DNA of 64,000 bases from a virus (IMGVR_UViG_3300020131_000101:1091-65090); one strand, 5' to 3'. Positions 1 to 64,000 are shown, numbered from the stretch's first letter. Numbers and translations are program-made. The notes: generated by a model from the letters alone, not told the origin.

Positions 1-210
1 GAGCACGGCCGCGTCGACCAAGGGAGGCAACGCATCTGGGTGTCCTCGCTGGCTGAAATCGAACAGGTGGGCCGAGCGCATAAACCGATTCAGGTGGTCG
101 TCCCGGCTTTCTTGAATGCGCAGCTCTCCGACAACAGGCTTAAGCGTGCTCAACTGCCAGCGTGGAACCTGCTTGCCTTCGTTCCATAAACGGACAACGC
201 TAACTTTCAT
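1..210 (-). CDS. Partial hypothetical protein (runs off window), divergent from SRAP, probably LexA-regulated
   Basis: ATG at 210; open frame MKVSVVRLWNEGKQVPRWQL...LPPLVDAAVL to base 1; SOS box 21 bp upstream. Confidence 0.7.
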   Translation of the reverse strand, partial: MKVSVVRLWNEGKQVPRWQLSTLKPVVGELRIQESRDDHLNRFMRSAHLFDFSQRGHPDALPPLVDAAVL

Positions 211-230
211 GCCGGCACGTCACACCAATA

Positions 231-250
231 TACTGTATATAAATACAGTA
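231..250. promoter_or_regulatory. LexA (SOS) box
   Basis: TACTGTATATAAATACAGTA, a near-perfect CTGT-N8-ACAG consensus between divergent genes. Confidence 0.93.
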
Positions 251-307
251 TATCGCAAACCTGCGCCACAACAAGATCACCTCGGGCAATGACATTACAA
301 TAAGGGT

Positions 308-946
308 ATGTGTGCCAACTACCGCCCCTCTACCCGCGAGCTGCTGCAGCAGCATTTCCAGGTCGCGCCGCCGGATCCTGAGTTCAAGGACGAAGCTTTC
401 CCGGGATACATGGCGCCGTTCATCCGGCCGCCGAGCGCTGATTCCGTACTAGGCGATCGAGCATGCACGCTCGGTATGTTCGGCATGGTCCCGCACTGGG
501 CCGATACGAAGCTCGCGCGGCAGACCTACAACGCCCGCACCGAGACGGTCGCGAGCAAGCCCAGCTTCCGCAACGCATGGAAGCGCCGGCAGTTCTGCAT
601 CATCCCGTTGGTTTCTTTTTATGAGCCGAACTATGAATCCGGCAAAGCTGTGCGCTGGGAGATCGCAGACGCTGACGGCGGGCCGCTGGGAATCGCGGGA
701 ATCTGGGACCACAAGCAGGAAGGGCCGAACGGCCTCCCCCTCCTATCATTCTCGATGTTGACCATCAACGCCGACGGCCATCCGCTGATGCAGCGCTTCC
801 ACAAGCCGGACGACGAGAAACGCATGCTGGTCATTCTCCGACCGGATCAGTATGACGAATGGCTGCATGTGCCGGTCAATGACGCGCCGAACTTCTTCGA
901 ACGCTATCCAGCTGAACGCTTGGTGGCAAATCCCGCGCCACGGTGA
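308..946 (+). CDS. SOS response-associated peptidase (SRAP/YedK/HMCES family)
   Basis: N-terminal MC, YNARTET, CIIP..FYE, AGIW, LT..A, H..RM motifs. Confidence 0.93.
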   Translation: MCANYRPSTRELLQQHFQVAPPDPEFKDEAFPGYMAPFIRPPSADSVLGDRACTLGMFGMVPHWADTKLARQTYNARTETVASKPSFRNAWKRRQFCIIPLVSFYEPNYESGKAVRWEIADADGGPLGIAGIWDHKQEGPNGLPLLSFSMLTINADGHPLMQRFHKPDDEKRMLVILRPDQYDEWLHVPVNDAPNFFERYPAERLVANPAPR

Positions 947-952
947 CGTGAA

Positions 953-1138
953 ATGGAAAAGTCTGCCCTCTCCCTTTTACAGCATGACGAACTGTGCGAA
1001 GTCCGCACCGATCAAGGCATTCGCGAGGCCAGATGGCGACCGAACAGCCGCATTTTCTACTTCACAGACAACAATGAGCCGCGGTTCATCCCTGCCGAGG
1101 ATACGCTGGAATGGTGGCAGGCGTGGGTGAAATTCTGA
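953..1138 (+). CDS. Small hypothetical protein
   Basis: 61-aa ORF 6 bp after SRAP, Trp-rich. Confidence 0.55.
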   Translation: MEKSALSLLQHDELCEVRTDQGIREARWRPNSRIFYFTDNNEPRFIPAEDTLEWWQAWVKF

Positions 1139-1183
1139 GGCCCTGACCTGCTTATATACCCCTAGCTTCTGGCAACGGCCTCT

Positions 1184-1456
1184 TCACAGGCAAGGCCGGC
1201 TGCCAGCGTTCATTTCCGCGGCGATCGCGTACGGCAGCAGATCTTTCACTTGGCCAGCCAATTCGACAAGCAGCGTTAGCATCGCCTGGCGGACCTCTTC
1301 ATTGTAATTTTGAAAAAGCTCGTCTGAAACGATCAATGCCAACGCCTTGATCTGGTCTACAGACCGCAGCAGCACACCCGTTTCCGCCCCCTCCTCAATG
1401 ACAACGGCTTTCCCGCCAACGCAGGGAAAATACAATGTTTTCTTCTGGGTATCCAT
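1184..1456 (-). CDS. Hypothetical helical protein
   Basis: 90-aa ORF with GAG-containing RBS. Confidence 0.55.
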   Translation of the reverse strand: MDTQKKTLYFPCVGGKAVVIEEGAETGVLLRSVDQIKALALIVSDELFQNYNEEVRQAMLTLLVELAGQVKDLLPYAIAAEMNAGSRPCL

Positions 1457-1513
1457 ATACTCGTTTCTCGTTAGACTGTTACGACGAACGAAGAATGCCT
1501 AAAGGACACGCTC

Positions 1514-2764
1514 ATGAGTGAGAAAAAATCTACCGGTCACCAAAATCATGACGAGGCCATGGAGAGGGACAGAAAGATTGACCAAGGGACGGACGAGAGA
1601 GTGGCCGCGGGGATCCGGAATGTTCACGACATTGTGGCCGAGTACCACAAAGCCAACGAAAGCAGCATGAGCATGCGGAATATCCTGCCGCTGGTTAGAG
1701 AACACGTCGATGGCCCGGTACAGGATTGGCTCGCAAAGTACAAGTCAGAGCCGTTTTCATTTTCGACAATGCTGGCAACTGAAGGGCTGCGAGGTTCACT
1801 GTGTTTCGACCGGCTCTGCGACGCGATGGAAGCGCAGTATGGGTGGGATTTCAATCTGATGTTCCCCGACTTGGGGCCAACAAGCTCCTCGCTCGTCTAC
1901 TTCTCATTCTTCTGCTGCGCCCATTACGGGGACACCGAGGAAGTTGTGATGATTTGCACCGTCCGAGAGGAAGGAAAACCTCGTAGCACTTCGATCGACA
2001 CCAGGCGCACAAAACGACGGAACGCCCCCAAGAAGAAGGCCAAGGCAATGCTGCACAGTGAGGTCGATTTTCTAGAAAACGGCCCAGGTGATCGCTACTG
2101 CCAGCTGTGCCACCGATTTACCGAACAAGCCGATGAAGTCCTCCGTGTTTTCCAGAACCCGGATGAAATCAAATTAACGACTGCGCGCGCCAAAGAGCTT
2201 TTGAAGAATCCCAAGGTTCGCTTCTATACGCCAGGATTCAGCGATGAATATTGCAAACACCACTCGCCAAAGAAACAGCCAGTGGCTTACAAAAAGGCGT
2301 TGGGACGCCGATCGCTTTATTACGCCACTCGAAAATTTCTGATCCTCGTCCGGCAGGCAAGACGGATAGGCGCTGGGCATATTTCCGTTGTGCGCAAAGC
2401 GTCATTCCTGATCGCGAACGAATGTCCCGACCAGAAACTCATCAAAGAGATCCCATCGATTGTCCGTGGCTGGCGTGATTATGACGACGGCGAAGACGAC
2501 GAAAACTGGCGACATCAAATCTCGTCACATATGGACAAGATCATCGCATCATTTCAGTCGGCGGCGCATCCATTAACTCGGCTTACGGAGTCAATTGCAA
2601 CTGACAGTTTAGGAGAACTGTACAGTCTCGCAAAGCAAATGGACCTGCTTACCGATCTCGAGGAGGCCCTTGGGGCATCAGGCTTTATCTTCGACCCGTA
2701 TGTGGTCTCCCTGAAGAACGGCGGCACGGTTTTTGGCTACCAGCTGAGCAACGAAGGCGACTAA
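1514..2764 (+). CDS. Hypothetical protein with putative Zn-binding motif (CQLC...YCKHH)
   Basis: 416-aa ORF, AAGGA RBS, moron orientation. Confidence 0.75.
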   Translation: MSEKKSTGHQNHDEAMERDRKIDQGTDERVAAGIRNVHDIVAEYHKANESSMSMRNILPLVREHVDGPVQDWLAKYKSEPFSFSTMLATEGLRGSLCFDRLCDAMEAQYGWDFNLMFPDLGPTSSSLVYFSFFCCAHYGDTEEVVMICTVREEGKPRSTSIDTRRTKRRNAPKKKAKAMLHSEVDFLENGPGDRYCQLCHRFTEQADEVLRVFQNPDEIKLTTARAKELLKNPKVRFYTPGFSDEYCKHHSPKKQPVAYKKALGRRSLYYATRKFLILVRQARRIGAGHISVVRKASFLIANECPDQKLIKEIPSIVRGWRDYDDGEDDENWRHQISSHMDKIIASFQSAAHPLTRLTESIATDSLGELYSLAKQMDLLTDLEEALGASGFIFDPYVVSLKNGGTVFGYQLSNEGD

Positions 2765-2780
2765 AACCAGTAATCGACAA

Positions 2781-3194
2781 TCAACAAACTCCAAGGACAA
2801 GCTCTTTACCCAGTGCCCGCAATGCCTCCTGAATCGTGTCGATCTTGGTAGCGTGCCCAAGGTCGATCAGCCGATTCACGTCCTGCGGCCTGGCACCTAG
2901 CCGACGCGCCAGCTCAACCGGCTTCACTTGCTGCGCCAGCATCTCGTTCAGCAAAAGCACCTTGGCCGACATGCTGGCCGGCAGTTCGACATACTGGAAT
3001 TTGCCGCGCATCTTGCTCGGCAACGGCACCGGCCGGCGATCATCAAAATAGAACTCCATCGCCGTTTCCAGCGCGTCCTTGGCCATCTGCAGCGCTTCCT
3101 CTTCAGTCGATCCAGAAGTCAGCGCCTCCGGAATATCCGGGAACGACACGCAAAAGCCGTCGCCGTCACGCTCGATCGTTACAGGGTATCGCAT
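2781..3194 (-). CDS. hicB: HicB family antitoxin with C-terminal HTH
   Basis: YPVTIERDGDGFCVSFPDIPEALTSGSTEEEA signature; HTH C-terminus. Confidence 0.93.
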   Translation of the reverse strand: MRYPVTIERDGDGFCVSFPDIPEALTSGSTEEEALQMAKDALETAMEFYFDDRRPVPLPSKMRGKFQYVELPASMSAKVLLLNEMLAQQVKPVELARRLGARPQDVNRLIDLGHATKIDTIQEALRALGKELVLGVC

Positions 3195-3283
3195 ACGCTT
3201 TTCTCCATCATTGGTTCGAAAATCGAACCACGAGGGCCGTGAAATATCGCGAGTTACCGGAAGCCCCTTTCGGGGCTCCCTCC

Positions 3284-3460
3284 TTACTTGATCCCGAGTT
3301 GTTTCAGAATCCTCTGCCTGAGTCCTTCGCCAATTTCATGGCTTGGGTGCCTCGGCAGGGTGGTCTGTTTGCCTTGGTAGTAGAGCTTCAGGTGCTTGCT
3401 GCCGTCCTTCGTTTCTACCCCTTGAGCCTCCAGCCACCGCCGGAACTCGCTTTGCTTCAC
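3284..3460 (-). CDS. hicA: HicA family toxin (mRNA interferase)
   Basis: GTG start after GGGAGG; KQSEFRRWL..GSKHLKL..LPRHP..EIGEGL..ILKQLG. Confidence 0.92.
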   Translation of the reverse strand: MKQSEFRRWLEAQGVETKDGSKHLKLYYQGKQTTLPRHPSHEIGEGLRQRILKQLGIK

Positions 3461-3491
3461 CGCACCTCCCTTATTCGTTGAACATGGAGAA

Positions 3492-3520
3492 AGTATAAGC
3501 AATTTCGTTTATATACGCAA
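3492..3520 (-). promoter_or_regulatory. Sigma70 promoter of hicAB
   Basis: TTGCGT-17 bp-TATACT on minus strand; imperfect palindrome ATAAGC..GTTTAT in the spacer may be the HicB operator. Confidence 0.7.
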
Positions 3521-3563
3521 GAACTTTTTTAAACTTTTTTGTTTATTTTTTTAGGAGCATTAC

Positions 3564-4382
3564 TTACGCAGCCTGCGCGGCAACCATCCTTGCAAGCACG
3601 TCTGCTGCAGCGTTGTAGCCGTCGTCCAGCAGCCGCTGGCGCAGATCAAGCGGCATGTTCCTGTCCAGGCTCGAAGCGTATCCAGTCTCCACGAATGCCA
3701 CTTTCGCTCCGGCCGCTGCCGCCAGATCGACGTGCGTGTTCTCGTTCGACGCCATCATGAGATCGATCACCCGCGGCACAATATCCAGGAATGAGTACAC
3801 TCCGGGCTGCATCGGCGAGGCCTTGGAAACAAGCTGGATGCCAAGTCGCGGCACTGAATCGATCTCCAGCCGGTCGACCGGGATATTGTTCACCATGCCA
3901 CCATCCATCAGCATGGCGCCGCTGATCTGGATGGGGGAGTACACGAACGGGATCGCGGCGGAGGCACGCGCAGCGAGGGCTACCGACGCGAACGGTGTCG
4001 TCTCCTTGCTGAACTCAAAAGTCACCTGGTTCGCTACGTCGGACGCCATCACCACCAGATCCACATCAAGGTCGGCAAAGGTCTTGCGACCGGTATTCTC
4101 TTCCAGCCACTCCTGAAGCGTGTTGCCGGAGCAGTAGCCGAGATTGGTCATGAGCGCCCACAAGGAGAAGCTGAGCATGTCGGACCAGTCACGCGATAGG
4201 GTCAGCTCGCGCATCTGCTCAAGCGGCATGCCGCAGGCCGCCATCGTGCCGACGATCGAGCCACCGGACGTGCCAGCGTACTGGACCGGCGTGAAACCCG
4301 CATCCCGGATGGCCAGCAGCGCGCCAACATGAGCCGGAAACTTGAACCCCGAACCGCTCAAGGCAATACGGATCGGCTTCAT
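3564..4382 (-). CDS. Patatin-like phospholipase
   Basis: ALSGSGFK oxyanion loop, GTSGG nucleophile elbow, ASAAIP, DGG catalytic Asp; start at MKPIRIAL overlaps the upstream stop (ATGA). Confidence 0.92.
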   Translation of the reverse strand: MKPIRIALSGSGFKFPAHVGALLAIRDAGFTPVQYAGTSGGSIVGTMAACGMPLEQMRELTLSRDWSDMLSFSLWALMTNLGYCSGNTLQEWLEENTGRKTFADLDVDLVVMASDVANQVTFEFSKETTPFASVALAARASAAIPFVYSPIQISGAMLMDGGMVNNIPVDRLEIDSVPRLGIQLVSKASPMQPGVYSFLDIVPRVIDLMMASNENTHVDLAAAAGAKVAFVETGYASSLDRNMPLDLRQRLLDDGYNAAADVLARMVAAQAA

Positions 4383-4567
4383 TTCGCGGCCTCGGTCGGC
4401 TTTTCGACAGAAACCGGCGTGCCGGGCGCGGCGTGCGGCGTGTTGTAGGTCGCAATGACGGACCAGGATACGTTCAGGCCAGCGCAACCGGTCAGCCCGG
4501 CCATCAGCCCAACGAGCACCGTAACCAGCAGGCCGACGCGCGCGCAGTAGAACAAATCGAGCTTCAT
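4379..4567 (-). CDS. Small lipoprotein of the lysis cassette
   Basis: Hydrophobic signal and lipobox LTG-C; 35-aa mature peptide; ATGA overlaps on both sides. Confidence 0.75.
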   Translation of the reverse strand: MKLDLFYCARVGLLVTVLVGLMAGLTGCAGLNVSWSVIATYNTPHAAPGTPVSVEKPTEAAK

Positions 4568-5085
4568 CCAAGAACCTCCCTTGCTTTTTCATGCAGCGCG
4601 ACGCGCTGCTCATAGTGGGTGTATCCGCCGTTGATCAGCTTCGTGATCCGGCGGAAGTTGCCGGCGTCGGCCAGCGCGTTGAGCCCGTGGGAATGCCAGA
4701 ACCAGGCGGCCGACCGGCACGCGTTGCGCGGATCTTCGAGCAGTTCTGGGAAGTGCAACAGCCGGTCATCGCCGAAAAGCGCCATCGAACAGGACAGGTA
4801 GTTCGCCCGGCCCGTGACCTGGATCAGGCCGCGCCCCTTGAAGCGGACACCGTCGCCCTCCTCCGAATTGCCGAGGTCCTTCCGGTTCTCGTAGGCCTCG
4901 CCACTCGCCAGCTCACGCACGTAGAGCAGCTGACCGGATTCGTGGCCAATCTGCGCTAGGAAGGCAGCCTGCCGCGCGGGCGTGTTGATCTCGTACTCGG
5001 CCATTGCTGCGACCAGGTGCGGAAGGAACAGGTCCACGCGCCGCTTTGCCAGCGGCATGATGGCCAGCAGCTGGTCGCCGGTCAT
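4564..5085 (-). CDS. Endolysin, glycoside hydrolase family 19
   Basis: AAFLAQIGHES, FKGRGLIQVTGRANY, SAAWFW, ITKLINGG. Confidence 0.95.
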   Translation of the reverse strand: MTGDQLLAIMPLAKRRVDLFLPHLVAAMAEYEINTPARQAAFLAQIGHESGQLLYVRELASGEAYENRKDLGNSEEGDGVRFKGRGLIQVTGRANYLSCSMALFGDDRLLHFPELLEDPRNACRSAAWFWHSHGLNALADAGNFRRITKLINGGYTHYEQRVALHEKAREVLG

Positions 5086-5348
5086 TGGGCGCCCCGCTTG
5101 TCAGCGCAGACGCGACGGCGGTTTGTGACCACGAACGCGGCAATACCGACATTCAGCACGACATCCGACCAGGTCGGCGTCGGGCTGCCGTAGACGGGCC
5201 CGAGCAGGACCGCGCCCGCACCGGTCACCATCACCACCCACGCGAAGCGGATGCCGTGCTTGGTGCACCTGGACATGTTGTTGATGGCGCCGAACAGACC
5301 AACGCCGAAGATCACCGCCGCCGCGGCGAGATTCACGGCAAGGATCAT
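5082..5348 (-). CDS. Putative holin/antiholin (about 3 TM)
   Basis: 88-aa hydrophobic protein with basic C-terminus, directly upstream of the endolysin. Confidence 0.7.
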   Translation of the reverse strand: MILAVNLAAAAVIFGVGLFGAINNMSRCTKHGIRFAWVVMVTGAGAVLLGPVYGSPTPTWSDVVLNVGIAAFVVTNRRRVCADKRGAQ

Positions 5349-5707
5349 TTGACATCCCCCTGCTTCCGCAGCCAGTTCAGCCCAGCAGGAATGAGCACCT
5401 GAGCTGTGAGACCGAGGCCCGCTGCACAGGCCATACGGACACCACCTCCGGTACCGACGAGCCAAGGGAAGTAATGGACAGCAGCGGCCGCAATCACTGG
5501 GGCAAAAAAGCCTGCCAGGATGGATGAGCTCGCGACCGTCCCGGCAATCTTCAGCGCCGGCATAGACGGCAGATAGGAAAGCGACACGAGACCGCCGAAG
5601 AACCCGGCAAGCAGTGCGTCATAGTGCACACCGAGGATTGACCCGGTTAGCGTGATCGTCCCGGCCGCGATCGTCACGCCGACCGTGGAGCTTGCTGGTT
5701 CAGCCAT
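5345..5707 (-). CDS. Putative holin (3-4 TM)
   Basis: 120-aa hydrophobic protein, first gene of the lysis cassette. Confidence 0.7.
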   Translation of the reverse strand: MAEPASSTVGVTIAAGTITLTGSILGVHYDALLAGFFGGLVSLSYLPSMPALKIAGTVASSSILAGFFAPVIAAAAVHYFPWLVGTGGGVRMACAAGLGLTAQVLIPAGLNWLRKQGDVK

Positions 5708-5735
5708 TGAGAGCCTTTCTTATTGTTGAGGCAAT

Positions 5736-5758
5736 AAAAAAGCCGCCCTTGGGCGGCC
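5736..5758 (-). terminator. Rho-independent terminator between tail and lysis genes
   Basis: GGCCGCCC-AA-GGGCGGCT followed by a T-run. Confidence 0.75.
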
Positions 5759-5778
5759 TGCATGGGGATGGGTTGGCA

Positions 5779-6312
5779 CTACAGCGGCTCTTGCTCCGGC
5801 GCCGGGGCGGCGGCCTCAATCTCGGCCAGAAGCTCTTCCTCAGTCGGGATCGCCCGCTGATGTGCTTTCACGGCATTGAGGATGCCAGCAGCCGTGTTCC
5901 AGACAAGCGAGCGCCAGGCGCGCAGCGCGCGGCCTTCATTCTGGAAGCGAGGAACTGCTGGCTCTTCGGCGTAGCTGATCGCGTGAAGGATCGGGGAAAC
6001 CTCCGGTCGGTTCGGATCTCCGTAGCCGAACAAGCGCGCCACGTCGTCCAGTCGCTTCTGCACTACGCCGTCGTAATGTTTGATCAACTGCTCCTGGGTC
6101 GGCTGCAGCGCTGCATTGTGTTCGTCCATCCGTATCTGACTAAACACCAGTGAACTGCCCTGCCTAACCATCCCGCCAAGCGTGATTTCCGGCAGCGGGC
6201 CGTCCTTACGCTCGTCCCAAAGAACGCGCGACTGGTCAAAGTACCCACCGCCCTCGCCGATCTCTATCACCTCTTGTGTTCCAATCGGTGAGTTGACAAG
6301 TAATTTACTCAT
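5779..6312 (-). CDS. Putative tail fibre assembly/accessory protein
   Basis: Follows the fibre gene with overlap; AISYA..F..EGRAL.AWR..VW C-terminus typical of fibre-associated proteins. Confidence 0.65.
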   Translation of the reverse strand: MSKLLVNSPIGTQEVIEIGEGGGYFDQSRVLWDERKDGPLPEITLGGMVRQGSSLVFSQIRMDEHNAALQPTQEQLIKHYDGVVQKRLDDVARLFGYGDPNRPEVSPILHAISYAEEPAVPRFQNEGRALRAWRSLVWNTAAGILNAVKAHQRAIPTEEELLAEIEAAAPAPEQEPL

Positions 6313-7709
6313 GCTCCAACCTTTCGAATAGAGAACGATGACCCCGCGCTTACGCCGAGATTAGTTCCATCTGTGTGCGCCCGAATAACATCACCCGCGG
6401 TGCAATAGGCGGTAGCGGTGACGTGTGAATATGTGTTGTCTGCCGGACAGTACTGCGCTACCAGTCGGTCGGAGACATTGATCGAGGTAACGCCTGTTGT
6501 CAGTTGCGCAGAATTGAGTGAAACGCCGATTGAGGCAGTTCCACCGTCTGTTCGATCTACGTAGGTAATGGAATAAAACCCGGTCTCGTTGATCGTAAAC
6601 GTTGCACCCAACGTAGCGCTGTCTGCGTAAGTTATCGCGGTGCCAACGCTTGTAATCGTTGTGGTGAATCGCCGGATCTTATTGTTGGTTGACCCGTGGC
6701 CATTAGACCCAGATAGAACAACCGCGTGATTTCCAACACTGGACGTCCCGGCGTCACCAGTCCTATAAAAATTAACCGTAACTGCGTCACCGTCAGTAAT
6801 CGAACCTGCGCCCGTTACATAGGTCAAGTTGAACGTATTCCAGGTGCCGTTATCGGTCACGCTTCCAGTGATCCGGTAGATCGCAAACTTCGTCGGGTCG
6901 GTCGATTTCGCAACCTTCAATGTACCCTTGACGGTCGATGTTGAGTCATCCCATGTTGCAAGCTCTGCCGCGATTCCGTTTGTGTCGGCATCGGTTTCAG
7001 AAATGTAAAGTTTCGTGGCCGAGGCGAGCGTCGTGTTGTCGAATTTAAGCTTGCCGGCGGTAGGGTCAGTCGCCGAAGTGTTGTTCGAATAGGTGTATGC
7101 CAGACCTGCATTTTTTCCATTCGTACCGTTTGTGCCGGGGTTGCCTGTCTCACCCTTGTCGCCCGTCCTTGTGAAAAGTAGAAGCAGCGAATCCCCATTC
7201 GTGAAGGGACTTCCTGAACTCGATGCAACCTTAACGACGGTCAGATTCCGATAACCTGACTCCGAGCCCTTCGCTGTCAGATTGAAATCGATCCACTTCG
7301 TAGGATCAGCCATCTTCACTAAGCGGATTTGTCCCTTTACTGCGCTGGTACTATCGTCAAACGAGTCAATCAGATCAGTGTACGTTGACAAATCCGCCCC
7401 AGACAAATCGACGCGAATCGCGGTAGATGTGTCCTGCGCCGACTGATTCAGCCGAAGCTTTCCAGCGCCGGGATCCTCATCAGTCGTTGCACTATCGAAC
7501 GTGTAAGGAATAGCAAACGCAGTACCTGCGGCAATAGCGTTCAATGCGGCAGCCAACGCGTTCACCTGATCCTTCCATGTATTTACCTCGGTGATATGCG
7601 TCGGCATGGCAGCGATCCATGCTGCCCACGCTGCATCGAACGTGGACTGGGATTGCGTGCGCGCCGGTGCCGGAGTTGGCATCGCAGTGATGGTTTGCGT
7701 AACGGACAT
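6309..7709 (-). CDS. Tail fibre / receptor-binding protein
   Basis: Thr/Ser/Gly-rich; two ~120-aa tandem domains and a short G-X-Y linker; position at the end of the tail operon. Confidence 0.75.
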   Translation of the reverse strand: MSVTQTITAMPTPAPARTQSQSTFDAAWAAWIAAMPTHITEVNTWKDQVNALAAALNAIAAGTAFAIPYTFDSATTDEDPGAGKLRLNQSAQDTSTAIRVDLSGADLSTYTDLIDSFDDSTSAVKGQIRLVKMADPTKWIDFNLTAKGSESGYRNLTVVKVASSSGSPFTNGDSLLLLFTRTGDKGETGNPGTNGTNGKNAGLAYTYSNNTSATDPTAGKLKFDNTTLASATKLYISETDADTNGIAAELATWDDSTSTVKGTLKVAKSTDPTKFAIYRITGSVTDNGTWNTFNLTYVTGAGSITDGDAVTVNFYRTGDAGTSSVGNHAVVLSGSNGHGSTNNKIRRFTTTITSVGTAITYADSATLGATFTINETGFYSITYVDRTDGGTASIGVSLNSAQLTTGVTSINVSDRLVAQYCPADNTYSHVTATAYCTAGDVIRAHTDGTNLGVSAGSSFSIRKVGA

Positions 7710-8851
7710 CAGACTCTCCCTTCAATTTGTAGTGACGCTCGGGAGCGAGGGAAGCTTTCAATAACTACCTTGAAGCTTGAGAACGTCCCGTAGATCATGG
7801 TGGTTTCGAATTTCGTTGATCCGATCCAGACGACCGGAGTCTGGCGGTAGGAGGCGAGTTGGTTTTCTATCGCATCCTTTATGTCGTTGTCGACGATGCA
7901 ATCGACGGTCATCCGCTTCGCGTAGTCGCGCACGACCGTTGTGCTTGTCCCATCGGCGTTGAAGGTTGTGCTCGAGTAGTCCTTGATGTCTGTGCTAACG
8001 TTGCGCTCGGTAATACCAACGTTGACCACAGGCCCGAGGCAGCACATACCGCACTTGGCTGTTCCGCCGGGTTTGTCGATCGAGATTGAGACTGTGGCAG
8101 CGACATACGGAGGCAAATTCGTAAATGCCAGCGCCGTCCTTTTCAGGATGCGGTTGAATCCCCACCCCCAAAAGCTGCTGCCCGAATTCGAGATCAGCAA
8201 GCTCTTCGTCTCTGAATAGACAATCCCATCGGTAGGATCGGTGACCGTGACCGTGACGCTGTCGCCGTCCAGACCTCCGAGAAACACGCCGGTCGCGATC
8301 GATGCCGGCACAAGGTCAACTTCAATTGAGTCAGTGTTTGTTGTCTGGGTATTGTTTTGCGCGTCGAACATCTTCCATTTGTTCGTAGCACTGACTTCGG
8401 TCCAGAACGTGGTATTCGTATCTGGGCTGCGGTTGTAGTTCGACTGAGCGGTCGCTGTGTGCGTGCCGGACTGGCTGCCAGACGTGTTGATCGCGGCACC
8501 ACCAGCCGTAGCCGCAACCTGGAAGGTATCCGTCGTCGGATTGACGACGTAGTAAGTAGTTGCGGCTGCCAGCCCCGTAGGCAAGGCACCCGATGTCGCA
8601 AAGGAAACCGGAGTCCCGGACGATAGGCCATGGGCGGCCCATGTCACAACGCCCGGACTCGCGATCGAGATCGTGACCGCGAGCGACGACGTTGCCTTCA
8701 CCGACTCGTAGATCTTGTGGGTCGATGTCAGGATGCGGCGGTCACCCAGTGCATATGCGACATTGTTCGCCCATGCCGGATAGTCGTTCTCGAAAACGTT
8801 GCTCGCAAAGAGCACCGAGTCGGTCACCGAGATCGGTTCAATGACGTCCAT
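7709..8851 (-). CDS. Tail tip (distal-tail-like) protein with inserted beta domain
   Basis: First gene after the tape measure; start MDVIEPISV; ATNKWKMFD motif. Confidence 0.65.
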   Translation of the reverse strand: MDVIEPISVTDSVLFASNVFENDYPAWANNVAYALGDRRILTSTHKIYESVKATSSLAVTISIASPGVVTWAAHGLSSGTPVSFATSGALPTGLAAATTYYVVNPTTDTFQVAATAGGAAINTSGSQSGTHTATAQSNYNRSPDTNTTFWTEVSATNKWKMFDAQNNTQTTNTDSIEVDLVPASIATGVFLGGLDGDSVTVTVTDPTDGIVYSETKSLLISNSGSSFWGWGFNRILKRTALAFTNLPPYVAATVSISIDKPGGTAKCGMCCLGPVVNVGITERNVSTDIKDYSSTTFNADGTSTTVVRDYAKRMTVDCIVDNDIKDAIENQLASYRQTPVVWIGSTKFETTMIYGTFSSFKVVIESFPRSRASLQIEGRV

Positions 8852-8853
8852 TT

Positions 8854-11800
8854 TTAGGCAATTTCCACTTTGATTGGTCGGCCGCCGAACGTCGCCGCGT
8901 CGATCGCTTCGGCAGTAGAACTGGTGTGAAGGGCAACTGAATACAGGCCGTCCTCGATGCACTTCCTGAGTTCAGCGTTCTCAGCGCGCAATGCACGTAT
9001 TTCCGCAACCAACGCCGAGTCATCCCGACCTGGATTTGTCAAACTGCGCAACAGTGCTGTACTGACGGCATTGCTGAAGATCGTTTCAGGACCGGTGTAA
9101 GCGAGTTCCGGCCCCTTCTCGCCAACCAGTCGCCAGCCACCTGGGTGGTATCCGCCGGTCGCATACCCGTGAATCTTTTTGAACTCATCACTGTTGATGA
9201 AACCTTGAATGACATCGGACGGCGTCAATGCGCCACTGCCAAGAAGATTGGTCCAGTGCGCCAAGCCGGCTGCGTCGCTGGCACGTCCGAGATATTGCGA
9301 GTAGAGCGATTCGACGAACTGCTGATCGGCCGAAGGCGCTACTGCCGAGGCGCCGCTGCCGGCACCTTGGTTTGGCACGGCTACCGGCCGCCCTCCGGCC
9401 GCAACGAGGACCCGATTCAGACTCTCGATCGCATCCCGCACCGACAGCACGCCGAGATTCACACCGTTCAAGGCGTCAATCTGCGTCTGTGCCGATTCCA
9501 GGATGCCGTCGAGACGTCCCATCTCGTCGTTGTAGCGTTGCTCGGCCAGATTGGTCTGATTCTCCAGTTCGCGCAGCGTCTCTTCCTCGATGCTCAACTG
9601 AGAGTCCGTCAAATCCGCGAGCTCCGTGATGCTGTTGCGCTGCCGCTGCAGTTCGCGCTGATAGTCGGAGAACGACACGAACATTTCCTGCGTCGGCTCT
9701 CCAAGCGCGCTGATCGCCGCCTGAATCGACTCCGAATCTGGGAACACGCCACCTGCACGAGCGATCGCCTTCGCGGCCTCGATCTGCGCCAGTGCCATTT
9801 CGCGGGCTGTGCTGACGTCGCTCGGCGCGCGCATGGCGTTGACTGCAGACCGGAGCGTGCTCGACAGGCTGGACAGCCTACTGACCGACTGATTGACGAT
9901 CTTCAGCCTCTCGTTCAGATCGCCGAGGATGCCTTCGTAGTTTTCGGTGATCGCCTTGCGCTGTGCGTCGATAGAACGCTGCAGGCTGCCGTATTGGTTC
10001 TGAACGCTATCCAGGGCAGCCTGCCTCTTGTCCATCGCTGCCTGCTTCACCTTTTCTGCCGAGGACTCGGTAGAGTTGGCGACGAGAAGAAATGCCTCCT
10101 GGATACCCATCAGCTGGGCGTACGCTTTCGCCCCGGCCTCGCTGGACAGATCCAGCGATTTCACCAGGGCGGCAAACTGTTCCTTTGTCCGGATACCAGA
10201 CCAGCCCACCGTCGCCAGCACCTCATCCACCTGTTTGATCACAGGGGCAAGGCGCTCCTCTTCTGATAGGAAGTTCTGCGAGAAGAAGTCAGTTCCGGCT
10301 GCCAGCTTGTCGATTCCGCCGGCGAGGTCGATGATGCGCTGGCGCGCTGCCGCCGAAGCCAGGCCGGCAACGCCGAATGCCGTTTCCGCGTTCTTGCCGA
10401 GGAGCTGTGCGACCGAATTGGTTGCTGCGAAGACCGTACTGAGTCGCGCGAAGGTGTCGATGACGGTTTCGCCCTTGGAAGCAGCCCCTTCCAGCTTCTT
10501 GAAGTCGATGGCTTCGCCAAAGACCTTGGCAAACCCGGCATTCTTGACGAACTCGCCGCCCAGGCTAAACAGCTGGGACGTGAACGCCGCAAGCTGGCCT
10601 TCCACACCCTCCACTCCGGCCAGCGCTGCCCGGCGCGCATCGAAGATCCGGACAATGTCATCAATGAATGGCTCGATCGCGGATGCGACGCGGCTCTTGG
10701 AAACAGTCTCTCCCGTGCCGAAGTTGCGCTCGCCGTCGATCGTGTTGGTGAAGTACCGGTTCGCCGCCTGCTCGGCTGTATCGATCGAGGTACGGAAGGC
10801 ATCGACGAATTCCCGCGCCATGCTGTCCGACATGGAGGACAGGGCGCGCTGGATCTCTTCTTGCTTTCCTGCATCGTCGAAGTCGCGGAGGGCTAGGCGG
10901 AATTCGTACGAAAACCCCTTTAATAGGTCGCCGCCGGCGCCAATGGTGTCGCCGAGGGACGAGAAGTTGTCGTACATGCTCTTCACGGCAGACGAGAACG
11001 TCTGGTCGACGGCTGTGTCCAGCGCCGATGTGACGGTCTTGTCGCCGCGGAGGAATCCCCCCTTTCTGAACTCGTACGACTGACCGGAGAACTGATCACC
11101 CGTAATGGAACCGAGCACGCCCGAGCCGGCAAGCTTCGTGCCGAATGCGCGGTTGATCGTCCCAGTGACCAGGCCACCGATCGGGCCGAACAGCATGCCG
11201 ATATTGTTCAGCGCCTGGCCATGATTGATCTTGTAGCCGTTCGAGATCAGCGAGGAAATACCTCGGCTGGCGAGCATAGAAGCAACAATGCTTGCCACCT
11301 GGCCGGCGGCGGAGGCAAACGGCGTCGCACCAGTTTCCGCGGCACTTGGCAAGCCGGCCTCGAAAGCGGCGTCAGAGAAGCGTGTGGCGTTCCCGGTCCA
11401 GCCGACGGCGTCCATGGCACGTTGAACAGCTGCGGTAACTGTATTGCCGACACCACTGAATCCCGTACTGAAGCCGTCCCAAAGCGTCCTGCCCATTGAG
11501 AACAAGTTTGAAGTCTGCATCAAACCGCTGACGCCGCCAGTAGCTGGTACGGCAGCCGGATTCAGAATGGAAGCGCCGAATGCTGCAATCGGCTGAATGA
11601 TTGGACTGAATACCAGGCGCGCAAAGGATGCCTTCAGGCCATCGATCAGACTCTTGAAGATGTCCTTCCCTTTTGTGACGCCGCGACCGATCGCATCCCC
11701 AATCCAGTCCTCAATGCGATCAAAATCGCGCTTCCACTGGTCCGACAATTTCTTCGCAGCATCCAGCGCGTCGACCTTGGACAGAGCGGCCGCACTACGC

Positions 11801-13731
11801 CTTTTCGCGTCAATCAGCTTTTCGAGACTTTCAATCTCGTCCAACGTGAGGCCGAGCGAAGATCTTTGGGCGTACTGTTCTTCCAGGCGCGCCAGTTCTA
11901 CTGCCGCGATCTCGCCACGGGTCATTCCGTATGTCTCAGCCAGGCGTTCGTTTGAGTCTGCTTCCCGTTGCGCACTCTCGACAGCCTTTTTCGATTCGGA
12001 TGCGATCGAGCTGTAAAGCCGCTCAATTTCAACCTTTGCGGCCTTCGACCGCTCGAGCGTTTCCAGGGTGCCGAGCCTTGCAAGGGCGAGATCCTTCTCC
12101 TTGCTGGTGAGGCTAATTGCGCCGGACGCCAAGTCGGCATACAGCTTCGCACGCATCTTCTCCGCTTCGGTCAGCTTCTCGGAAGACGACAGCGCGGCAT
12201 TCTCAACGGCGATCTTTTCCGATATGGTGCGGATCAGCTTCTCATAATCACTGATCGCATCTGACACATCCTTCTTGTTTCCACTCGTATAGCCGAGAGT
12301 CTTCTTCTGTGGCGGAGTAGCGGCCACTTCGCCAGAAAACCGTCGATCATTGAAGACAACACGACCTAGATTTGCATTAACGGCATCTTCATAGGCTTTA
12401 GTGTTTGACTTGCCCAGCGCGGCCCAAGCGGCATCGGTTTCTTTCCGAACCTTGCCATTGCGCATGTTGTCAATGAATCGTCCCCAGCGCTCTGAGAAAG
12501 TCGTGTCTTCGTTTGGCGTCAAACCAGGCAGAAGAGCAATCGCGACTCCCTTTGAGTTTTCCAGCCAGTTCCTACCTTCGGCGCGAAGAGCTGCAATTAC
12601 CCGTTTTGCGTATAAGGCCTTGTCAATGACGGTTGCGATGCTTGATGCGACATCATCCGCCCACTCTTTGAGCCCGCTTCCCTTAGCCATGCCTTCTGAT
12701 GCGGCATTGTTATCGTTAATTGCCTTCAAAAGCGCATTCATAGCCGGCACCAAGGCCTCTGCGATGGATGTGTACAGCTCCTGTGACTGCACACGCATGA
12801 TGCCGAGTTGATCCTTGAACTCAGACGCCCTCTTTGCAGCATCGGATGAGGCACCGCCGAACTTGTCGACGTTCTCCGCCAGATCGTTTAGGTATGGCAA
12901 CAAGTCGGCGCCGGCCTTGCCGAAGAGGTCAGTAGCCAGCGCTGCTTTTGATGCGCCGTCTTCGTAGTTCTGTAGATTCCGAGCGATGTCAACCATCACC
13001 TCGGACGGGTCTCGCAACTTACCGGCAGCATCCCGCGCGGAGACGCCAATTGCTGAAAGTGCGCGGTTGACCTTATTCGACTCGTCATCGACGGTAGCCA
13101 TGCCCTTGGCCAGCTTACTAATGGCACTGTCAACCGAACCAAAGTCGGTATCAAATGCAGCTGCAACCTTCTGTAGCCTGCTCAGATTTTCGACGGACGA
13201 ACCGGTTTTTTGGGCTACGTCGTCCAGGCGTGCAAGAGTGTCGATCGCGGCGTTTATCTGACTGATGATTGTTCCGACGCTTACGAGCGTTGCGATAGAT
13301 GCAGCGGCGACCTTTGCATAGTCAGAGATCGATCCAAAGGCACGCCCAAGACCATCCGCTGATTGCTCAACAGCTTTATGCTTGGCATTTACCTGATCAA
13401 GCCGATCCAGGTAAGGCCTCAACTGGTTAAGGTCTGCGCCGCGAATACGGGCCAGCGCCTCTTGGTACTCACGAGAGGTCTTGCTTCCCGCTTCAAGTGA
13501 TGCGACAAGGCGCTGAATCGAATTGATCTGGTTGCGCGTCGCTGCGTCGACCTTGGCGGCAGAGCCTGCAGCGTTCTCGCCAATCTTCGAAAATCCGGCA
13601 GCGGCAGACTTGCCCGAAGCCGCGGCCGATGCGCCAAGATCATTGAGCGATTTCTTCGCTCTGCCGACACCAGCTTCAACGCCGGAGGCGTCCGCACTGA
13701 TCTCGATCTGCGCTTTCAAATCACCTGACAT
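8854..13731 (-). CDS. Tail tape measure protein (~1625 aa)
   Basis: Ala-rich helical giant ORF after the tail chaperones; C-terminal YATGG...VGEKGPE motif. Confidence 0.93.
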   Translation of the reverse strand: MSGDLKAQIEISADASGVEAGVGRAKKSLNDLGASAAASGKSAAAGFSKIGENAAGSAAKVDAATRNQINSIQRLVASLEAGSKTSREYQEALARIRGADLNQLRPYLDRLDQVNAKHKAVEQSADGLGRAFGSISDYAKVAAASIATLVSVGTIISQINAAIDTLARLDDVAQKTGSSVENLSRLQKVAAAFDTDFGSVDSAISKLAKGMATVDDESNKVNRALSAIGVSARDAAGKLRDPSEVMVDIARNLQNYEDGASKAALATDLFGKAGADLLPYLNDLAENVDKFGGASSDAAKRASEFKDQLGIMRVQSQELYTSIAEALVPAMNALLKAINDNNAASEGMAKGSGLKEWADDVASSIATVIDKALYAKRVIAALRAEGRNWLENSKGVAIALLPGLTPNEDTTFSERWGRFIDNMRNGKVRKETDAAWAALGKSNTKAYEDAVNANLGRVVFNDRRFSGEVAATPPQKKTLGYTSGNKKDVSDAISDYEKLIRTISEKIAVENAALSSSEKLTEAEKMRAKLYADLASGAISLTSKEKDLALARLGTLETLERSKAAKVEIERLYSSIASESKKAVESAQREADSNERLAETYGMTRGEIAAVELARLEEQYAQRSSLGLTLDEIESLEKLIDAKRRSAAALSKVDALDAAKKLSDQWKRDFDRIEDWIGDAIGRGVTKGKDIFKSLIDGLKASFARLVFSPIIQPIAAFGASILNPAAVPATGGVSGLMQTSNLFSMGRTLWDGFSTGFSGVGNTVTAAVQRAMDAVGWTGNATRFSDAAFEAGLPSAAETGATPFASAAGQVASIVASMLASRGISSLISNGYKINHGQALNNIGMLFGPIGGLVTGTINRAFGTKLAGSGVLGSITGDQFSGQSYEFRKGGFLRGDKTVTSALDTAVDQTFSSAVKSMYDNFSSLGDTIGAGGDLLKGFSYEFRLALRDFDDAGKQEEIQRALSSMSDSMAREFVDAFRTSIDTAEQAANRYFTNTIDGERNFGTGETVSKSRVASAIEPFIDDIVRIFDARRAALAGVEGVEGQLAAFTSQLFSLGGEFVKNAGFAKVFGEAIDFKKLEGAASKGETVIDTFARLSTVFAATNSVAQLLGKNAETAFGVAGLASAAARQRIIDLAGGIDKLAAGTDFFSQNFLSEEERLAPVIKQVDEVLATVGWSGIRTKEQFAALVKSLDLSSEAGAKAYAQLMGIQEAFLLVANSTESSAEKVKQAAMDKRQAALDSVQNQYGSLQRSIDAQRKAITENYEGILGDLNERLKIVNQSVSRLSSLSSTLRSAVNAMRAPSDVSTAREMALAQIEAAKAIARAGGVFPDSESIQAAISALGEPTQEMFVSFSDYQRELQRQRNSITELADLTDSQLSIEEETLRELENQTNLAEQRYNDEMGRLDGILESAQTQIDALNGVNLGVLSVRDAIESLNRVLVAAGGRPVAVPNQGAGSGASAVAPSADQQFVESLYSQYLGRASDAAGLAHWTNLLGSGALTPSDVIQGFINSDEFKKIHGYATGGYHPGGWRLVGEKGPELAYTGPETIFSNAVSTALLRSLTNPGRDDSALVAEIRALRAENAELRKCIEDGLYSVALHTSSTAEAIDAATFGGRPIKVEIA

Positions 13732-13827
13732 CTCGTCTGCCCATAAAAAAAGCCCGCCGAAGCGAGCTCTATAAGTAAAAAGGCCCACCGGGATACCCCT
13801 GGTGGGCCAATACGTACTGCTTACATC

Positions 13828-14025
13828 CTAATCTGATTTATTTGCAATGCCTTCCATTGCCCGAGTAAATACATACGGAATCACTACCATTGCCAAAGCC
13901 ATCGCAGCGCCTGCGGCCTCTTGCGGAGCGCTCTTAGAATCCAGCATCGCAGACAAGAACAATGAAACTGCTGGCAGTGACGATAGCGCCGTAATAATCC
14001 AACACACCTTTACAAACCACCTCAT
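13828..14025 (-). CDS. Small two-TM membrane protein (moron)
   Basis: GGAGG RBS; MRWFVKVCWII..SAPQEAAGAAMALAMVVIPYVF. Confidence 0.7.
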   Translation of the reverse strand: MRWFVKVCWIITALSSLPAVSLFLSAMLDSKSAPQEAAGAAMALAMVVIPYVFTRAMEGIANKSD

Positions 14026-14066
14026 ACCCCCTCCCAGTGAAAGGGGTATGTTACTACAGCGTCTCC

Positions 14067-14567
14067 TTACAGCATGCACCCCTCATGAAGCCGACGCTTT
14101 GCGCAGACATACGCTTCATGCGCCTCTTCCTTTGTCTCCCATAGACCAAGATGCTTGTTCTTACGATTAACTCTGATGCTGGCGGCCCACTTCTTATGAC
14201 GACCAGACCAGGTTACCCCTAGAAGCCCGCTTGATCGATTATTGCACTGAGCTTCTCGGCGATTCTCATTATTGGTTCGCCTAGATACATCGCGGAGATT
14301 GGCGATTCGATTGTCTGAGCGCACGCCATTGATATGGTCCACCTCATTTTTCGGCCACTCCCCACAAACATATAGCCATGCCAATCGATGCGCTCGAAAA
14401 CGACCTTCGGGGAGTCCAATAAGGATATATCCATGGCCGTTCTTCGACCCGGCCATGTCCCCTACCCTTGTGTTCCGCGAAATGCTGACCTTTCTCGTAA
14501 ATATTCCTGTTTCAGGGTCATAGGATAAAAGTTCCCGCAATCGCTCCGCGGTAAGCTCCTTAGCCAT
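14067..14567 (-). CDS. HNH homing endonuclease with C-terminal AP2-like domain
   Basis: YDPETGIF, AHRLAW, VDHINGVRSDNRIANLR, SGLLGV..KKW.A.I..HLG. Confidence 0.92.
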   Translation of the reverse strand: MAKELTAERLRELLSYDPETGIFTRKVSISRNTRVGDMAGSKNGHGYILIGLPEGRFRAHRLAWLYVCGEWPKNEVDHINGVRSDNRIANLRDVSRRTNNENRREAQCNNRSSGLLGVTWSGRHKKWAASIRVNRKNKHLGLWETKEEAHEAYVCAKRRLHEGCML

Positions 14568-15154
14568 CAGGCCACCCTCCGCAGGTACTGACTTTCAATG
14601 AACTGTCCCATGCGCGCATTCGCGAGCTCGACGACCTTATTGAGAAGCGATATTGGCACGTATTCATTGATCAACGTGCTCAAGTCACCGAAGGCGGCCG
14701 GATCGATAATCGCGGCGTTCAATGGGACTTCAGTAAATTGCTCTTGCCCATTCGAACTGAAACTGACTAGCCAGCGGCGGCTCAAGATACTGACCGGCTG
14801 GGTCTGCGCCTTGTACTGACCAGTCTTTCGAATGGCCGGCAGCACCTCACCTGTCACCCACTTTCTGAAACGGTACGGCACCGTTCCCGGCTTCACTGCA
14901 TTCCGGCACCGAAGAATCACCGTGTACAGCCCAGATTCGCTGATCACATTAATTTTCTGCTTGCCACGAACGGTGTCACTTAAAGTTACACCCTTTTCAT
15001 CGGCGTCCAGATTCGAAATCGCTTTTCGTGGATTTTCCAAGCCAAGCGCGCCGCACACGTCATTTGCAGAAAACCAAGGCTCACCGTCCTTCAGGAACGT
15101 CCTTACCCAATGGTTATCAAATTTAAAAACGTCATGCTCTGTGCTAATATTCAT
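14567..15154 (-). CDS. BRO-N domain antirepressor-like protein
   Basis: GEPWFSANDVC..L, ISESGLYTVI, FRKWVTGEVLPAIRKTGQY. Confidence 0.9.
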   Translation of the reverse strand: MNISTEHDVFKFDNHWVRTFLKDGEPWFSANDVCGALGLENPRKAISNLDADEKGVTLSDTVRGKQKINVISESGLYTVILRCRNAVKPGTVPYRFRKWVTGEVLPAIRKTGQYKAQTQPVSILSRRWLVSFSSNGQEQFTEVPLNAAIIDPAAFGDLSTLINEYVPISLLNKVVELANARMGQFIESQYLRRVA

Positions 15155-15191
15155 TCGTTCACCTTTTCCGAGTTGAACACCAAAGCCCTGA

Positions 15192-15374
15192 CTACTGCTT
15201 CCCGGCACTGTTCAGGGCTTTTTCCTTTTGAGCCTCGGCTGCAGCCACGCCAGCCTTAAGCAAGCTCACCATCTGCCAATTCAGACTTCTCTCCGCCCCC
15301 CTTGCCAGCGCGACTGCTTGCGCATGCACGTCTGCCGGTATCCGGAGTGTGATCCTCACCTGGTCCTTCTTCAC
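15192..15374 (-). CDS. Arc/ribbon-helix-helix DNA-binding protein
   Basis: ITLRIPADVH....A...RSLN. Confidence 0.8.
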   Translation of the reverse strand: MKKDQVRITLRIPADVHAQAVALARGAERSLNWQMVSLLKAGVAAAEAQKEKALNSAGKQ

Positions 15375-15388
15375 TCATCCCCCTTTCC

Positions 15389-15451
15389 GTCACTAATGTA
15401 GTGACATGCAGTCACTATACAGTCACTGATGCCTAGTGTCAACATAGTGAC
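15389..15451. promoter_or_regulatory. Operator array and leftward sigma70 promoter between divergent Arc-like genes
   Basis: Six GTCACTA/TAGTGAC-like half-sites; TTGACA (15437-15442)-17 bp-TATAGT (15414-15419) on minus strand. Confidence 0.8.
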
Positions 15452-15697
15452 ATGGAAGATCAATATCGAAGCCAGTTTCGGCTCCCGTACCCCCTATATG
15501 AGCGCCTGAAGGATGCCGCAAGCGCATCTGGACGCTCCTTGAATTCAGAAGTCGTGTTCCGACTGGAACAAAGCTTCAACCTTGCAGGCGACCTCACTAC
15601 TGTTTCCGACGCCCAGATTCTTCAGGAAATGGTTAAGAGGTTCGGGGGCGGCGTCCAGATTACTGTCACCAAGGTTGATCCGGACCAAGCTCCCTAA
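15452..15697 (+). CDS. Arc/Mnt family repressor
   Basis: SQFRLPYPLYERLKDAA..SGRSLNSEVVFRLEQSF. Confidence 0.88.
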   Translation: MEDQYRSQFRLPYPLYERLKDAASASGRSLNSEVVFRLEQSFNLAGDLTTVSDAQILQEMVKRFGGGVQITVTKVDPDQAP

Positions 15698-16004
15698 CTT
15701 TTTTCGTGCATGACTTCCAGCGCCACCCGCTCAAGCACTTGAAGATCGTCGAATAGCGCGCTCCACTCCTCGTCGGTCAATCCCATACGGTTCATCAACG
15801 GGATGACCGCCTCATAACAAAGTCCAGTTGCGCCGCCCACGCCCACGCGCCACTGAGTTGAGAGGCGCTGGAACAACTCCACCGCCCGGACGTTTTCCGG
15901 CCATAACTCGACGGGTTCCTGCACATCGTCGAGTGTGAGCCCGAACATCTCAAGTTCTTTAGCGTCCGGAGGCGGGGTATATATCGCGCGGGCGACTTCC
16001 GCTA
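15694..16004 (-). CDS. Tail assembly chaperone C-terminal (gpT-like) part, reached by -1 frameshift
   Basis: -1 frame open from the slippery site (LAEVARAIYTPPPDAKELEMFG...); WPEN..F..L.TQWR..G.TGL.Y motif. Confidence 0.85.
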
Positions 16005-16325
16005 GTTTTTTTGGCGGTACCCGGCGCCAGTGGATTCGCGCAGATAAGTTTCGAAGATCGCCTGGCTAGAACCGACATATTGCTGAGCCAGTTGCTCGAC
16101 GTGCTCCTCATCAAACGGCTCAGCCAGCTCCCATCCAGAGCACATGTCCATGATCACTTCGACATCTCCCCTCCCATCGTTCGACTCCATGAACTCCTTC
16201 AGCTGGTCTTTCGACCTGTGCTTGAACGTGAACTCGACATCGGTAGTGCCGGCACCAGGGACGGGGATTGCTACCTTTGCCTTGAAGGTAGGATTCGGGG
16301 TCAGTACGAGCTTTGCTTTTGCCAT
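16002..16325 (-). CDS. Tail assembly chaperone (gpG-like)
   Basis: PNPTFKAKVAIPVPG..FTFKH..GWEL..F; ends at A AAA AAC TAG. Confidence 0.88.
   Translation of the reverse strand: MAKAKLVLTPNPTFKAKVAIPVPGAGTTDVEFTFKHRSKDQLKEFMESNDGRGDVEVIMDMCSGWELAEPFDEEHVEQLAQQYVGSSQAIFETYLRESTGAGYRQKN
16005..16012 (-). other. Programmed -1 ribosomal frameshift slippery site
   Basis: AAAAAAAC immediately before the TAG; the -1 frame joins the next ORF in frame. Confidence 0.85.
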
Positions 16326-16434
16326 GGTTAAAACCTTTCGCGTGGTATCGAAGATTGCCCGTGTCCAGCCCGCCCGCCACGCGAATGGCGAAGCGAGCCG
16401 GATCGGTGCTCTGTGGTTGTGGTGCTATCAGTGA

Positions 16435-17082
16435 TTAGCTGGCATACCGGACGGGGCGCGACAGGAGGGACAGCGTCGCCTGAACGGCCATGACCTGGTT
16501 TTTGGTCATCGACGGCGTTTCGTTGAAGCCGACATAACCGTTGTAGAGCGCGATCGCGCTGTTCGGGAACGTAATCTTCGACGCACGGGTTGCGCGCGCT
16601 TCGGCTGCCGTTTTCAGCGTGGTGTAGCCGGTCTGGGACGGGTCGTCAGCGATGCTGAGTGTGATCGTCTGCGGGCTTGCCTGCGTCGGCAGCTGAGTCT
16701 CGAAGTCCTGCTCGAGGAAGCTGTAGCTGGTGAACTGCATATCGCCGCCGCTGGTCTGGCAGTCGAGGATCTGGGTGATCTGCGTCCAGGTCGTGACTTT
16801 CTGCACGCTGCCGGTGCCAGAGCCCGCCGGGTAATCGGTAGTGCTCGACGTGTCGTAACCTTCGAGGTTGAAGGTGTTGGCAGTCACGCCGGAGACACGC
16901 ACCACGCGGTTGTTGAGCTTCGCCCAGCCACTGGTCACGACAACATAGTCGCCGTTGCTCAGGCCGTGAGCAGTCGAGGTTGCGACAGCCGGATTGGCAT
17001 TGGTCAGCGCGGTCACGGTCAGCGCCGAGCCATACGCCGTCGCAAGGGCAATGGTGATGCCATTCGGGAGAGATACAGCCAT
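16435..17082 (-). CDS. Major tail (tube) protein
   Basis: MAVSLPNG..., WTQITQI..SGGDMQF..FLE, YNGYVGFNETPS. Confidence 0.9.
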   Translation of the reverse strand: MAVSLPNGITIALATAYGSALTVTALTNANPAVATSTAHGLSNGDYVVVTSGWAKLNNRVVRVSGVTANTFNLEGYDTSSTTDYPAGSGTGSVQKVTTWTQITQILDCQTSGGDMQFTSYSFLEQDFETQLPTQASPQTITLSIADDPSQTGYTTLKTAAEARATRASKITFPNSAIALYNGYVGFNETPSMTKNQVMAVQATLSLLSRPVRYAS

Positions 17083-17224
17083 GATTTACCTTTCTTGCCC
17101 ACTTGGGCATAAAAAAAGCCCCTTGAGGGGGCAAGAAACGTCGGTCACACGATCGACGGAAACGAAAAAGCCGCCGAGGATCGCTCCTGGGCGGCTTTAC
17201 TGGGTGGCCTTTCGGCCGAAGTCT

Positions 17225-17581
17225 TTATCTATCTGACCAGATGCTGAAGTCTTGCTGCGCTCCATACACAGGCCCGTCAGGCTCGTACCTGGCCGTCGGC
17301 GCTCCGAGTGGACGCGCCTGAAAAGCGACGGCAGTTGTCAAGCTGTTTTCAACCTGAAGCGCGAGTGTTGCTGCTGCCGCGCGTGTCGCAGCCCAAGTGG
17401 AGAACTGAAATCGGCCGTTCTGTTTGCTCGGCACCATGTTGTCCACGAATGTCACAACATCGCCGCCTACCTGCTGATAGACGATATATGGCTTGGCAAC
17501 GTTTGCTGGAGCCACATCGGGATACACCCGGGTCGAAACCAGACCCTTCAGCAAGTCGAAAATTGATGCCTCGACTGTCAT
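17225..17581 (-). CDS. Tail terminator protein (DUF3168-like)
   Basis: RVYPDVAP...PYIVYQQVGG; synteny. Confidence 0.82.
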   Translation of the reverse strand: MTVEASIFDLLKGLVSTRVYPDVAPANVAKPYIVYQQVGGDVVTFVDNMVPSKQNGRFQFSTWAATRAAAATLALQVENSLTTAVAFQARPLGAPTARYEPDGPVYGAQQDFSIWSDR

Positions 17582-18033
17582 CTCCGAACTCCTGAAATCG
17601 CACCCTCCATCAGCGCCGCGAAGGTGTCATTTGCGACGATCAGCGAAAGGTCTTTTGCTGCGTCATATGCTGGACGCAGGAATGGGTGAGCCGGCGCTCT
17701 GCTCGTTCCGTACTCGACCATGAATCCATAGGGGGCACGTTGGTGGTTCCACGCGACGTGATAAGTCGCATGCCCATCCCATGAGTTATCCCGAGAGAAA
17801 ACTTGGTAGATGCTGTCCCTGAGCGTGCCGGCCGGGAACCTGTACTTCTGATGCGTTCCGTAGAAGACGTGTGGCTTATCACCAACCGGCACACGTAGAC
17901 GGACCTCGCCGTAAAGCACCGCGGCGCCAGCCTGCGCTGCCGGTCGGACAAATTCCTCCGCCTTTTCTGTGATGTTGTCCAGCTGGGCATCCAAGGATCG
18001 CGTGTCAAGCTTGATCCTCATCGACTCAGCCAC
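17578..18033 (-). CDS. HK97 gp10-like tail completion protein
   Basis: GTLRDSI, VEYGTSRAPAHPFLRPA. Confidence 0.88.
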   Translation of the reverse strand: MAESMRIKLDTRSLDAQLDNITEKAEEFVRPAAQAGAAVLYGEVRLRVPVGDKPHVFYGTHQKYRFPAGTLRDSIYQVFSRDNSWDGHATYHVAWNHQRAPYGFMVEYGTSRAPAHPFLRPAYDAAKDLSLIVANDTFAALMEGAISGVRR

Positions 18034-18346
18034 TTACCACCTCGCACGCGAGATCAACGCATTCCTTCTTGGCCACGTCCGGCAGAACTGCCGTGATGTT
18101 ATAGACCGTCTGTCCATGCACAACGCGCATACCTGAGTTGATACCGGTGCGGTACCTGATTCGAATACTGGCCTTGACAACGGGTGTCAGCGCAGTAGCT
18201 TTCACTGTCTCAATGCCGTTCAAATGGCGGATGTCTGCCCAGACCGATGCGACATCGGTCCACGTGTTCACCGGCTGCCCGTCCGGCTCCTGGCCGACTG
18301 CCTTTTGCTGGATCGTTACAAGGCTACTAAGCTTTCCGGCGTTCAC
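18026..18346 (-). CDS. Head closure / head-tail adaptor
   Basis: GKL...VTIQ..W.DVASVWA..IRIRY..MRV..YNI.AV. Confidence 0.88.
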   Translation of the reverse strand: MNAGKLSSLVTIQQKAVGQEPDGQPVNTWTDVASVWADIRHLNGIETVKATALTPVVKASIRIRYRTGINSGMRVVHGQTVYNITAVLPDVAKKECVDLACEVVSG

Positions 18347-18354
18347 TTAGGGCC

Positions 18355-18927
18355 TCATGCCAAGACAACGCAGAAAGGATCGAGCATGCGATCCACGTGC
18401 GGAAGCGGCGTAACGACGCCGGCCGCATTCTCCCCGCGGTGCTCGAACATTGTCTCGACACGGAGAAGAATCCAGTTCCGAATGCCAGCTGGCACGTCTG
18501 AAGCAACGTCGCCGTAGCCAGCGGTGTAATCAATACGGACACTGCCGATCTGCGGCAAGGTTTGTGGCCAAGCCTGGCCAAAGGCCTCGGAAACGAGTCC
18601 AGGGCAGCCAGATAGCTCCGTTGCATAGACGGACGAATCGAGTGTTTGCCATTGCCCGGCCATATCCCGATACGTGATCGCGGAGATCGTTTGCACGACT
18701 CCCTTCTCCAACTCGACACATCGAGGGAATCCATCCAGAACCAGCCGCCAGCCCTGCGTTATGAAGCTCCGGCCGGTATATGCCTCCGCGTACTGCCGAG
18801 CCGCGCTGATATACGTTTCGATCAGCGGATCCTCAGTCGTGGGGTCGTCGGCTGTCAGCTTCAACTGCAGTCGTGCCTCCGCAAGGCTGATCGGCTCCTC
18901 TGCAGGTGGCGTGGTCTGGACTAGCAT
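18355..18927 (-). CDS. Head-tail connector protein
   Basis: EPISLAEARLQL..AARQYAEAYTGR..YTAGYG..VP..I. Confidence 0.88.
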   Translation of the reverse strand: MLVQTTPPAEEPISLAEARLQLKLTADDPTTEDPLIETYISAARQYAEAYTGRSFITQGWRLVLDGFPRCVELEKGVVQTISAITYRDMAGQWQTLDSSVYATELSGCPGLVSEAFGQAWPQTLPQIGSVRIDYTAGYGDVASDVPAGIRNWILLRVETMFEHRGENAAGVVTPLPHVDRMLDPFCVVLA

Positions 18928-18938
18928 GGCTACGATCT

Positions 18939-19202
18939 TTACTTGGACGTTTTCTTACCAGCAGGCGCTTGCGTAGGAGCAGACTCATCCGTGGTGGCGG
19001 CCTGAGCTTCAGCAGCATCGGAAGATGCTTCCTGTTCTGCAGCCGCTGCCTTCGCGGAGACGTCGTCCATCGCATCCACTTCAACAGCCGCACCGCGCGT
19101 GATGCACAGGCGGGTTTCGTCAGTCAGGTCGTATGCTTCACCTGCCTTGAATTTCTCGACGCCGGCATCAAAGTGCGAGACCAGGAATTTAGCTTTCTTC
19201 AT
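18939..19202 (-). CDS. Small head-associated protein
   Basis: GGAGA RBS; acidic Ala-rich tail; synteny. Confidence 0.65.
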   Translation of the reverse strand: MKKAKFLVSHFDAGVEKFKAGEAYDLTDETRLCITRGAAVEVDAMDDVSAKAAAAEQEASSDAAEAQAATTDESAPTQAPAGKKTSK

Positions 19203-19273
19203 ATCGGTTCTCCGAGTGTTTGGAAGTGAAGGCGGCCTCGCAGTGTGGCCGCCTTCATGCGTTGCTTAGCCGA

Positions 19274-19717
19274 TCAGGTCTTGATCTCGGCCACGCTGGA
19301 AAGGTCGTTGTCGACCTCCGGCTGGTAGCGGCCATCCACGCCGACCACAGAGACGGCAGCCGGGCCGCCGGTGGCGCCACCAGTGACGAGACCGAACTTG
19401 ACATACTGCTTGCCCAACGGGCCGAGCTCGTCGGCGCGCACCTGGATTGCGATTTGCTTGTTATCGTTGTTCGAGGCATGCGCGGCGAGTTGCGTGGCAG
19501 CCTTGAGCTGCGTTGCACCGGAACCATCCGAGTTGCAGGTGTAAGCCTTGAAGTCGATGGTCTCAGCGGCCATGTTGCCAAGGAAGGCTGTAGCCAGTAC
19601 CTGATGGAATTTCGACATGTCCACCACGTCGGTGAACAGTTCCGTATTGGCCACGGTTTGGGGGTCGATAGTGCCCACGAGTGCCAGCTTTTCGCCAGCG
19701 CCAGCGTTGACGGTCAT
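19274..19717 (-). CDS. Putative capsid decoration/cement protein
   Basis: AGGAG RBS; beta-rich 147 aa directly after the capsid gene. Confidence 0.65.
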   Translation of the reverse strand: MTVNAGAGEKLALVGTIDPQTVANTELFTDVVDMSKFHQVLATAFLGNMAAETIDFKAYTCNSDGSGATQLKAATQLAAHASNNDNKQIAIQVRADELGPLGKQYVKFGLVTGGATGGPAAVSVVGVDGRYQPEVDNDLSSVAEIKT

Positions 19718-19797
19718 GATGTTCTCCTTAAGATAAGCGGGAATGCGTTAGATGCGCCGCGAGCACGAGACCCGCGGCACATCAGGGGCTGCTCGGA

Positions 19798-21201
19798 TTA
19801 CGAGCGGGTCTGCAGTTGGACGAAGTGCGACAGGGTATTGCTGCCGTTCGCCGGAGTGACGGCGGCGGACGATTTCGGCTGGCCATCCACGCGGAACGTG
19901 GCACGGAACGCAACCGCGTCGGCGTCGAAGTACAGGTGCATCGACGCAGCCGTCTGGATGCCGCCGGATCCCTCGATGGACTGATAGCCGCGCAGGTCAA
20001 CAAGCGAGACGTCGCCCTGGGTGCCGATCGACTTGGCGTGCTGGGTGACGATGACCGGGCGGCCAAGCAGGAAGCCGTAGGGATTCTGCTTCGCGCCCTC
20101 GCTCGCCGGGATGTACACCGGCTGATTGCCGAGAGTCATGGTGAACAACTGCGGCAGCACGTCGTTGTTGATCAGCCAGACAGCACTGCCGTAGGCACCA
20201 GGCAGCAGACGGGCAACCATCTTGGACGCGTTGGTGATGTTGAACGTCGCCGCAGCCTGTCCGGATTCCTTGTCTTGCGTCACAACACCGCCGCCGATCA
20301 GGGCGCCGAGGGGAACGCCAGCGCCAACGCCGAACAGGATGGCTTCGTCCGTCTTCCAGCGGATGGAGCGCGACATGTTGGGCGTGAGGTATGCGCCCAA
20401 GGCGGTGGCGTCGGCCATTAGCTCGTCGGACATCGGAACCAGAGCCATCAGTTTTTTCAGCTTGAGCTCCATGCGGCCGAGGACGGGCTTTGTCGGCGTG
20501 CCAGCCGCAGCCTCACTCTGCCAGTAGGCACGGATGCCGTTGGAGCCCCAGGGCGTGGTCTCGTCCTTCGGCAGCGACATGCTGTTGCCCTCGATAGGAA
20601 GGCGATCAGTAAGCGGCAGAAGCGCCTGCTCTTCGAGAGACAGGCTCCACAGGTTCGAGGAGAAGCCCGGAGGAATCAGGAAGCCGCCATCGGCACCATT
20701 GGCCTCGCCGCCGTACGTGCTCGGAGCAGCCGCATTGGGCGTCATGATCGGGCCACCGGCACCGACCAGCGGCACAAGGCGCGGGTCCATACCGGCACCG
20801 GTGCGAACACCGAAACCAGCAGAGCGCACGGAGCGGGCGAAGTCGCCCAAACTACGGAAACCGCGATTCGGATCGTGGTCGGCGTTGTGTTCGACCGAGA
20901 TGCGGCCGTTGGGGAGGGTCACGCTGGAGGCAACCGGCGGCGCGTTCTGGCCAGCGGCGCCACCGGCCATCTGGCTGGTTGCGTTCAGACCTGCTTCTTC
21001 AGCAATCAGGGCCTGCTCACGCTCGATTGCAGCGCTGGTGGCAGCAATGCCGTCGCGCATGGCAGCGTATTTCGCCTGTTCTTCGTCGGTCCAGGCGCGA
21101 TTTTCGGCCTGCGCCTTGGCGTCGACTTCATCATTGAACTTGCGGGCGGCTGCTACCTGTTCGACTTTCTTCGCCTGCAGAGCACGGAGTTTTGCGGACA
21201 T
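19798..21201 (-). CDS. Major capsid protein (HK97 fold)
   Basis: N-terminal scaffold coil, DGGFLIP, KKLMALVPMSDEL, AILFG.G, LLGRPV, AFRATFRVDG. Confidence 0.95.
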   Translation of the reverse strand: MSAKLRALQAKKVEQVAAARKFNDEVDAKAQAENRAWTDEEQAKYAAMRDGIAATSAAIEREQALIAEEAGLNATSQMAGGAAGQNAPPVASSVTLPNGRISVEHNADHDPNRGFRSLGDFARSVRSAGFGVRTGAGMDPRLVPLVGAGGPIMTPNAAAPSTYGGEANGADGGFLIPPGFSSNLWSLSLEEQALLPLTDRLPIEGNSMSLPKDETTPWGSNGIRAYWQSEAAAGTPTKPVLGRMELKLKKLMALVPMSDELMADATALGAYLTPNMSRSIRWKTDEAILFGVGAGVPLGALIGGGVVTQDKESGQAAATFNITNASKMVARLLPGAYGSAVWLINNDVLPQLFTMTLGNQPVYIPASEGAKQNPYGFLLGRPVIVTQHAKSIGTQGDVSLVDLRGYQSIEGSGGIQTAASMHLYFDADAVAFRATFRVDGQPKSSAAVTPANGSNTLSHFVQLQTRS

Positions 21202-21238
21202 ATCGGTTCTCCAAAATAAAAACCGCCCGTAGGCGGCC

Positions 21239-21270
21239 AGAAATGAAAAAGCCCGCTCAAGGCGGGCTTC
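21239..21270 (-). terminator. Terminator hairpin between protease and capsid genes
   Basis: AAGCCCGC-CTTGA-GCGGGCTTTTT. Confidence 0.7.
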
Positions 21271-21352
21271 GGGGATGCACAACGGCCCAAAGGGGCCTCA
21301 CGTTCAGATCAACGGACCTGTCAGCGAATGGGCCGTGCCAGCCCTGAAAGAC

Positions 21353-22291
21353 TTATAGGGAAAGGAGTTCGAGTTCGTTTCGGTTTGCCTGTGCGGACCG
21401 ACCTGAGCGGCGGCCAGATTTCGCATCACGCTGCATCTTCCGCACGATGTCATCCATGGTCATGATTCCATCAACCATGCCTTCGGCCAGCGCCGACTTG
21501 GCGCCGAGGACGCGCCCCTGCCCCATTCCGTCGCGCACTTGGGCGACCGGAACATTGCGGCCCTTGGCAACTGCGCTAGTAAAAGCAGCGTAGTAATCAT
21601 CGATGCGCGACTGCATGAAGGCCATTGCTTCGTCCGACAGTGCGTCGTAGGGATGACCTTCCACCTTGAATTTGCCTGCGGAGATAAGCTTGATGTCGAC
21701 GCCTTCCTTCTCCAGGTACCCCTTGATGTTCTGGTGCGCGCTCCAGACGCCGATGGATCCGACTTCGCCGCCTGGCGTAACGTAGAACTCGCTTGCCGAA
21801 GCGCCAATCCAGTAAGCAGCGCTAGCGGCGAGGCTGGATGCGAAGGCAACAATCGGCTTTTCCTTGCGAGCCTCGCAGATCTCATCGCCCAGTTCCTGCA
21901 CGCCGTACACGCTTCCACCCGGGCTGTGAATGTGCAAGAGGACTTGGCCGACGGAGGAGTCAGCCATCGCCATGCGCAGGGCTTGGCTGATGTCCTCGGT
22001 ACTGGTGCCACCCTCGCACAGACCGAGTTGATCGGCTCGCTGGACAATTGTGCCGCGGATCGGGATGACGGCAATGGAACCGCCACGAGTCTCGCCGCCG
22101 CCAACTTTCGACATCACTGTCGTAGGTCCGGACGGCTCGTGATCATCGTCCTCCATGGCCCGCGGCGGACGCTGGGCAATCCCCTCCTTGACGGCGACGC
22201 GCCGTGCCAGTACTGCTGCATAGGCAGCCATGACTTCCGGACGCAGTGCCCAAGGCTGCGACAATGCAAAGGCGATGAGGTGGTGGTTCAT
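21353..22291 (-). CDS. Prohead protease, S49/SppA family
   Basis: HSPGGSV, AASAAYW, VGSIGV, ISAGKFK. Confidence 0.93.
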   Translation of the reverse strand: MNHHLIAFALSQPWALRPEVMAAYAAVLARRVAVKEGIAQRPPRAMEDDDHEPSGPTTVMSKVGGGETRGGSIAVIPIRGTIVQRADQLGLCEGGTSTEDISQALRMAMADSSVGQVLLHIHSPGGSVYGVQELGDEICEARKEKPIVAFASSLAASAAYWIGASASEFYVTPGGEVGSIGVWSAHQNIKGYLEKEGVDIKLISAGKFKVEGHPYDALSDEAMAFMQSRIDDYYAAFTSAVAKGRNVPVAQVRDGMGQGRVLGAKSALAEGMVDGIMTMDDIVRKMQRDAKSGRRSGRSAQANRNELELLSL

Positions 22292-23721
22292 GCTGGAACT
22301 CCTAGGGAAATGAGGGCAGCAGTGAGCTGCTCCTCGGTGTCAGATGGGTCGGGGCTCCACGCGGCAGCCCGCTCTTCGCTGATGCCGAGCGCCTCGGCCA
22401 GAACAGCTGCGTCGACAGACTTCCCAGCCTTGAGTCGGCGCGCCATGCGCGCTGCGTTGCCCTGCAGCACTCGCGCGAGCCGTGCGCCCGTATCGTCGAC
22501 GGGCCCGGCCGGCTGGCTCGGCCGCTGCTGCTCCTGCTTTTCAGCCTGCTCCAGCGTCATCATGTTCGCCGGCTGCATCGGCTCATCGAGGCCATCGATA
22601 GGGTCGTAACCCTCTTCCTCGCGCGCCTCGTTGCGCAGCAAGATGCCGGACAGTACAAGGCGGGCGAGACGTTCGGCACGGGACTTGCCGTCGCCCAGCA
22701 TCATCACGGTGTGATCGAAGCAAGGCTCGAGATCGCTTTCCTCGCCGAGCAAAAAGAAGGAAATTGACGACTCCCACAACCGGATCCACGGTAGCATGGT
22801 GTCGTTCCAGAACTCGATACCTTGGTGCTCGATGTTGTTGTTCGTGGACCGTTCGAGGTCCATGATTTTGTGCGGAGGCACGCGGAAGATGCTTGCGATC
22901 TCGGACCGCTTTGCACCTCGGCTCTCTAAGAACTGGGCATCACTGTGTTTCACGCCAAGTTCGTGGAACTTCATTCCCTTCTCAAGTACCGCGACCTTCC
23001 CCCGGTTGGCACCGCCTTGGTTCTCCTGCCAGGAGTCCCGGAATTTCTTTTTCGCCTCGTTCGTTGCGAAGCTCCCCGGGTATTCAATCCAGCCGCCGCC
23101 AGGTTTCGCGTCGTTTGAGAAGAACCGGCTCGCGTAGGACTGCATGGCCAGACCCTCGCCGATTGCTTCGCGAGCCAGCTGGATCATGCTCAAGCCCATG
23201 TAGCCGTCGTCGCTCATGCCGCGCAGGTGCCAGATTTCATGTCGTGCAAAGGGCAAGGTCCGTCCGTCCTCGGACAGGTAGACGTATCTGTAGCTGCCGT
23301 TGGACAACGGCTCAATCGACATCCGGTCAGGGTGCAATGGCAGCAGTTCCGTGATCTCGCCGCGGCTGTTCGCTGCAATCTGGCAGAAGGCATTACCACG
23401 CAAGGCCAAATGCCCCATGAGCATGAGCCGAAATTCGTAAGGCGACTGGAAGCGGTTCGGTGCCTTGGCGAGCAGCCGGTATAGCCAATGATTTCGCACC
23501 TGTGGGCCACGACCGCGAGCCCGCGGCTGAAACAGCATGAATGGCAGCACGGCAAATGACTCCGCGAGAACTCGCACGCAAGCAAGCACCGCCGGCAAGG
23601 TCATGGCCGTGGATGGCGTGACTCTCGCACCGGAGCGCGTGAGCAGTCCGATCGGCTCGAACCAGAATCGCCCAAATGGCGATCGATCATTCGCCTCGGA
23701 CCTGACGCGGCTGATAAACAT
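22288..23721 (-). CDS. Portal protein (HK97 family)
   Basis: AVLACVRVLAE, PN..QS, LRGNAF, DAQFLE, IASIFRVPPHKI, NNIEHQ. Confidence 0.95.
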   Translation of the reverse strand: MFISRVRSEANDRSPFGRFWFEPIGLLTRSGARVTPSTAMTLPAVLACVRVLAESFAVLPFMLFQPRARGRGPQVRNHWLYRLLAKAPNRFQSPYEFRLMLMGHLALRGNAFCQIAANSRGEITELLPLHPDRMSIEPLSNGSYRYVYLSEDGRTLPFARHEIWHLRGMSDDGYMGLSMIQLAREAIGEGLAMQSYASRFFSNDAKPGGGWIEYPGSFATNEAKKKFRDSWQENQGGANRGKVAVLEKGMKFHELGVKHSDAQFLESRGAKRSEIASIFRVPPHKIMDLERSTNNNIEHQGIEFWNDTMLPWIRLWESSISFFLLGEESDLEPCFDHTVMMLGDGKSRAERLARLVLSGILLRNEAREEEGYDPIDGLDEPMQPANMMTLEQAEKQEQQRPSQPAGPVDDTGARLARVLQGNAARMARRLKAGKSVDAAVLAEALGISEERAAAWSPDPSDTEEQLTAALISLGVPA

Positions 23722-23915
23722 CAGTCGGTCTCCGCCTTAGATTTTGCGGTCTCATCAGGCTGCTCCCAGCCTGCAATATAGGCAGCAGCAAGTGTCAGGA
23801 CGATAAGCAAAGCGCCAGCGATAGCGATGCCCCAGCCAGGATGAATAACGATACCGCCTGCCAGCACCATCAGCCAGCCAAGAAACAGGCAAATGTTGAA
23901 AATTTTTACATTCAT
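23721..23915 (-). CDS. Small two-TM protein between terL and portal
   Basis: Coupled by overlaps; hydrophobic hairpin. Confidence 0.65.
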   Translation of the reverse strand: MNVKIFNICLFLGWLMVLAGGIVIHPGWGIAIAGALLIVLTLAAAYIAGWEQPDETAKSKAETD

Positions 23916-25591
23916 GCGGTCACCAGTTCATAGTCCTCGCCAATCACCATGGCGGAAGGGTTGAGCGCCATCAGGGAAACGGCGTTGAAGCCAGCCATAA
24001 GGGGGTCAATCTTTGCCTTCCCTGATGCCTGCTTCGTGATCAGGATGGCGTTGCCTTTGTCCTCGACACGCGCATTACCGACGCACCAGGGCATAAGTCC
24101 GCTCTTTGCGACCAGAATCTCGCCGCCGGCTAGCTTTCGCTCCGTCGTCTTGATCGCTCCGTTCAGCTTCCAGCCCTGGGAGATCGCCACGATCTGCTCA
24201 AGCTTGATCCCGCGCTCTTCCGTCGTGAGTTCGTCGACGACATCGCCAATACCCGCCGGATCCACGCCGATTGCTTTTTCGTCAGGCAGCAGGCCAGCTT
24301 CTTTCACCTGGCAGATCATGTCGGCGAGCTGTTCGACGTCATCCCCTGGCTGCTTGACGATCGTCAGATCGCCCTCCTTTTCGAAATCCCGGAGGCGCTC
24401 TGCAATTTCCTTGCGGCGCTCGAGCACGATTTCATGCGCCCATGCATGCGACCACCACAACCATTTCCGCGTCACCTTCTCGCGGCCGATAAACGTCAGG
24501 CCGAGAAGGTCATCCAAGCCGCCGCCGTCAATCCCGGCGGTCACAACCTCACAGCGGTCCAGCAGGTCTGCGAGGCTGAAGAGCTCGGTTGCGTGTTGCT
24601 CCCAAAAGTCAGCGCCGGCCCATCGATCGGACCGCAGATTCAAGCCGATTTCGACGTTCAGATGCTTTGCCAGGAACGTCTGGAACGAACCGTCCAGCTT
24701 GTGCTGCAGCTTCCTCAGCTGATCTTCCAGCCATTCGCGGCTAACCGACCGGCCGATATTCGGGTTCGTAATGTAGAAGGTGTCCGAATCGAGGTAAGCC
24801 TTCTCCTTGATCATCTCCGGCGGGTACTCGTAGAGCACGCCGAGCGACTTCGGATCGACAATCTTTCCGTCCCGGACGTCGCGGTAATACTGCAGCTTGT
24901 CCTTGAAGACGCCAGCCGGTGGTTCGTCGCTCTGGGTCGACAGGTAGATCACCCACCCCTCATCGCGAGAGATCTGTCCACCGGTCGCCTCTTGGAACAT
25001 CGACTCGGAGTTTGCTCGTTTGCCGAAAATCCAGTGCTCGTCCACCAGAATCCGCCCCGACTTTTTGCCGGAGACCGTGTCGGTATCAGCTGCCACCACC
25101 TTAAGTGAAGCCCGAGTGACGCGATGCGTGATTGTCCGGATGTGGTCCTGGATATGGAACATGGCCGACAGCTCGTCGTCGGCTCGAACCATACCGGCCG
25201 CCGGTTTGAAGCTGTTGTCCGCGACTTCCTTCGTCGGCGCGAGGATCAGGTGCTCCTCGTCCTCACGCCAGCAAAGGATGACGGCCGTCAGCATGATGCC
25301 GGCGGCAATCGTCGATTTTGTGTTCTTCTTACTGATCAGCAGGAAGAATTCCCGGATCAGCTGCTTTCCGGTCTCCGCGTCGTAGGCTCCGAAGATCGCG
25401 GCTACGAAGTCAAAAACCCACTGTTCGCTGCACTCGCCGAACGTCGGCCGGCCAGGCAGATCGACCACCCTCAACTCCTTGAAGATCGCCAGAGCGTGCT
25501 GTGCAGTGTCCTTATAGATTGGCGGCGGAATAATGGACTTCCCGGCCTTGAGCCGTTCAGCCCAGTCCGGGCATGCCGTGGTCCAGTTCAT
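23912..25591 (-). CDS. terL: Terminase large subunit
   Basis: ISKKNTKST Walker A variant, LVDE Walker B, GIDGGGLDDL, KIDP nuclease motifs. Confidence 0.95.
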   Translation of the reverse strand: MNWTTACPDWAERLKAGKSIIPPPIYKDTAQHALAIFKELRVVDLPGRPTFGECSEQWVFDFVAAIFGAYDAETGKQLIREFFLLISKKNTKSTIAAGIMLTAVILCWREDEEHLILAPTKEVADNSFKPAAGMVRADDELSAMFHIQDHIRTITHRVTRASLKVVAADTDTVSGKKSGRILVDEHWIFGKRANSESMFQEATGGQISRDEGWVIYLSTQSDEPPAGVFKDKLQYYRDVRDGKIVDPKSLGVLYEYPPEMIKEKAYLDSDTFYITNPNIGRSVSREWLEDQLRKLQHKLDGSFQTFLAKHLNVEIGLNLRSDRWAGADFWEQHATELFSLADLLDRCEVVTAGIDGGGLDDLLGLTFIGREKVTRKWLWWSHAWAHEIVLERRKEIAERLRDFEKEGDLTIVKQPGDDVEQLADMICQVKEAGLLPDEKAIGVDPAGIGDVVDELTTEERGIKLEQIVAISQGWKLNGAIKTTERKLAGGEILVAKSGLMPWCVGNARVEDKGNAILITKQASGKAKIDPLMAGFNAVSLMALNPSAMVIGEDYELVTA

Positions 25592-25593
25592 CC

Positions 25594-26058
25594 TTAGACT
25601 TTTTTGCCGCCAGCCGCAACCAGTTTAGGCGGCGCCGATGCCGCGAACCTGCCCGCAACCTTCTGCGCCGCCTCTGCCTGCTGCTCCTTTTTCCCGCCCT
25701 CGCCCAGCTTCTTGTGCTCAAACGGCATCAAAGCCTTGGCAGCCTCAACCCGAAGCTTCGGCTCGAGCAAAAGGTCATTCATAGCCGCCTTCAAGAAGGC
25801 CTTCGGATCAGAAAACTGCAACTTCAGCAGATCAAACCCATTGCTTGTGGGAATGTCCTTCTGTGGCTCTTTCGCCTGATCCTTCTTGGCTTTTTTGCAT
25901 CTCGCAACGTAGGCGACGACATCCTTGTCTTTAACAAGTCGTGACCCGGCGGCCGATGCCGTTTTAACGCTGTAGCCTGCCGTGATCGCCGCGTCTTTAT
26001 TCGACTTTCCGGCCAAAACGGCATCGGCGAACTTCTGCTTTCCGCCTGTTAAAGCCAT
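25594..26058 (-). CDS. terS: Terminase small subunit
   Basis: KQKFA..AAITAGYS..TA...GSRL HTH; upstream of terL. Confidence 0.9.
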   Translation of the reverse strand: MALTGGKQKFADAVLAGKSNKDAAITAGYSVKTASAAGSRLVKDKDVVAYVARCKKAKKDQAKEPQKDIPTSNGFDLLKLQFSDPKAFLKAAMNDLLLEPKLRVEAAKALMPFEHKKLGEGGKKEQQAEAAQKVAGRFAASAPPKLVAAGGKKV

Positions 26059-26065
26059 TAACAAA

Positions 26066-26160
26066 TCTCCCTATGGGGAAAATTTTCTCTGCGTGGGGAA
26101 CCGTGCGGTTTCCAGGGATGGAATCCCCAAGGATTTGAGGGGCATACCCCCTATTGACCA
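26066..26160. other. Probable cos/packaging region
   Basis: Non-coding gap between HNH and terS, the usual cos location in HK97-like phages; exact cut site not determinable. Confidence 0.4.
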
Positions 26161-26196
26161 TCCTTGCGGGTCGCACCAACAGCGCCAGGGCGACGA

Positions 26197-26589
26197 TCAC
26201 GCACCAACCCGGCTTTGCACGTCATCAGCGGGCAAATGCCGCCCGCATGTGCAGAGCTCCGGATCGTAACCACCTGCGGTCCGCATCCTAGCTTCGCACC
26301 CGGTCTTTGCCTTGTGGCAATCCCTATTGATTGCATACCTGTTGCTATCATCTTCAGCACCGCCGGCCCACAGCGGAATACGGTGCTCGACCTCATGCGC
26401 CATGGCCGCATGCTCGGACTGAAGGCATTGATCGCACCTGCAGATACCACAGTCACGGGCAAGTATCCTGTCGCGAATCTTCTGCAGCGCACTCCCACGA
26501 ATGCGATCCGTCCCGACGGTGTGCGATATGTGCGACAACCGATTCGGAGCAGCTTGCAGGCGCGACTTCAAGGTTTGAAGCTTAGGCAT
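26197..26589 (-). CDS. Terminase-associated HNH endonuclease (HK97 gp74-like)
   Basis: ILARD..C.C..C..EVEHRIPL..GG.EDDSN...CHKAKT. Confidence 0.85.
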   Translation of the reverse strand: MPKLQTLKSRLQAAPNRLSHISHTVGTDRIRGSALQKIRDRILARDCGICRCDQCLQSEHAAMAHEVEHRIPLWAGGAEDDSNRYAINRDCHKAKTGCEARMRTAGGYDPELCTCGRHLPADDVQSRVGA

Positions 26590-26600
26590 GGCATCAGCCT

Positions 26601-27053
26601 TTAGCCGCGTTCAGCAGCTTCACCAAGGCGATTTCCGAGCACAGGCCCAGACGCAATCACTCCATTGCCGCCGAAGAATCCGCCGCTTGCAAAAGCGCTA
26701 ACGACCTTTTTCGACACCTCACTCACCGCAGCATGCATGCGTAGATTTACGTCGATCCGCCACATGGCGCGATAGCGCGACAGCATGGCTTCATGCGCCA
26801 GCTTCTTGCGCCCTTCCATCCACGCATCGAAGTCGACCGGCTCCGATCCATGCGCAACCGTGCGCTCGACTACCTCATACTTAGTAAGGATCGATTCAAA
26901 TTCCTGTCCGTCCTGCTTATCCGGGTAATACTCACACCGGATTGAAATAGGCTCGCCGGCCGCGCAACGCAGTTCAAACCAGACGCACTGATTTGGCAGC
27001 CCAAGCGCCTTGACCAGTTGAGCGCCAAGCTGGTGACCAAGTTGGACGGCCAT
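26601..27053 (-). CDS. Hypothetical phage protein
   Basis: Start MAVQLG just after the upstream ORF. Confidence 0.55.
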   Translation of the reverse strand: MAVQLGHQLGAQLVKALGLPNQCVWFELRCAAGEPISIRCEYYPDKQDGQEFESILTKYEVVERTVAHGSEPVDFDAWMEGRKKLAHEAMLSRYRAMWRIDVNLRMHAAVSEVSKKVVSAFASGGFFGGNGVIASGPVLGNRLGEAAERG

Positions 27054-27057
27054 GCTG

Positions 27058-27264
27058 TCAGCCCTCAGCCTCGGCCGCACTGATCTTGGCCAGCGTCGCT
27101 CCCCCATCGAGGATGATGCACCTTGCGCCTTTGGGGATGATCGGTGCAAGCATTGCACGCACTCGATCATGTGCTTCGCTTGGTAAGACCTGCTGACACA
27201 ACAAGACCAGCGTGTCACCCGCCTTCAGCTCCAGCTTTGTGACTTGCACAGTCATTGCATCCAT
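27058..27264 (-). CDS. Hypothetical phage protein
   Basis: GAGG RBS; VTKLELKAGDTLVL. Confidence 0.6.
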   Translation of the reverse strand: MDAMTVQVTKLELKAGDTLVLLCQQVLPSEAHDRVRAMLAPIIPKGARCIILDGGATLAKISAAEAEG

Positions 27265-27345
27265 GATGGACCTCGAATAAAAAGGCCCGACACGGGAATC
27301 CCCGCATCGGGCTAAACCAACCGTTTCTGGCTGGCAGAGACACTG

Positions 27346-27624
27346 TTAATCAGGCGCTTCCGTGAAGGTCACGTAGTACTTCTTACCCTCTCTCAGCTTT
27401 TCCACAACGCCTGCATTCCGGACCGACGCCGTGAATTCCGCGCACGGAGTCCAATGGCCGAAGATCGCGTTTTCCGACATCTGCTGCTTCTCCGTCGATC
27501 CTTCCCATACGGCGCCGAAGCGCAGGCGAGATGCCGGAATTGGGGAGTTATCCGACGCGCACAACGTGCCGCCGGATTGAATCGAGTGGAGCTGCAGCTT
27601 GCAAACCATGATGGCTTCAGACAT
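27346..27624 (-). CDS. Hypothetical phage protein
   Basis: AGGTG RBS; EN..F..WTP...GKKYYVTFT. Confidence 0.7.
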   Translation of the reverse strand: MSEAIMVCKLQLHSIQSGGTLCASDNSPIPASRLRFGAVWEGSTEKQQMSENAIFGHWTPCAEFTASVRNAGVVEKLREGKKYYVTFTEAPD

Positions 27625-27841
27625 ATGTCACCTATAAGAGAAGATGCCCTTTCGGGCTGATATAGGGGTTTTGTCTTACAGTCTTGCGCCCCAGATTGAA
27701 GAGGGAGTCCGCAAACGGCACTGACGTTATTTCGCGCCATAACCTAAGAAGCGGCGGGCCGATCATGGTGCCGCATACCTGCGGCTGTTCCTACCCCGGT
27801 CTTTGGGAAGCCTTGGAACAATGGATGCAATCAGCGCTGTC

Positions 27842-27928
27842 ACCCTCATGACAGGCCACTACCCCATTCCGTCCGCCTCACCAGTGGGACTGGCTTGTCA
27901 GGTTTAGGCAGTGACCTTTCATGAAGGC
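27842..27928 (-). ncRNA. Putative structured RNA (long G-U-containing stem) in the late leader
   Basis: GCCUUCAUGA-A-AGGUCACUGCC pairs with GGUAGUGGCCU-G-UCAUGAGGGU using four G-U pairs that only form on the minus strand. Confidence 0.45.
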
Positions 27929-28056
27929 CCGAAATAAAAAACCCGGGCACCTTTCGGCTACCCGGGCGAACACTCGGAGGAGTTGGGAGACAACTCAAAT
28001 AAAGTACCCCGCGCGAGCGGGGAAATGGGCTCGTCTACGCAACGCACCCTTGGAGT

Positions 28057-28245
28057 TCAGTCGGCAAAACCAAGAACTGTGCCTTTTAATACTTCGGCAC
28101 TCACACCTTCGCACTGCTCATCCTGCGTCTTGCGCTGGTCTGACTTCAGTACTTGACTGATCGGCCGACATTCAGCAGCACGCCTGGCAGCCTCGATCAG
28201 ATCAAAGCCCAGCTCGCGCCGGCGCTGGTCGTTTGCCGCGCTCAT
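28057..28245 (-). CDS. Small hypothetical protein
   Basis: ATGA overlap with the upstream ORF. Confidence 0.45.
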   Translation of the reverse strand: MSAANDQRRRELGFDLIEAARRAAECRPISQVLKSDQRKTQDEQCEGVSAEVLKGTVLGFAD

Positions 28246-28389
28246 GACAGGCTCGCCTTCCGATCACGCTCCTGCACTGGCCAGAGTTGGCTGCGGATGA
28301 CTTCAGGATCCGGAGGCGGCTTGTGCGACTCAACAATCTCGCGCATCCACTCGCGCACCTGCTCCTTCGACGGTTGATGATGTTCCATG
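28242..28389 (-). CDS. Small hypothetical protein (MEHHQPSKEQVREW...)
   Basis: GAGGAGG RBS; first ORF after the putative late promoter; start approximate. Confidence 0.5.
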
Positions 28390-28418
28390 ACTACCTCCTC
28401 AGCAGGTGTGTAAATGCG

Positions 28419-28450
28419 AAAGCCCCGCAACTTTCGCTGCGAGGCTTTTT
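28419..28450. terminator. tR'-like terminator downstream of the Q-like gene
   Basis: AAAGCCCCGCAA/CTGCGAGGCTTTTT hairpin. Confidence 0.65.
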
Positions 28451-28558
28451 CAAGTGACACTTATACACCTTATCCGATAAGTGCCTATTTTCCGCATTTT
28501 TCGATCGAGCGGTTCGAAGACATTACACATTTTCGGAGAATGTGACATTTCCGTCTGC

Positions 28559-29203
28559 TCAGCGATTGATAGCGCCGATGAAGCCAGCCTGCCAAAGGGC
28601 CTCACTCGCCGCTGTGATAGCCCTGAAAATCTCGCCAATCTTCCGATTCGGGACGTCCCTCTTCTTGTCGCCGGTGAGCCACATGGTTAGGATCATGTTG
28701 TGGGCAGAGGCGGTGTCGCGATCAACGCCGCACTCATCCGCCATGTCGCCAATCTTGTGCTTTACACCGAATTGGCGCTCAACAATACTCCGGCGGAGCT
28801 TGTAGTGGGACAGCTTGCCGGTCAGATGCTGCATCGCTTCCGTCGTGACGATGTCTATTGCAGCAGACCACTCCTTGTTCACTTTGGCCCCAGAGCAGCA
28901 CGGAGCTCGGCACTCGCAGGGGATGTCGCGCGGGGCGTAATTGGCGATGACGATCGCCTCATAGAATGGACCGAGAGCGGCCATCTCCCGACGGATCATC
29001 CCAGCCTGCCCAGAGCCGTCCAGGCCTGCCAGACCCTTGCCGCTTCTCGATGTCTTGTCAGCCATGCGGTTCATGAGCGGCCGGTCATATTGCTGCGCCG
29101 AGAAGTGATAGGCAAATCTCAGTGCGTCGTCCGCACTCTTGAAAAGCGGCTCGATACAGAGCTGCTTCACTTCGTTGTCATCTGCTGTTAGTTCTATCGT
29201 CAT
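28559..29203 (-). CDS. Putative late-gene antiterminator (Q-like)
   Basis: LF.SA..AL.FAY, GL.GLDG.GQAGMI, CxCxxxCC; last gene of the nin-like region. Confidence 0.7.
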   Translation of the reverse strand: MTIELTADDNEVKQLCIEPLFKSADDALRFAYHFSAQQYDRPLMNRMADKTSRSGKGLAGLDGSGQAGMIRREMAALGPFYEAIVIANYAPRDIPCECRAPCCSGAKVNKEWSAAIDIVTTEAMQHLTGKLSHYKLRRSIVERQFGVKHKIGDMADECGVDRDTASAHNMILTMWLTGDKKRDVPNRKIGEIFRAITAASEALWQAGFIGAINR

Positions 29204-29281
29204 CTCGGCACCTTATGAAAAGCCCCGGTTGAGGTTTACGTGCATATTCTATTTCCGGTCAGCACGACCTCGGATAGCCCT

Positions 29282-29515
29282 TTAGTCGATGTCGACGGAT
29301 GCCTTGACTTGGCCGACAACGTATTGCCTGCTTGCACCAATGACCGTTACGTCGAGCATGGGGACACTGATCGAGTATGGCGTGTGATGCGTAGCACCAC
29401 GGAACTTGGCAACAGCCTGGGTGACTGCATCCCTGATCTCCTGCTCCATCGCGGCCTTCGCCTCTTTGAATTCCTCTAGATCCATTACCGCTGCCTTTCG
29501 AACTGTGTCATCCAA
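29282..29515 (-). CDS. Hypothetical phage protein
   Basis: ORF in the coupled minus-strand array. Confidence 0.55.
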   Translation of the reverse strand: MDDTVRKAAVMDLEEFKEAKAAMEQEIRDAVTQAVAKFRGATHHTPYSISVPMLDVTVIGASRQYVVGQVKASVDID

Positions 29516-29682
29516 TCAATTGCCTCGATGAACTTGTCAGCCATCCACATGAACCCCTTATAGAGGCACCATAGGATGATCCCCACCGATAGCAATGCGA
29601 CGATCACCGTCACAAGTACATCTGCCGCGCCGTTCATTACCGGCACGCCAACGAAATCTTCAATTTTCATCGCTTGCTCCAT
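29485..29682 (-). CDS. Small membrane protein
   Basis: Single TM segment. Confidence 0.5.
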   Translation of the reverse strand: MEQAMKIEDFVGVPVMNGAADVLVTVIVALLSVGIILWCLYKGFMWMADKFIEAIDWMTQFERQR

Positions 29683-30094
29683 CTACAGTCCAAATTCCCG
29701 TTTCACGGTTACGAATGAGAAGAAGTCCGCTCTCTTTGCGAACCTTCACCTGCGGCAGCCTTGTCCATACCTCCGGGAAGGCCTCGATCGATCCCCTCAT
29801 GAGCTCCTCAACCCCCATTTCCGCGCGCGGCGCGAAGAACGTGCTGTTCGAACCTGGCCGGCTGTCGACGGAGTAGTCCCAGAATGACAACGCCGTGAAG
29901 CCCCAGCCGCCGAGGCTCGTAATAACAGCGATGTAACCGTCCCGAGTATCCTGTGGCGCCAGCATCTGATCCAAGCGATTGAGCTTCTCAAGGTGCCGAT
30001 TGAAGTAAAGCGGCCGCATCCCCCTTGTGAAGAGATAGTGCCCAGGCTCTCGATGGCAGCCGAAGTACAGCCACTCCCTTGCGAATTGGTTCAT
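29660..30094 (-). CDS. Hypothetical phage protein
   Basis: LYFGC...GHYL, GFTALSFWDYSVDSRPGSNSTF. Confidence 0.65.
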   Translation of the reverse strand: MNQFAREWLYFGCHREPGHYLFTRGMRPLYFNRHLEKLNRLDQMLAPQDTRDGYIAVITSLGGWGFTALSFWDYSVDSRPGSNSTFFAPRAEMGVEELMRGSIEAFPEVWTRLPQVKVRKESGLLLIRNRETGIWTVDGASDEN

Positions 30095-30105
30095 GCCATA
30101 TCCCA

Positions 30106-30411
30106 TCAGCTGAATGCATCCAATGCCGGATACTTGAATTGAAAAATGCGCGTCTTCGGGCCTGGTCGCTTCTCATCGACGTGCCCGGTAATCTGGATCA
30201 GCCCGGACTCAATCAGGATGTTCAGCTTTCGGTACTGGCTTGGCTCGAGCTTGTATCCGAACTGCCTGAAGATGCCGTCCTCGGCAGTGAAGCACTCGCA
30301 GTCCGAGAACATGTGGTAGAGCTGATGTAGGAAATCGCGGTTGATGGGCGGGAGGGTTCGGTACTCCGTGGCCTCGAATAGCGCCGTTGGCAATGCAATA
30401 AAGTCCGTCAT
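30106..30411 (-). CDS. Hypothetical (possible winged-helix) protein
   Basis: GGAGG RBS, ATGA overlap. Confidence 0.6.
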   Translation of the reverse strand: MTDFIALPTALFEATEYRTLPPINRDFLHQLYHMFSDCECFTAEDGIFRQFGYKLEPSQYRKLNILIESGLIQITGHVDEKRPGPKTRIFQFKYPALDAFS

Positions 30412-30875
30412 GATCCCTCCCTCTCCTGAAACTTCAGCCCCATATCGGCACGACGCTTGAACTCGGCGATGGCCTTGTTGATGTCGTCGCGCAGCGCGAC
30501 CTTCAGCTGCGCTTCGTGCAGATCGTAGAAATCGCGCAGCGCCTGAATCCCCAGGCCATCAAGCCCATAATGGCCGTGCGCCTCGCCGCGGTCGGAACAC
30601 CGCTTAACGGCCGCCATGGCGCTGTAAATCATCTCGCCGTATTCCTCACCGACTCCCGCCTCAGCCAGGAGCAGGGCGATGTTCACGGCATAGACCAGTG
30701 TGGCCAGGTGCTTCGCCGTGCCTCTGCCTTGTGTCATGGCGTCAATGACGCAGCAGTAGTCGATCAGGACCGCCGCGCGCTGCTCGTCGGTAAGCGGCAT
30801 GCGCTGCTCATGAGCCTTTCGCTCCGCTTCTGCTCGTCGAGCCTTGCGCTCCTGCGCCCGCTTCCTGGTGGTCAC
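30408..30875 (-). CDS. Hypothetical phage protein
   Basis: Coupled ORF of 155 aa. Confidence 0.65.
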   Translation of the reverse strand: MTTRKRAQERKARRAEAERKAHEQRMPLTDEQRAAVLIDYCCVIDAMTQGRGTAKHLATLVYAVNIALLLAEAGVGEEYGEMIYSAMAAVKRCSDRGEAHGHYGLDGLGIQALRDFYDLHEAQLKVALRDDINKAIAEFKRRADMGLKFQEREGS

Positions 30876-31087
30876 GCCCGCCCCTTCCGCTTTCTCAAAT
30901 AGGGCCGGTCATTCACCCACTTCCGCGACTCATCCTTGCCCCAAAAACGACTAGCCTCATTCATTTCGAGATGTAGCCGTGGCATCTTGTCAATAACGAC
31001 AACCTTCCCGAGGCGGACCGATTCCACGATCAGCTCTTCAATCTGGCCGGCAGCCTTGCCATTGATGAAAAGAAGGATCGGCATCAT
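30872..31087 (-). CDS. Hypothetical phage protein
   Basis: Coupled ORF of 71 aa. Confidence 0.5.
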   Translation of the reverse strand: MMPILLFINGKAAGQIEELIVESVRLGKVVVIDKMPRLHLEMNEASRFWGKDESRKWVNDRPYLRKRKGRA

Positions 31088-32784
31088 GCGGCCTCGAACA
31101 TGCTTGGCTGGGCCACCACTTGACCGCTGCGGCGCTTAGACAGGAATTGCTGAGCCAGCGCCTTGATGCGCGAGTCGTCCGAGTGGACGGCCTCGAATAC
31201 GGCGCCAGGGTCAACGATGCCTGATGCCTGAGATGCTTTGATTCCAAGCAAATCCACCATTGGCGGGTCGGAACCGTCCTCGCTGTTCAGGTAGATCGCC
31301 GTTACCTGCTCAGTCTGGCCTTCCCGATCAAGACGGCCGATGACCTGCTCATGAACCTTCGGCGACCAGTCCAGCTCGCCAAACACGACCGTCGAGCACC
31401 GAAACTGCAGACCGTCAAGACCGGCGCCGGAGCGCAGGGACATGATGAAGAGATTTGTCTTCCCTTCAATGAATGCCTGCTTGGAAGCCTCTTTCTGGGT
31501 CGGGCTTTCGCTGCCCGTGTACATCACAGGGTTAAAGTCCGCCAACTCCTTGAGCCAGATCTCGTACACATCGCGGTGCCAGCCCATGAGCAGCAGCGGG
31601 ACGCCGGCCTCGAGCAGGATGCGGACGTATGCAGCGACCGCGCGAGCTTTGCCGACACCGGTTGCGTGGCGCGCCAGCAGATCAAGCTCCCGGGCGGCCT
31701 GGCCGCGTTCGACAAACGATCCGGTGGTTGCCTTGATGGCCAATGCCTGCGCCAGGGCAGCAATGTCCTGCAGCGCCTTCTCGTCGCTTTCCACGATCTC
31801 GACGATCCGGTTGATGGGCGGAACCTGCTGGCCGACCTCGCGCTTGGTGCGCCGGATGAAGGCATGCTGTTCCCGCAGATAGGTGCCGAGCGCCTCCGGA
31901 TCCCTGATGCGGCCATTGTCGTCCGTCCACTCCCGCATGAAGTCTGGATACTCGCCGAGAACGAACCGGTCGATGCATCGCATGATGTTCCAGATCTCGG
32001 TGCCGTAGTTGTAGATCGGGGTTGCGGACAGGCCGAGCCGGAACTCAGCGTTTTCAGCCAGATGGAAGGCAGCATTCCCCTTTCCACTTGCCGAGCCGGT
32101 ACGGAGTTCCTGCACTTCATCGAACGCCACTGCCTTGAACACCCGCTCCTTGAAGAAGTCAACCCAGCCGAGCAACTGGCTGTACTTGAAGATGTACACG
32201 TCCGCATCCGGCAGGTTGTATGGCTTGGTGCCCTTGATCTTATGGGTTCGCAACGTGGTGAACGCTGCGAGTTTCTCCGCCCATTGCCCCTGGAGGTGGG
32301 TCTGCACCACTGCAGCTGCTGGCCGCGCCTCCGAAATAAGGAAGAAACCTGCGGCCGTGTAGGTTTTCCCGAGTCCGAGGTCGTCACCAAGCAGGAGGCC
32401 ACGACGGCGGCGCAGCACCTCAATCGCCTGGCACTGATACGGACGGATCAACTGCCCCTCTCGCAATCCGACGTACGCCGGCGGCTGGTAGTCTGGCTTG
32501 AGGATTCGCTCCATCTCGGCAAGCTGCGCCTCGAACGCAAGATGACCGTTATGCAGGTCGGTCGCGTCCGCATCGGATATGACCATCGGGTACCGCGAAC
32601 AGAACCATGCCAGGTCTGCACAGGTCGCGAAGTCGTTCTGGAACTCGAAGCTGTCGGTCTGGTGCTTCGGGATCCGCGGGAATAGCTGCTTCAGGCGGAT
32701 GGCCACGTGCGGCTCAATGCCGGTCATGACCCAGCGCGCGCGGTCGACGCGAAGTCCCAGCTTTCCATATGTGCGGAAGGACAT
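31084..32784 (-). CDS. SNF2/SF2-family helicase
   Basis: RPYQ, GDDLGLGKT, FDEVQ, LSATP, GAGLDGLQ, QVIGRLDREGQ. Confidence 0.92.
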   Translation of the reverse strand: MSFRTYGKLGLRVDRARWVMTGIEPHVAIRLKQLFPRIPKHQTDSFEFQNDFATCADLAWFCSRYPMVISDADATDLHNGHLAFEAQLAEMERILKPDYQPPAYVGLREGQLIRPYQCQAIEVLRRRRGLLLGDDLGLGKTYTAAGFFLISEARPAAAVVQTHLQGQWAEKLAAFTTLRTHKIKGTKPYNLPDADVYIFKYSQLLGWVDFFKERVFKAVAFDEVQELRTGSASGKGNAAFHLAENAEFRLGLSATPIYNYGTEIWNIMRCIDRFVLGEYPDFMREWTDDNGRIRDPEALGTYLREQHAFIRRTKREVGQQVPPINRIVEIVESDEKALQDIAALAQALAIKATTGSFVERGQAARELDLLARHATGVGKARAVAAYVRILLEAGVPLLLMGWHRDVYEIWLKELADFNPVMYTGSESPTQKEASKQAFIEGKTNLFIMSLRSGAGLDGLQFRCSTVVFGELDWSPKVHEQVIGRLDREGQTEQVTAIYLNSEDGSDPPMVDLLGIKASQASGIVDPGAVFEAVHSDDSRIKALAQQFLSKRRSGQVVAQPSMFEAA

Positions 32785-33155
32785 TACAGCCACCCCTTGC
32801 TTAATGAAGCCACGCTCGCCGGTTTGCCGCCGATGTCGGCCGGCAGATGCATACAAACCGATGTCACCAACACAATCGCCTTGACCGACTCATGCGCGGA
32901 ATACCGCTCAAGCTGTCGATAGATCGCCTTCCGCTGCCCCTTGATCTTCACCTCGACGGCAACACCGCCATCAACAAGGAAGTCCACGATGTCCTTGTCC
33001 GAGAGCCGTGCCTCACGCTCGAACTCAACACCGCCAGCGTCCAGCACCGTCGCAATCTGGACTTGAGTTTGCTTCTCATCAGTGAGTGAAAGCTTGCTCA
33101 CTTCGATCAGATTGGTGACTGCACGAACTGCAGCCTGGATGTCAGCGGCGATCAT
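32784..33155 (-). CDS. PD-(D/E)XK nuclease-like protein
   Basis: E..., FERE, IVDFLV..VAVEVK, QLERY. Confidence 0.75.
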   Translation of the reverse strand: MIAADIQAAVRAVTNLIEVSKLSLTDEKQTQVQIATVLDAGGVEFEREARLSDKDIVDFLVDGGVAVEVKIKGQRKAIYRQLERYSAHESVKAIVLVTSVCMHLPADIGGKPASVASLSKGWL

Positions 33156-33805
33156 GCTGAAGCTCCATCGGCAACTGGCCGCCGGCACATCCGCATCCAC
33201 TCTTCCGGCACCTGCTCGTATGACTTACCGGCAATCGGCATCAACACCGCGACACACTCGGGAGCCCCATCGAACTGGACGATAATCGGTTTCTGCGCCT
33301 CGTCCGGCTCCTGCCAAAAGCGAATCACTGGATAGCCCTCCCGCTTTCCATTCAGCGGATGAGCCTTAATGATCTTGGCCAGCAGCGTGCAATTGATGAA
33401 TGAGGCGACGGTACGCTTGAGCTTGCTGAAATCCGGCATAACGACGCGGAAGTCAGGGAATCGATGCCCGTCACGCATCTCGACCATGCATTTGCGGGGC
33501 TGGACGTATAACTCCTGCTCCAGGCTGTCGACGACGATCAGGCGCTGCTCCTCGAGGTGGATATGGACCTCGCGCGCCTTGTTGCAGTGCTTGATGGCGT
33601 CCGGATGCACCGAGAAAGTCGCCGGCACAGGGCAGACTGCCTCGGCGTCGATAATCGCCATCAGCATGTGGCCATTGGTTGCGACCAGCACAGCACCTCC
33701 ATCTGGATGCGGCTCGATGTGGATGGCATTCAGCCAATAGCGGACGTCCTTGCTGCCCATGAAGTGGGCGAGGGACGGAAGGTACTTGGCTTGGAAACGG
33801 ATCAT
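33152..33805 (-). CDS. Short DNA polymerase III beta-clamp-like protein
   Basis: DVRYWLNAIHIE..LVATNGHML, RFPDFRVVMP, terminal AVLMP. Confidence 0.75.
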   Translation of the reverse strand: MIRFQAKYLPSLAHFMGSKDVRYWLNAIHIEPHPDGGAVLVATNGHMLMAIIDAEAVCPVPATFSVHPDAIKHCNKAREVHIHLEEQRLIVVDSLEQELYVQPRKCMVEMRDGHRFPDFRVVMPDFSKLKRTVASFINCTLLAKIIKAHPLNGKREGYPVIRFWQEPDEAQKPIIVQFDGAPECVAVLMPIAGKSYEQVPEEWMRMCRRPVADGASA

Positions 33806-33830
33806 TTTTGCCTCTGTTCATTTCCTCTTG

Positions 33831-34394
33831 TTACGCCGGCAGACCGCGCAGCTCGTAGTACCGGTTCATGAACATCGTGTATGCCTGCTTGTCATTAACA
33901 GGGACAATGATCTCCGGCAGCTCTGGTATCCCGTCCGTCGACTCCCAGTCCTCATCGTCTTCAGGCATGAGGTCGCGACGCTCCGTGGCGAGCATGACCA
34001 GATCGGCATACTTGACGTAGTCCGGTAGTGGATTGCGTACACCAAATCGCGCAAAAACCACCCGCTCGACGCGCTTCTCGATGATCTTGAAGTCTGGCAA
34101 TAGGTTCTTCAGCGGCTTCGAGACGTCGCCCGTGAAGGCCTCTGCCGCATCGTGCATGAGCGCGTCATAGGCGAATTCAGGCGGGACGATGTAGCTGGCC
34201 ATGACTGAATGCTGCGCAACAGAGTAGAACTCGTTGCAATGTCCGGTGAACCGGCACAGCTTCGAAATGCTCGCCGCGATGTCGTAGATGGAGAACTGGT
34301 TAGTATCTGGCTCCACGAAGTCGAAGTACCGGCCTGAGCGGATCTGTATCTCATCTCGGCGAGCAGGCCGGTTGCTGTCAATAGACGTATTCAT
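33831..34394 (-). CDS. HD-domain 5'-deoxynucleotidase (YfbR/YfdR-like)
   Basis: CRFTGH..FYSVAQHS, ALMHDAAEA..GD..P.K, K.AD..LATERRDL. Confidence 0.9.
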   Translation of the reverse strand: MNTSIDSNRPARRDEIQIRSGRYFDFVEPDTNQFSIYDIAASISKLCRFTGHCNEFYSVAQHSVMASYIVPPEFAYDALMHDAAEAFTGDVSKPLKNLLPDFKIIEKRVERVVFARFGVRNPLPDYVKYADLVMLATERRDLMPEDDEDWESTDGIPELPEIIVPVNDKQAYTMFMNRYYELRGLPA

Positions 34395-34395
34395 T

Positions 34396-34821
34396 TCAAT
34401 ATTCCTCGATCTTCCACCCGCCGCCTTGCTTCGCCGGCAGCTTGATGCACTTGAAAAAGCGGAACCAGGGGAGAACCTCAGCGCACAGCTTGATCTTCAT
34501 CTGCCCCTTGTCGGTCGTGAAACCGCCCTTTGTTTCGTGAATCCCAACAGTCATGTCCGCGTGCAGGACAAGGAAATCTGGCTCGTAGTACGTGTTGTCA
34601 GCCAGCCGGACGCGCAGCGCGTGAAACTTGTAATCGATGATCAGACCCTGCGCCTTCTGTGCCTCGAGCTTGTCGGAGTACTCACGCTCGGTCTTATTCA
34701 TCCGATCCTTCGGCAGGCGGCCAAGCGCCTGGAAGCGCTTTACAGCCGCCTGCGCCTGCTCAGCCTTCTGGCGCGCCTCGAAACCCGCCAGCTGCCCCTC
34801 ACTCCACCGCACTCCCTTCAT
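34396..34821 (-). CDS. PD-(D/E)XK endonuclease (DUF1064-like, putative resolvase)
   Basis: MNKTE..Y, YEPDF, HETKG. Confidence 0.8.
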   Translation of the reverse strand: MKGVRWSEGQLAGFEARQKAEQAQAAVKRFQALGRLPKDRMNKTEREYSDKLEAQKAQGLIIDYKFHALRVRLADNTYYEPDFLVLHADMTVGIHETKGGFTTDKGQMKIKLCAEVLPWFRFFKCIKLPAKQGGGWKIEEY

Positions 34822-35051
34822 GCGCACTTCCTCCGGAACCAGAAATTCCACAGGCCGTACAACCAGCCCATGGCCGACGCGAGCGCCGTGATGAACACGC
34901 CCCATGACTCAGGATTGAACGAAGTCCATAGCCACACCGGCACCCCGGCGACACCGAACAGGCACGCCGTGCGCTGGAGGCGTTGCGACCTGGACTGCGA
35001 CAGGAAGATGGCGGGGACGGTCGTCACGGCGATCAGGAACTGTTCGATCAT
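34818..35051 (-). CDS. Small three-TM membrane protein
   Basis: MIEQFLIAVTTVPAIFL...; ATGA overlaps on both sides. Confidence 0.65.
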   Translation of the reverse strand: MIEQFLIAVTTVPAIFLSQSRSQRLQRTACLFGVAGVPVWLWTSFNPESWGVFITALASAMGWLYGLWNFWFRRKCA

Positions 35052-35380
35052 GCGCAGCGATGCGTGCGCGTCTTGGATGCGGTCGGCTGGAACGACGCCA
35101 CCGTCGACACGATGCCGGCCAGTTCGCGGATTTCCCTGATCGTCATGCCGGACACGTCGTGCATGCGCACCATCAGGGCCGCCGAGAGCTCCGCCTTCTT
35201 GCTGCGCAGCTTGCTGACCATCGCCGGGTCGATCCGGAGCGCTTTCGACAACTGGGCATCGTTCGGGACCTTCAGGCGTGCAGCGAGGACGTCCAGGAGG
35301 TTCTCCGGCGTATAAGCTGGGTTGGTCAGGTTGTCGTCGACAAGCGAGACAACTCGCTTTTCTTGAACGCTTGCATTCAT
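35048..35380 (-). CDS. HTH DNA-binding protein
   Basis: PENLLD..NDAQLSKAL..P..VSKLR...RMHD.SG..IRE. Confidence 0.8.
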   Translation of the reverse strand: MNASVQEKRVVSLVDDNLTNPAYTPENLLDVLAARLKVPNDAQLSKALRIDPAMVSKLRSKKAELSAALMVRMHDVSGMTIREIRELAGIVSTVASFQPTASKTRTHRCA

Positions 35381-35670
35381 GCTTCTTCTCCATTGTTATG
35401 CTGCTCCTGCAGCGGATAAACACCTGACAGCCTCCGCAACTCATCCATCGGCTTGCCGGTTACCTTGTTGATCTTCTCGAGCAGGGCATCGCCTATCGGC
35501 AGCACACGCTTCCTGGCCTTGCTGATGAGGGCATGGGAGACGCCGAGCTTTTCTGCCATGGCGGAGTCGTTCTTGACACCCATCCACTCGATAACGTGGT
35601 TCAACAGCAGGTTCGGCCGGTAGAACGGCGAATCGAGCAGATGACGCCTACTTGTGTTCGGTATTCCCAT
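35377..35670 (-). CDS. HTH DNA-binding protein, paralogue of the neighbouring gene
   Basis: PNLLL..KNDSAMA..L.V...ISK.R...LPIG. Confidence 0.75.
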   Translation of the reverse strand: MGIPNTSRRHLLDSPFYRPNLLLNHVIEWMGVKNDSAMAEKLGVSHALISKARKRVLPIGDALLEKINKVTGKPMDELRRLSGVYPLQEQHNNGEEA

Positions 35671-35833
35671 TCCCCTGCTTCTCCCTTTCTTGCTCTTCTC
35701 GATCTGCTTTGCCGTTCGACCAACCCAGCCAAAACGACTGCCCCTTCTCGCGCCTCGGCTCCTCCCCGCCGGCCAGTCCGTGCCTGTATCCGGCGGCATA
35801 CTCGGCTTGTCCCTTTGCACCGACTTTGCTCAT
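35648..35833 (-). CDS. Small hypothetical protein
   Basis: Coupled ORF; Y.AGY.HG..W..GW. Confidence 0.5.
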   Translation of the reverse strand: MSKVGAKGQAEYAAGYRHGLAGGEEPRREKGQSFWLGWSNGKADREEQEREKQGNGNTEHK

Positions 35834-36573
35834 GAAAGCGTCGAGAGGTTTCTGCCAGTAGCCACCTCCTGCGCCAACCGAGCAGCGATTGGCGGTACGG
35901 AGCGATCACCATGGCTGATCCGGTCGAGGAGCTTGCCGACCCAAGCGCGGTGATCCACCTTGTCGCTGTTGAATGCCTCCGCCGCGCCGTAGTCCTGAAC
36001 CAACTGCTCAGCTCGCTCCTTGGATAAGGCCGTTTGACCAGGCGCCGGAAGTGAAAGGGTCGGCTGCGGGATGTCCCCCCATGCGCCCTTTGCAAGCTCG
36101 GCCGCCAGCGCCTTCTCCCACCGGACCTTGATCTGCGAATAACCCAAGTTCTTCAGGTCGAAAGCGCCGACCGCGATTGCTGCGAAGAAAATCGCCGGGT
36201 GCGACCACTCCCCTACCTCGCCCCGATCCCGCGCCGTAACGCCGTTCACTGCCTCGTAATAGGCGGCCAATGGATCCAGCCTCGGCTTACACATCTCGAG
36301 AAACTCCGACCAAGTCGGAGGAAACTGCGCCTTGTCGCATGCCTTGAGTCCACGCTTGATGTCGGCGAATGTCATGCCGTTCTCGCGTATCTTCTGCGCC
36401 CAAACCTGCTTCATGTTCTCGATACCCGTGTCCTTCCCCGACACCACATGGCCGCTGCGCCACTTGTCCAGGAACTGGTTGCCGAAGGCTCCATGCAGTT
36501 GGCCGAACAGCCAATCCATCGGATCACCCGACGATCCGGCAGTCTGCATCGAGGGTAATTGGCTGTTTGTCAT
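35830..36573 (-). CDS. Replication protein P-like helicase loader
   Basis: LF..L...FG..F..KW, GL..C....PPT..EF...C; follows the initiator. Confidence 0.75.
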   Translation of the reverse strand: MTNSQLPSMQTAGSSGDPMDWLFGQLHGAFGNQFLDKWRSGHVVSGKDTGIENMKQVWAQKIRENGMTFADIKRGLKACDKAQFPPTWSEFLEMCKPRLDPLAAYYEAVNGVTARDRGEVGEWSHPAIFFAAIAVGAFDLKNLGYSQIKVRWEKALAAELAKGAWGDIPQPTLSLPAPGQTALSKERAEQLVQDYGAAEAFNSDKVDHRAWVGKLLDRISHGDRSVPPIAARLAQEVATGRNLSTLS

Positions 36574-37444
36574 CTTGTGTCACTCCCAATCCGATTGAAT
36601 TTGCTGCTGCTGCCCTTGACTCGTCCCTAGCACTCCGTGGCGATGCGCGGGGTGCATTGGCACCATGCGCCTGCATTTCCGCCGCCTCCGCCGCCCAACG
36701 CTCAATGATCGCGACGACGTACCCAAGAGCAAATGTGCCGCCTTGCTTCGCCCGCTTTGCCTCTGCGCATGCAGACTCGACTGTTGCAACCGAAACACCC
36801 TGCTGCGACAGCGCGATCAGTCGGGGGTCGGCAGGTTGTGTTTGGACACCTTGCTTCCGAAAAGCTATGGACAGTTCGACCGGCGAGGCAGCCAGCGCCC
36901 CCGAAGGGGCTTGCTCTTGCTCCTGCTCCTGCTCTTGTTCCTGTTCTTGCTCCTGCTCTTGCTCTTGGCTTCGATGGGGCATTGAAGGGGCTTCGGAGGG
37001 GCTTGGTAAAACTGGCGCCGAACCACGGTTTTTTTTCATGTGAAAGACCGGAGCATATTTCTCGAAAAACCGCGCCAGATAAGGGTTCTGAGGCAGGGCG
37101 TTGTACTCGTTTTGCACCCCTGCGCACCGCTTGTCCTTAGGGTCAAGGAAGTCGGCGATCTGGTATTTCGCCATTTCGAACACCCATACCGTCTCCGTAG
37201 TCTCGTCGTACTCGCAAAACCCGGCTTCAATGCACCTTTGAAGCCCCTCCGAAGCCCCTTCCATGCCCAATCCGGTCTCGTGGCCGATGCTCACGATCGT
37301 CACGTAGTACAAGCCAAGCATGTTGGCGTGAGGGCTAGTCAGTAGATACATCGCCACGACCTGGGCAAGCGGGCCGGCCTTTCTCAGCTTCCTTCCGGTA
37401 TCCCCGATCCAGAACTTCGGCCCGATTTTTGAGTAATCACGCAT
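36524..37444 (-). CDS. Phage replication initiator (O-like)
   Basis: MRDYSKI.P.FW..YLLTSPHANMLGLY winged helix; (QE)n linker; internal iterons. Confidence 0.82.
   Translation of the reverse strand: MRDYSKIGPKFWIGDTGRKLRKAGPLAQVVAMYLLTSPHANMLGLYYVTIVSIGHETGLGMEGASEGLQRCIEAGFCEYDETTETVWVFEMAKYQIADFLDPKDKRCAGVQNEYNALPQNPYLARFFEKYAPVFHMKKNRGSAPVLPSPSEAPSMPHRSQEQEQEQEQEQEQEQEQEQAPSGALAASPVELSIAFRKQGVQTQPADPRLIALSQQGVSVATVESACAEAKRAKQGGTFALGYVVAIIERWAAEAAEMQAHGANAPRASPRSARDESRAAAANSIGLGVTQDDKQPITLDADCRIVG
36911..36968. repeat. 6-bp microsatellite-like repeat encoding (QE)9
   Basis: (TTGCTC/CTGCTC/TTGTTC)n. Confidence 0.9.
36973..37261. repeat. Putative replication origin iterons
   Basis: 11-bp tandem GAAGGGGCTTC-like units at 36973-37005; exact 21-bp inverted copy at 37241-37261; one more copy at 36903-36912. 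Confidence 0.7.
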
Positions 37445-38019
37445 TAATTCGCCACCTTCAATTGACCGCCTTCAATCAATGCCACGATGTGCACCGCGAG
37501 CGATTCCCAATCCTGTCCATGCTCCTGAAGGCCCAGGACGACGTCTTCACTGCCCTTCAGCTTCCCCTCCCTGATCAGCGCTAGAGCCGTCATGGCGATG
37601 TGCTTGTATTCGAAGTTGTTACGCTCAGCCTTGGCCATCACCCCGCCTTGATCGAGGATCGCGTGGCACCCAACAGCAACGCCTGGAACCGTCTTACAAA
37701 GCGCCATGGCCGTCGCGTCCGATGCTTTCAACCTTCCACCCTTACCGAAGAACAGCTGGTTCGAATGAGCCGCCTCGGTGTATCGCTTATTCCGGCCGCA
37801 GCAAACGCAATCCAAGGTCCGTACGGCAGCCAAATACGCTTCCGACCGGAATACCTCGTCCCCGTCGAGGACAATGCGCTGGCGGCTGCGCAAACGCTTC
37901 GCGCCGGCCTTCAGTGCCGAACGGTGCTCTTCCTTCCTGCCCTGCCGAAAGCCAGACCGTTTCAGCGTGCTGGTGCCGCGATTCATGGGTGTCTTTCGCT
38001 TGAGCTCGGAACGCTTCAT
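37444..38019 (-). CDS. His-Me finger nuclease-like protein (DUF968/DUF1364-like)
   Basis: YLAAVR.L.CVCCG..EAAHSN..GKG..KASD..LC..CH..D. Confidence 0.75.
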   Translation of the reverse strand: MKRSELKRKTPMNRGTSTLKRSGFRQGRKEEHRSALKAGAKRLRSRQRIVLDGDEVFRSEAYLAAVRTLDCVCCGRNKRYTEAAHSNQLFFGKGGRLKASDATAMALCKTVPGVAVGCHAILDQGGVMAKAERNNFEYKHIAMTALALIREGKLKGSEDVVLGLQEHGQDWESLAVHIVALIEGGQLKVAN

Positions 38020-38909
38020 GCAACAGAAAGAAGGTTGACGCTGTCGTCAGCAGCCTCTTGAACGGCCTGCGCCAGGTTGCGACGCGCGATCTCGAAATAG
38101 CTGCGCTTCAGTTCGGCGCCAACGAATCGCCGGCCCATCTTGATGGCGCAATACCCTTCCGATCCGATGCCGGTGAACGGCGAAAACACGACATCACCCG
38201 GGTTCGTCCAGAGCTCAATCGACCGCTCGATCACGTCGAGCTGCAGCGGGCAGATATGGCGCTCGTCGTCGCCATCGCGTGCGCACATGTACTGCAGCGT
38301 CCTCGACGGATTGATGTCCATCCATACCGGGCTGGCGTACTCCTGCCACTTGTCAACCGGAAAACCTGATTCAGTTTTGGTTACCGGATCCGGATTTGCA
38401 CCGGGCTTGCGGAAAACGACCAGGTAATCAGGGATACCCTGACGGCTCATAGCGCTGTCCTTCTTGAGCTGCTTGTAGAGCAGGCCAAGTGCCTTAGTGC
38501 GCTGCATGGCGGTTACCGGGTCCTTCCAGATGCACACTTCGGAATGGAAGATGAATCCGGCATCTTCGTAGGCCCGGATGATCTCGCCGCGGAAGTCGCG
38601 AATCCCGATATAGCCGTCCTTGACCTTCGATGTCGGCAGGTTCATGCAATGGATGGCGACCAGCCGCCCTGGCTTGTGGATGCGAAACTGTTCAGCGATC
38701 AGGAACCGGTAGTGAGCCCAGAATTCCTCAGAATCCTTGCTATTCCCCATGTCACGGTCGATGTTCGAGTAGACATACAGCGACTCAAAAGGCGGAGAGA
38801 AAACGCTGAAGTCGATCGAGTTTTCCGGAATCGTCCTGGCGACTTCCACGCAGTCGGCGTTGTAGATCGCGAATTGATCAGTCACATCCTGATTCATTAC
38901 GTTGCTCAT
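38016..38909 (-). CDS. DNA amino-methyltransferase (N4-C/N6-A, beta class)
   Basis: FSPPF motif IV; HICP; FSPFTGIGS SAM-binding motif. Confidence 0.92.
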   Translation of the reverse strand: MSNVMNQDVTDQFAIYNADCVEVARTIPENSIDFSVFSPPFESLYVYSNIDRDMGNSKDSEEFWAHYRFLIAEQFRIHKPGRLVAIHCMNLPTSKVKDGYIGIRDFRGEIIRAYEDAGFIFHSEVCIWKDPVTAMQRTKALGLLYKQLKKDSAMSRQGIPDYLVVFRKPGANPDPVTKTESGFPVDKWQEYASPVWMDINPSRTLQYMCARDGDDERHICPLQLDVIERSIELWTNPGDVVFSPFTGIGSEGYCAIKMGRRFVGAELKRSYFEIARRNLAQAVQEAADDSVNLLSVA

Positions 38910-40291
38910 GCAAACTCCACGTTCTTTGCCAGCCAGGCCGGAACTTCCATCGGCATGGTCGCGTTATAGGTTTCTTGATGGCTGGTCGCGCCAGCGATTT
39001 CACGCTTGGTGATTTCGCGCATGTAGGCGACCATCTGCTCCGACATCTCGTCGTGCTGACGCTGCTTCCGAGCGATGTTGTGCATGACGGCTCCCTCGGT
39101 CTCGGCGGCGATGATGTGCACGTCGACCGGCCTCGTCTGTCCGAAGCGATAGCAGCGGCGGACGGCTTGGTAATAGCTCTCGAACGAGTCATCCATGCCG
39201 GCAAATACCATCCGACTGCAGTGCTGCCAGTTCATACCGAAACCAGCAATGCTTGGCTTGGTGACAATGACCCGTGCATCGCCATGGGTGAACGCCATGA
39301 TCCGACGCTCTTTTTCCTCCGGCGGAAGTGAGCCGGTTACCTCGACTGCTCCGGTGATTGCCTTCGCCAGGGACTCGGATTCGTCATTCAGATGGCACCA
39401 GACGATACACGGCTCGTTTTGGGAGTTCGCAAGCTCGGCAGCCAGAGCAACCCGCTCAGCCATGCTGGCGCGCTTCGCCTGACGGCGCTCCGAAAGACTC
39501 TGTGCAGCGGTGGGAATCAGGAAGCCTTCCTGCGCCTCGCTCTTGATCACATGCTCATGCAGATTCAGCGGCGGCAGAACGTAGCGCGACCCGTCAAATC
39601 CAAGGTCGGACGGGTTCCGGACGCAAATCGCCCAGGACGCCATCCATTCCCAGAAACGCTCTTTCGCATGCCCTTTGAGGCGCCACTTCGACGTATCGCC
39701 GCCGTCGTGCGTGAAGAACATGGCCAGCATCTCGGCCTGGCTCATCACGCCAAGGAACTCGGCCTGGTTACCCAGCTCCATGTAATCATTCGGGCTCGGC
39801 GTCGCCGTGCAGGAAAGCCGATACGGCGTGCACTGGAACGCGTCGGTGATCATCTTGCGCGTCCGGCTGTCATGCGCCTTCAGAATGCTGCTTTCGTCGA
39901 GCACGGCGCCAACGAAGCGCGAGGAATCGAAGTGGGCCAGCATTTCATAGTTCGTGATCGTGATGCCGCTTCGGACTTGATCCTGGTTACGGGCATAGTT
40001 GATCTCGATGCCGAACTTCGCAGCCTCCTCAACAGTTTGCTGCGCAACGCACAACGGAGCGCTGATCAGAACGTCACCGCCGGTGTGCTCATGCACCTTC
40101 TGCGCCCAAGTCGTCTGCATGATGGTCTTACCAAGGCCGGTATCGCCGAAAATCGCCGCACGACCGCGCTTCAGCGCCCACCTGTCTATGGCAGCCTGGA
40201 AGTCGAAGAGATGGCCTCCAAGGTCGCTGCAGTCGAACCCAGTCGGAATCTCCGCCGTTTTTTTCGTCCTGATGAAATCCACGTAATTCAT
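38906..40291 (-). CDS. SNF2/SF2-family helicase
   Basis: FDFQ, DTGLGKT, LDESS, CTATPSPN, GFGMNWQ, QAVRRCYRFGQ. Confidence 0.92.
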   Translation of the reverse strand: MNYVDFIRTKKTAEIPTGFDCSDLGGHLFDFQAAIDRWALKRGRAAIFGDTGLGKTIMQTTWAQKVHEHTGGDVLISAPLCVAQQTVEEAAKFGIEINYARNQDQVRSGITITNYEMLAHFDSSRFVGAVLDESSILKAHDSRTRKMITDAFQCTPYRLSCTATPSPNDYMELGNQAEFLGVMSQAEMLAMFFTHDGGDTSKWRLKGHAKERFWEWMASWAICVRNPSDLGFDGSRYVLPPLNLHEHVIKSEAQEGFLIPTAAQSLSERRQAKRASMAERVALAAELANSQNEPCIVWCHLNDESESLAKAITGAVEVTGSLPPEEKERRIMAFTHGDARVIVTKPSIAGFGMNWQHCSRMVFAGMDDSFESYYQAVRRCYRFGQTRPVDVHIIAAETEGAVMHNIARKQRQHDEMSEQMVAYMREITKREIAGATSHQETYNATMPMEVPAWLAKNVEFA

Positions 40292-40497
40292 TTTGTCTCT
40301 GTCGGGTTTCTTTTTGTCGCCTTCGGAGTCGTTATCCCCCGGCGCATGCACGTCAAGCAGTAGTCGATACCATCCTTGAACTGGCCGAGGCTGCGGCGGA
40401 TCGAACAACCGATACAGCGCTTCATCGCGTGGTTCAGATAGAGCTGCTTTTCCGTAGACGCCCGGTAGGACTCCGTCGACGCTGGATTAACGCTCAT
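40288..40497 (-). CDS. Small Zn-finger protein
   Basis: CIGC...CLTC. Confidence 0.55.
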   Translation of the reverse strand: MSVNPASTESYRASTEKQLYLNHAMKRCIGCSIRRSLGQFKDGIDYCLTCMRRGITTPKATKRNPTETK

Positions 40498-40651
40498 GGC
40501 TGCGAATCACCGGGTACCAGCCAGTGTTGCCGCCATTGCTACGGAAGTACTGAACCATGTACTTCTCGCGGTCGGTCGCCTTCGGATCCATCTCGATGGA
40601 CTTCAGGACTTCCTCAAGAGAGGTGTTTCCCGGGATGTTGTTGGTAGTCAT
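40487..40651 (-). CDS. Small hypothetical protein (54 aa, below ORF-track cut-off)
   Basis: MTTNNIPGNTSLEEVLKSIEMD...; GAGGA RBS; fills the gap in the operon. Confidence 0.5.
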   Translation of the reverse strand: MTTNNIPGNTSLEEVLKSIEMDPKATDREKYMVQYFRSNGGNTGWYPVIRSHER

Positions 40652-40653
40652 GG

Positions 40654-41709
40654 TCAGATCCTCACAGGCATGGTGCAGATGATCCGGTCGCCGCCGGTAA
40701 GGCGGATTGCGGTGGTCTTCAGATCGGCCTGGTCGAATTCAATGCCGATCTCGTCTGCCTCAACGGATTTGAGGAAGCTGCCGAAATCGTCCGGATAGGC
40801 ACCGAAGGTCACGCTGTCGCCCTGATACTTGAACGGCGCCGTGGCCTCGTTGTCGGTTGAGCCAGTCAGTTTCACGGAGCACTGCTCGCCGGCGGAAATG
40901 ACGATCTGCGGCCGGATCTTGGCTGCGCTGCTGGCAAATGAGCTGGTGAAGTTGATCGCGTCCAGCAGGGACTTTCGGGAAATCGTCCCCTTGTTCGTGT
41001 ACGTGCGCTGCCAGAACTTACTCACCTGCAGCGGCTTTGCGACTGCCAGCTTGAACAGAGCGATCGAGTTCGCGCCGCGCAGTTCGACCTGCTCTTCACG
41101 CACGACCATGGATTTGAAATTGCCGACCATCCGGCAGGCGGTGTCCCTTGGGATGCAAATGCCAAACTCAGGAGCAATGTGGTTGACGATGCTTGCGCCC
41201 ATGCTCTTCGTGTCCGTAGCGAATACCTCAATCTGCGTGCCGGTGGACTTGATCTGGACGCACTGCGCAGCTGGAACCTGAGCGTTGACGCCGCAGAACT
41301 GCGTCGCGAAGGCGATCTTGTCGGCGAGCGGTGCCCATTCGATTTCGGTGATCACCTTTTCCGCCATGTGGAGTTCGGGGAACTGATCAGCCTCCAGCGT
41401 GTTCAGCCTGGTCTTCGTGTCGCCGAACTCCAGGACTGCCTTCTTGCTCTTGACGGTGAAGCTCACCTCACCATCGCAGAACTGGGCGAACTTCTTCAGC
41501 GCTGAAGCATCGATGCACGCGGCGAACTTTTCGCCGGCACAGTCGATCCAGTACTGGATCTGAGAATCAGTGTTCGATGCGGTGAAAATGACGCGCTCGC
41601 CTGTCGACTCGACCTTCACATGCGTCAGGATCGGCATGGTCGTCCGAGTTGGAGAGAACGGGGTGACGGCGTCAACAGCGGCTTTGAATTCGTTTCTGGA
41701 CAAAAGCAT
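40654..41709 (-). CDS. Full-length DNA polymerase III beta-clamp-like protein
   Basis: RTTMPILTHVK, ASNTD, L.TLEADQFP, FATD, terminal MPVRI; 351 aa. Confidence 0.85.
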   Translation of the reverse strand: MLLSRNEFKAAVDAVTPFSPTRTTMPILTHVKVESTGERVIFTASNTDSQIQYWIDCAGEKFAACIDASALKKFAQFCDGEVSFTVKSKKAVLEFGDTKTRLNTLEADQFPELHMAEKVITEIEWAPLADKIAFATQFCGVNAQVPAAQCVQIKSTGTQIEVFATDTKSMGASIVNHIAPEFGICIPRDTACRMVGNFKSMVVREEQVELRGANSIALFKLAVAKPLQVSKFWQRTYTNKGTISRKSLLDAINFTSSFASSAAKIRPQIVISAGEQCSVKLTGSTDNEATAPFKYQGDSVTFGAYPDDFGSFLKSVEADEIGIEFDQADLKTTAIRLTGGDRIICTMPVRI

Positions 41710-41733
41710 GGCTTCCTCTCTGAATGGTTCGAG

Positions 41734-42069
41734 TTAGATCTCGAGCAGACTGGGCTGCGCTTCCCGGATCTGCACCGGATGAATCGGCTCGTTCGTGAAC
41801 TTGCAAGGGCGAGTGACTTCCTTGCGAACGAGACGCTTTGCGGCGATCAGGTCGTTGACGATCCGGGACACGACGTTCGCCTCAATCTTTTTCCCCTCGG
41901 GGACATCGCGTTGAAATAGCTGGCGGTAGATCATCTTGATTTCGCCGAGGGACATATCCCCGTCGCTCGCACGGACGATGGCCTCGACGCGGTCGTTCTG
42001 CGTCTTGAGGGCGTCGCATTTCATGCGCTTCCATGCGCCGATGCTGGTATCGAGAACCTTCGTCTTCAT
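41734..42069 (-). CDS. Winged-helix-like phage protein
   Basis: DTS..A, SL.EI, VSRIVNDL. Confidence 0.65.
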   Translation of the reverse strand: MKTKVLDTSIGAWKRMKCDALKTQNDRVEAIVRASDGDMSLGEIKMIYRQLFQRDVPEGKKIEANVVSRIVNDLIAAKRLVRKEVTRPCKFTNEPIHPVQIREAQPSLLEI

Positions 42070-42356
42070 GCTGGCTCCAGTTCAGGCTGGATGACTGGCT
42101 TAACGACACTAATCACCTTCAGCACAGCCCACTCCAGATCGGACTGCGGCGGATACTTCTTGCGAAGTTGATGAGCGCCCGCCAAATACTCACGGCCGTC
42201 TTCGCACGCAACACGGTAGATGTGCGCGACTCCATCGATGTAGATTGGATGGTTCACATGCTCAATGACTTCGCATTCGGTGTTCTCCAGGTAACGCAGA
42301 GACCCCGCCGTGTTCTGGACGATGGCGATTTCGCCAACTTCAAATCGTGCGCTCAT
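42066..42356 (-). CDS. Hypothetical phage protein
   Basis: RFEVGEIAI..; GAGG RBS. Confidence 0.6.
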   Translation of the reverse strand: MSARFEVGEIAIVQNTAGSLRYLENTECEVIEHVNHPIYIDGVAHIYRVACEDGREYLAGAHQLRKKYPPQSDLEWAVLKVISVVKPVIQPELEPA

Positions 42357-42777
42357 ATGCAAATTCCTCAAGTGCCCATTCCTTGAAATCGCGCAGCGGC
42401 ATGGTCCCGTTCGGCCTGTCGGTGCGCGACTGCTCGAAGTAATTGGCGGTGCGCGGCTGGCTGTCCCACGTCACTGCCGTGTGCTGGAATCGCGGATGAA
42501 TGTCGATGACGTAGCGGACATCGCCATTCACGCCACGGTACGCCTTGCCGACCTCGACATGGAACCCGCCATTCGGCCTTGCCATGCGTTTGCGCGCCAG
42601 GTCGACGAGCACCTGCATTTCACCGCGCATCGTCGCAAAGGCGTTGTCCAGCAGCTTTTCGTACCCGTTCGGGCAGCCGGCCAGATCGATCATTCGGTTG
42701 ACGCGCCACGCCGCAAACAACGCCTTCGGCGTCTTGCAGTGCTTGTCGCAGTAGTTGATGAGTTCCATGTCAGTCAT
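42340..42777 (-). CDS. Hypothetical phage protein
   Basis: Coupled ORF. Confidence 0.55.
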   Translation of the reverse strand: MTDMELINYCDKHCKTPKALFAAWRVNRMIDLAGCPNGYEKLLDNAFATMRGEMQVLVDLARKRMARPNGGFHVEVGKAYRGVNGDVRYVIDIHPRFQHTAVTWDSQPRTANYFEQSRTDRPNGTMPLRDFKEWALEEFAYERTI

Positions 42778-42781
42778 GAAG

Positions 42782-43177
42782 CTACTTGTCTCGTGCTGCA
42801 GATTGGATCTTGATTCCCTGCCAGGACAGGTTCTGGAAGTAGCACTGGCGGCCGTTCGTCCTGTCGCGCCAGCATTTGCCATCCCAGTCGGCGAGCTGGA
42901 TCGACTCGACGGTCACCCATGGCATGCGAACGCGGTAGCGCCCTGGATAGAGCGGCTTGTGCTCGTCATCCGGTGGATACCATTCGGTAAGTTCTGCCGG
43001 CTCCCAGTCCGATGCGACCAGGAGGCTCGCAGAATTCGGAACCAGTGCGATGTGGATCAACGCGCCGCCGCTGGATTTGCGGTAAGCGGCACCACAGATG
43101 AAAACGAGCAGGAGCGCGAAAATTGCAACCGCGATGTAGAAGTCGGCCTGTTCAGGCGTGATGGTTGGGAGGCTCAT
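42782..43177 (-). CDS. Hypothetical protein with N-terminal TM
   Basis: ATGA overlap; Trp-rich C-terminus. Confidence 0.55.
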   Translation of the reverse strand: MSLPTITPEQADFYIAVAIFALLLVFICGAAYRKSSGGALIHIALVPNSASLLVASDWEPAELTEWYPPDDEHKPLYPGRYRVRMPWVTVESIQLADWDGKCWRDRTNGRQCYFQNLSWQGIKIQSAARDK

Positions 43178-43524
43178 GCCGGCACCACGAAGTGCATTGA
43201 CCATGCGATGGAATTTGCGAAGCGCGGTGCGGTGATTCGCGGCGCCTCGGCCGCCGGAATGCGCTTGACGATCTGCGGGAGCGGATCAACTTGCTTCGGG
43301 TTGTCGTTCCAGTAGTACTTGTAATGACACGGCTTCCCCTCCGGCTTCACGTAGCCCTCGTGCGACGCTTCGCACAGAGCCTTTTCTGCAGTCGACGAAT
43401 GGCAGCCGGCGGCTTGAGCAACGTGTTGAATAATCGCTGCACGCGATGCGCCAGGCGAGCGCATCAAGAATTCGCGGAGGACGCGTGCCGCGCGGTCGAG
43501 AGACGGAAGAATTTGCGTATTCAT
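43174..43524 (-). CDS. Hypothetical HTH-like protein
   Basis: Coupled to the cII-like gene. Confidence 0.55.
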   Translation of the reverse strand: MNTQILPSLDRAARVLREFLMRSPGASRAAIIQHVAQAAGCHSSTAEKALCEASHEGYVKPEGKPCHYKYYWNDNPKQVDPLPQIVKRIPAAEAPRITAPRFANSIAWSMHFVVPA

Positions 43525-43961
43525 TCGGCCATTCCCTCCAAACGCATCAGCATTTCGTTCAGCGCCTGCTGCGTTTTGTAGATCGCCTGGCGGACGCGGG
43601 CGAGCTCGTGCTTCTCAACCTTGCCGTCCGCCAGGGTCTGGTGAACCGCGGCGCCGACATCACCGTTGCGGGTCCAGACGTGCGTCACCAGCTCGAGGAT
43701 GGCCATGTCGCACGCGTCACCATCGGCCGGAATCTCGACGCATACGCGGTTGTGGTTCGCGGCCAGCGCATCGAGGATCCGGTAGTCGCCGGTGATGCCC
43801 ATGATCTTGTCGGCGTCGGACAGCAGCGGCTTGTTGTGCTCTTTGTTCGGGTCTGCCTTGTTGAGCAGGACTGCGCGGCTCATGCCCAGGCGTGCGGCGA
43901 GCGCATCGGTGCCGTCCTTGTAGTCGTGAACCGTGTGATAGAAGGCGTCCTGGCTATTCAT
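43521..43961 (-). CDS. CII-like regulatory protein
   Basis: ALAARLGMS..VL.NK.DP..H; L.DG.V...E; located after cro. Confidence 0.82.
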   Translation of the reverse strand: MNSQDAFYHTVHDYKDGTDALAARLGMSRAVLLNKADPNKEHNKPLLSDADKIMGITGDYRILDALAANHNRVCVEIPADGDACDMAILELVTHVWTRNGDVGAAVHQTLADGKVEKHELARVRQAIYKTQQALNEMLMRLEGMAE

Positions 43962-44130
43962 CCTTGCTCCCTGAAAATTTGATGGTGTTTTTGATATTTC
44001 TTTTTGTTAATCTGGCTTCATGACAACGAAATTCCCTGCCTCTTCCCTGCTTGTAATGCGGTTGATAAATCGCAAGAACCGCATTTCAGGCAAAAAAATG
44101 CCGCTGACCGAAGCCAGCGGCCGAGTGCCT

Positions 44131-44385
44131 TCAGGGAGATTCTTTATCGCCGACGCGACGGCCGTACTTCACATCACCGATTGGCGCCTCACCAAAGACC
44201 GTCGGGTTCAAGTCGTAGCGCGTGACTGCGCCGTCAAACTCGCTTTCAATAGCGCGGCAGCGCTCCGCCGGCGCGTAGCCTTGCTCTACCCACTTCTGCA
44301 CCGCCTGTGGCGTCACACCCAGCCGATTCGCAAGTGCTGTTTGGCTTCCGGCAAGCTGCACTGCCCTGTTAATTCCAGTTTCCAT
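44131..44385 (-). CDS. cro: Cro-like repressor
   Basis: AGSQTALANRLGVTPQAVQKW..PAERC..IE..VTR.DL.P. Confidence 0.88.
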   Translation of the reverse strand: METGINRAVQLAGSQTALANRLGVTPQAVQKWVEQGYAPAERCRAIESEFDGAVTRYDLNPTVFGEAPIGDVKYGRRVGDKESP

Positions 44386-44397
44386 GTGCAATCCGCA

Positions 44398-44482
44398 GTT
44401 GTATTACAACTGTAGGTTACAACAAAAAGTGCCTTGCTACAACTTATATTTGCAGTGCGCTTTACAACCAATGCTTGTAACC
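44398..44482. promoter_or_regulatory. OR operator region
   Basis: Repeated TACAAC/GTTGTA half-sites between cro and cI. Confidence 0.75.
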
Positions 44483-44490
44483 TCTTGGGG

Positions 44491-45186
44491 ATGGAAACAA
44501 TGGCAAATCGAATATCTCTTGCGTTGCAGAAAAAGAACGGCGGGAATCAGTCCGAAATGGCAAGGTTTATCGGCGTATCACCGCAAGCGGTGCAGAAATG
44601 GATCGCCGGCGATGCAGTGCCACGCGGCGCCAACCTGCAGAAGGCGGCCGAGTTTCTAGGCGTGCCCGCCTCGTACTTGGTATTCGGGGATAAGGGCCGA
44701 GTGGAGATGTTGCAAGCCCTCAACGAAGTGCGTAAGCCTGTCAGCGAGGTCGATGACGCGCCAGAGGTCATGGGAAACCAACGCTGGCTACCGGTCGTGG
44801 GAGTTGTTCAAGCAGGTCCCGACGGCCTGCTTACGATTGATGATCACCCAGTTGGCTTCGGCGACGGTGCTGTGCTCTATTGGGCGAAGTGCGAGAACGC
44901 TTATGCACTTAGAGTCCGCGGGGAAAGCATGAGTCCGCGCTACTTGCCAGGAGAGTTCGTAGCCGTTGATCCATGCTTTGAAGTGCAGCCTAGCCAGGAG
45001 GTCATTGTCATCCTGAAAGATGGCACAAGGATGATCAAGCGCCTACTGTGGCAACGCGATGGTTTTGCCTGCTTTGAGTCGATCAATAAAGATTACAAAA
45101 ACATCACCCTCGAGCTTGGAGAGATCGACGCACTCCATCGAGTCCTTGGAACAGTTCCGAGCTTCGCGTTCAAGGCAGCATACTAA
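44491..45186 (+). CDS. cI: CI-like repressor (HTH + S24 autopeptidase)
   Basis: QSEMARFIGVSPQAVQKW HTH; VQAG cleavage site; VRGESM; IKRL. Confidence 0.93.
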   Translation: METMANRISLALQKKNGGNQSEMARFIGVSPQAVQKWIAGDAVPRGANLQKAAEFLGVPASYLVFGDKGRVEMLQALNEVRKPVSEVDDAPEVMGNQRWLPVVGVVQAGPDGLLTIDDHPVGFGDGAVLYWAKCENAYALRVRGESMSPRYLPGEFVAVDPCFEVQPSQEVIVILKDGTRMIKRLLWQRDGFACFESINKDYKNITLELGEIDALHRVLGTVPSFAFKAAY

Positions 45187-45264
45187 TCAGTCCCATATAT
45201 ATGGGATGACCGGACAGGACGTTTACGCTCTAATTTCCTTTTGGCAACCATTCGAGCCGAAGCA

Positions 45265-45534
45265 ATGGATTTTTTACTGTTCTGGTTTATCTGCGCCGTT
45301 CTGACAGGTTTTGTCGCGGCTGCAAAGGGAAGATCTGGGTTCGGGTGGTTCATCATAGGCTTGTTCTTCGGATTCATTTCCCTGCTCGCAGTTGGCCTAG
45401 CGCCTGGCCCTAAAAAAGCTGACCCCAATGCCCCCCACCCTGATACCCACGTTCGCTGTCCAGAATGCCGCGAGTTTGTCTACAAGGACGCATCGAAATG
45501 CAAGCATTGCGGCACCAAGCTCGTGCCACAGTAA
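45265..45534 (+). CDS. Membrane protein with C-terminal zinc ribbon
   Basis: Two TMs (A..KGRS...WF), CPEC...CKHCG. Confidence 0.8.
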   Translation: MDFLLFWFICAVLTGFVAAAKGRSGFGWFIIGLFFGFISLLAVGLAPGPKKADPNAPHPDTHVRCPECREFVYKDASKCKHCGTKLVPQ

Positions 45535-45971
45535 TCAAGCTGATTTGCGCCGGCATTCTTCTGCCGTTTGACGCCGCAGCCGCCCCAGTTGTCGGCATCA
45601 GCGATGGGGATACCCTGACCGTGCTGGAAGACCGCCGATCGGTGAAGATCCGCCTAGCCAACATCGACGCGCCGGAGAAGGCCCAGCCGTTCGGCCAGCG
45701 GTCCAAGGAATCCCTCTCGGAACTTTGCTACGGGAAGAATGCGAGCTACCAGGTGCAGGACATTGACCGGTACGGCCGAACCGTCGCTATAGTTACCTGT
45801 GCCGGCGTGCAGGCAAACCGCGCACAAGTCGAGCGAGGTCTCGCCTGGGTTTATCCGAAGTACAACAGGGATGAATCGCTCCCTCCACTGCAGGAGGATG
45901 CCCGAACCAGCCGGCGCGGACTGTTTGCCGATCCGGATCCAGTGGCGCCGTGGGAATGGCGAAAGAAGTAG
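45498..45971 (+). CDS. Thermonuclease (SNase-like), probably secreted; start uncertain
   Basis: VVGISDGDT, IRLANIDAPE..QPFG, DRYGR, GLAW, PWEWR. Confidence 0.9.
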   Translation: MQALRHQARATVIKLICAGILLPFDAAAAPVVGISDGDTLTVLEDRRSVKIRLANIDAPEKAQPFGQRSKESLSELCYGKNASYQVQDIDRYGRTVAIVTCAGVQANRAQVERGLAWVYPKYNRDESLPPLQEDARTSRRGLFADPDPVAPWEWRKK

Positions 45972-45982
45972 ATCGAAAGCTG

Positions 45983-46951
45983 ATGAATCAACAAGTAAAA
46001 ACTGTCGGCATCTCCGAGATCGAGAACCAAATTGAGCTGACGTCGTTCACTCAGAACCTTGCCCATCTCAATTCATTCGTTCTGCAGCTTCAGAAAGAAC
46101 TCCTTTCTTCCGAGCCAAACGACAAGCGCATCGCGCACTTCATTGATGAAGCGACGGCATTGCAAGGCACGCTGGTCACGCAGCTAGTCCGTGTCCTAGC
46201 GATCAGTGGTCATGATGCGCCAAACGTGAAGTATCTCGACCAGCTTCTGATAAAGCTAGATTACGTGCGGGACTTGGCAATTGACAGGATTAGAAGCCTG
46301 GAGGCGAAGCGAGATAAGTTAACCGAGGACTATCATGGCGAATTAAGACGTCTGGACGAGCGCCGAGACACGATTGCGGCTTGGCTTGCAGAAGGCAACA
46401 ATGCCGAGCGGTTTAGCAAGGCTTTTTCCAAGAGCCCGCCATCCTTGGATGAAATTGAAAAGTTCATGGCTCAAGACGCAGGCCAGCCGCCTGACGGCCC
46501 TGTTGACAACGGTGGATCTGGCGCGGAAGATGAAGAAATGGAAAAGCGAATTGCTAATCTCGAAAGTTTTGCGAATGATGCGCGCGAGCGCCTCGTTCGT
46601 ATCGAGACTCGCCTTGACGGAATCGACATGCGCCTTAACGGCATTGAGTCCAAAATGGCAACTAAGGCTGACATCGCTGCCTTGGCTACAAAGACCGACA
46701 TTGCGGGTATGGCTACAAAGACGGACATTGCAGAAGTCCGAGTCGAAATTCACAAGATGGATTCCAGCATTAAGACCTGGATGATCGTTACTGTCGTGGG
46801 CCTCTTCCTCGGCTTCGGCGGCATGATCTTCACATTGGGCAACTTTCTGAAACCTCTGTCCACAGCCTCAATTTCGCAAAACGGTGAAATAGGCGTTCAG
46901 TTGCCTAAAGCTCACCAACCGTCTCAGCAACCACCTCCGGCGACAAAGTAG
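45983..46951 (+). CDS. Coiled-coil protein with ATKxDI repeats and C-terminal TM
   Basis: Three 9-aa repeats (27 bp, 46655-46735); C-terminal hydrophobic helix. Confidence 0.7.
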   Translation: MNQQVKTVGISEIENQIELTSFTQNLAHLNSFVLQLQKELLSSEPNDKRIAHFIDEATALQGTLVTQLVRVLAISGHDAPNVKYLDQLLIKLDYVRDLAIDRIRSLEAKRDKLTEDYHGELRRLDERRDTIAAWLAEGNNAERFSKAFSKSPPSLDEIEKFMAQDAGQPPDGPVDNGGSGAEDEEMEKRIANLESFANDARERLVRIETRLDGIDMRLNGIESKMATKADIAALATKTDIAGMATKTDIAEVRVEIHKMDSSIKTWMIVTVVGLFLGFGGMIFTLGNFLKPLSTASISQNGEIGVQLPKAHQPSQQPPPATK

Positions 46952-46968
46952 ACTTCCATTTGACGTAG

Positions 46969-46992
46969 AAGCCCGCTGCGAGCGGGCTTTTT
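46969..46992 (+). terminator. Rho-independent terminator
   Basis: AAGCCCGC-TGCGA-GCGGGCTTTTT. Confidence 0.85.
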
Positions 46993-47012
46993 CATTTCTA
47001 TAATGACGCTGC

Positions 47013-47091
47013 TGGGCCGTGTCCTCTCGGTGGACGTCCTGGGGTCATCCCAGGAAGACGTGGAGGGTTCGAATCCCTCTCGCCCCAGCCA
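47013..47091 (+). ncRNA. tRNA-like RNA / degenerate tRNA (UCA at loop centre)
   Basis: Cloverleaf with TTCGAAT T-loop, encoded 3' GCCA, TATAAT 8 nt upstream; non-canonical anticodon loop. Confidence 0.6.
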
Positions 47092-47096
47092 CACCT

Positions 47097-47121
47097 AAGC
47101 CCGCCCAGAGCGGGCTTTTTT
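47097..47121 (+). terminator. Rho-independent terminator
   Basis: AAGCCCGC-CCAGA-GCGGGCTTTTTT. Confidence 0.85.
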
Positions 47122-47157
47122 ACGTCCACATAAATTTTCCACATTTCAATTTAAGCG

Positions 47158-47232
47158 CTACAACTTTTTCACCCCTTATTACAACTTTTACTTGCAATAC
47201 AGAATCTGCTGTTGTAACCTGTAGTTGTAATT
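47158..47232. promoter_or_regulatory. OL/pL operator region
   Basis: TACAAC/GTTGTA half-sites; GTTGTAACCTGTAGTTGTAAT closely mirrors the OR sequence ATTACAACTGTAGGTTACAAC. Confidence 0.75.
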
Positions 47233-47280
47233 AATGCCGAGCAGCATGCATTCAGTTGAGCAACTTGATCGGGGGGTGGG

Positions 47281-47583
47281 ATGAAAGGGAAACATGCAGC
47301 AACGCCGTGGCACTGCAAGCAATTGGTAGGCGTGGTTGAACGCGGCTTTGCAATCTTCCACACCAAGGAAAAGGACACTACCAAGACGACGCATCGCATT
47401 GACGATAACGGCGAGTTTTCCAAGGAAGATGCTGAATTCATCGTCCGCGCCTGCAATGCTCACGATGATCTGGTGAAGGCGTTGCGGGAATATGTGGAGC
47501 GGCATGAGGCGGAGTGTGATCCGTCCGGCTTGCCTGAATACGATCAGGCTCGCTCCGCCCTCGCCAAAGCAGGTGCCGCATGA
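47281..47583 (+). CDS. Early phage protein
   Basis: TPW...DAEFIVRACNAHDDLV.AL..AR.AL.KA. Confidence 0.75.
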   Translation: MKGKHAATPWHCKQLVGVVERGFAIFHTKEKDTTKTTHRIDDNGEFSKEDAEFIVRACNAHDDLVKALREYVERHEAECDPSGLPEYDQARSALAKAGAA

Positions 47584-47828
47584 GCCGCACAAACTTCGAC
47601 CTCGACGATGAGCTCAAGCGGCGCGGCAATGCCGCAGTAGCGTACGCGCTCATGCTTGCCCGTAAGGCATTCCAAGAAGGACGTTTGGATGCCTACCAGC
47701 GCGGCTATTTCTACGGACAACTCCTCGTCGCCAAATGCGACCTCCGCGCCGAGAAATACATCGAGCAGGGAGCGCTCAACGAAATCAACTTTCTGAAAAA
47801 TCTGGTGCGGAAAGGCGGTGCCGCATGA
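47580..47828 (+). CDS. Early phage protein
   Basis: ATGA-coupled ORF. Confidence 0.6.
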   Translation: MSRTNFDLDDELKRRGNAAVAYALMLARKAFQEGRLDAYQRGYFYGQLLVAKCDLRAEKYIEQGALNEINFLKNLVRKGGAA

Positions 47829-48037
47829 AGCGCTTCTACTCTGCCCTCGCCATCGTACTCATTTTTGCTGTCTACGGGATCGTCGGCACACTTGACCGCA
47901 TCGACCAGGAGCGCGCAGAAGCACATCGCGCCGAGATCATAGCCGCAGCCAAAGCTGAATACAAACGCCGCCAGTGGGAAGGGCTCGAAGAAAAAGCCGA
48001 GTACCTCACCTTTCCTATAGCCGCCTACAACAAGTGA
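47825..48037 (+). CDS. Small protein with N-terminal TM
   Basis: ATGA-coupled ORF. Confidence 0.6.
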   Translation: MKRFYSALAIVLIFAVYGIVGTLDRIDQERAEAHRAEIIAAAKAEYKRRQWEGLEEKAEYLTFPIAAYNK

Positions 48038-48120
48038 CCGGCGCATGCGTGGACTCATCAAGTACTACCGGCAGTTCCGTCGCGGCTGCCGATTCTTACC
48101 TGCTATCCGGAGGGCATGGA

Positions 48121-48411
48121 ATGTCTGGCACAGGGGCTTCTAAAGGCGGGATGAATGCGCGCTGGATAGCCATGCGCTGCAAGGAGCCTTTCTTCTGGCG
48201 ATTCCTTGAGGAGGCGTTCAGCGAGGAAGTCGAGAGCGAGGAGGCCGCCGTTTCTGTCGTCTATATCTACGGTGGCGTCAGATCGCGCGCGGAGTTCGAC
48301 ATTGATCCGGCCGCGGCGGATCGCTTTCACATCGTATTCCGCCGTCCTTTTGCCGACTACTCGGATCGGCTCGCATCGCAACAAAACAATCGAAACAGGG
48401 AGTTCGTATGA
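48121..48411 (+). CDS. Hypothetical phage protein
   Basis: GGAGG RBS; C..P.F..FL...GV.SRAE.D..AA..FH...RRPF. Confidence 0.7.
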   Translation: MSGTGASKGGMNARWIAMRCKEPFFWRFLEEAFSEEVESEEAAVSVVYIYGGVRSRAEFDIDPAAADRFHIVFRRPFADYSDRLASQQNNRNREFV

Positions 48412-48668
48412 AAACAGCCCAAGAAGCCGTCGGCTATGCCGTCAATTTTCTCTTCTCGCCCAGCGAGAAGTTGCTGAAAACCGATCCGACGATGGCGGAA
48501 CTCGGCGCCGACAGTCTCGACATGATCGAACTCGCAATGCATGTAGAGGACGAGCTCGGGATCATCATCGTCGACCAGGACATTCCGACCAACCTCGAAC
48601 TGCGCGTTTCCCAATACGCGGAGCAGATCGAGAAGCTCATCCCCGCCAAGAACAAAGTTCCTGCCTAA
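48408..48668 (+). CDS. Acyl carrier protein-like protein
   Basis: ELGADSLDMIELAMHVEDELGI phosphopantetheine-attachment motif; acidic 86 aa. Confidence 0.85.
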   Translation: MKTAQEAVGYAVNFLFSPSEKLLKTDPTMAELGADSLDMIELAMHVEDELGIIIVDQDIPTNLELRVSQYAEQIEKLIPAKNKVPA

Positions 48669-48677
48669 GGTGCCGCC

Positions 48678-49583
48678 ATGTGGTTCAAGAACATTCAAAT
48701 CTACATGCTGACCGCACCGTGGTCGATGACATCCGAGCAGCTGGAGGCCGCGCTGGCGCCGCAGGCATTTGTCCCCTGCGGTAGTCTAGATCTGCAGACG
48801 CAAGGCTGGGTCTCGCCCCGCGACAACGGCATGCTGGTGCACACGGTCAACCGCCAGATGCTGCTGCAGCTCGGCACAGAGAAAAAGCTCCTACCGGCCA
48901 AGGTCATTGCCGCGAAGACGAAGGAACGCGTTGACGAACTGGAAGTGCAGCAAGGCTTCAGGCCTGGCCGCAAACAGATCCGCGAGATCAAGGAACAGGT
49001 AACGGACGAGCTCTTGCCGCAGGCTTTCGCCGTCCGCCGGGACACGCGTGTCTGGATCGATCCGGTACATGGGCTGCTGGTTGTCGATTCTGCGGCACCA
49101 GCGCGCGCCGATGAAGTCTTCAAGATGCTGCTCAAGTCCCTGGAAGTCCTCCCCTTCGCCGCACTGCGCACCGAGCGTTCGCCGCTGTCCGCGATGACCG
49201 ACTGGCTTGCTGCTGACGAAGCGCCGGCCGGATTCACCGTCGACCAGGACACAGAACTGCGCTCCAGCGGCGAAGGTAAGGCTACCGTGCGCTACCTGCG
49301 CCACACCCTGGAGCCAACCGACATCAACCGCCACATCGCCGCCGGCAAGCAGGTTACACGCCTCGCCCTCACATGGGCTGACCGTGTCTCTTTTGTGCTG
49401 ACCGAGAAGCTGGCGATCAAGCGTATCGCGCCGCTGGATGTCCTAAAGGAAAACACCGACTCCAGCACGCAGAACGAGGATGAGCGCTTCGATAGTGACT
49501 TCCTCCTGATGGCTGGTGAACTGGCCAAGCTAGTTGACAACCTTGTCACGGCGCTTGGCGGGCAAGAAGCCCAAAGCAAGTAA
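48678..49583 (+). CDS. rdgC: Recombination-associated protein RdgC
   Basis: [46 protein letters not shown]. Confidence 0.95.
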
Positions 49584-49623
49584 TACCGGCTTTACATCTA
49601 CAACGAGATCGGCAGGGAGAACC

Positions 49624-51654
49624 ATGATCACCACTGAAGTTCGCCATTTTCACTTCTGCTGCGGCATCGGCGGCGCAGCCAAGGGCTTCAACAAGGCAAA
49701 CCCACGCGTTGGCAACGTGCAGGCGACCTTCCGCTGCCTCGGCGGCGTAGACGTCGACGCATCTGCAATCCGAGACTTCAATCGTCTGGTCGGGGTGCCG
49801 GGCACGGTAATGGACCTGTTCACTCGAGACCAGTACATCCGGTTCCACTGTAAGGAGCCGCCGCCAGAGTGGCGCGAGATGGGGCCGGCAGACATCCGGC
49901 GCGCCGCCGGTAACGAGCGCCCGCATATCGTATTCATCTCATCCCCGTGCAAGGGTGCTTCCGGGCTGCTATCCGAAGCGACCAGCAAGACGCCAAAGTA
50001 CCAGGCGCTCAACGAGCTGACGCTGCGCTGTATCTGGCTGATGTCCGAGGCTTGGCAGGACGACCCGGTAGACCTGATCGTGTTCGAGAACGTGCCGAGA
50101 CTGGCCACACGCGGCCGGCACTTGTTGGACCAGATCAACCAGCTCCTGCAGCGCTACGGCTACGCGGTTGCTGAAACGACACACGACTGCGGCGAACTGG
50201 GTGGTCTGGCGCAGTCCCGCAAGCGCTTCCTCCTGGTCGCGCGCCACGCCGAGAAAGTGCCGCCGTTCCTGTATGAGCCTGAAAAGAAGAGCTTGCGTGC
50301 CGTCGGCGACATCCTCGGCCGCATGCCGTTCCCGGGTGACGAGGTAGGCGGCCCGATGCACCGAATTCCGCGCCTGCAGTGGAAAACGTGGGTTCGCCTG
50401 GCGTTCGTCGAAGCCGGCAGCGACTGGCGCAGTCTGAACAAGCTGGCTGTCGAAAATGGCCACCTTCGCGACTATCTGATCCTGCCGGAATACCGTTCTG
50501 ACTATCTGGGCGTCAACCGCTGGGAAGAACCGGTCGGAGCGGTGTCCGGACGTGCCGGACCGAGCAACGGCGCCTATTCAGTGGCCGACCCACGTTTCGA
50601 TCAGTCCAAGAAATGGAACGACGGGCAAGCTTATGGTGTGCGAATGTGGCAGGAGGCAACAGGGACGATTGCAGGGCAGCAGACTCCAGGTCAAGGCGCA
50701 TATTCGGTAGCGGATCCGCGCTCCAGTGGCGAGCACCACAAGAACGTGTACCGAATTGTCGCGTGGGACCAGGCATCGGGCACCGTAACCGGCGGATTCA
50801 AGGCAAGCAGTGGCGGAGGTGTCGCCGATCCTCGCCCGCCATCCGGACCACTGTTCAGCAAGTATGCGGTGACCGAGTGGAATCAGCGGACAGGTACGGT
50901 GATCGGCGGCGATGACTCTGGCGCCTACGCTGTCGCGGATCCTCGCACGGGAAAATCCAGCCATTCCGGATTCGGTGTGACCGAATGGAACGAACCGGCC
51001 GGGACCGTGGCCGGAGAATCCCTGCCGTCGAACGGACAGTTTGCCGTCGCCGATCCACGTCCAGGGTGGGACCGGCACGCCGGCAACCTGGTCGTGACCG
51101 ACTGGAATGGCCCCTCGAACACGGTAATTGCAGGCGGCAAGGGTGTTCAAGGCGGATGGCTGTCCGTCGCAGACCCGCGCACTGGCATGACCCGTGAAAA
51201 GGGCGACAACTACCTGACGGCCGGGCATTACGGTGTGATCCCGTGGGACCAGCCGAGTGGCGCGGTCAGCGCGGCAGCCGGGCACGACAACGGCCGCTGG
51301 TCGGTCGCTGACCCCCGCATCGACGTCCTCCCGGCGCTCGATCAGAAGACTGTGGCAATTATCCGCGCGCTCGACGGTACGTGGCACCGCCCGTTCACCA
51401 CCTTGGAGCTGGCGGCCCTGCAGTCGCTGATCGAGCCGGAAGAATTCCTCCTGCTCGACGGCATGAGCGACAGCCTATGGCGTGAGCACATTGGAAACCT
51501 CGTGCCGCCGGATGCCGCGACCGCTATTGCCGACGTTATGGGTACAACGCTTCTCCTCGCGTGGTCCGGCGAAACGTTCGTTCTCAGCGCCACGCCGGTA
51601 TGGGTTCGCAATGTCGCGATTGCGCTGTCTCTTTCCCAGAAGGACGCAGCATGA
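49624..51654 (+). CDS. DNA cytosine-5 methyltransferase with repeat-expanded variable region
   Basis: FCCGIGG, SPCKG, FENVP, QSRKR, IGNLVPP; seven VADPR repeats. Confidence 0.9.
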   Translation: MITTEVRHFHFCCGIGGAAKGFNKANPRVGNVQATFRCLGGVDVDASAIRDFNRLVGVPGTVMDLFTRDQYIRFHCKEPPPEWREMGPADIRRAAGNERPHIVFISSPCKGASGLLSEATSKTPKYQALNELTLRCIWLMSEAWQDDPVDLIVFENVPRLATRGRHLLDQINQLLQRYGYAVAETTHDCGELGGLAQSRKRFLLVARHAEKVPPFLYEPEKKSLRAVGDILGRMPFPGDEVGGPMHRIPRLQWKTWVRLAFVEAGSDWRSLNKLAVENGHLRDYLILPEYRSDYLGVNRWEEPVGAVSGRAGPSNGAYSVADPRFDQSKKWNDGQAYGVRMWQEATGTIAGQQTPGQGAYSVADPRSSGEHHKNVYRIVAWDQASGTVTGGFKASSGGGVADPRPPSGPLFSKYAVTEWNQRTGTVIGGDDSGAYAVADPRTGKSSHSGFGVTEWNEPAGTVAGESLPSNGQFAVADPRPGWDRHAGNLVVTDWNGPSNTVIAGGKGVQGGWLSVADPRTGMTREKGDNYLTAGHYGVIPWDQPSGAVSAAAGHDNGRWSVADPRIDVLPALDQKTVAIIRALDGTWHRPFTTLELAALQSLIEPEEFLLLDGMSDSLWREHIGNLVPPDAATAIADVMGTTLLLAWSGETFVLSATPVWVRNVAIALSLSQKDAA

Positions 51655-52736
51655 CACTCACCAAAGGACGCATTGACCGCGCCGGGGTCATCAAATTCAA
51701 CGATGCCAGCCTTACCGTCTGGGAGGAAGGCCTCGCCGACGCGCGCAGGAATGGTGGCTGGGACAGCGAACAGCGCTGGAGACGACAGTTCAAGCGGCAG
51801 GTATTCGCACGCGTCGTTCAACAGCTGCGTCGTCTTGGCTGGGATTGCGTCGTTCCAGAGGAAATGATCAAGCAGTACAGCCTGGACTTCGCACGAGACC
51901 ATCGGTATTGCCGAAAAGGTGATCTGCAGGCAGACCTGTCCATAAGTGGACGATGCATTGAGTTCGAGATGTTCCAGAACGTGAATGCACCCGATCGCCC
52001 AGATCATGGTGGCCGCTACCAGAACGATAAGGAAAGGCACATGCCGTACTTGATGCGCCTCGAAATGGAGCGCACGCGTCGAAGGATCCGTGATTACCTC
52101 TGCAACGTTTTCACCGAGTACGTGTTCGATCCGCCAAAGCCAAAGCTTGGCTTCAATGGCGTCACGGCGGTGGAGTATGCCGCCTATGAACGCCGCACCA
52201 CGGGGCATTACGTTGCCGAGCTTGATCGCGCCAGGATCAGCAATCCAGGCTATGACGACAAGTCGGCCGATGGTCACAAGCTCGAGCACGGCATGCGCGC
52301 CTACGGGAAGGATCGCAAAGGTCGAATCATCGTGGGGACCTTGCTGTATCGCCTCGGCGGAAACTGGACGCTGGTGACTGGTCGCTATGGCCTGACATAC
52401 CTCTATCACAACGAAGTATGGGTCGAGAATCCCGGAAATCTGCGCGTCAAGCGCAACACTGTCGAGCGCCGGAAACGCCTCGAGGCTGAACTGCACAAGG
52501 CGGTCACCGCCATGAAGTTCGAGCGCGCCGCCGTGCTGCGCGACATCCTGTTTCCAGGTGATCAGACGCTGTATGTCGTCTGGAACAACGAGCGCCAGCT
52601 CTACCACTGCACCGGCTTTCGCGGATACACCGCCGATCACTCCAAGGCTGGCAAATTCACGGCGGATGAGGTTCGAGGCTGGGATTGCAAGCCGAACAGG
52701 GTAATCCCTTTGCAAGCAGATAAGGAAGCCGCATGA
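51651..52736 (+). CDS. Hypothetical phage protein with UVR-like coiled-coil motif
   Basis: 361 aa; LEAELHKAVTAMKFERAAVLRD. Confidence 0.7.
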   Translation: MTLTKGRIDRAGVIKFNDASLTVWEEGLADARRNGGWDSEQRWRRQFKRQVFARVVQQLRRLGWDCVVPEEMIKQYSLDFARDHRYCRKGDLQADLSISGRCIEFEMFQNVNAPDRPDHGGRYQNDKERHMPYLMRLEMERTRRRIRDYLCNVFTEYVFDPPKPKLGFNGVTAVEYAAYERRTTGHYVAELDRARISNPGYDDKSADGHKLEHGMRAYGKDRKGRIIVGTLLYRLGGNWTLVTGRYGLTYLYHNEVWVENPGNLRVKRNTVERRKRLEAELHKAVTAMKFERAAVLRDILFPGDQTLYVVWNNERQLYHCTGFRGYTADHSKAGKFTADEVRGWDCKPNRVIPLQADKEAA

Positions 52737-53181
52737 ACCAGCTCAAAGTAAAGCGCCTTCATCCTGAAGCCATCATCCCGAAGTACGCACCTCTGGCGCC
52801 GCATGCTTTGACTTGCATGCCTGTATTCCTGAAATGGAGCGCGGTCCGGCAAAGCTCGATCCCAGCGTTGCCAGGACCTTCAGGACAGGTCTTTCCTTCG
52901 AGATCCCGTCTGGCTGGGTAATGCTGATCTACTCGCGTAGTGGGCACGGATTCAAGCACGGAGTTCGCCTTGCCAACGCCGTCGGTGTCATCGATTCCGA
53001 TTACCGCGGCGAAGTTCAGGTGAAGCTGGTCAACGACGGCGGGATGCCGTTCTATGTGAACAAGGGCGATCGCATTGCACAGGCCATGCTCGTTCCCGTC
53101 CAGCAATTCCAGCTGGCGGAAGTCGAGGACCTGAGTGAAACGGCGCGCGGCGCCGGCGGATTTGGGAGCACTGGATCATGA
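52733..53181 (+). pseudogene. dut: dUTPase, frameshifted near codon 19
   Basis: Motifs 2-5 (SRSG, GVIDSDYRGE, DRIAQ, RGAGGFGSTG) lie in a different frame from the N-terminus; one base missing at ~52788. Confidence 0.85.
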
Positions 53182-53681
53182 GCCTTACTGCAGAACAAAA
53201 GCGCGCCGCATTGAAAGGCGTGGACATTCTGGATCCTGAGCAGGTATTTGACGCAGTTGCTGCCGCCCTCTCCCATCTCACGCAGAAGCTGGTTGGCGAA
53301 GTCCAAGCAATGCCTGGTGCGGAGGGCTTCACAACTGCGGTGTTCGTAGCTGATGAAGTCCCTGCCGGAACCAAGCTCTACACCCACTCCATCGCAAGCG
53401 GGATGGATGCGGAAGTACTCGCATGGCCACCTGAGTTGACGCCCGACCTTGAAGAAGTGCTCGGCTGGCCGAACTTCCGCTGCGGCCCGGTTGCTCACCT
53501 GTTCCAAGCCGCTGGCTACGACATCAAGAAGAAGGCCGAGAGCGAGCAGGCATTTGTCCTGCACTGGCTTGCATCGCTGGTGCTGAAGCATGGCGAAAAC
53601 TGGCGCGACAAGGCATCTGAAAAGCTCCGCGAGCTGCAGGATCAGGTCGCCGCCCTCTCGAAGAAGGGGGACGGAAAGTGA
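53178..53681 (+). CDS. Hypothetical phage protein
   Basis: ATGA-coupled; LG.PNF.C..AH..G.DI.KKAE.EQA.VLHW. Confidence 0.7.
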   Translation: MSLTAEQKRAALKGVDILDPEQVFDAVAAALSHLTQKLVGEVQAMPGAEGFTTAVFVADEVPAGTKLYTHSIASGMDAEVLAWPPELTPDLEEVLGWPNFRCGPVAHLFQAAGYDIKKKAESEQAFVLHWLASLVLKHGENWRDKASEKLRELQDQVAALSKKGDGK

Positions 53682-54085
53682 ACCCGCGCATCTACAAGAA
53701 GCAGGCAAAGCGCTCAGTTGAACTCCTGCGATCGCATGAAGGCTGGACCATGCCACTCAAGAACATGGAGATATACGGCCCGTCACGCCACGATCATCCA
53801 TACAGCGGCTGGAAAAGCAATATTGGAATAGATGGCTCTCCCGTCCTCGGCTACTGGTCATCGACGATGGACGGCCGCGAATGGGATGAGCGCTGTGCGC
53901 GTAGTGAGTGGTGCGATCTCCATTACTGGACGTTTGTTGTTCCGGAGGATCATTTCAAAACTGGCAATGAGCCTCTGCCGAAGATGACTATTCAGCAGTG
54001 CCGACAGCGCTTCTCTACAAAGATGATTGCCACAGGTTGGCGTTGGCGTGGCAATCGAGCAATCAAGGATGATCGCAATGTCTGA
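53678..54085 (+). CDS. Hypothetical phage protein
   Basis: GTGA-coupled, Trp-rich. Confidence 0.6.
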   Translation: MNPRIYKKQAKRSVELLRSHEGWTMPLKNMEIYGPSRHDHPYSGWKSNIGIDGSPVLGYWSSTMDGREWDERCARSEWCDLHYWTFVVPEDHFKTGNEPLPKMTIQQCRQRFSTKMIATGWRWRGNRAIKDDRNV

Positions 54086-55298
54086 CCACAAACAAAACGT
54101 GAGTGCGCCGGCGGAGTCGGAACTGAAGCCGTGCCCGTTCTGCGGCGGCGACGCATGTCTGGACCAAGTCGACAGCGACGACTGCTGGTCTGTAGGCTGC
54201 GAAGCCTGTGACTTTCAGCTTATGACCGGCGAGTGGAACTTGGGCTGGCACAAGTCGAAAGAGAAGGCCATCTCCGCCTGGAACTACCGCGCCCTTATCG
54301 CCTCTGCGCCAGCATCGACAGCGCAGCCCCCTAGCATTGGCGAGATTACTGCGTCCCATATCGCCGCGCAGCTTCATTATCCGGAGCATTGGGATACGGC
54401 AGCGTACCCGACTGTGGCGGATGCCTTTATTGAGGTCATTGCGCACTTCCAATGCACAAGCGAGGATCATGCGGCAGCGCAGCCTGACACTGCTTACACC
54501 TACGCAAGTACACAGGCGACGAATTGCGCCGGGTGCGGACAGCACAAGCATACACCGCTGCGTATTGACGCGATGGGAGGCTATGTGTGCCTGACCTGCA
54601 TCGACCAGAAACTAGGCTCCATGCTCGGAGAGTTTGGCTACGAGCAGCCTGACACTGCGGAGCGGCAGGCGTTTGAAAAGTGGGCGGTTAATTACTGTGC
54701 GCCATTGGTCAAGAAGGGCGAAGTTCTGCGGCGCTCCCCAGATGGCACCTATGCGATGTTCTCCGTTCAATGGAATTGGGATGCATGGCAAGCTCGTGCC
54801 GTCCTCACCGCCCCGCAGGATGCGCAGGAGCGGGATGCAAAGCGACTTGCGTACATTTTGGAATGCTGCCCTCCTTCTGACTGGGCGTTGCTTGGGGCGC
54901 TCAGTGCAGACAATGCCCGCGCAAAAATTGATGACTGGATGGCGCATGATGCCGCCCTCACCACCGCACAGCCATCCAAGCCGCAGGATGCGCGGCAAGC
55001 CACAGATCATCTATCCGACGAGGTGCGCGCCATCATGGAAGATGCGCGATATGTGGCATCAATGTTCCACGCAACGACAGTAGAGACTGAATCGGATGCT
55101 TACGACATTTCCGATACGGTCGTACAGCGAATAGACGCGCTGTTAAACAGACCTTCTACATCTAGTGCAGGTGATCAAAGCACTGCACAGCCAGCGGATA
55201 AGCCGACACTGATCTGTAACTCGTGTGGCGCTGATCGTTTCAAGGAAGATTGTAAAGGCGCGCGTGAGAGTTGCCCGATTAAAGGAGTCGCACTGTGA
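54078..55298 (+). CDS. Mosaic protein with N-terminal Lar (restriction alleviation) family domain
   Basis: ELKPCPFCGG..C..C..AISAWN.R followed by several small domains joined by AQP linkers. Confidence 0.75.
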   Translation: MSDHKQNVSAPAESELKPCPFCGGDACLDQVDSDDCWSVGCEACDFQLMTGEWNLGWHKSKEKAISAWNYRALIASAPASTAQPPSIGEITASHIAAQLHYPEHWDTAAYPTVADAFIEVIAHFQCTSEDHAAAQPDTAYTYASTQATNCAGCGQHKHTPLRIDAMGGYVCLTCIDQKLGSMLGEFGYEQPDTAERQAFEKWAVNYCAPLVKKGEVLRRSPDGTYAMFSVQWNWDAWQARAVLTAPQDAQERDAKRLAYILECCPPSDWALLGALSADNARAKIDDWMAHDAALTTAQPSKPQDARQATDHLSDEVRAIMEDARYVASMFHATTVETESDAYDISDTVVQRIDALLNRPSTSSAGDQSTAQPADKPTLICNSCGADRFKEDCKGARESCPIKGVAL

Positions 55299-55873
55299 AC
55301 GAATCCGTACGTATTGCCGAACTCGAAGGAAAGCTGGATGCAATTGCCGCCGCCCTTGGGATGCCAGCCGAAAGTTGGCGAATTGCTGGCTGTGACGTTC
55401 TCGCGCATCAGGTGGCAGACACCGTTCGGAATAGCCGCAAGTGGTTTGGAGAACTCCTGCAGGCTCGTGCATCCATTGCAGCAGCGGATAAGCCGGAAGG
55501 CAAGGCCGAGCAGCAGGCGGAGCCGGTAGCGTGGCTTGCGACGGATTTGGATGGCCGTGGCGATGTGGCATTCACCAAAGAAGAAGCGCGGCGGCGAGCA
55601 GGGGAAGGCTGCACGTACTTCTACCCGCTGATTGAACCTGTCGCCCACCCACCCGCGCAGCCGCAGCAAGGGCTGACGGATGCCGAAATCCTAGATGCCG
55701 TGAAAACAGCGCTTCCTGAGTTCCGACATCATGACGACTATCTGCTGTCGCCTACGGCATCGCTGATGAGTAGCGACAGCCACGAAATCATCCATATCGA
55801 TACAGCATGCAAGATCGTCCGCGCCCTTCTCTCCCGCCATAAGGTGAGCGGGGAGGATAAGGAAGGAGGATGA
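55295..55873 (+). CDS. Mosaic early protein
   Basis: AEPVAW, GLTDAEI modules. Confidence 0.65.
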   Translation: MNESVRIAELEGKLDAIAAALGMPAESWRIAGCDVLAHQVADTVRNSRKWFGELLQARASIAAADKPEGKAEQQAEPVAWLATDLDGRGDVAFTKEEARRRAGEGCTYFYPLIEPVAHPPAQPQQGLTDAEILDAVKTALPEFRHHDDYLLSPTASLMSSDSHEIIHIDTACKIVRALLSRHKVSGEDKEGG

Positions 55874-56634
55874 AAAGAATGAATGGTTTTCACTTTTCGC
55901 AAAGTGCACCCGTAAGTGCACCTGAGCAGCCACTAACCGAGCGCGTCGCTGCGCTTGAAAAACAGAACGCCGACCTGCTGCTGGCGCTGCAGGATGCCTA
56001 TGAAGCGGCTGCGCAGGTAGTGGAGAACTTGCACCCCTATGTGTTCGTCGGGCACATGAACGATTACCGCAGGAACCAGGCCGATGCTGCGAAGGCCATT
56101 CGGGCACTGAAGCGCACCCCTACTGCTGCCAACGCAGGCGGTCAGCAGGATGATGAACTGCGTTTCAACGCCACGCGCTTGCGAAACGTGGCAAAGCTGG
56201 TGGGGCTGGGAAGCGCCGTGCCGCAAGATGATGCAACGCTAGACTGGGCGCGTGGTTCGGTGCTGGGAATGATCGCTGGCAAGCTGCGAGCAACTGCCAC
56301 CAGCGCAGGCTATCGCATGGACCCTGCATTCGCTTGCCCTGACAGTGCCAATGGGTGCGATGCGCTTTGTGACCACGCCAGCAACACACCTGCTGCTGTG
56401 GGCGGCGCAGATGAACTGCCCTGGGTGAGCGTAACTGAACGGCTGCCTGAGCAAGACGCGGACGTGCTGGTGTATAGGCCCCATGCCGCAGACGCGCCCG
56501 CTTTCGACCCGACATTTTGCATTCGAAACTACATCGGCGGCGGCAAGTTTTCCGGCGAACACGCTGTGACGCACTGGCTACCCCTGCACACACCTGCTGC
56601 CAAGGGTGCGGGTCAGGAAGGCGGCAAGGCATGA
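55870..56634 (+). CDS. Mosaic protein with C-terminal DUF551-like domain
   Basis: WVSVTERLPE...VLV...VTHWLPL. Confidence 0.72.
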   Translation: MKRMNGFHFSQSAPVSAPEQPLTERVAALEKQNADLLLALQDAYEAAAQVVENLHPYVFVGHMNDYRRNQADAAKAIRALKRTPTAANAGGQQDDELRFNATRLRNVAKLVGLGSAVPQDDATLDWARGSVLGMIAGKLRATATSAGYRMDPAFACPDSANGCDALCDHASNTPAAVGGADELPWVSVTERLPEQDADVLVYRPHAADAPAFDPTFCIRNYIGGGKFSGEHAVTHWLPLHTPAAKGAGQEGGKA

Positions 56635-56849
56635 GCACAAAAGCCACCATCGCCCACGGCGAGCGGTTTCACTTTTACAAGGACGGCATGCCCGACATGC
56701 GCGGGCTGGTCTGCCTGGAAATCAGTGGCGCCGAAATCGAGTTCGACAGCCAATCGAAGACGGTCACGATTTTTCTGCCAGAGCAGCAGGCGGGCGAAAT
56801 GTTCGCGGCCATCGCCAGGGCTACTGCCCAGGGGGCAGGTGATCTATGA
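56631..56849 (+). CDS. Small hypothetical protein
   Basis: ATGA-coupled; MSTKATI. Confidence 0.6.
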   Translation: MSTKATIAHGERFHFYKDGMPDMRGLVCLEISGAEIEFDSQSKTVTIFLPEQQAGEMFAAIARATAQGAGDL

Positions 56850-57055
56850 AAGCGGCGCGCAATTCGCAGGTTGGCGATAAGGTTTGCACGGACTTTTCAG
56901 GCCGCCTGACGGTGCACACCATCGTTGACCGGCGCGACGGCTGGCAGTCGCAGAGCCGCATCGGCTTCAAGCTGTCGCCGATTGTTCCAGGTTCGCAGGG
57001 CAGCTGGATCGATGCGGACTGGTTCGTGCCATTCAACACACCTGCTGCCGGATAG
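56846..57055 (+). CDS. Small hypothetical protein
   Basis: ATGA-coupled. Confidence 0.6.
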   Translation: MKAARNSQVGDKVCTDFSGRLTVHTIVDRRDGWQSQSRIGFKLSPIVPGSQGSWIDADWFVPFNTPAAG

Positions 57056-57079
57056 GCAGGCGATCAACGAAGGGAAGAC

Positions 57080-57277
57080 ATGAGAAAGGACACTGAAGTG
57101 CGCGAGCACAAAGACAAGAGCGATGCCGAACTGGCCGCCGATGCGCGAATGGTTGTGCAGGAGCTTTCAGCCCTGCTGACCGAGTTCAAGCATCGCGGCA
57201 TCGAATGGGATGCCAGAGCCTACGCCAGCGGCAGGATGGAAATCGACATCTACCGCAACAGCCGGGAAGACCTGTAA
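57080..57277 (+). CDS. Small hypothetical protein
   Basis: GGGAAG RBS. Confidence 0.6.
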   Translation: MRKDTEVREHKDKSDAELAADARMVVQELSALLTEFKHRGIEWDARAYASGRMEIDIYRNSREDL

Positions 57278-57330
57278 GCACAACAGACCACCTGCCGAAC
57301 AGGCGGCAGGACACAGATGAAAGGCCAACC

Positions 57331-57912
57331 ATGACCACCGACAAGCAGATGGAAAGGGAGCGTGCGGAGTTCGAGGACGCGTACAAAGAGCGATTCCCTT
57401 GCATGATCAGCAGCATGCATAAATTTGACCGTGATGCAGATGGCGACTACAGGGGTAGCAGCGTTTTCGCCGCATGGGAAATGTGGCAAGCCGCTCGCCG
57501 CTCCCAAGGGCGGGAAGTGCCGGAGGGTCAATCAGTCCACGAATGGTTCGGCCTGACCTATGCACAGTTCCTCACCCTGCCCCGCGTCATCATGGAAGCC
57601 ATGCCGATGGAATGGCAACTCAAAATGACGGTGCTTCTGGATGAAATGGACGCCGCATTCGACTGGCTGCCAGCCAGCGGGAACATGTATTACGTCCGCG
57701 TCGGCAAGCCTATCGAGTGGCCGTATGAAGATGATGACGGCAATCCCATTGAGCCAACGCTGCAAGAGCCTGACGCCGACTTGTGCAACTATCGCCGGCC
57801 TCGCATTGAGCATCGAAGGAAGATCGCCACCGGACCTGGTGAAGGGAGAGAGAATCCAACCATGGTTCCATTTTCAAACCAGCCAATCCAAAAAAAGAAT
57901 GGATCGACATGA
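57331..57912 (+). CDS. Mosaic hypothetical protein
   Basis: ERAEFE..AWEMWQAAR module plus WFGLTYA..LPR..MEAMP.EWQ module. Confidence 0.65.
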   Translation: MTTDKQMERERAEFEDAYKERFPCMISSMHKFDRDADGDYRGSSVFAAWEMWQAARRSQGREVPEGQSVHEWFGLTYAQFLTLPRVIMEAMPMEWQLKMTVLLDEMDAAFDWLPASGNMYYVRVGKPIEWPYEDDDGNPIEPTLQEPDADLCNYRRPRIEHRRKIATGPGEGRENPTMVPFSNQPIQKKNGST

Positions 57913-58005
57913 TGTGGAACTCCGTCTGGTTGCAGTTCAATATCGACATGGCACAACGGCCGAAGTTCAAGCGGCAAGCCGGCTAGGCACCAGGAGGGAA
58001 GAATC

Positions 58006-58242
58006 GTGGCAGCAGTATTGAAGCCGATCTACATCGACCTGCCGGACGTGTCGGCAGCGGTATCGCTTGGCGAGACCACAATCCAGAGAATGATTCGCGA
58101 AGGCGAGTTCCCTGCACCTCGACAGCTATCAGGTCGCAGAGTCGCCTGGCTCGTGAGAGAAATTGAGGAGTGGGCAGAAAACCGTCCGGTCTCAGACTTA
58201 CCGCCTCCGCCGAATACAGGGAAGCGCAAGGATGGGAAATAA
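58006..58242 (+). CDS. AlpA-family excisionase / recombination directionality factor
   Basis: L..V...VSL...TI.R....G.FP.PRQL..RRVAW...EIEEW. Confidence 0.88.
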   Translation: MAAVLKPIYIDLPDVSAAVSLGETTIQRMIREGEFPAPRQLSGRRVAWLVREIEEWAENRPVSDLPPPPNTGKRKDGK

Positions 58243-58312
58243 CGGGAAATGACGTCGCGGAATTCGACCTACACCATCGCTCAGTGGTTGGGGGCCACGA
58301 AAAGCCAAGTTG

Positions 58313-59821
58313 CTAGACTGAACTTAGCTGTCCCGCACGGCTTACCCGACCATGATATTCCCTGATCGCAAATGGCAATCGCTTGTTACGGCGCTCCTGA
58401 GAATGTCCCTTCATTAGTGAAAACAGGATGCGCCCCGGATATTCAACGGCGTTAAGGTGGTCACGGATCGTCGTTTCGTCCCACTCAAGACGGCTCAGGT
58501 ACTCGTTCACAAGGCTGAAGATCGATACGGAGTTGATAGCATTATTCACATAACTGTGATGAATCACGTACTCGGTATCCATGATTCCTTTCACCGCCTG
58601 CTTCAATGCATCCCCATTAAAGCTTGGGTTTGACAATCGATCAAATATTGCAGCTGACTTCTGCTTGATCATTAAGTAGAACAGCACTAACGGGAGGTGC
58701 ATCGGTTCACCTTGCGGCCAACTGAAGGCGAGCGCTTGCAGTGCCGACGCAATTTGATCTTGGCAGCGAAAGCTGATCCCGAAAGCGGCCGAGAATTCGG
58801 TGAATAACACGTGCGCGTCAGGAGTACTACCGTATGTGTTGCTATAGACACCTGGATCGAGCGGAGAAAAGAAGCGATCGAAAGCAATCAAGGCATGGCG
58901 CTCGAAAAGAACCTCGGTATATCGCACAGCATTGGGTTGCGGAAGAACGTACTCCTGATCGAAGAATCGTTTCAGGTATGACTCCGCGTCAAACTTCTCT
59001 CCGTACACTGCGCCGATCGAATGTCCAAGCTGGTCGAGGTTCGTCGCAGTGATAAAGTAGATGCCATGCACACCGAATAGGTGCTTGATGCCTTCAAGCA
59101 GCTCAATCGCGTAGCTTGGGCGACAACGATCTAATTCATCGACGAACACAAACATAGGCAACTGAACATTCGGCAGATCCTCCAAAGCAGAAACGAGCCT
59201 TCCAAGTCGTAATTTGAAGATTCTGATCGTTTCTCGTTTGCTTAAGTGCTCCTTTATCGCCGCTTCCGCGCACTTGGAAACAATGGACTTTATATCGTTC
59301 ACCGCCGTCTCAGCGCGTTCGGCTCCGGAATCTTCGGAATCCTGGTCAATGTCAACATCATCCTCCGCAAGCGCTTCCTTTATCTGATCGATCGATATAC
59401 CCGTTAGATTTTTTGTCAGCACACCAACAAGGCCCATGCTGACCGGCTTTACGAGCTTCTTCACCACGCTCAGGGTGCGATCAATCTGACGGGCGATTGC
59501 GGGAACATTCTTGAAATGAGACTTCAGTGCATCGTCCATGGACGCAATGAAACCGATAAGTGGATCCTCGGAAAAGTCGTTCGCCCAAGCATCAAAATGG
59601 ACGATGGGATGTCCCGCCCTCTTAAGATCGTTACTCCACCGTTCAATAAAAAAGGTTTTCCCGAACCCCCAATTGGCTCGTACGTTCAACACCAAGGTGT
59701 CCTGTTTCTTCGCGGTTCTCGCAAGGGTGTAGCGCTTCTGCAGGTAATTCGTCAGGAATCTGGCGCACTCCTCACGGTCAAGCTTGTCATCAGTCCACAG
59801 CTTCGTCACATCAATCTCCAA
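58313..59821 (-). CDS. KAP-family P-loop NTPase
   Basis: DKLDR, LNV.ANWGFGKT, FDAW.NDF..DP, VFVDELDRCRP, LE.IKHLF, YLKRFFD. Confidence 0.92.
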   Translation of the reverse strand: MEIDVTKLWTDDKLDREECARFLTNYLQKRYTLARTAKKQDTLVLNVRANWGFGKTFFIERWSNDLKRAGHPIVHFDAWANDFSEDPLIGFIASMDDALKSHFKNVPAIARQIDRTLSVVKKLVKPVSMGLVGVLTKNLTGISIDQIKEALAEDDVDIDQDSEDSGAERAETAVNDIKSIVSKCAEAAIKEHLSKRETIRIFKLRLGRLVSALEDLPNVQLPMFVFVDELDRCRPSYAIELLEGIKHLFGVHGIYFITATNLDQLGHSIGAVYGEKFDAESYLKRFFDQEYVLPQPNAVRYTEVLFERHALIAFDRFFSPLDPGVYSNTYGSTPDAHVLFTEFSAAFGISFRCQDQIASALQALAFSWPQGEPMHLPLVLFYLMIKQKSAAIFDRLSNPSFNGDALKQAVKGIMDTEYVIHHSYVNNAINSVSIFSLVNEYLSRLEWDETTIRDHLNAVEYPGRILFSLMKGHSQERRNKRLPFAIREYHGRVSRAGQLSSV

Positions 59822-59853
59822 ATTAATTAGTCGGCCGATTCACCGTGGAGTCA

Positions 59854-61149
59854 TTACCCACGTCTCCCAACAATCTCCTCAAGCTTGGCATCGAGACGGG
59901 AAAGCCACTCCCGGCGTTCCTTGTCGTAGGTGTGGCGGTTATACACACCCTTCACACCAGGCTGCATATGCCCAAGAATCGCCTCGGCAACGGGGTCAGG
60001 GCAGCCCAGCGCCGCAAGTAGCGTCCGCGAGGTACGGCGCAGATCATGAGGCGCCCAGTGCGTCACTGGTAACCGCGGCCGCTCCTGCTCTGGTCGCGTC
60101 TTCGAATATGGCATGTGGTACCAAACCGCCGTCTGTATCATTTTCTGCTGCACGTGCTCAACTTCTCCACGCATCGCAGGGAAAATGTACCCCCCCTTCG
60201 CCGTGGATAGCCTGCGTCGCACGATCCTCTCCGCGCGACCGATCAGCGGCACACGTAGGTCGGTGGCATTCGATATGCGTGCGTTCTTAGTCTTGGCCTT
60301 CGGGATGGTCCACCACAGTCCGTCCGCCTCTTCAGTGATTTCTTTTGCCTCCATCGCACATATTTCGGAGCCGCGCGTGCATGTCCAGGAATACAGCGTC
60401 AGGGCGTCCTCGATAGTGCGCGTAAAGTTCGGCAGCCAGGCAAAGAGATCCCGTAATTCTTGCTCCGAAAGGTGCCGCTTCGCAGTGCCGATCTTCTCGC
60501 CAGCAATCGCCTTGCCCTTGCTGCGGAGTTTCCCCCGTAAGATTTGCCGCCACCAGTTCGGCGTCGTGTCAGGCAACTTCCCTGCGTCGATGGAATAGTC
60601 CCATGCTGCTGCCAATTCAGTGCGCAACTTGGCGCACTGCACCGGATGATCGAAATGGCGCTCGAGCAAATCGAATGCGTTGGCTCGTGTGTAGGTAGCC
60701 GCCGGCAGATCTGCGTGGTCGCCGAGCATCGTATCAAACGTCCTGCGCACCTCTTTCGCCCCTTTGGGCTTGCGATGGCGATCGATGTATCCGTCCAGGT
60801 ACAGGTCACACACCTTCCGAACAGTAAAGGCAGCGTTGCGCTTCTCTTCGCGACGCAGCTCCACTGCGGCTCGCGCCTCGACACGAGCGTTCCGCCGCTC
60901 AAGCGCCGGATCCGCTCCATTCTTCCGAGCTTTCGACAACTCCTCCCATTCGGACATGGCTTTGGCGATCGACATGGCCGGCCATTCCCCGATCTTGACC
61001 TGGCGCATTTTCTGATCGACTGGGCTCTTGTAACGGTAGGTCCATGCCTTGGTACTATTCGTGGCTTCCAGGCGTAGCCCGGGTGCGCCATCAATGGTAA
61101 TGTGTGCACCCGGCGCCAGCAGCTTTGCTTCCCGCGCGTCGAAATTCAT
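59854..61149 (-). CDS. int: Tyrosine integrase with N-terminal arm-binding domain
   Basis: PGLRL..W.YRY..IG.WP; R(GSE)..K..HDLRRT..LGH..VY catalytic residues. Confidence 0.95.
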   Translation of the reverse strand: MNFDAREAKLLAPGAHITIDGAPGLRLEATNSTKAWTYRYKSPVDQKMRQVKIGEWPAMSIAKAMSEWEELSKARKNGADPALERRNARVEARAAVELRREEKRNAAFTVRKVCDLYLDGYIDRHRKPKGAKEVRRTFDTMLGDHADLPAATYTRANAFDLLERHFDHPVQCAKLRTELAAAWDYSIDAGKLPDTTPNWWRQILRGKLRSKGKAIAGEKIGTAKRHLSEQELRDLFAWLPNFTRTIEDALTLYSWTCTRGSEICAMEAKEITEEADGLWWTIPKAKTKNARISNATDLRVPLIGRAERIVRRRLSTAKGGYIFPAMRGEVEHVQQKMIQTAVWYHMPYSKTRPEQERPRLPVTHWAPHDLRRTSRTLLAALGCPDPVAEAILGHMQPGVKGVYNRHTYDKERREWLSRLDAKLEEIVGRRG

Positions 61150-61160
61150 GCATCCCTCAC

Positions 61161-61230
61161 GGCGTAACTTTTATTGATCCGCGGAGATTGTAGCGTAACT
61201 TTTGAAATACCAACCCAAAAACCTACGCCA
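61161..61230. repeat. Putative integrase arm-type binding sites
   Basis: GGCGTAACTTTT (61161), GCGTAACTTTT (61193) and inverted AAAAACCTACGCCA (61217-61230). Confidence 0.6.
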
Positions 61231-61303
61231 TTTTGTGGAGTGTTGCGGGGTGCTGTGGAGTGTAGTGGTTAGTAGGCCAAAAACAGGAAACAGGCAAAAA
61301 GAA

Positions 61304-64000
61304 TTGAGTAATCAGGCACTTAAAGAGATTTCCACGGAAAAACAAGGATTTACCGAGGCGGACATTTCCAGACACACGCCGATGATGCAGCAATACTTGC
61401 GCATCAAGGCCGATCACCCGGACATGCTGGTGTTCTACCGCATGGGGGATTTCTACGAACTGTTCTTCGACGATGCGGAAAAATCCGCGCGCCTGCTGGG
61501 CATCACGCTGACGCAGCGTGGCGCATCGAACGGCAATCCGATCAAGATGGCCGGCGTGCCCTTCCATTCGGTCGAACAGTACCTTGCCAAACTGGTCAAG
61601 CTGGGCGAATCGGTCGCGATCTGCGAGCAGATCGGCGATCCCGCCACCAGCAAGGGTCCGGTCGAGCGCAAGGTGGTGCGTATCGTGACGCCGGGCACGC
61701 TGACCGACTCCGACCTGCTGCCCGAAAAGGCGGAACGTCCCCTGCTCGCGCTCTGTATCACATCGCAGCGCAAGAACGTGACTGTCGGCCTGGCATGGCT
61801 GTCGATGGCGAGCGGTTCGCTGCGGGTGATGGAATTCAACGGCGACGCCCGGAGCTTCGATGTCCGTCTCAAGCAGGAACTCGAGCGCATCGCACCAGCC
61901 GAAATCCTGGTCGCCGACAACCCGGACCTGTTCGCCGTCCAGACATCGACCAGCAAGTTCACCAACGTGCCGGACTGGCACTTCGACCTCAACGCCGGCA
62001 CGAAGGCGCTGCAGGAACAATTATCGGTCGCCACGCTGAGCGGTTTCGGCGCCGACGGCCTGAGTGCCGCCATCGGCGCGGCAGGCGCACTGTTGCGCTA
62101 CGCGCAGTCGACGCAGGGCAAGGGCTTGCAGCATGTGCGCACGCTCTCAGTCGAATCCGAAAACGAATTCATCGGCCTCGATGCATCGACCCGCCGCAAT
62201 CTGGAACTGACGGAAACCTTGCGCGGCCAGGAAGGCAACACCGCCGCGCCTACCCTCTTTTCCCAGCTCGACCATTGCCGAACGGCGATGGGATCGCGCA
62301 TGCTGCGGCACTGGCTGCACCATGCCCGGCGCGACCAGGACGTTGCGCGTGCCCGCCATGCCGCCATCAATGCCCTCATGCGTGCGGACGCCGCCTCCGG
62401 CCTGTCCGCAGCGCTGGCCGCGGTGCCCGACATCGAACGCATCACGACCCGCATCGCCCTGCTATCGGCCCGCCCGCGCGACCTCGCCGGCATGCGCGGC
62501 GGCTTGCAGCAACTGCCGTCGCTGCGCGCCTATGTCGCCATGTGCAACAAGGATGCCGATGCGCCCCTGCTGCGCACCATCCACGACGCCATCGCCACGC
62601 CGTCCGAAGTCCTGGAATTGCTGGAACGCGCCATCGCCCTCGAGCCGGCCGCCATGGTGCGGGACGGCGGCGTCATCGCGCGCGGCTTTGATGCCGAACT
62701 GGACGAACTGCGCGCCCTTTCCGAAAACGCAGGACAGTTCCTCGTCGATCTCGAGACGCGCGAACGCGCGCGTACCGGCATCGCCAACCTGCGCGTCGAA
62801 TACAACAAGGTGCACGGCTTCTATATCGAAGTCACCCATGGCCAAGCCGACAAGGTGCCCGAGGATTACCGCCGCCGCCAGACACTGAAGAATGCCGAAC
62901 GCTACATCACGCCCGAGCTCAAGGCCTTCGAAGACAAGGCGCTGTCGGCACAGGAACGTGCGCTCGCCCGCGAGAAGTTCTTGTACGAGCGCCTTCTGAA
63001 CGACCTGGCGCCGCATATCGGCATGCTGCAATCGATCGCCCAGGCGCTGGCCCAACTGGACGTGCTGGTGGCGCTCGCCGACCACGCGATGCGCAACAAC
63101 TGGTGCGCCCCCCAGCTTGTCGCCGAACCGACCATCCTGATCGAACAAGGCCGCCACCCAGTCGTCGAAAACCAGATCGAACGCTTCATCGCGAACGACT
63201 GCGAGCTCAGCAACGAACGCAAGCTCCTGCTGATCACCGGCCCGAACATGGGCGGTAAATCGACCTACATGCGGCAAGTCGCGCTGATCACCCTGCTCGC
63301 TTATGTCGGCAGTTTTGTCCCCGCCAACAGCGCCGTCGTCGGGCCGATCGACCGCATTTTCACCCGTATCGGCGCCGCGGACGACCTTGCCGGCGGCCGC
63401 TCCACCTTCATGGTGGAAATGACGGAATCGGCCGCCATCCTCAATGGCGCGACAGAACACTCGCTGGTCCTGATGGACGAAGTCGGCCGAGGCACGTCGA
63501 CTTTCGATGGACTTGCGCTGGCCTGGGCGATCGCGCGCCACCTGATCGAAACCACGCGCAGCTTCACACTGTTCGCCACGCATTACTTCGAACTCACGCA
63601 ACTGCCCGAAACGCATCCCACCGCGGCCAACGTCCATCTGTCGGCCGTCGAGCACAAGGACAGCATTGTCTTCCTGCATGCCGTGCAATCCGGCCCCGCG
63701 TCGCAAAGCTACGGACTGCAGGTGGCCCAGCTGGCCGGCGTGCCGCAATCCGTGATCAAGGCCGCGCGCAAGCATCTTGCCGCACTCGAAGCCCACTCCG
63801 TGCAGGCAACCCCGCAATTCGACCTCTTCGCCTCGGCAGCTGCTTTCGCGGACGAACCCGAGGATGAGCCAGAACGCCGCGACGATCCCGCGGTCACAGC
63901 GGTGGTGGACGAGCTTGCGGGGATCGATCCGGATGCATTGTCGCCCCGTGAAGCACTTGACGCACTGTACCGCCTGAAGGCCTTGGTCGAAAAACAATGA
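61304..64000 (+). CDS. mutS: DNA mismatch repair protein MutS (start uncertain: TTG 61304 or ATG 61382)
   Basis: [62 protein letters not shown]; stop at 64000. Confidence 0.97.

Follow-up and report, generated by a model that had tools for sequence, protein, structure and literature searches.

Spanins presumably act by fusing both membranes of the host cell, and to our knowledge the disruptin is the only alternative to them that has been shown so far. Colicin lysis proteins, which are lipoproteins of about 30 mature residues, make the outer membrane leaky together with a phospholipase. The mycobacteriophage enzyme LysB (mycolyl-arabinogalactan esterase) adopts a cutinase-like alpha/beta hydrolase fold, and we know of no lipoprotein partner of it. 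Among the enzymes with the patatin fold, ExoU and CapV become active only on binding a cofactor and represent a precedent for a phospholipase that is switched on.

According to two papers, LysB is a lipolytic enzyme of the lysis cassette which acts on the outer lipid barrier after the endolysin (PMC5707550, PMC8309991). In Wolbachia phage WO a function in lysis has been proposed for a patatin-like phospholipase whose gene adjoins a holin-like one alongside the tail module, and some variants of the WO cassette add a gene of the phospholipase D family (PMC9203015). About 15% of the phages of Gram-negative hosts are reported to possess no recognisable spanins (bioRxiv 10.1101/515445).

The window, by which we mean the whole stretch of 64,000 nucleotides (64 kb) of viral DNA that was analysed, carries at positions 3564-5707 five minus-strand open reading frames which were confirmed in place and which close the late operon of a complete prophage of the siphovirus type. 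Their products are a holin-like protein, a membrane protein of 88 aa, a GH19 endolysin, a lipoprotein and a patatin, and a hairpin precedes them:

5740-5759, minus strand, terminator-like GC-rich hairpin with T run, 8 pairs of which 6 are G-C (pattern match only)
5345-5707, minus strand, holin-like membrane protein of 120 aa, first in the cassette, with weak holin matches and hydrophobic segments
5082-5348, minus strand, protein of 88 aa with two to three hydrophobic segments, ATG at 5348, ATGA overlaps on both sides
4564-5085, minus strand, soluble GH19-type endolysin of 173 aa, phrog_181 match
4379-4567, minus strand, Lpp62, lipoprotein of 62 aa, signal peptide with lipobox LTGC
3564-4382, minus strand, patatin-like phospholipase of 272 aa, ATG at 4382, PF01734 match, last gene of the late operon

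The original prediction for this DNA had described five genes joined by 4-nt ATGA overlaps and had taken the patatin for the translationally coupled end of the operon instead of a free moron. It had also assigned to the lipoprotein an LTGC lipobox, a mature part of 35 aa and no C-terminal membrane segment, and to the patatin intact GTSGG and DGG motifs. All of these readings were borne out. The letters at the junctions 5348-5345, 5085-5082, 4567-4564 and 4382-4379 read ATGA in all four cases, and the GC3 of the patatin gene (0.77) is like that of the lysis genes (0.66-0.84) and of the head genes (0.74-0.76). Gene overlaps per se are common in phage operons; it is the recurrence of the layout in unrelated phages, described below, that exceeds chance.

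All five reading frames are intact and possess ribosome-binding motifs (in the case of the Lpp62 gene GGGAGG, 8 nt upstream), and the terminase, portal, head, tape-measure and repressor genes of the prophage are intact as well. We regard the region as the operon for lysis of a temperate siphovirus-type prophage that appears to be intact. The hairpin lies between a gene of the tail-fibre region (5779-6312) and the first lysis gene, and the cassette would therefore be read by read-through or anti-termination, provided that the hairpin is not one of the matches arising by chance, since three terminator-like sites were found in the region and 2.9 were expected from shuffled sequences. The stretch was also encountered in two soil-metagenome DNA runs, one of them probably its origin, and no RNA run is listed.

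The first gene product is weakly holin-like (phrog_198, E 2.3e-4; Phage_holin_8, 16.6 bits against a cut-off of 26.4). Its homologues stand first in the cassettes G034 and L016 and its gene, followed by that of the 88-aa protein, directly precedes an endolysin without signal peptide. The 88-aa protein has no family in Pfam, PHROG or PADLOC, and a homologue holds the same position in L016 and in G034. Because the homologue in G034 coexists with Rz/Rz1, the 88-aa protein is not considered a spanin substitute and appears as a candidate for a second holin or an antiholin. The endolysin, whose relatives share 50-75% identity, matches phrog_181 (E 3.9e-62) and falls with 24.8 bits 0.7 below the cut-off of 25.5 for Pfam Glyco_hydro_19 (E 2.2e-5), and no signal, SAR or hydrophobic segment was detected in its sequence.

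Lpp62 is a small lipoprotein in the o-spanin position around which no i-spanin gene is found. Its lipobox ends in Cys28 and its mature part begins with Cys-Ala-Gly (Ala at position +2), contains two Lys and two Glu, so that it is not cationic, and shows no second hydrophobic stretch after Cys28. Five homologues were found among 5.8 billion proteins, in which the residues following the Cys are nearly invariant and the signal peptides variable. Lpp62 could be assigned to no family of Pfam (E up to 0.01), PHROG or PADLOC, and the viral contigs that were scanned with Lpp62, both singly and as an alignment, contained no match.

The patatin, a predicted phospholipase without signal peptide or other export signal, matches PF01734 with 107.1 bits (cut-off 27.7; E 1.7e-30). 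Its motifs comprise GTSGG with Ser39, DGG with Asp160 and, at residues 9-15, SGSGFKF, a glycine-rich oxyanion motif with a basic residue. Ser9, Gly10, Gly12, Ser39 and Asp160-Gly162 are invariant in the 66 clade sequences, while Ser11, Phe13, Gly37, Thr38 and Gly40 are conserved in at least 90% of them. The AF2 model (pLDDT 92.4, pTM 0.90) shows the patatin alpha/beta/alpha fold. The invariant catalytic residues together with the conserved mature core of Lpp62 and its drifting signal peptide point to selection on both proteins. Co-folding of the patatin (66-row alignment) with residues 28-62 of Lpp62 (6-row alignment) gave a score of 0.00 in both runs, which were made without controls and speak neither for nor against binding.

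No spanin was recognised in the window or in the genome, whose completeness is 73.7%. When all 64 kb were scanned for lipoboxes in six frames, only the Lpp62 gene and one implausible open reading frame (47169-47399) came up, no frame combining an N-terminal membrane helix and a long charged tail with a lipoprotein partner occurs on either strand of the 64 kb, and phrog_2466 and phrog_312 had no match in the whole genome at its 73.7% completeness. PF10721 gave no match in the genome either, yet it gave none in its 14 control genomes, so that this blank carries no weight. The predicted lack of an Rz-like i-spanin and of a u-spanin in the cassette is thus supported, and a spanin pair elsewhere in the prophage, which the original prediction had named as an observation that would speak against it, was not found. 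OMPLA, considered as the target of a colicin-lysis-like lipoprotein, was uninformative, being not found in the 73.7%-complete genome and present in 22 of the 42 other genomes of the genus.

In related cassettes the slot behind the endolysin is occupied by spanins. Three distinct cassettes of the same genus (G034 in three identical copies, G030 and G028) consist of a holin, a 2TM protein and a GH19 endolysin, behind which lies an Rz-like gene that harbours a lipoprotein gene within it. Their pairs match "Rz-like spanin" PHROGs and Pfam Phage_lysis or DUF2514, and a patatin is absent from all three. The search with the endolysin of the window led to 28 viral loci, none of which contains an open reading frame with patatin motifs; an Rz/Rz1-type pair begins at or near the endolysin stop in 17 of the 24 loci that extend at least 497 nt downstream. 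Spanins accordingly replace the lipoprotein-patatin pair in homologous cassettes and are not distributed randomly beside the patatin.

The neighbourhood survey proposed with the original prediction covered 70 non-redundant loci of the patatin clade, many of which are kin, so that the counts overstate independence. It tied the patatin to both endolysin and lipoprotein genes. An open reading frame with a lipobox lies within 15 nt of the patatin start in 46 of the 70 loci (in 25 with the same 4-nt overlap) and within 1 kb in 56. Where at least 3 kb of upstream sequence were available, an endolysin gene was detected on the same strand not more than 3.3 kb upstream in 52 of 62 loci (GH19 38, GH108 5, GH24 4, a second GH24-like cluster 2, GH104 2, M15 1), and no recognised endolysin in the other 10. 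In L011-L013 the patatin sits among unrelated genes. According to a quick tree of the patatins the endolysin type switches at least eight times, and sister patatins are found behind different endolysins such as GH19 in the window and GH24 in L016.

The suspected mutual exclusivity with Rz/Rz1 was also recovered, as a canonical pair is found in none of the 70 loci. PF03245 has no match in any of the 44 viral records with a patatin, among them 27 with a completeness of at least 90%, and proviruses rated complete occur among the patatin-bearing loci. The heuristic pair detector flagged one of 72 patatin loci, where the flagged pair is the tm4 and LipB of the module itself; it finds three of four known pairs, misses that of L019 and is blind to unknown spanin types, and its stricter first thresholds, which found one of three same-genus control pairs, had been loosened. 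The sole Rz/Rz1 pair adjoining a patatin is that of L019, and the patatin there is a fragment without the N-terminal half and the catalytic Ser.

The modules of most relatives carry as additional proteins LipA, LipB and tm4, the last with two membrane helices and a tail rich in Pro, all three of which are missing from the window and which may themselves perform the outer-membrane step in these relatives. Searches of PHROG and Pfam with tm4, LipA, LipA9, lip6, p17, c63, LipB and the long LipA-like forms gave sub-threshold or signal-peptide-level matches only. The genes immediately upstream of the patatin encode proteins of several families between which no kinship could be detected, and this fits poorly with one conserved binding partner. 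A kinship of LipB with the non-lipoprotein "p17-like" proteins, suspected by eye, was rejected (hhalign probability 0.2), and a likeness of LipB to lipase-specific foldases found no support in the analysis.

A class-3 lipase takes the place of the patatin in cultured phages. The cassettes of Burkholderia phage BgManors32, Ralstonia phage Raharianne and Shewanella phage vB_Sb_QDWS carry the gene of this lipase (PF01764, 53 bits) behind that of a LipB-family lipoprotein, the two genes sharing a 4-nt overlap; in BgManors32 the lipase is gp42 and the lipoprotein gp43. The endolysin of BgManors32 is 92% identical to that of the patatin locus L156 and the two cassettes are otherwise homologous; by sequence comparison, patatin against class-3 lipase in homologous cassettes is a non-orthologous displacement. 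The 72 listed features of BgManors32 include no spanin annotation, and no pair was detected in its 50 kb. The lipase version of the module hence occurs in plaque-forming phages of Burkholderia and Ralstonia.

We propose that the cassette of the window is a minimal example of a type of lysis cassette which has not been described so far and which occurs in phages of Proteobacteria, its named records all belonging to the Burkholderiales. In this kind of cassette the endolysin would be followed, instead of by Rz/Rz1, by at least one small lipoprotein and a lipolytic enzyme without signal peptide, namely a patatin in the window and about 70 further loci and a class-3 lipase in some cultured phages. 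The proposal that the module of lipoprotein and lipolytic enzyme performs the outer-membrane step of lysis, deduced from gene content and arrangement, stands in our opinion an even chance of being correct. More tentatively, and with a chance somewhat short of even, the module may represent a fourth way of breaking the outer membrane beside spanins, disruptins and LysB, in which a latent cytoplasmic lipolytic enzyme is let out by the holin, enzyme and lipoprotein are exchangeable, and Rz/Rz1 is replaced in many Burkholderiales phages including cultured ones.

Late transcription would yield all five proteins together, as indicated by the four ATGA overlaps. [quoted passage not shown] One might speculate that the lipoprotein partner positions the enzyme at the outer membrane or switches it on there; with a lipoprotein-dependent switch the enzyme would therefore be harmless before the holin fires.

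It is conceivable, though not very likely, that the lipoprotein (or tm4, LipA or LipB in the relatives) is the agent acting on the outer membrane and the patatin only its helper. The lipoprotein would then resemble an orphan o-spanin, a unimolecular spanin or a small lipoprotein of the colicin lysis type, and the patatin would speed lysis, clear membrane debris to which progeny might stick, or aid the collapse of the inner membrane. Lpp62 has the size and the lipobox of small lysis lipoproteins, and its language-model feature neighbours include the clusters of the colicin E1 lysis protein (0.86) and of Rz1 (0.84), both of which fall below the bar of 0.9 and are leads only. However, Lpp62 matches neither the colicin lysis family (PF02402, Lysis_col) nor the Rz1-type PHROGs, which are matched by the embedded lipoproteins of the same-genus cassettes, and it lacks both a C-terminal membrane segment and an i-spanin partner. 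In four loci (L007, L017, L037, L130) the lipoprotein beside the patatin ends in a long hydrophobic stretch as in the layout of a unimolecular spanin, and patatin phages are therefore not necessarily all spanin-free; furthermore, tm4 and LipA resemble a pair of inner-membrane protein and outer-membrane lipoprotein. Nevertheless, it is the enzyme that forms the constant element of the module while its partner proteins change family, and the enzyme has been swapped for a different lipolytic fold and not simply lost, which argues that lipid hydrolysis itself is the selected function.

The lipoprotein and the patatin might also be late-expressed cargo that takes no part in lysis, which we consider unlikely. 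As cargo they would constitute a lysis-released factor against eukaryotic grazers or competitors, for which the Shiga toxin genes adjoining lysis genes are the model, or an exclusion or abortive-infection module at the prophage end. The patatin gene closes the prophage in the window as well as in many proviruses, at a usual site of morons, and in the window it is directly followed by a hicAB pair. The gene is rare, being found in 0 of 60 genomes of relatives and in 2 of 401 genomes of the order, the window's own included. Among solved structures its nearest relatives comprise lipases that are secreted or injected (PlpD, VipD, ExoU) and CBASS effectors; the closest structure is the passenger domain of PlpD (profile E 1.6e-33; Foldseek against 5fya, E 4.7e-17, TM 0.71-0.77). 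On the other hand, hicAB is set off by a 61-nt AT-rich spacer and has a lower GC3 (0.63-0.70), whereas the patatin has the composition of the late genes, lacks a promoter or gap of its own and is tied to holin and endolysin by the four ATGA overlaps. A defence system of the CBASS CapV type was rejected, since the PADLOC phospholipase model matches weakly (36 bits), the neighbours are lysis genes and hicAB, and none of six neighbouring window proteins matches a defence model, with no cyclase or other defence partner among them. Neither the exclusion of Rz/Rz1 nor the abutting lipoprotein gene across six kinds of endolysin would be expected of cargo.

An effector-immunity logic, in which the lipoprotein inhibits the phospholipase in the periplasm, e.g. 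delaying or limiting its action, appears very improbable. The periplasmic immunity proteins of type VI lipase effectors are lipoproteins, the lipoprotein gene abuts the phospholipase gene, and LipB is modelled with moderate confidence (pLDDT 73.8) as a four-helix bundle whose weak fold neighbours in the PDB include enzyme inhibitors and an immunity protein, none being significant (best E 0.22). A phage about to lyse its host would, however, have no obvious gain from neutralising its own lipase, and the pair is located in a late lysis operon with no type VI genes nearby.

Finally, a decaying and functionless cassette with poor or no lysis, whose spanin genes were lost to foreign lipoprotein and patatin DNA, is hardly credible: the genome is an incomplete assembly, the prophage is known from its sequence alone and L019 demonstrates that recombination can break such cassettes, but the five reading frames with their ribosome-binding motifs and the phage genes listed above, from terminase to repressor, are intact, and the layout recurs in about 70 loci including complete-rated proviruses and, with the lipase, in plaque-forming phages.

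Returning to the lipolytic module as the favoured reading, the survey turns a single odd cassette into a recurring module of lipoprotein and lipolytic enzyme in the spanin slot, and the class-3 lipase version in plaque-forming phages makes the hypothesis open to ordinary phage genetics. The protein families tm4, LipA, LipB and Lpp62, so far unannotated, are now flagged as lysis-associated. If the proposal holds true, an enzymatic outer-membrane step would enter the paradigm of Gram-negative lysis in parallel to mycobacteriophage LysB, the proposal for the patatin of phage WO would gain indirect support, and outer-membrane lipases acting from within would become candidates for engineered lysis and for endolysin-based antibacterials.

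With lambda-type Rz/Rz1 the module shares the position after the endolysin and the same operon, and the o-spanin is likewise a small outer-membrane lipoprotein, but the window encodes an enzyme in place of an inner-membrane coiled-coil partner and shows no match to a spanin family. The known alternatives to Rz/Rz1, the phiKT gp28 disruptin and the T1 gp11 unimolecular spanin, do not involve an enzyme. The former is a small cationic amphipathic peptide, whereas mature Lpp62 is lipid-anchored and not cationic, and the latter has a lipobox and a C-terminal membrane segment, of which Lpp62 possesses only the lipobox. In the case of the colicin lysis proteins, to which Lpp62 is linked by the feature lead mentioned above and not by a Pfam match, the lipase is the beta-barrel OMPLA of the host, whereas the phage of the window brings its own soluble patatin.

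The fold and the Ser-Asp dyad are common to the patatin of the window, PlpD, ExoU, VipD and the CBASS proteins CapV/CapE; the former differs as a bare catalytic domain of 272 aa without autotransporter, type III context or cyclase neighbour. For phage WO, in whose host no peptidoglycan is detectable, the patatin is believed to stand in for the endolysin, and its partner is an ankyrin protein, with no lipoproteins described (PMC9203015). The patatin of the window, in contrast, accompanies a normal endolysin and occupies the spanin slot. A possible PLD-like open reading frame, judged by eye, was observed just upstream of the patatin in L055. LysB differs from the patatin in its fold, in its substrate, the mycomembrane linkage, and in the host envelope, while the class-3 lipases of BgManors32 and Raharianne are nearer to LysB in fold class than the patatin is.

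The late operon of the prophage in the window ends in a lysis cassette of five consecutive minus-strand genes, each of the four junctions between them being a stop/start overlap ATGA:

5345-5707, minus: holin-like protein, 120 aa, holin matches weak (Pfam, PHROG)
5082-5348, minus: membrane protein, 88 aa, without family in Pfam, PHROGs or PADLOC
4564-5085, minus: GH19 endolysin, 173 aa (phrog_181, E 3.9e-62)
4379-4567, minus: lipoprotein Lpp62, 62 aa, without family in Pfam, PHROGs or PADLOC
3564-4382, minus: patatin, 272 aa (PF01734, 107 bits)

The ORFs and the reading of the sequence bear out the five-gene cassette of the original prediction, and the overlaps show that the patatin is co-translated with the lysis genes, as had been claimed. 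A terminator-like hairpin is located directly upstream of the first lysis gene. The patatin gene has a GC3 of 0.77, close to the values of the lysis and head genes, and the hicAB genes have a lower one. On a single strand the prophage furthermore encodes a CI-like repressor, helicases, the large terminase, portal, major head protein, tape measure and tail fibre. Two helicase genes of its early region (31084-32856 and 38906-40408, minus) both belong to phrog_62.

Downstream of the patatin gene, beyond an AT-rich spacer of 61 nt, the following genes were detected:

2781-3502, minus: HicA toxin (PF07927) and HicB antitoxin (PF15919, phrog_497), immediately behind the patatin
1514-2764, plus: 416-aa ORF between hicB and the 212-aa ORF, without family in Pfam, PHROG or PADLOC
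308-946, plus: 212-aa ORF beyond the 416-aa ORF, its start presumably resembling an SOS-response-associated peptidase

The prophage probably ends within the stretch of the latter two ORFs. By eye, the spacer contains a promoter-like TTGCGT-17-TATACT; a promoter scan gave no flag.

Consistent with the claimed lack of spanins, a search for lipoboxes in all six frames of the 64 kb recovered Lpp62 and one implausible ORF only, and no ORF in the 64 kb pairs a membrane helix at its N-terminus and a long charged tail with a lipoprotein partner. The spanin families searched were those matching the spanin genes of relatives. Neither phrog_2466 nor phrog_312 had a match in the whole genome (73.7% complete), and PF10721 matched neither this genome nor the control genomes.

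Relatives of the window endolysin were found in three other genomes of the genus (4/43 counting the window's own). The three distinct cassettes are those of G034 (identical in three copies), G030 and G028; in each, the endolysin is followed by an Rz-like gene within which a lipoprotein gene is embedded, and the patatin is absent. The Rz-like and embedded genes match PHROGs annotated as "Rz-like spanin" and the Pfam families Phage_lysis or DUF2514. Upstream, G034 and G028 encode a protein homologous to the window's holin-like one, and G034 one homologous to the 88-aa protein. Viral contigs were additionally scanned with the window endolysin, blind to the downstream genes, which gave 28 loci. 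Among the 24 with at least 497 nt downstream, 17 carry an Rz-like ORF that contains or overlaps a lipoprotein ORF, many of them close kin representing about four to five lineages; two carry an Rz-like ORF alone and five neither. A patatin-motif ORF occurs in none of the 28 loci. The patatin module thus occupies the slot that holds a spanin pair in homologous cassettes, a distribution which favours the original prediction.

Lpp62 has the lipobox LTGC (Cys28) and a mature part of 35 residues, and its gene is preceded by the ribosome-binding motif GGGAGG. Five homologues (62-73% identity) were found among 5.8 billion proteins; the region after the lipidated cysteine is almost invariant in them and the signal peptides diverge. 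Judged from its sequence, Lpp62 is a real protein.

The window patatin belongs to no PHROG family and had only two distant matches (30% identity) among 50,697 phage records. Relatives were collected from viral contigs (15 loci with a single-protein query, 64 with an alignment query), species genomes (12 loci, four of them close, these four all Burkholderiales by title) and metagenomes (best 80 of 478). The metagenome set was reduced from 80 to the 20 loci of 35% identity or more (L037-L056), leaving out a 101-residue piece (L057) and L058-L116, patatins of ordinary cellular appearance with no more than 35% identity; from the 64 viral loci, 15 repeating contigs of the single-protein scan and two at 26% identity were dropped. 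Of the resulting 87 loci including the window, 15 identical over the first 150 residues were removed, which left 72, and exclusion of the broken patatins of L019 and L047 left 70 to be counted.

In 46 of the 70 loci a lipobox ORF ends no more than 15 nt from the start of the patatin, 25 of these with a 4-nt overlap, and in 56 one lies within 1 kb, both counts being lower bounds since some visible lip6-type genes escaped the filter. An endolysin is encoded at most 3.3 kb upstream on the same strand in 52 of the 62 loci having at least 3 kb upstream (GH19 38, GH108 5, GH24 4, a second GH24-like cluster 2, GH104 2, M15 1). The genes typically run from the endolysin, in many cases through an HNH gene, to tm4 (a small two-helix membrane protein with Pro-rich tail), LipA (about 100 aa, CC motif), LipB (about 150 aa) and finally the patatin. 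By a quick patatin tree, the type of endolysin has switched at least eight times and patatins that are sisters follow different endolysins, suggesting that the module is reshuffled among lysis cassettes like lysis genes.

Several further features of these loci were observed. Two LipB cysteines besides the lipidated one are invariant in 38 sequences (alignment A4, columns of C21, C44 and C75), which would fit a disulfide and hence a periplasmic location. In 14 patatin loci (L001, L016, L018, L040, L044-L046, L050, L054, L130, L138, L145, L150, L161) the HNH-endonuclease-like gene stands between endolysin and small membrane protein, an odd but recurrent position; in the cultured phages BgManors32 and Raharianne (L209 2468-3112; L210 2746-3315) the gene found there is annotated as HNH endonuclease. 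In L055 (4408-5004) and L129 an H-x-K ORF and the start of the patatin share 4 nt; by eye the ORF resembles members of the phospholipase D / nuclease family and recalls the PLD-family gene of some phage WO cassettes. In L011-L013 and L015 the patatin is located outside a lysis cassette, among many small genes sharing the N-terminus MKIEA(A/T).

A spanin-pair detector that recovers all three same-genus pairs flagged one of the 72 patatin loci, where the match was tm4 with LipB. PF03245 was found in none of 44 patatin-bearing viral records, 27 of them rated at least 90% complete. The sole canonical Rz/Rz1 pair beside a patatin is that of L019 (1624-2940), an embedded pair followed by the C-terminal half of a patatin without its N-terminal half. 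This fragment is identical to the C-terminal half in L016, a contig of the same metagenome-assembled genome, and L019 reflects either recombination or a join made in assembly. As anticipated by the original prediction, the patatins are linked to endolysin and lipoprotein genes and do not co-occur with canonical spanins.

The patatin can also be replaced by another lipase. LipB matches weakly in Shewanella phage vB_Sb_QDWS, where a class-3 lipase gene (PF01764) follows with a 4-nt overlap and closes the late genes ahead of the integrase. Burkholderia phage BgManors32 and the Ralstonia phages Raharianne, Hyacinthe and Albius encode this lipase too, and in BgManors32 and Raharianne the gene order is that of the patatin loci:

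BgManors32: holin-like (66% identical to L139), GH19 endolysin (92% to L156), HNH, small membrane protein, LipB homologue (51% to L131), lipase
Raharianne: hypothetical gene, GH24-type endolysin, HNH, 63-aa gene, LipB homologue (about 39% to L146), lipase

None of the 72 features in the first 50 kb of BgManors32 is annotated as spanin, and the pair detector finds none. Two unrelated lipolytic folds behind one lipoprotein family argue for lipid hydrolysis as the selected activity. The literature search found no paper discussing BgManors32 and two papers with a single mention each of vB_Sb_QDWS, and the available text of the paper describing Raharianne mentions neither lipase nor spanins. The records OK094664.1 (vB_Sb_QDWS) and OP650936.1 (Hujiaoplasma phage zrk29-1) both comprise 47,902 bp with identical matches, and carry lysis genes similar to the ones found in phages of Burkholderiales; their stated hosts may not both be right.

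The structure model of the window patatin (pLDDT 92.4) is nearest to the PlpD passenger domain, followed by CBASS lipases. The catalytic motifs are retained as claimed, and comparison of 66 sequences shows Ser39, Asp160 and the N-terminal glycine-rich motif to be conserved. The proposed alternative route through the outer membrane is partly supported, in that the spanin slot, the linkage to lipoprotein and endolysin and the lack of canonical spanins stand. We infer that the enzyme, which has no signal peptide, would leave via holin lesions together with the likewise signal-less endolysin. More speculatively, the lipoprotein might anchor or activate the enzyme, which would then stay harmless in the cytoplasm. 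The main weak points are the accessory proteins tm4, LipA and LipB, none of which has a known family, four unimolecular-spanin-like lipoproteins and several unrelated families of partner proteins. The cassette is best described as a phage lysis cassette variant with a lipoprotein and lipolytic-enzyme module where spanins usually stand.

Possible analogies are the colicin lysis protein with OMPLA, type VI lipase-immunity pairs and lipase foldases. Of 42 other genomes of the genus, 22 encode OMPLA (PF02253), which was not detected in the window's incomplete genome. Literature searches that paired phospholipases or lipases with lysis cassettes and spanins turned up no work on lipase-driven lysis by Gram-negative phages; for patatins with spanins, and for patatin-like proteins together with endolysin and holin, the phage WO papers were the only ones found. 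According to the available text, LysB (PMC5707550, PMC8309991) and the disruptin (bioRxiv 10.1101/515445) are already described lysis proteins. The phage WO papers, as far as their available text goes, propose a patatin-based lytic cassette as a hypothesis; in that cassette the patatin stands in for the endolysin (PMC9203015).
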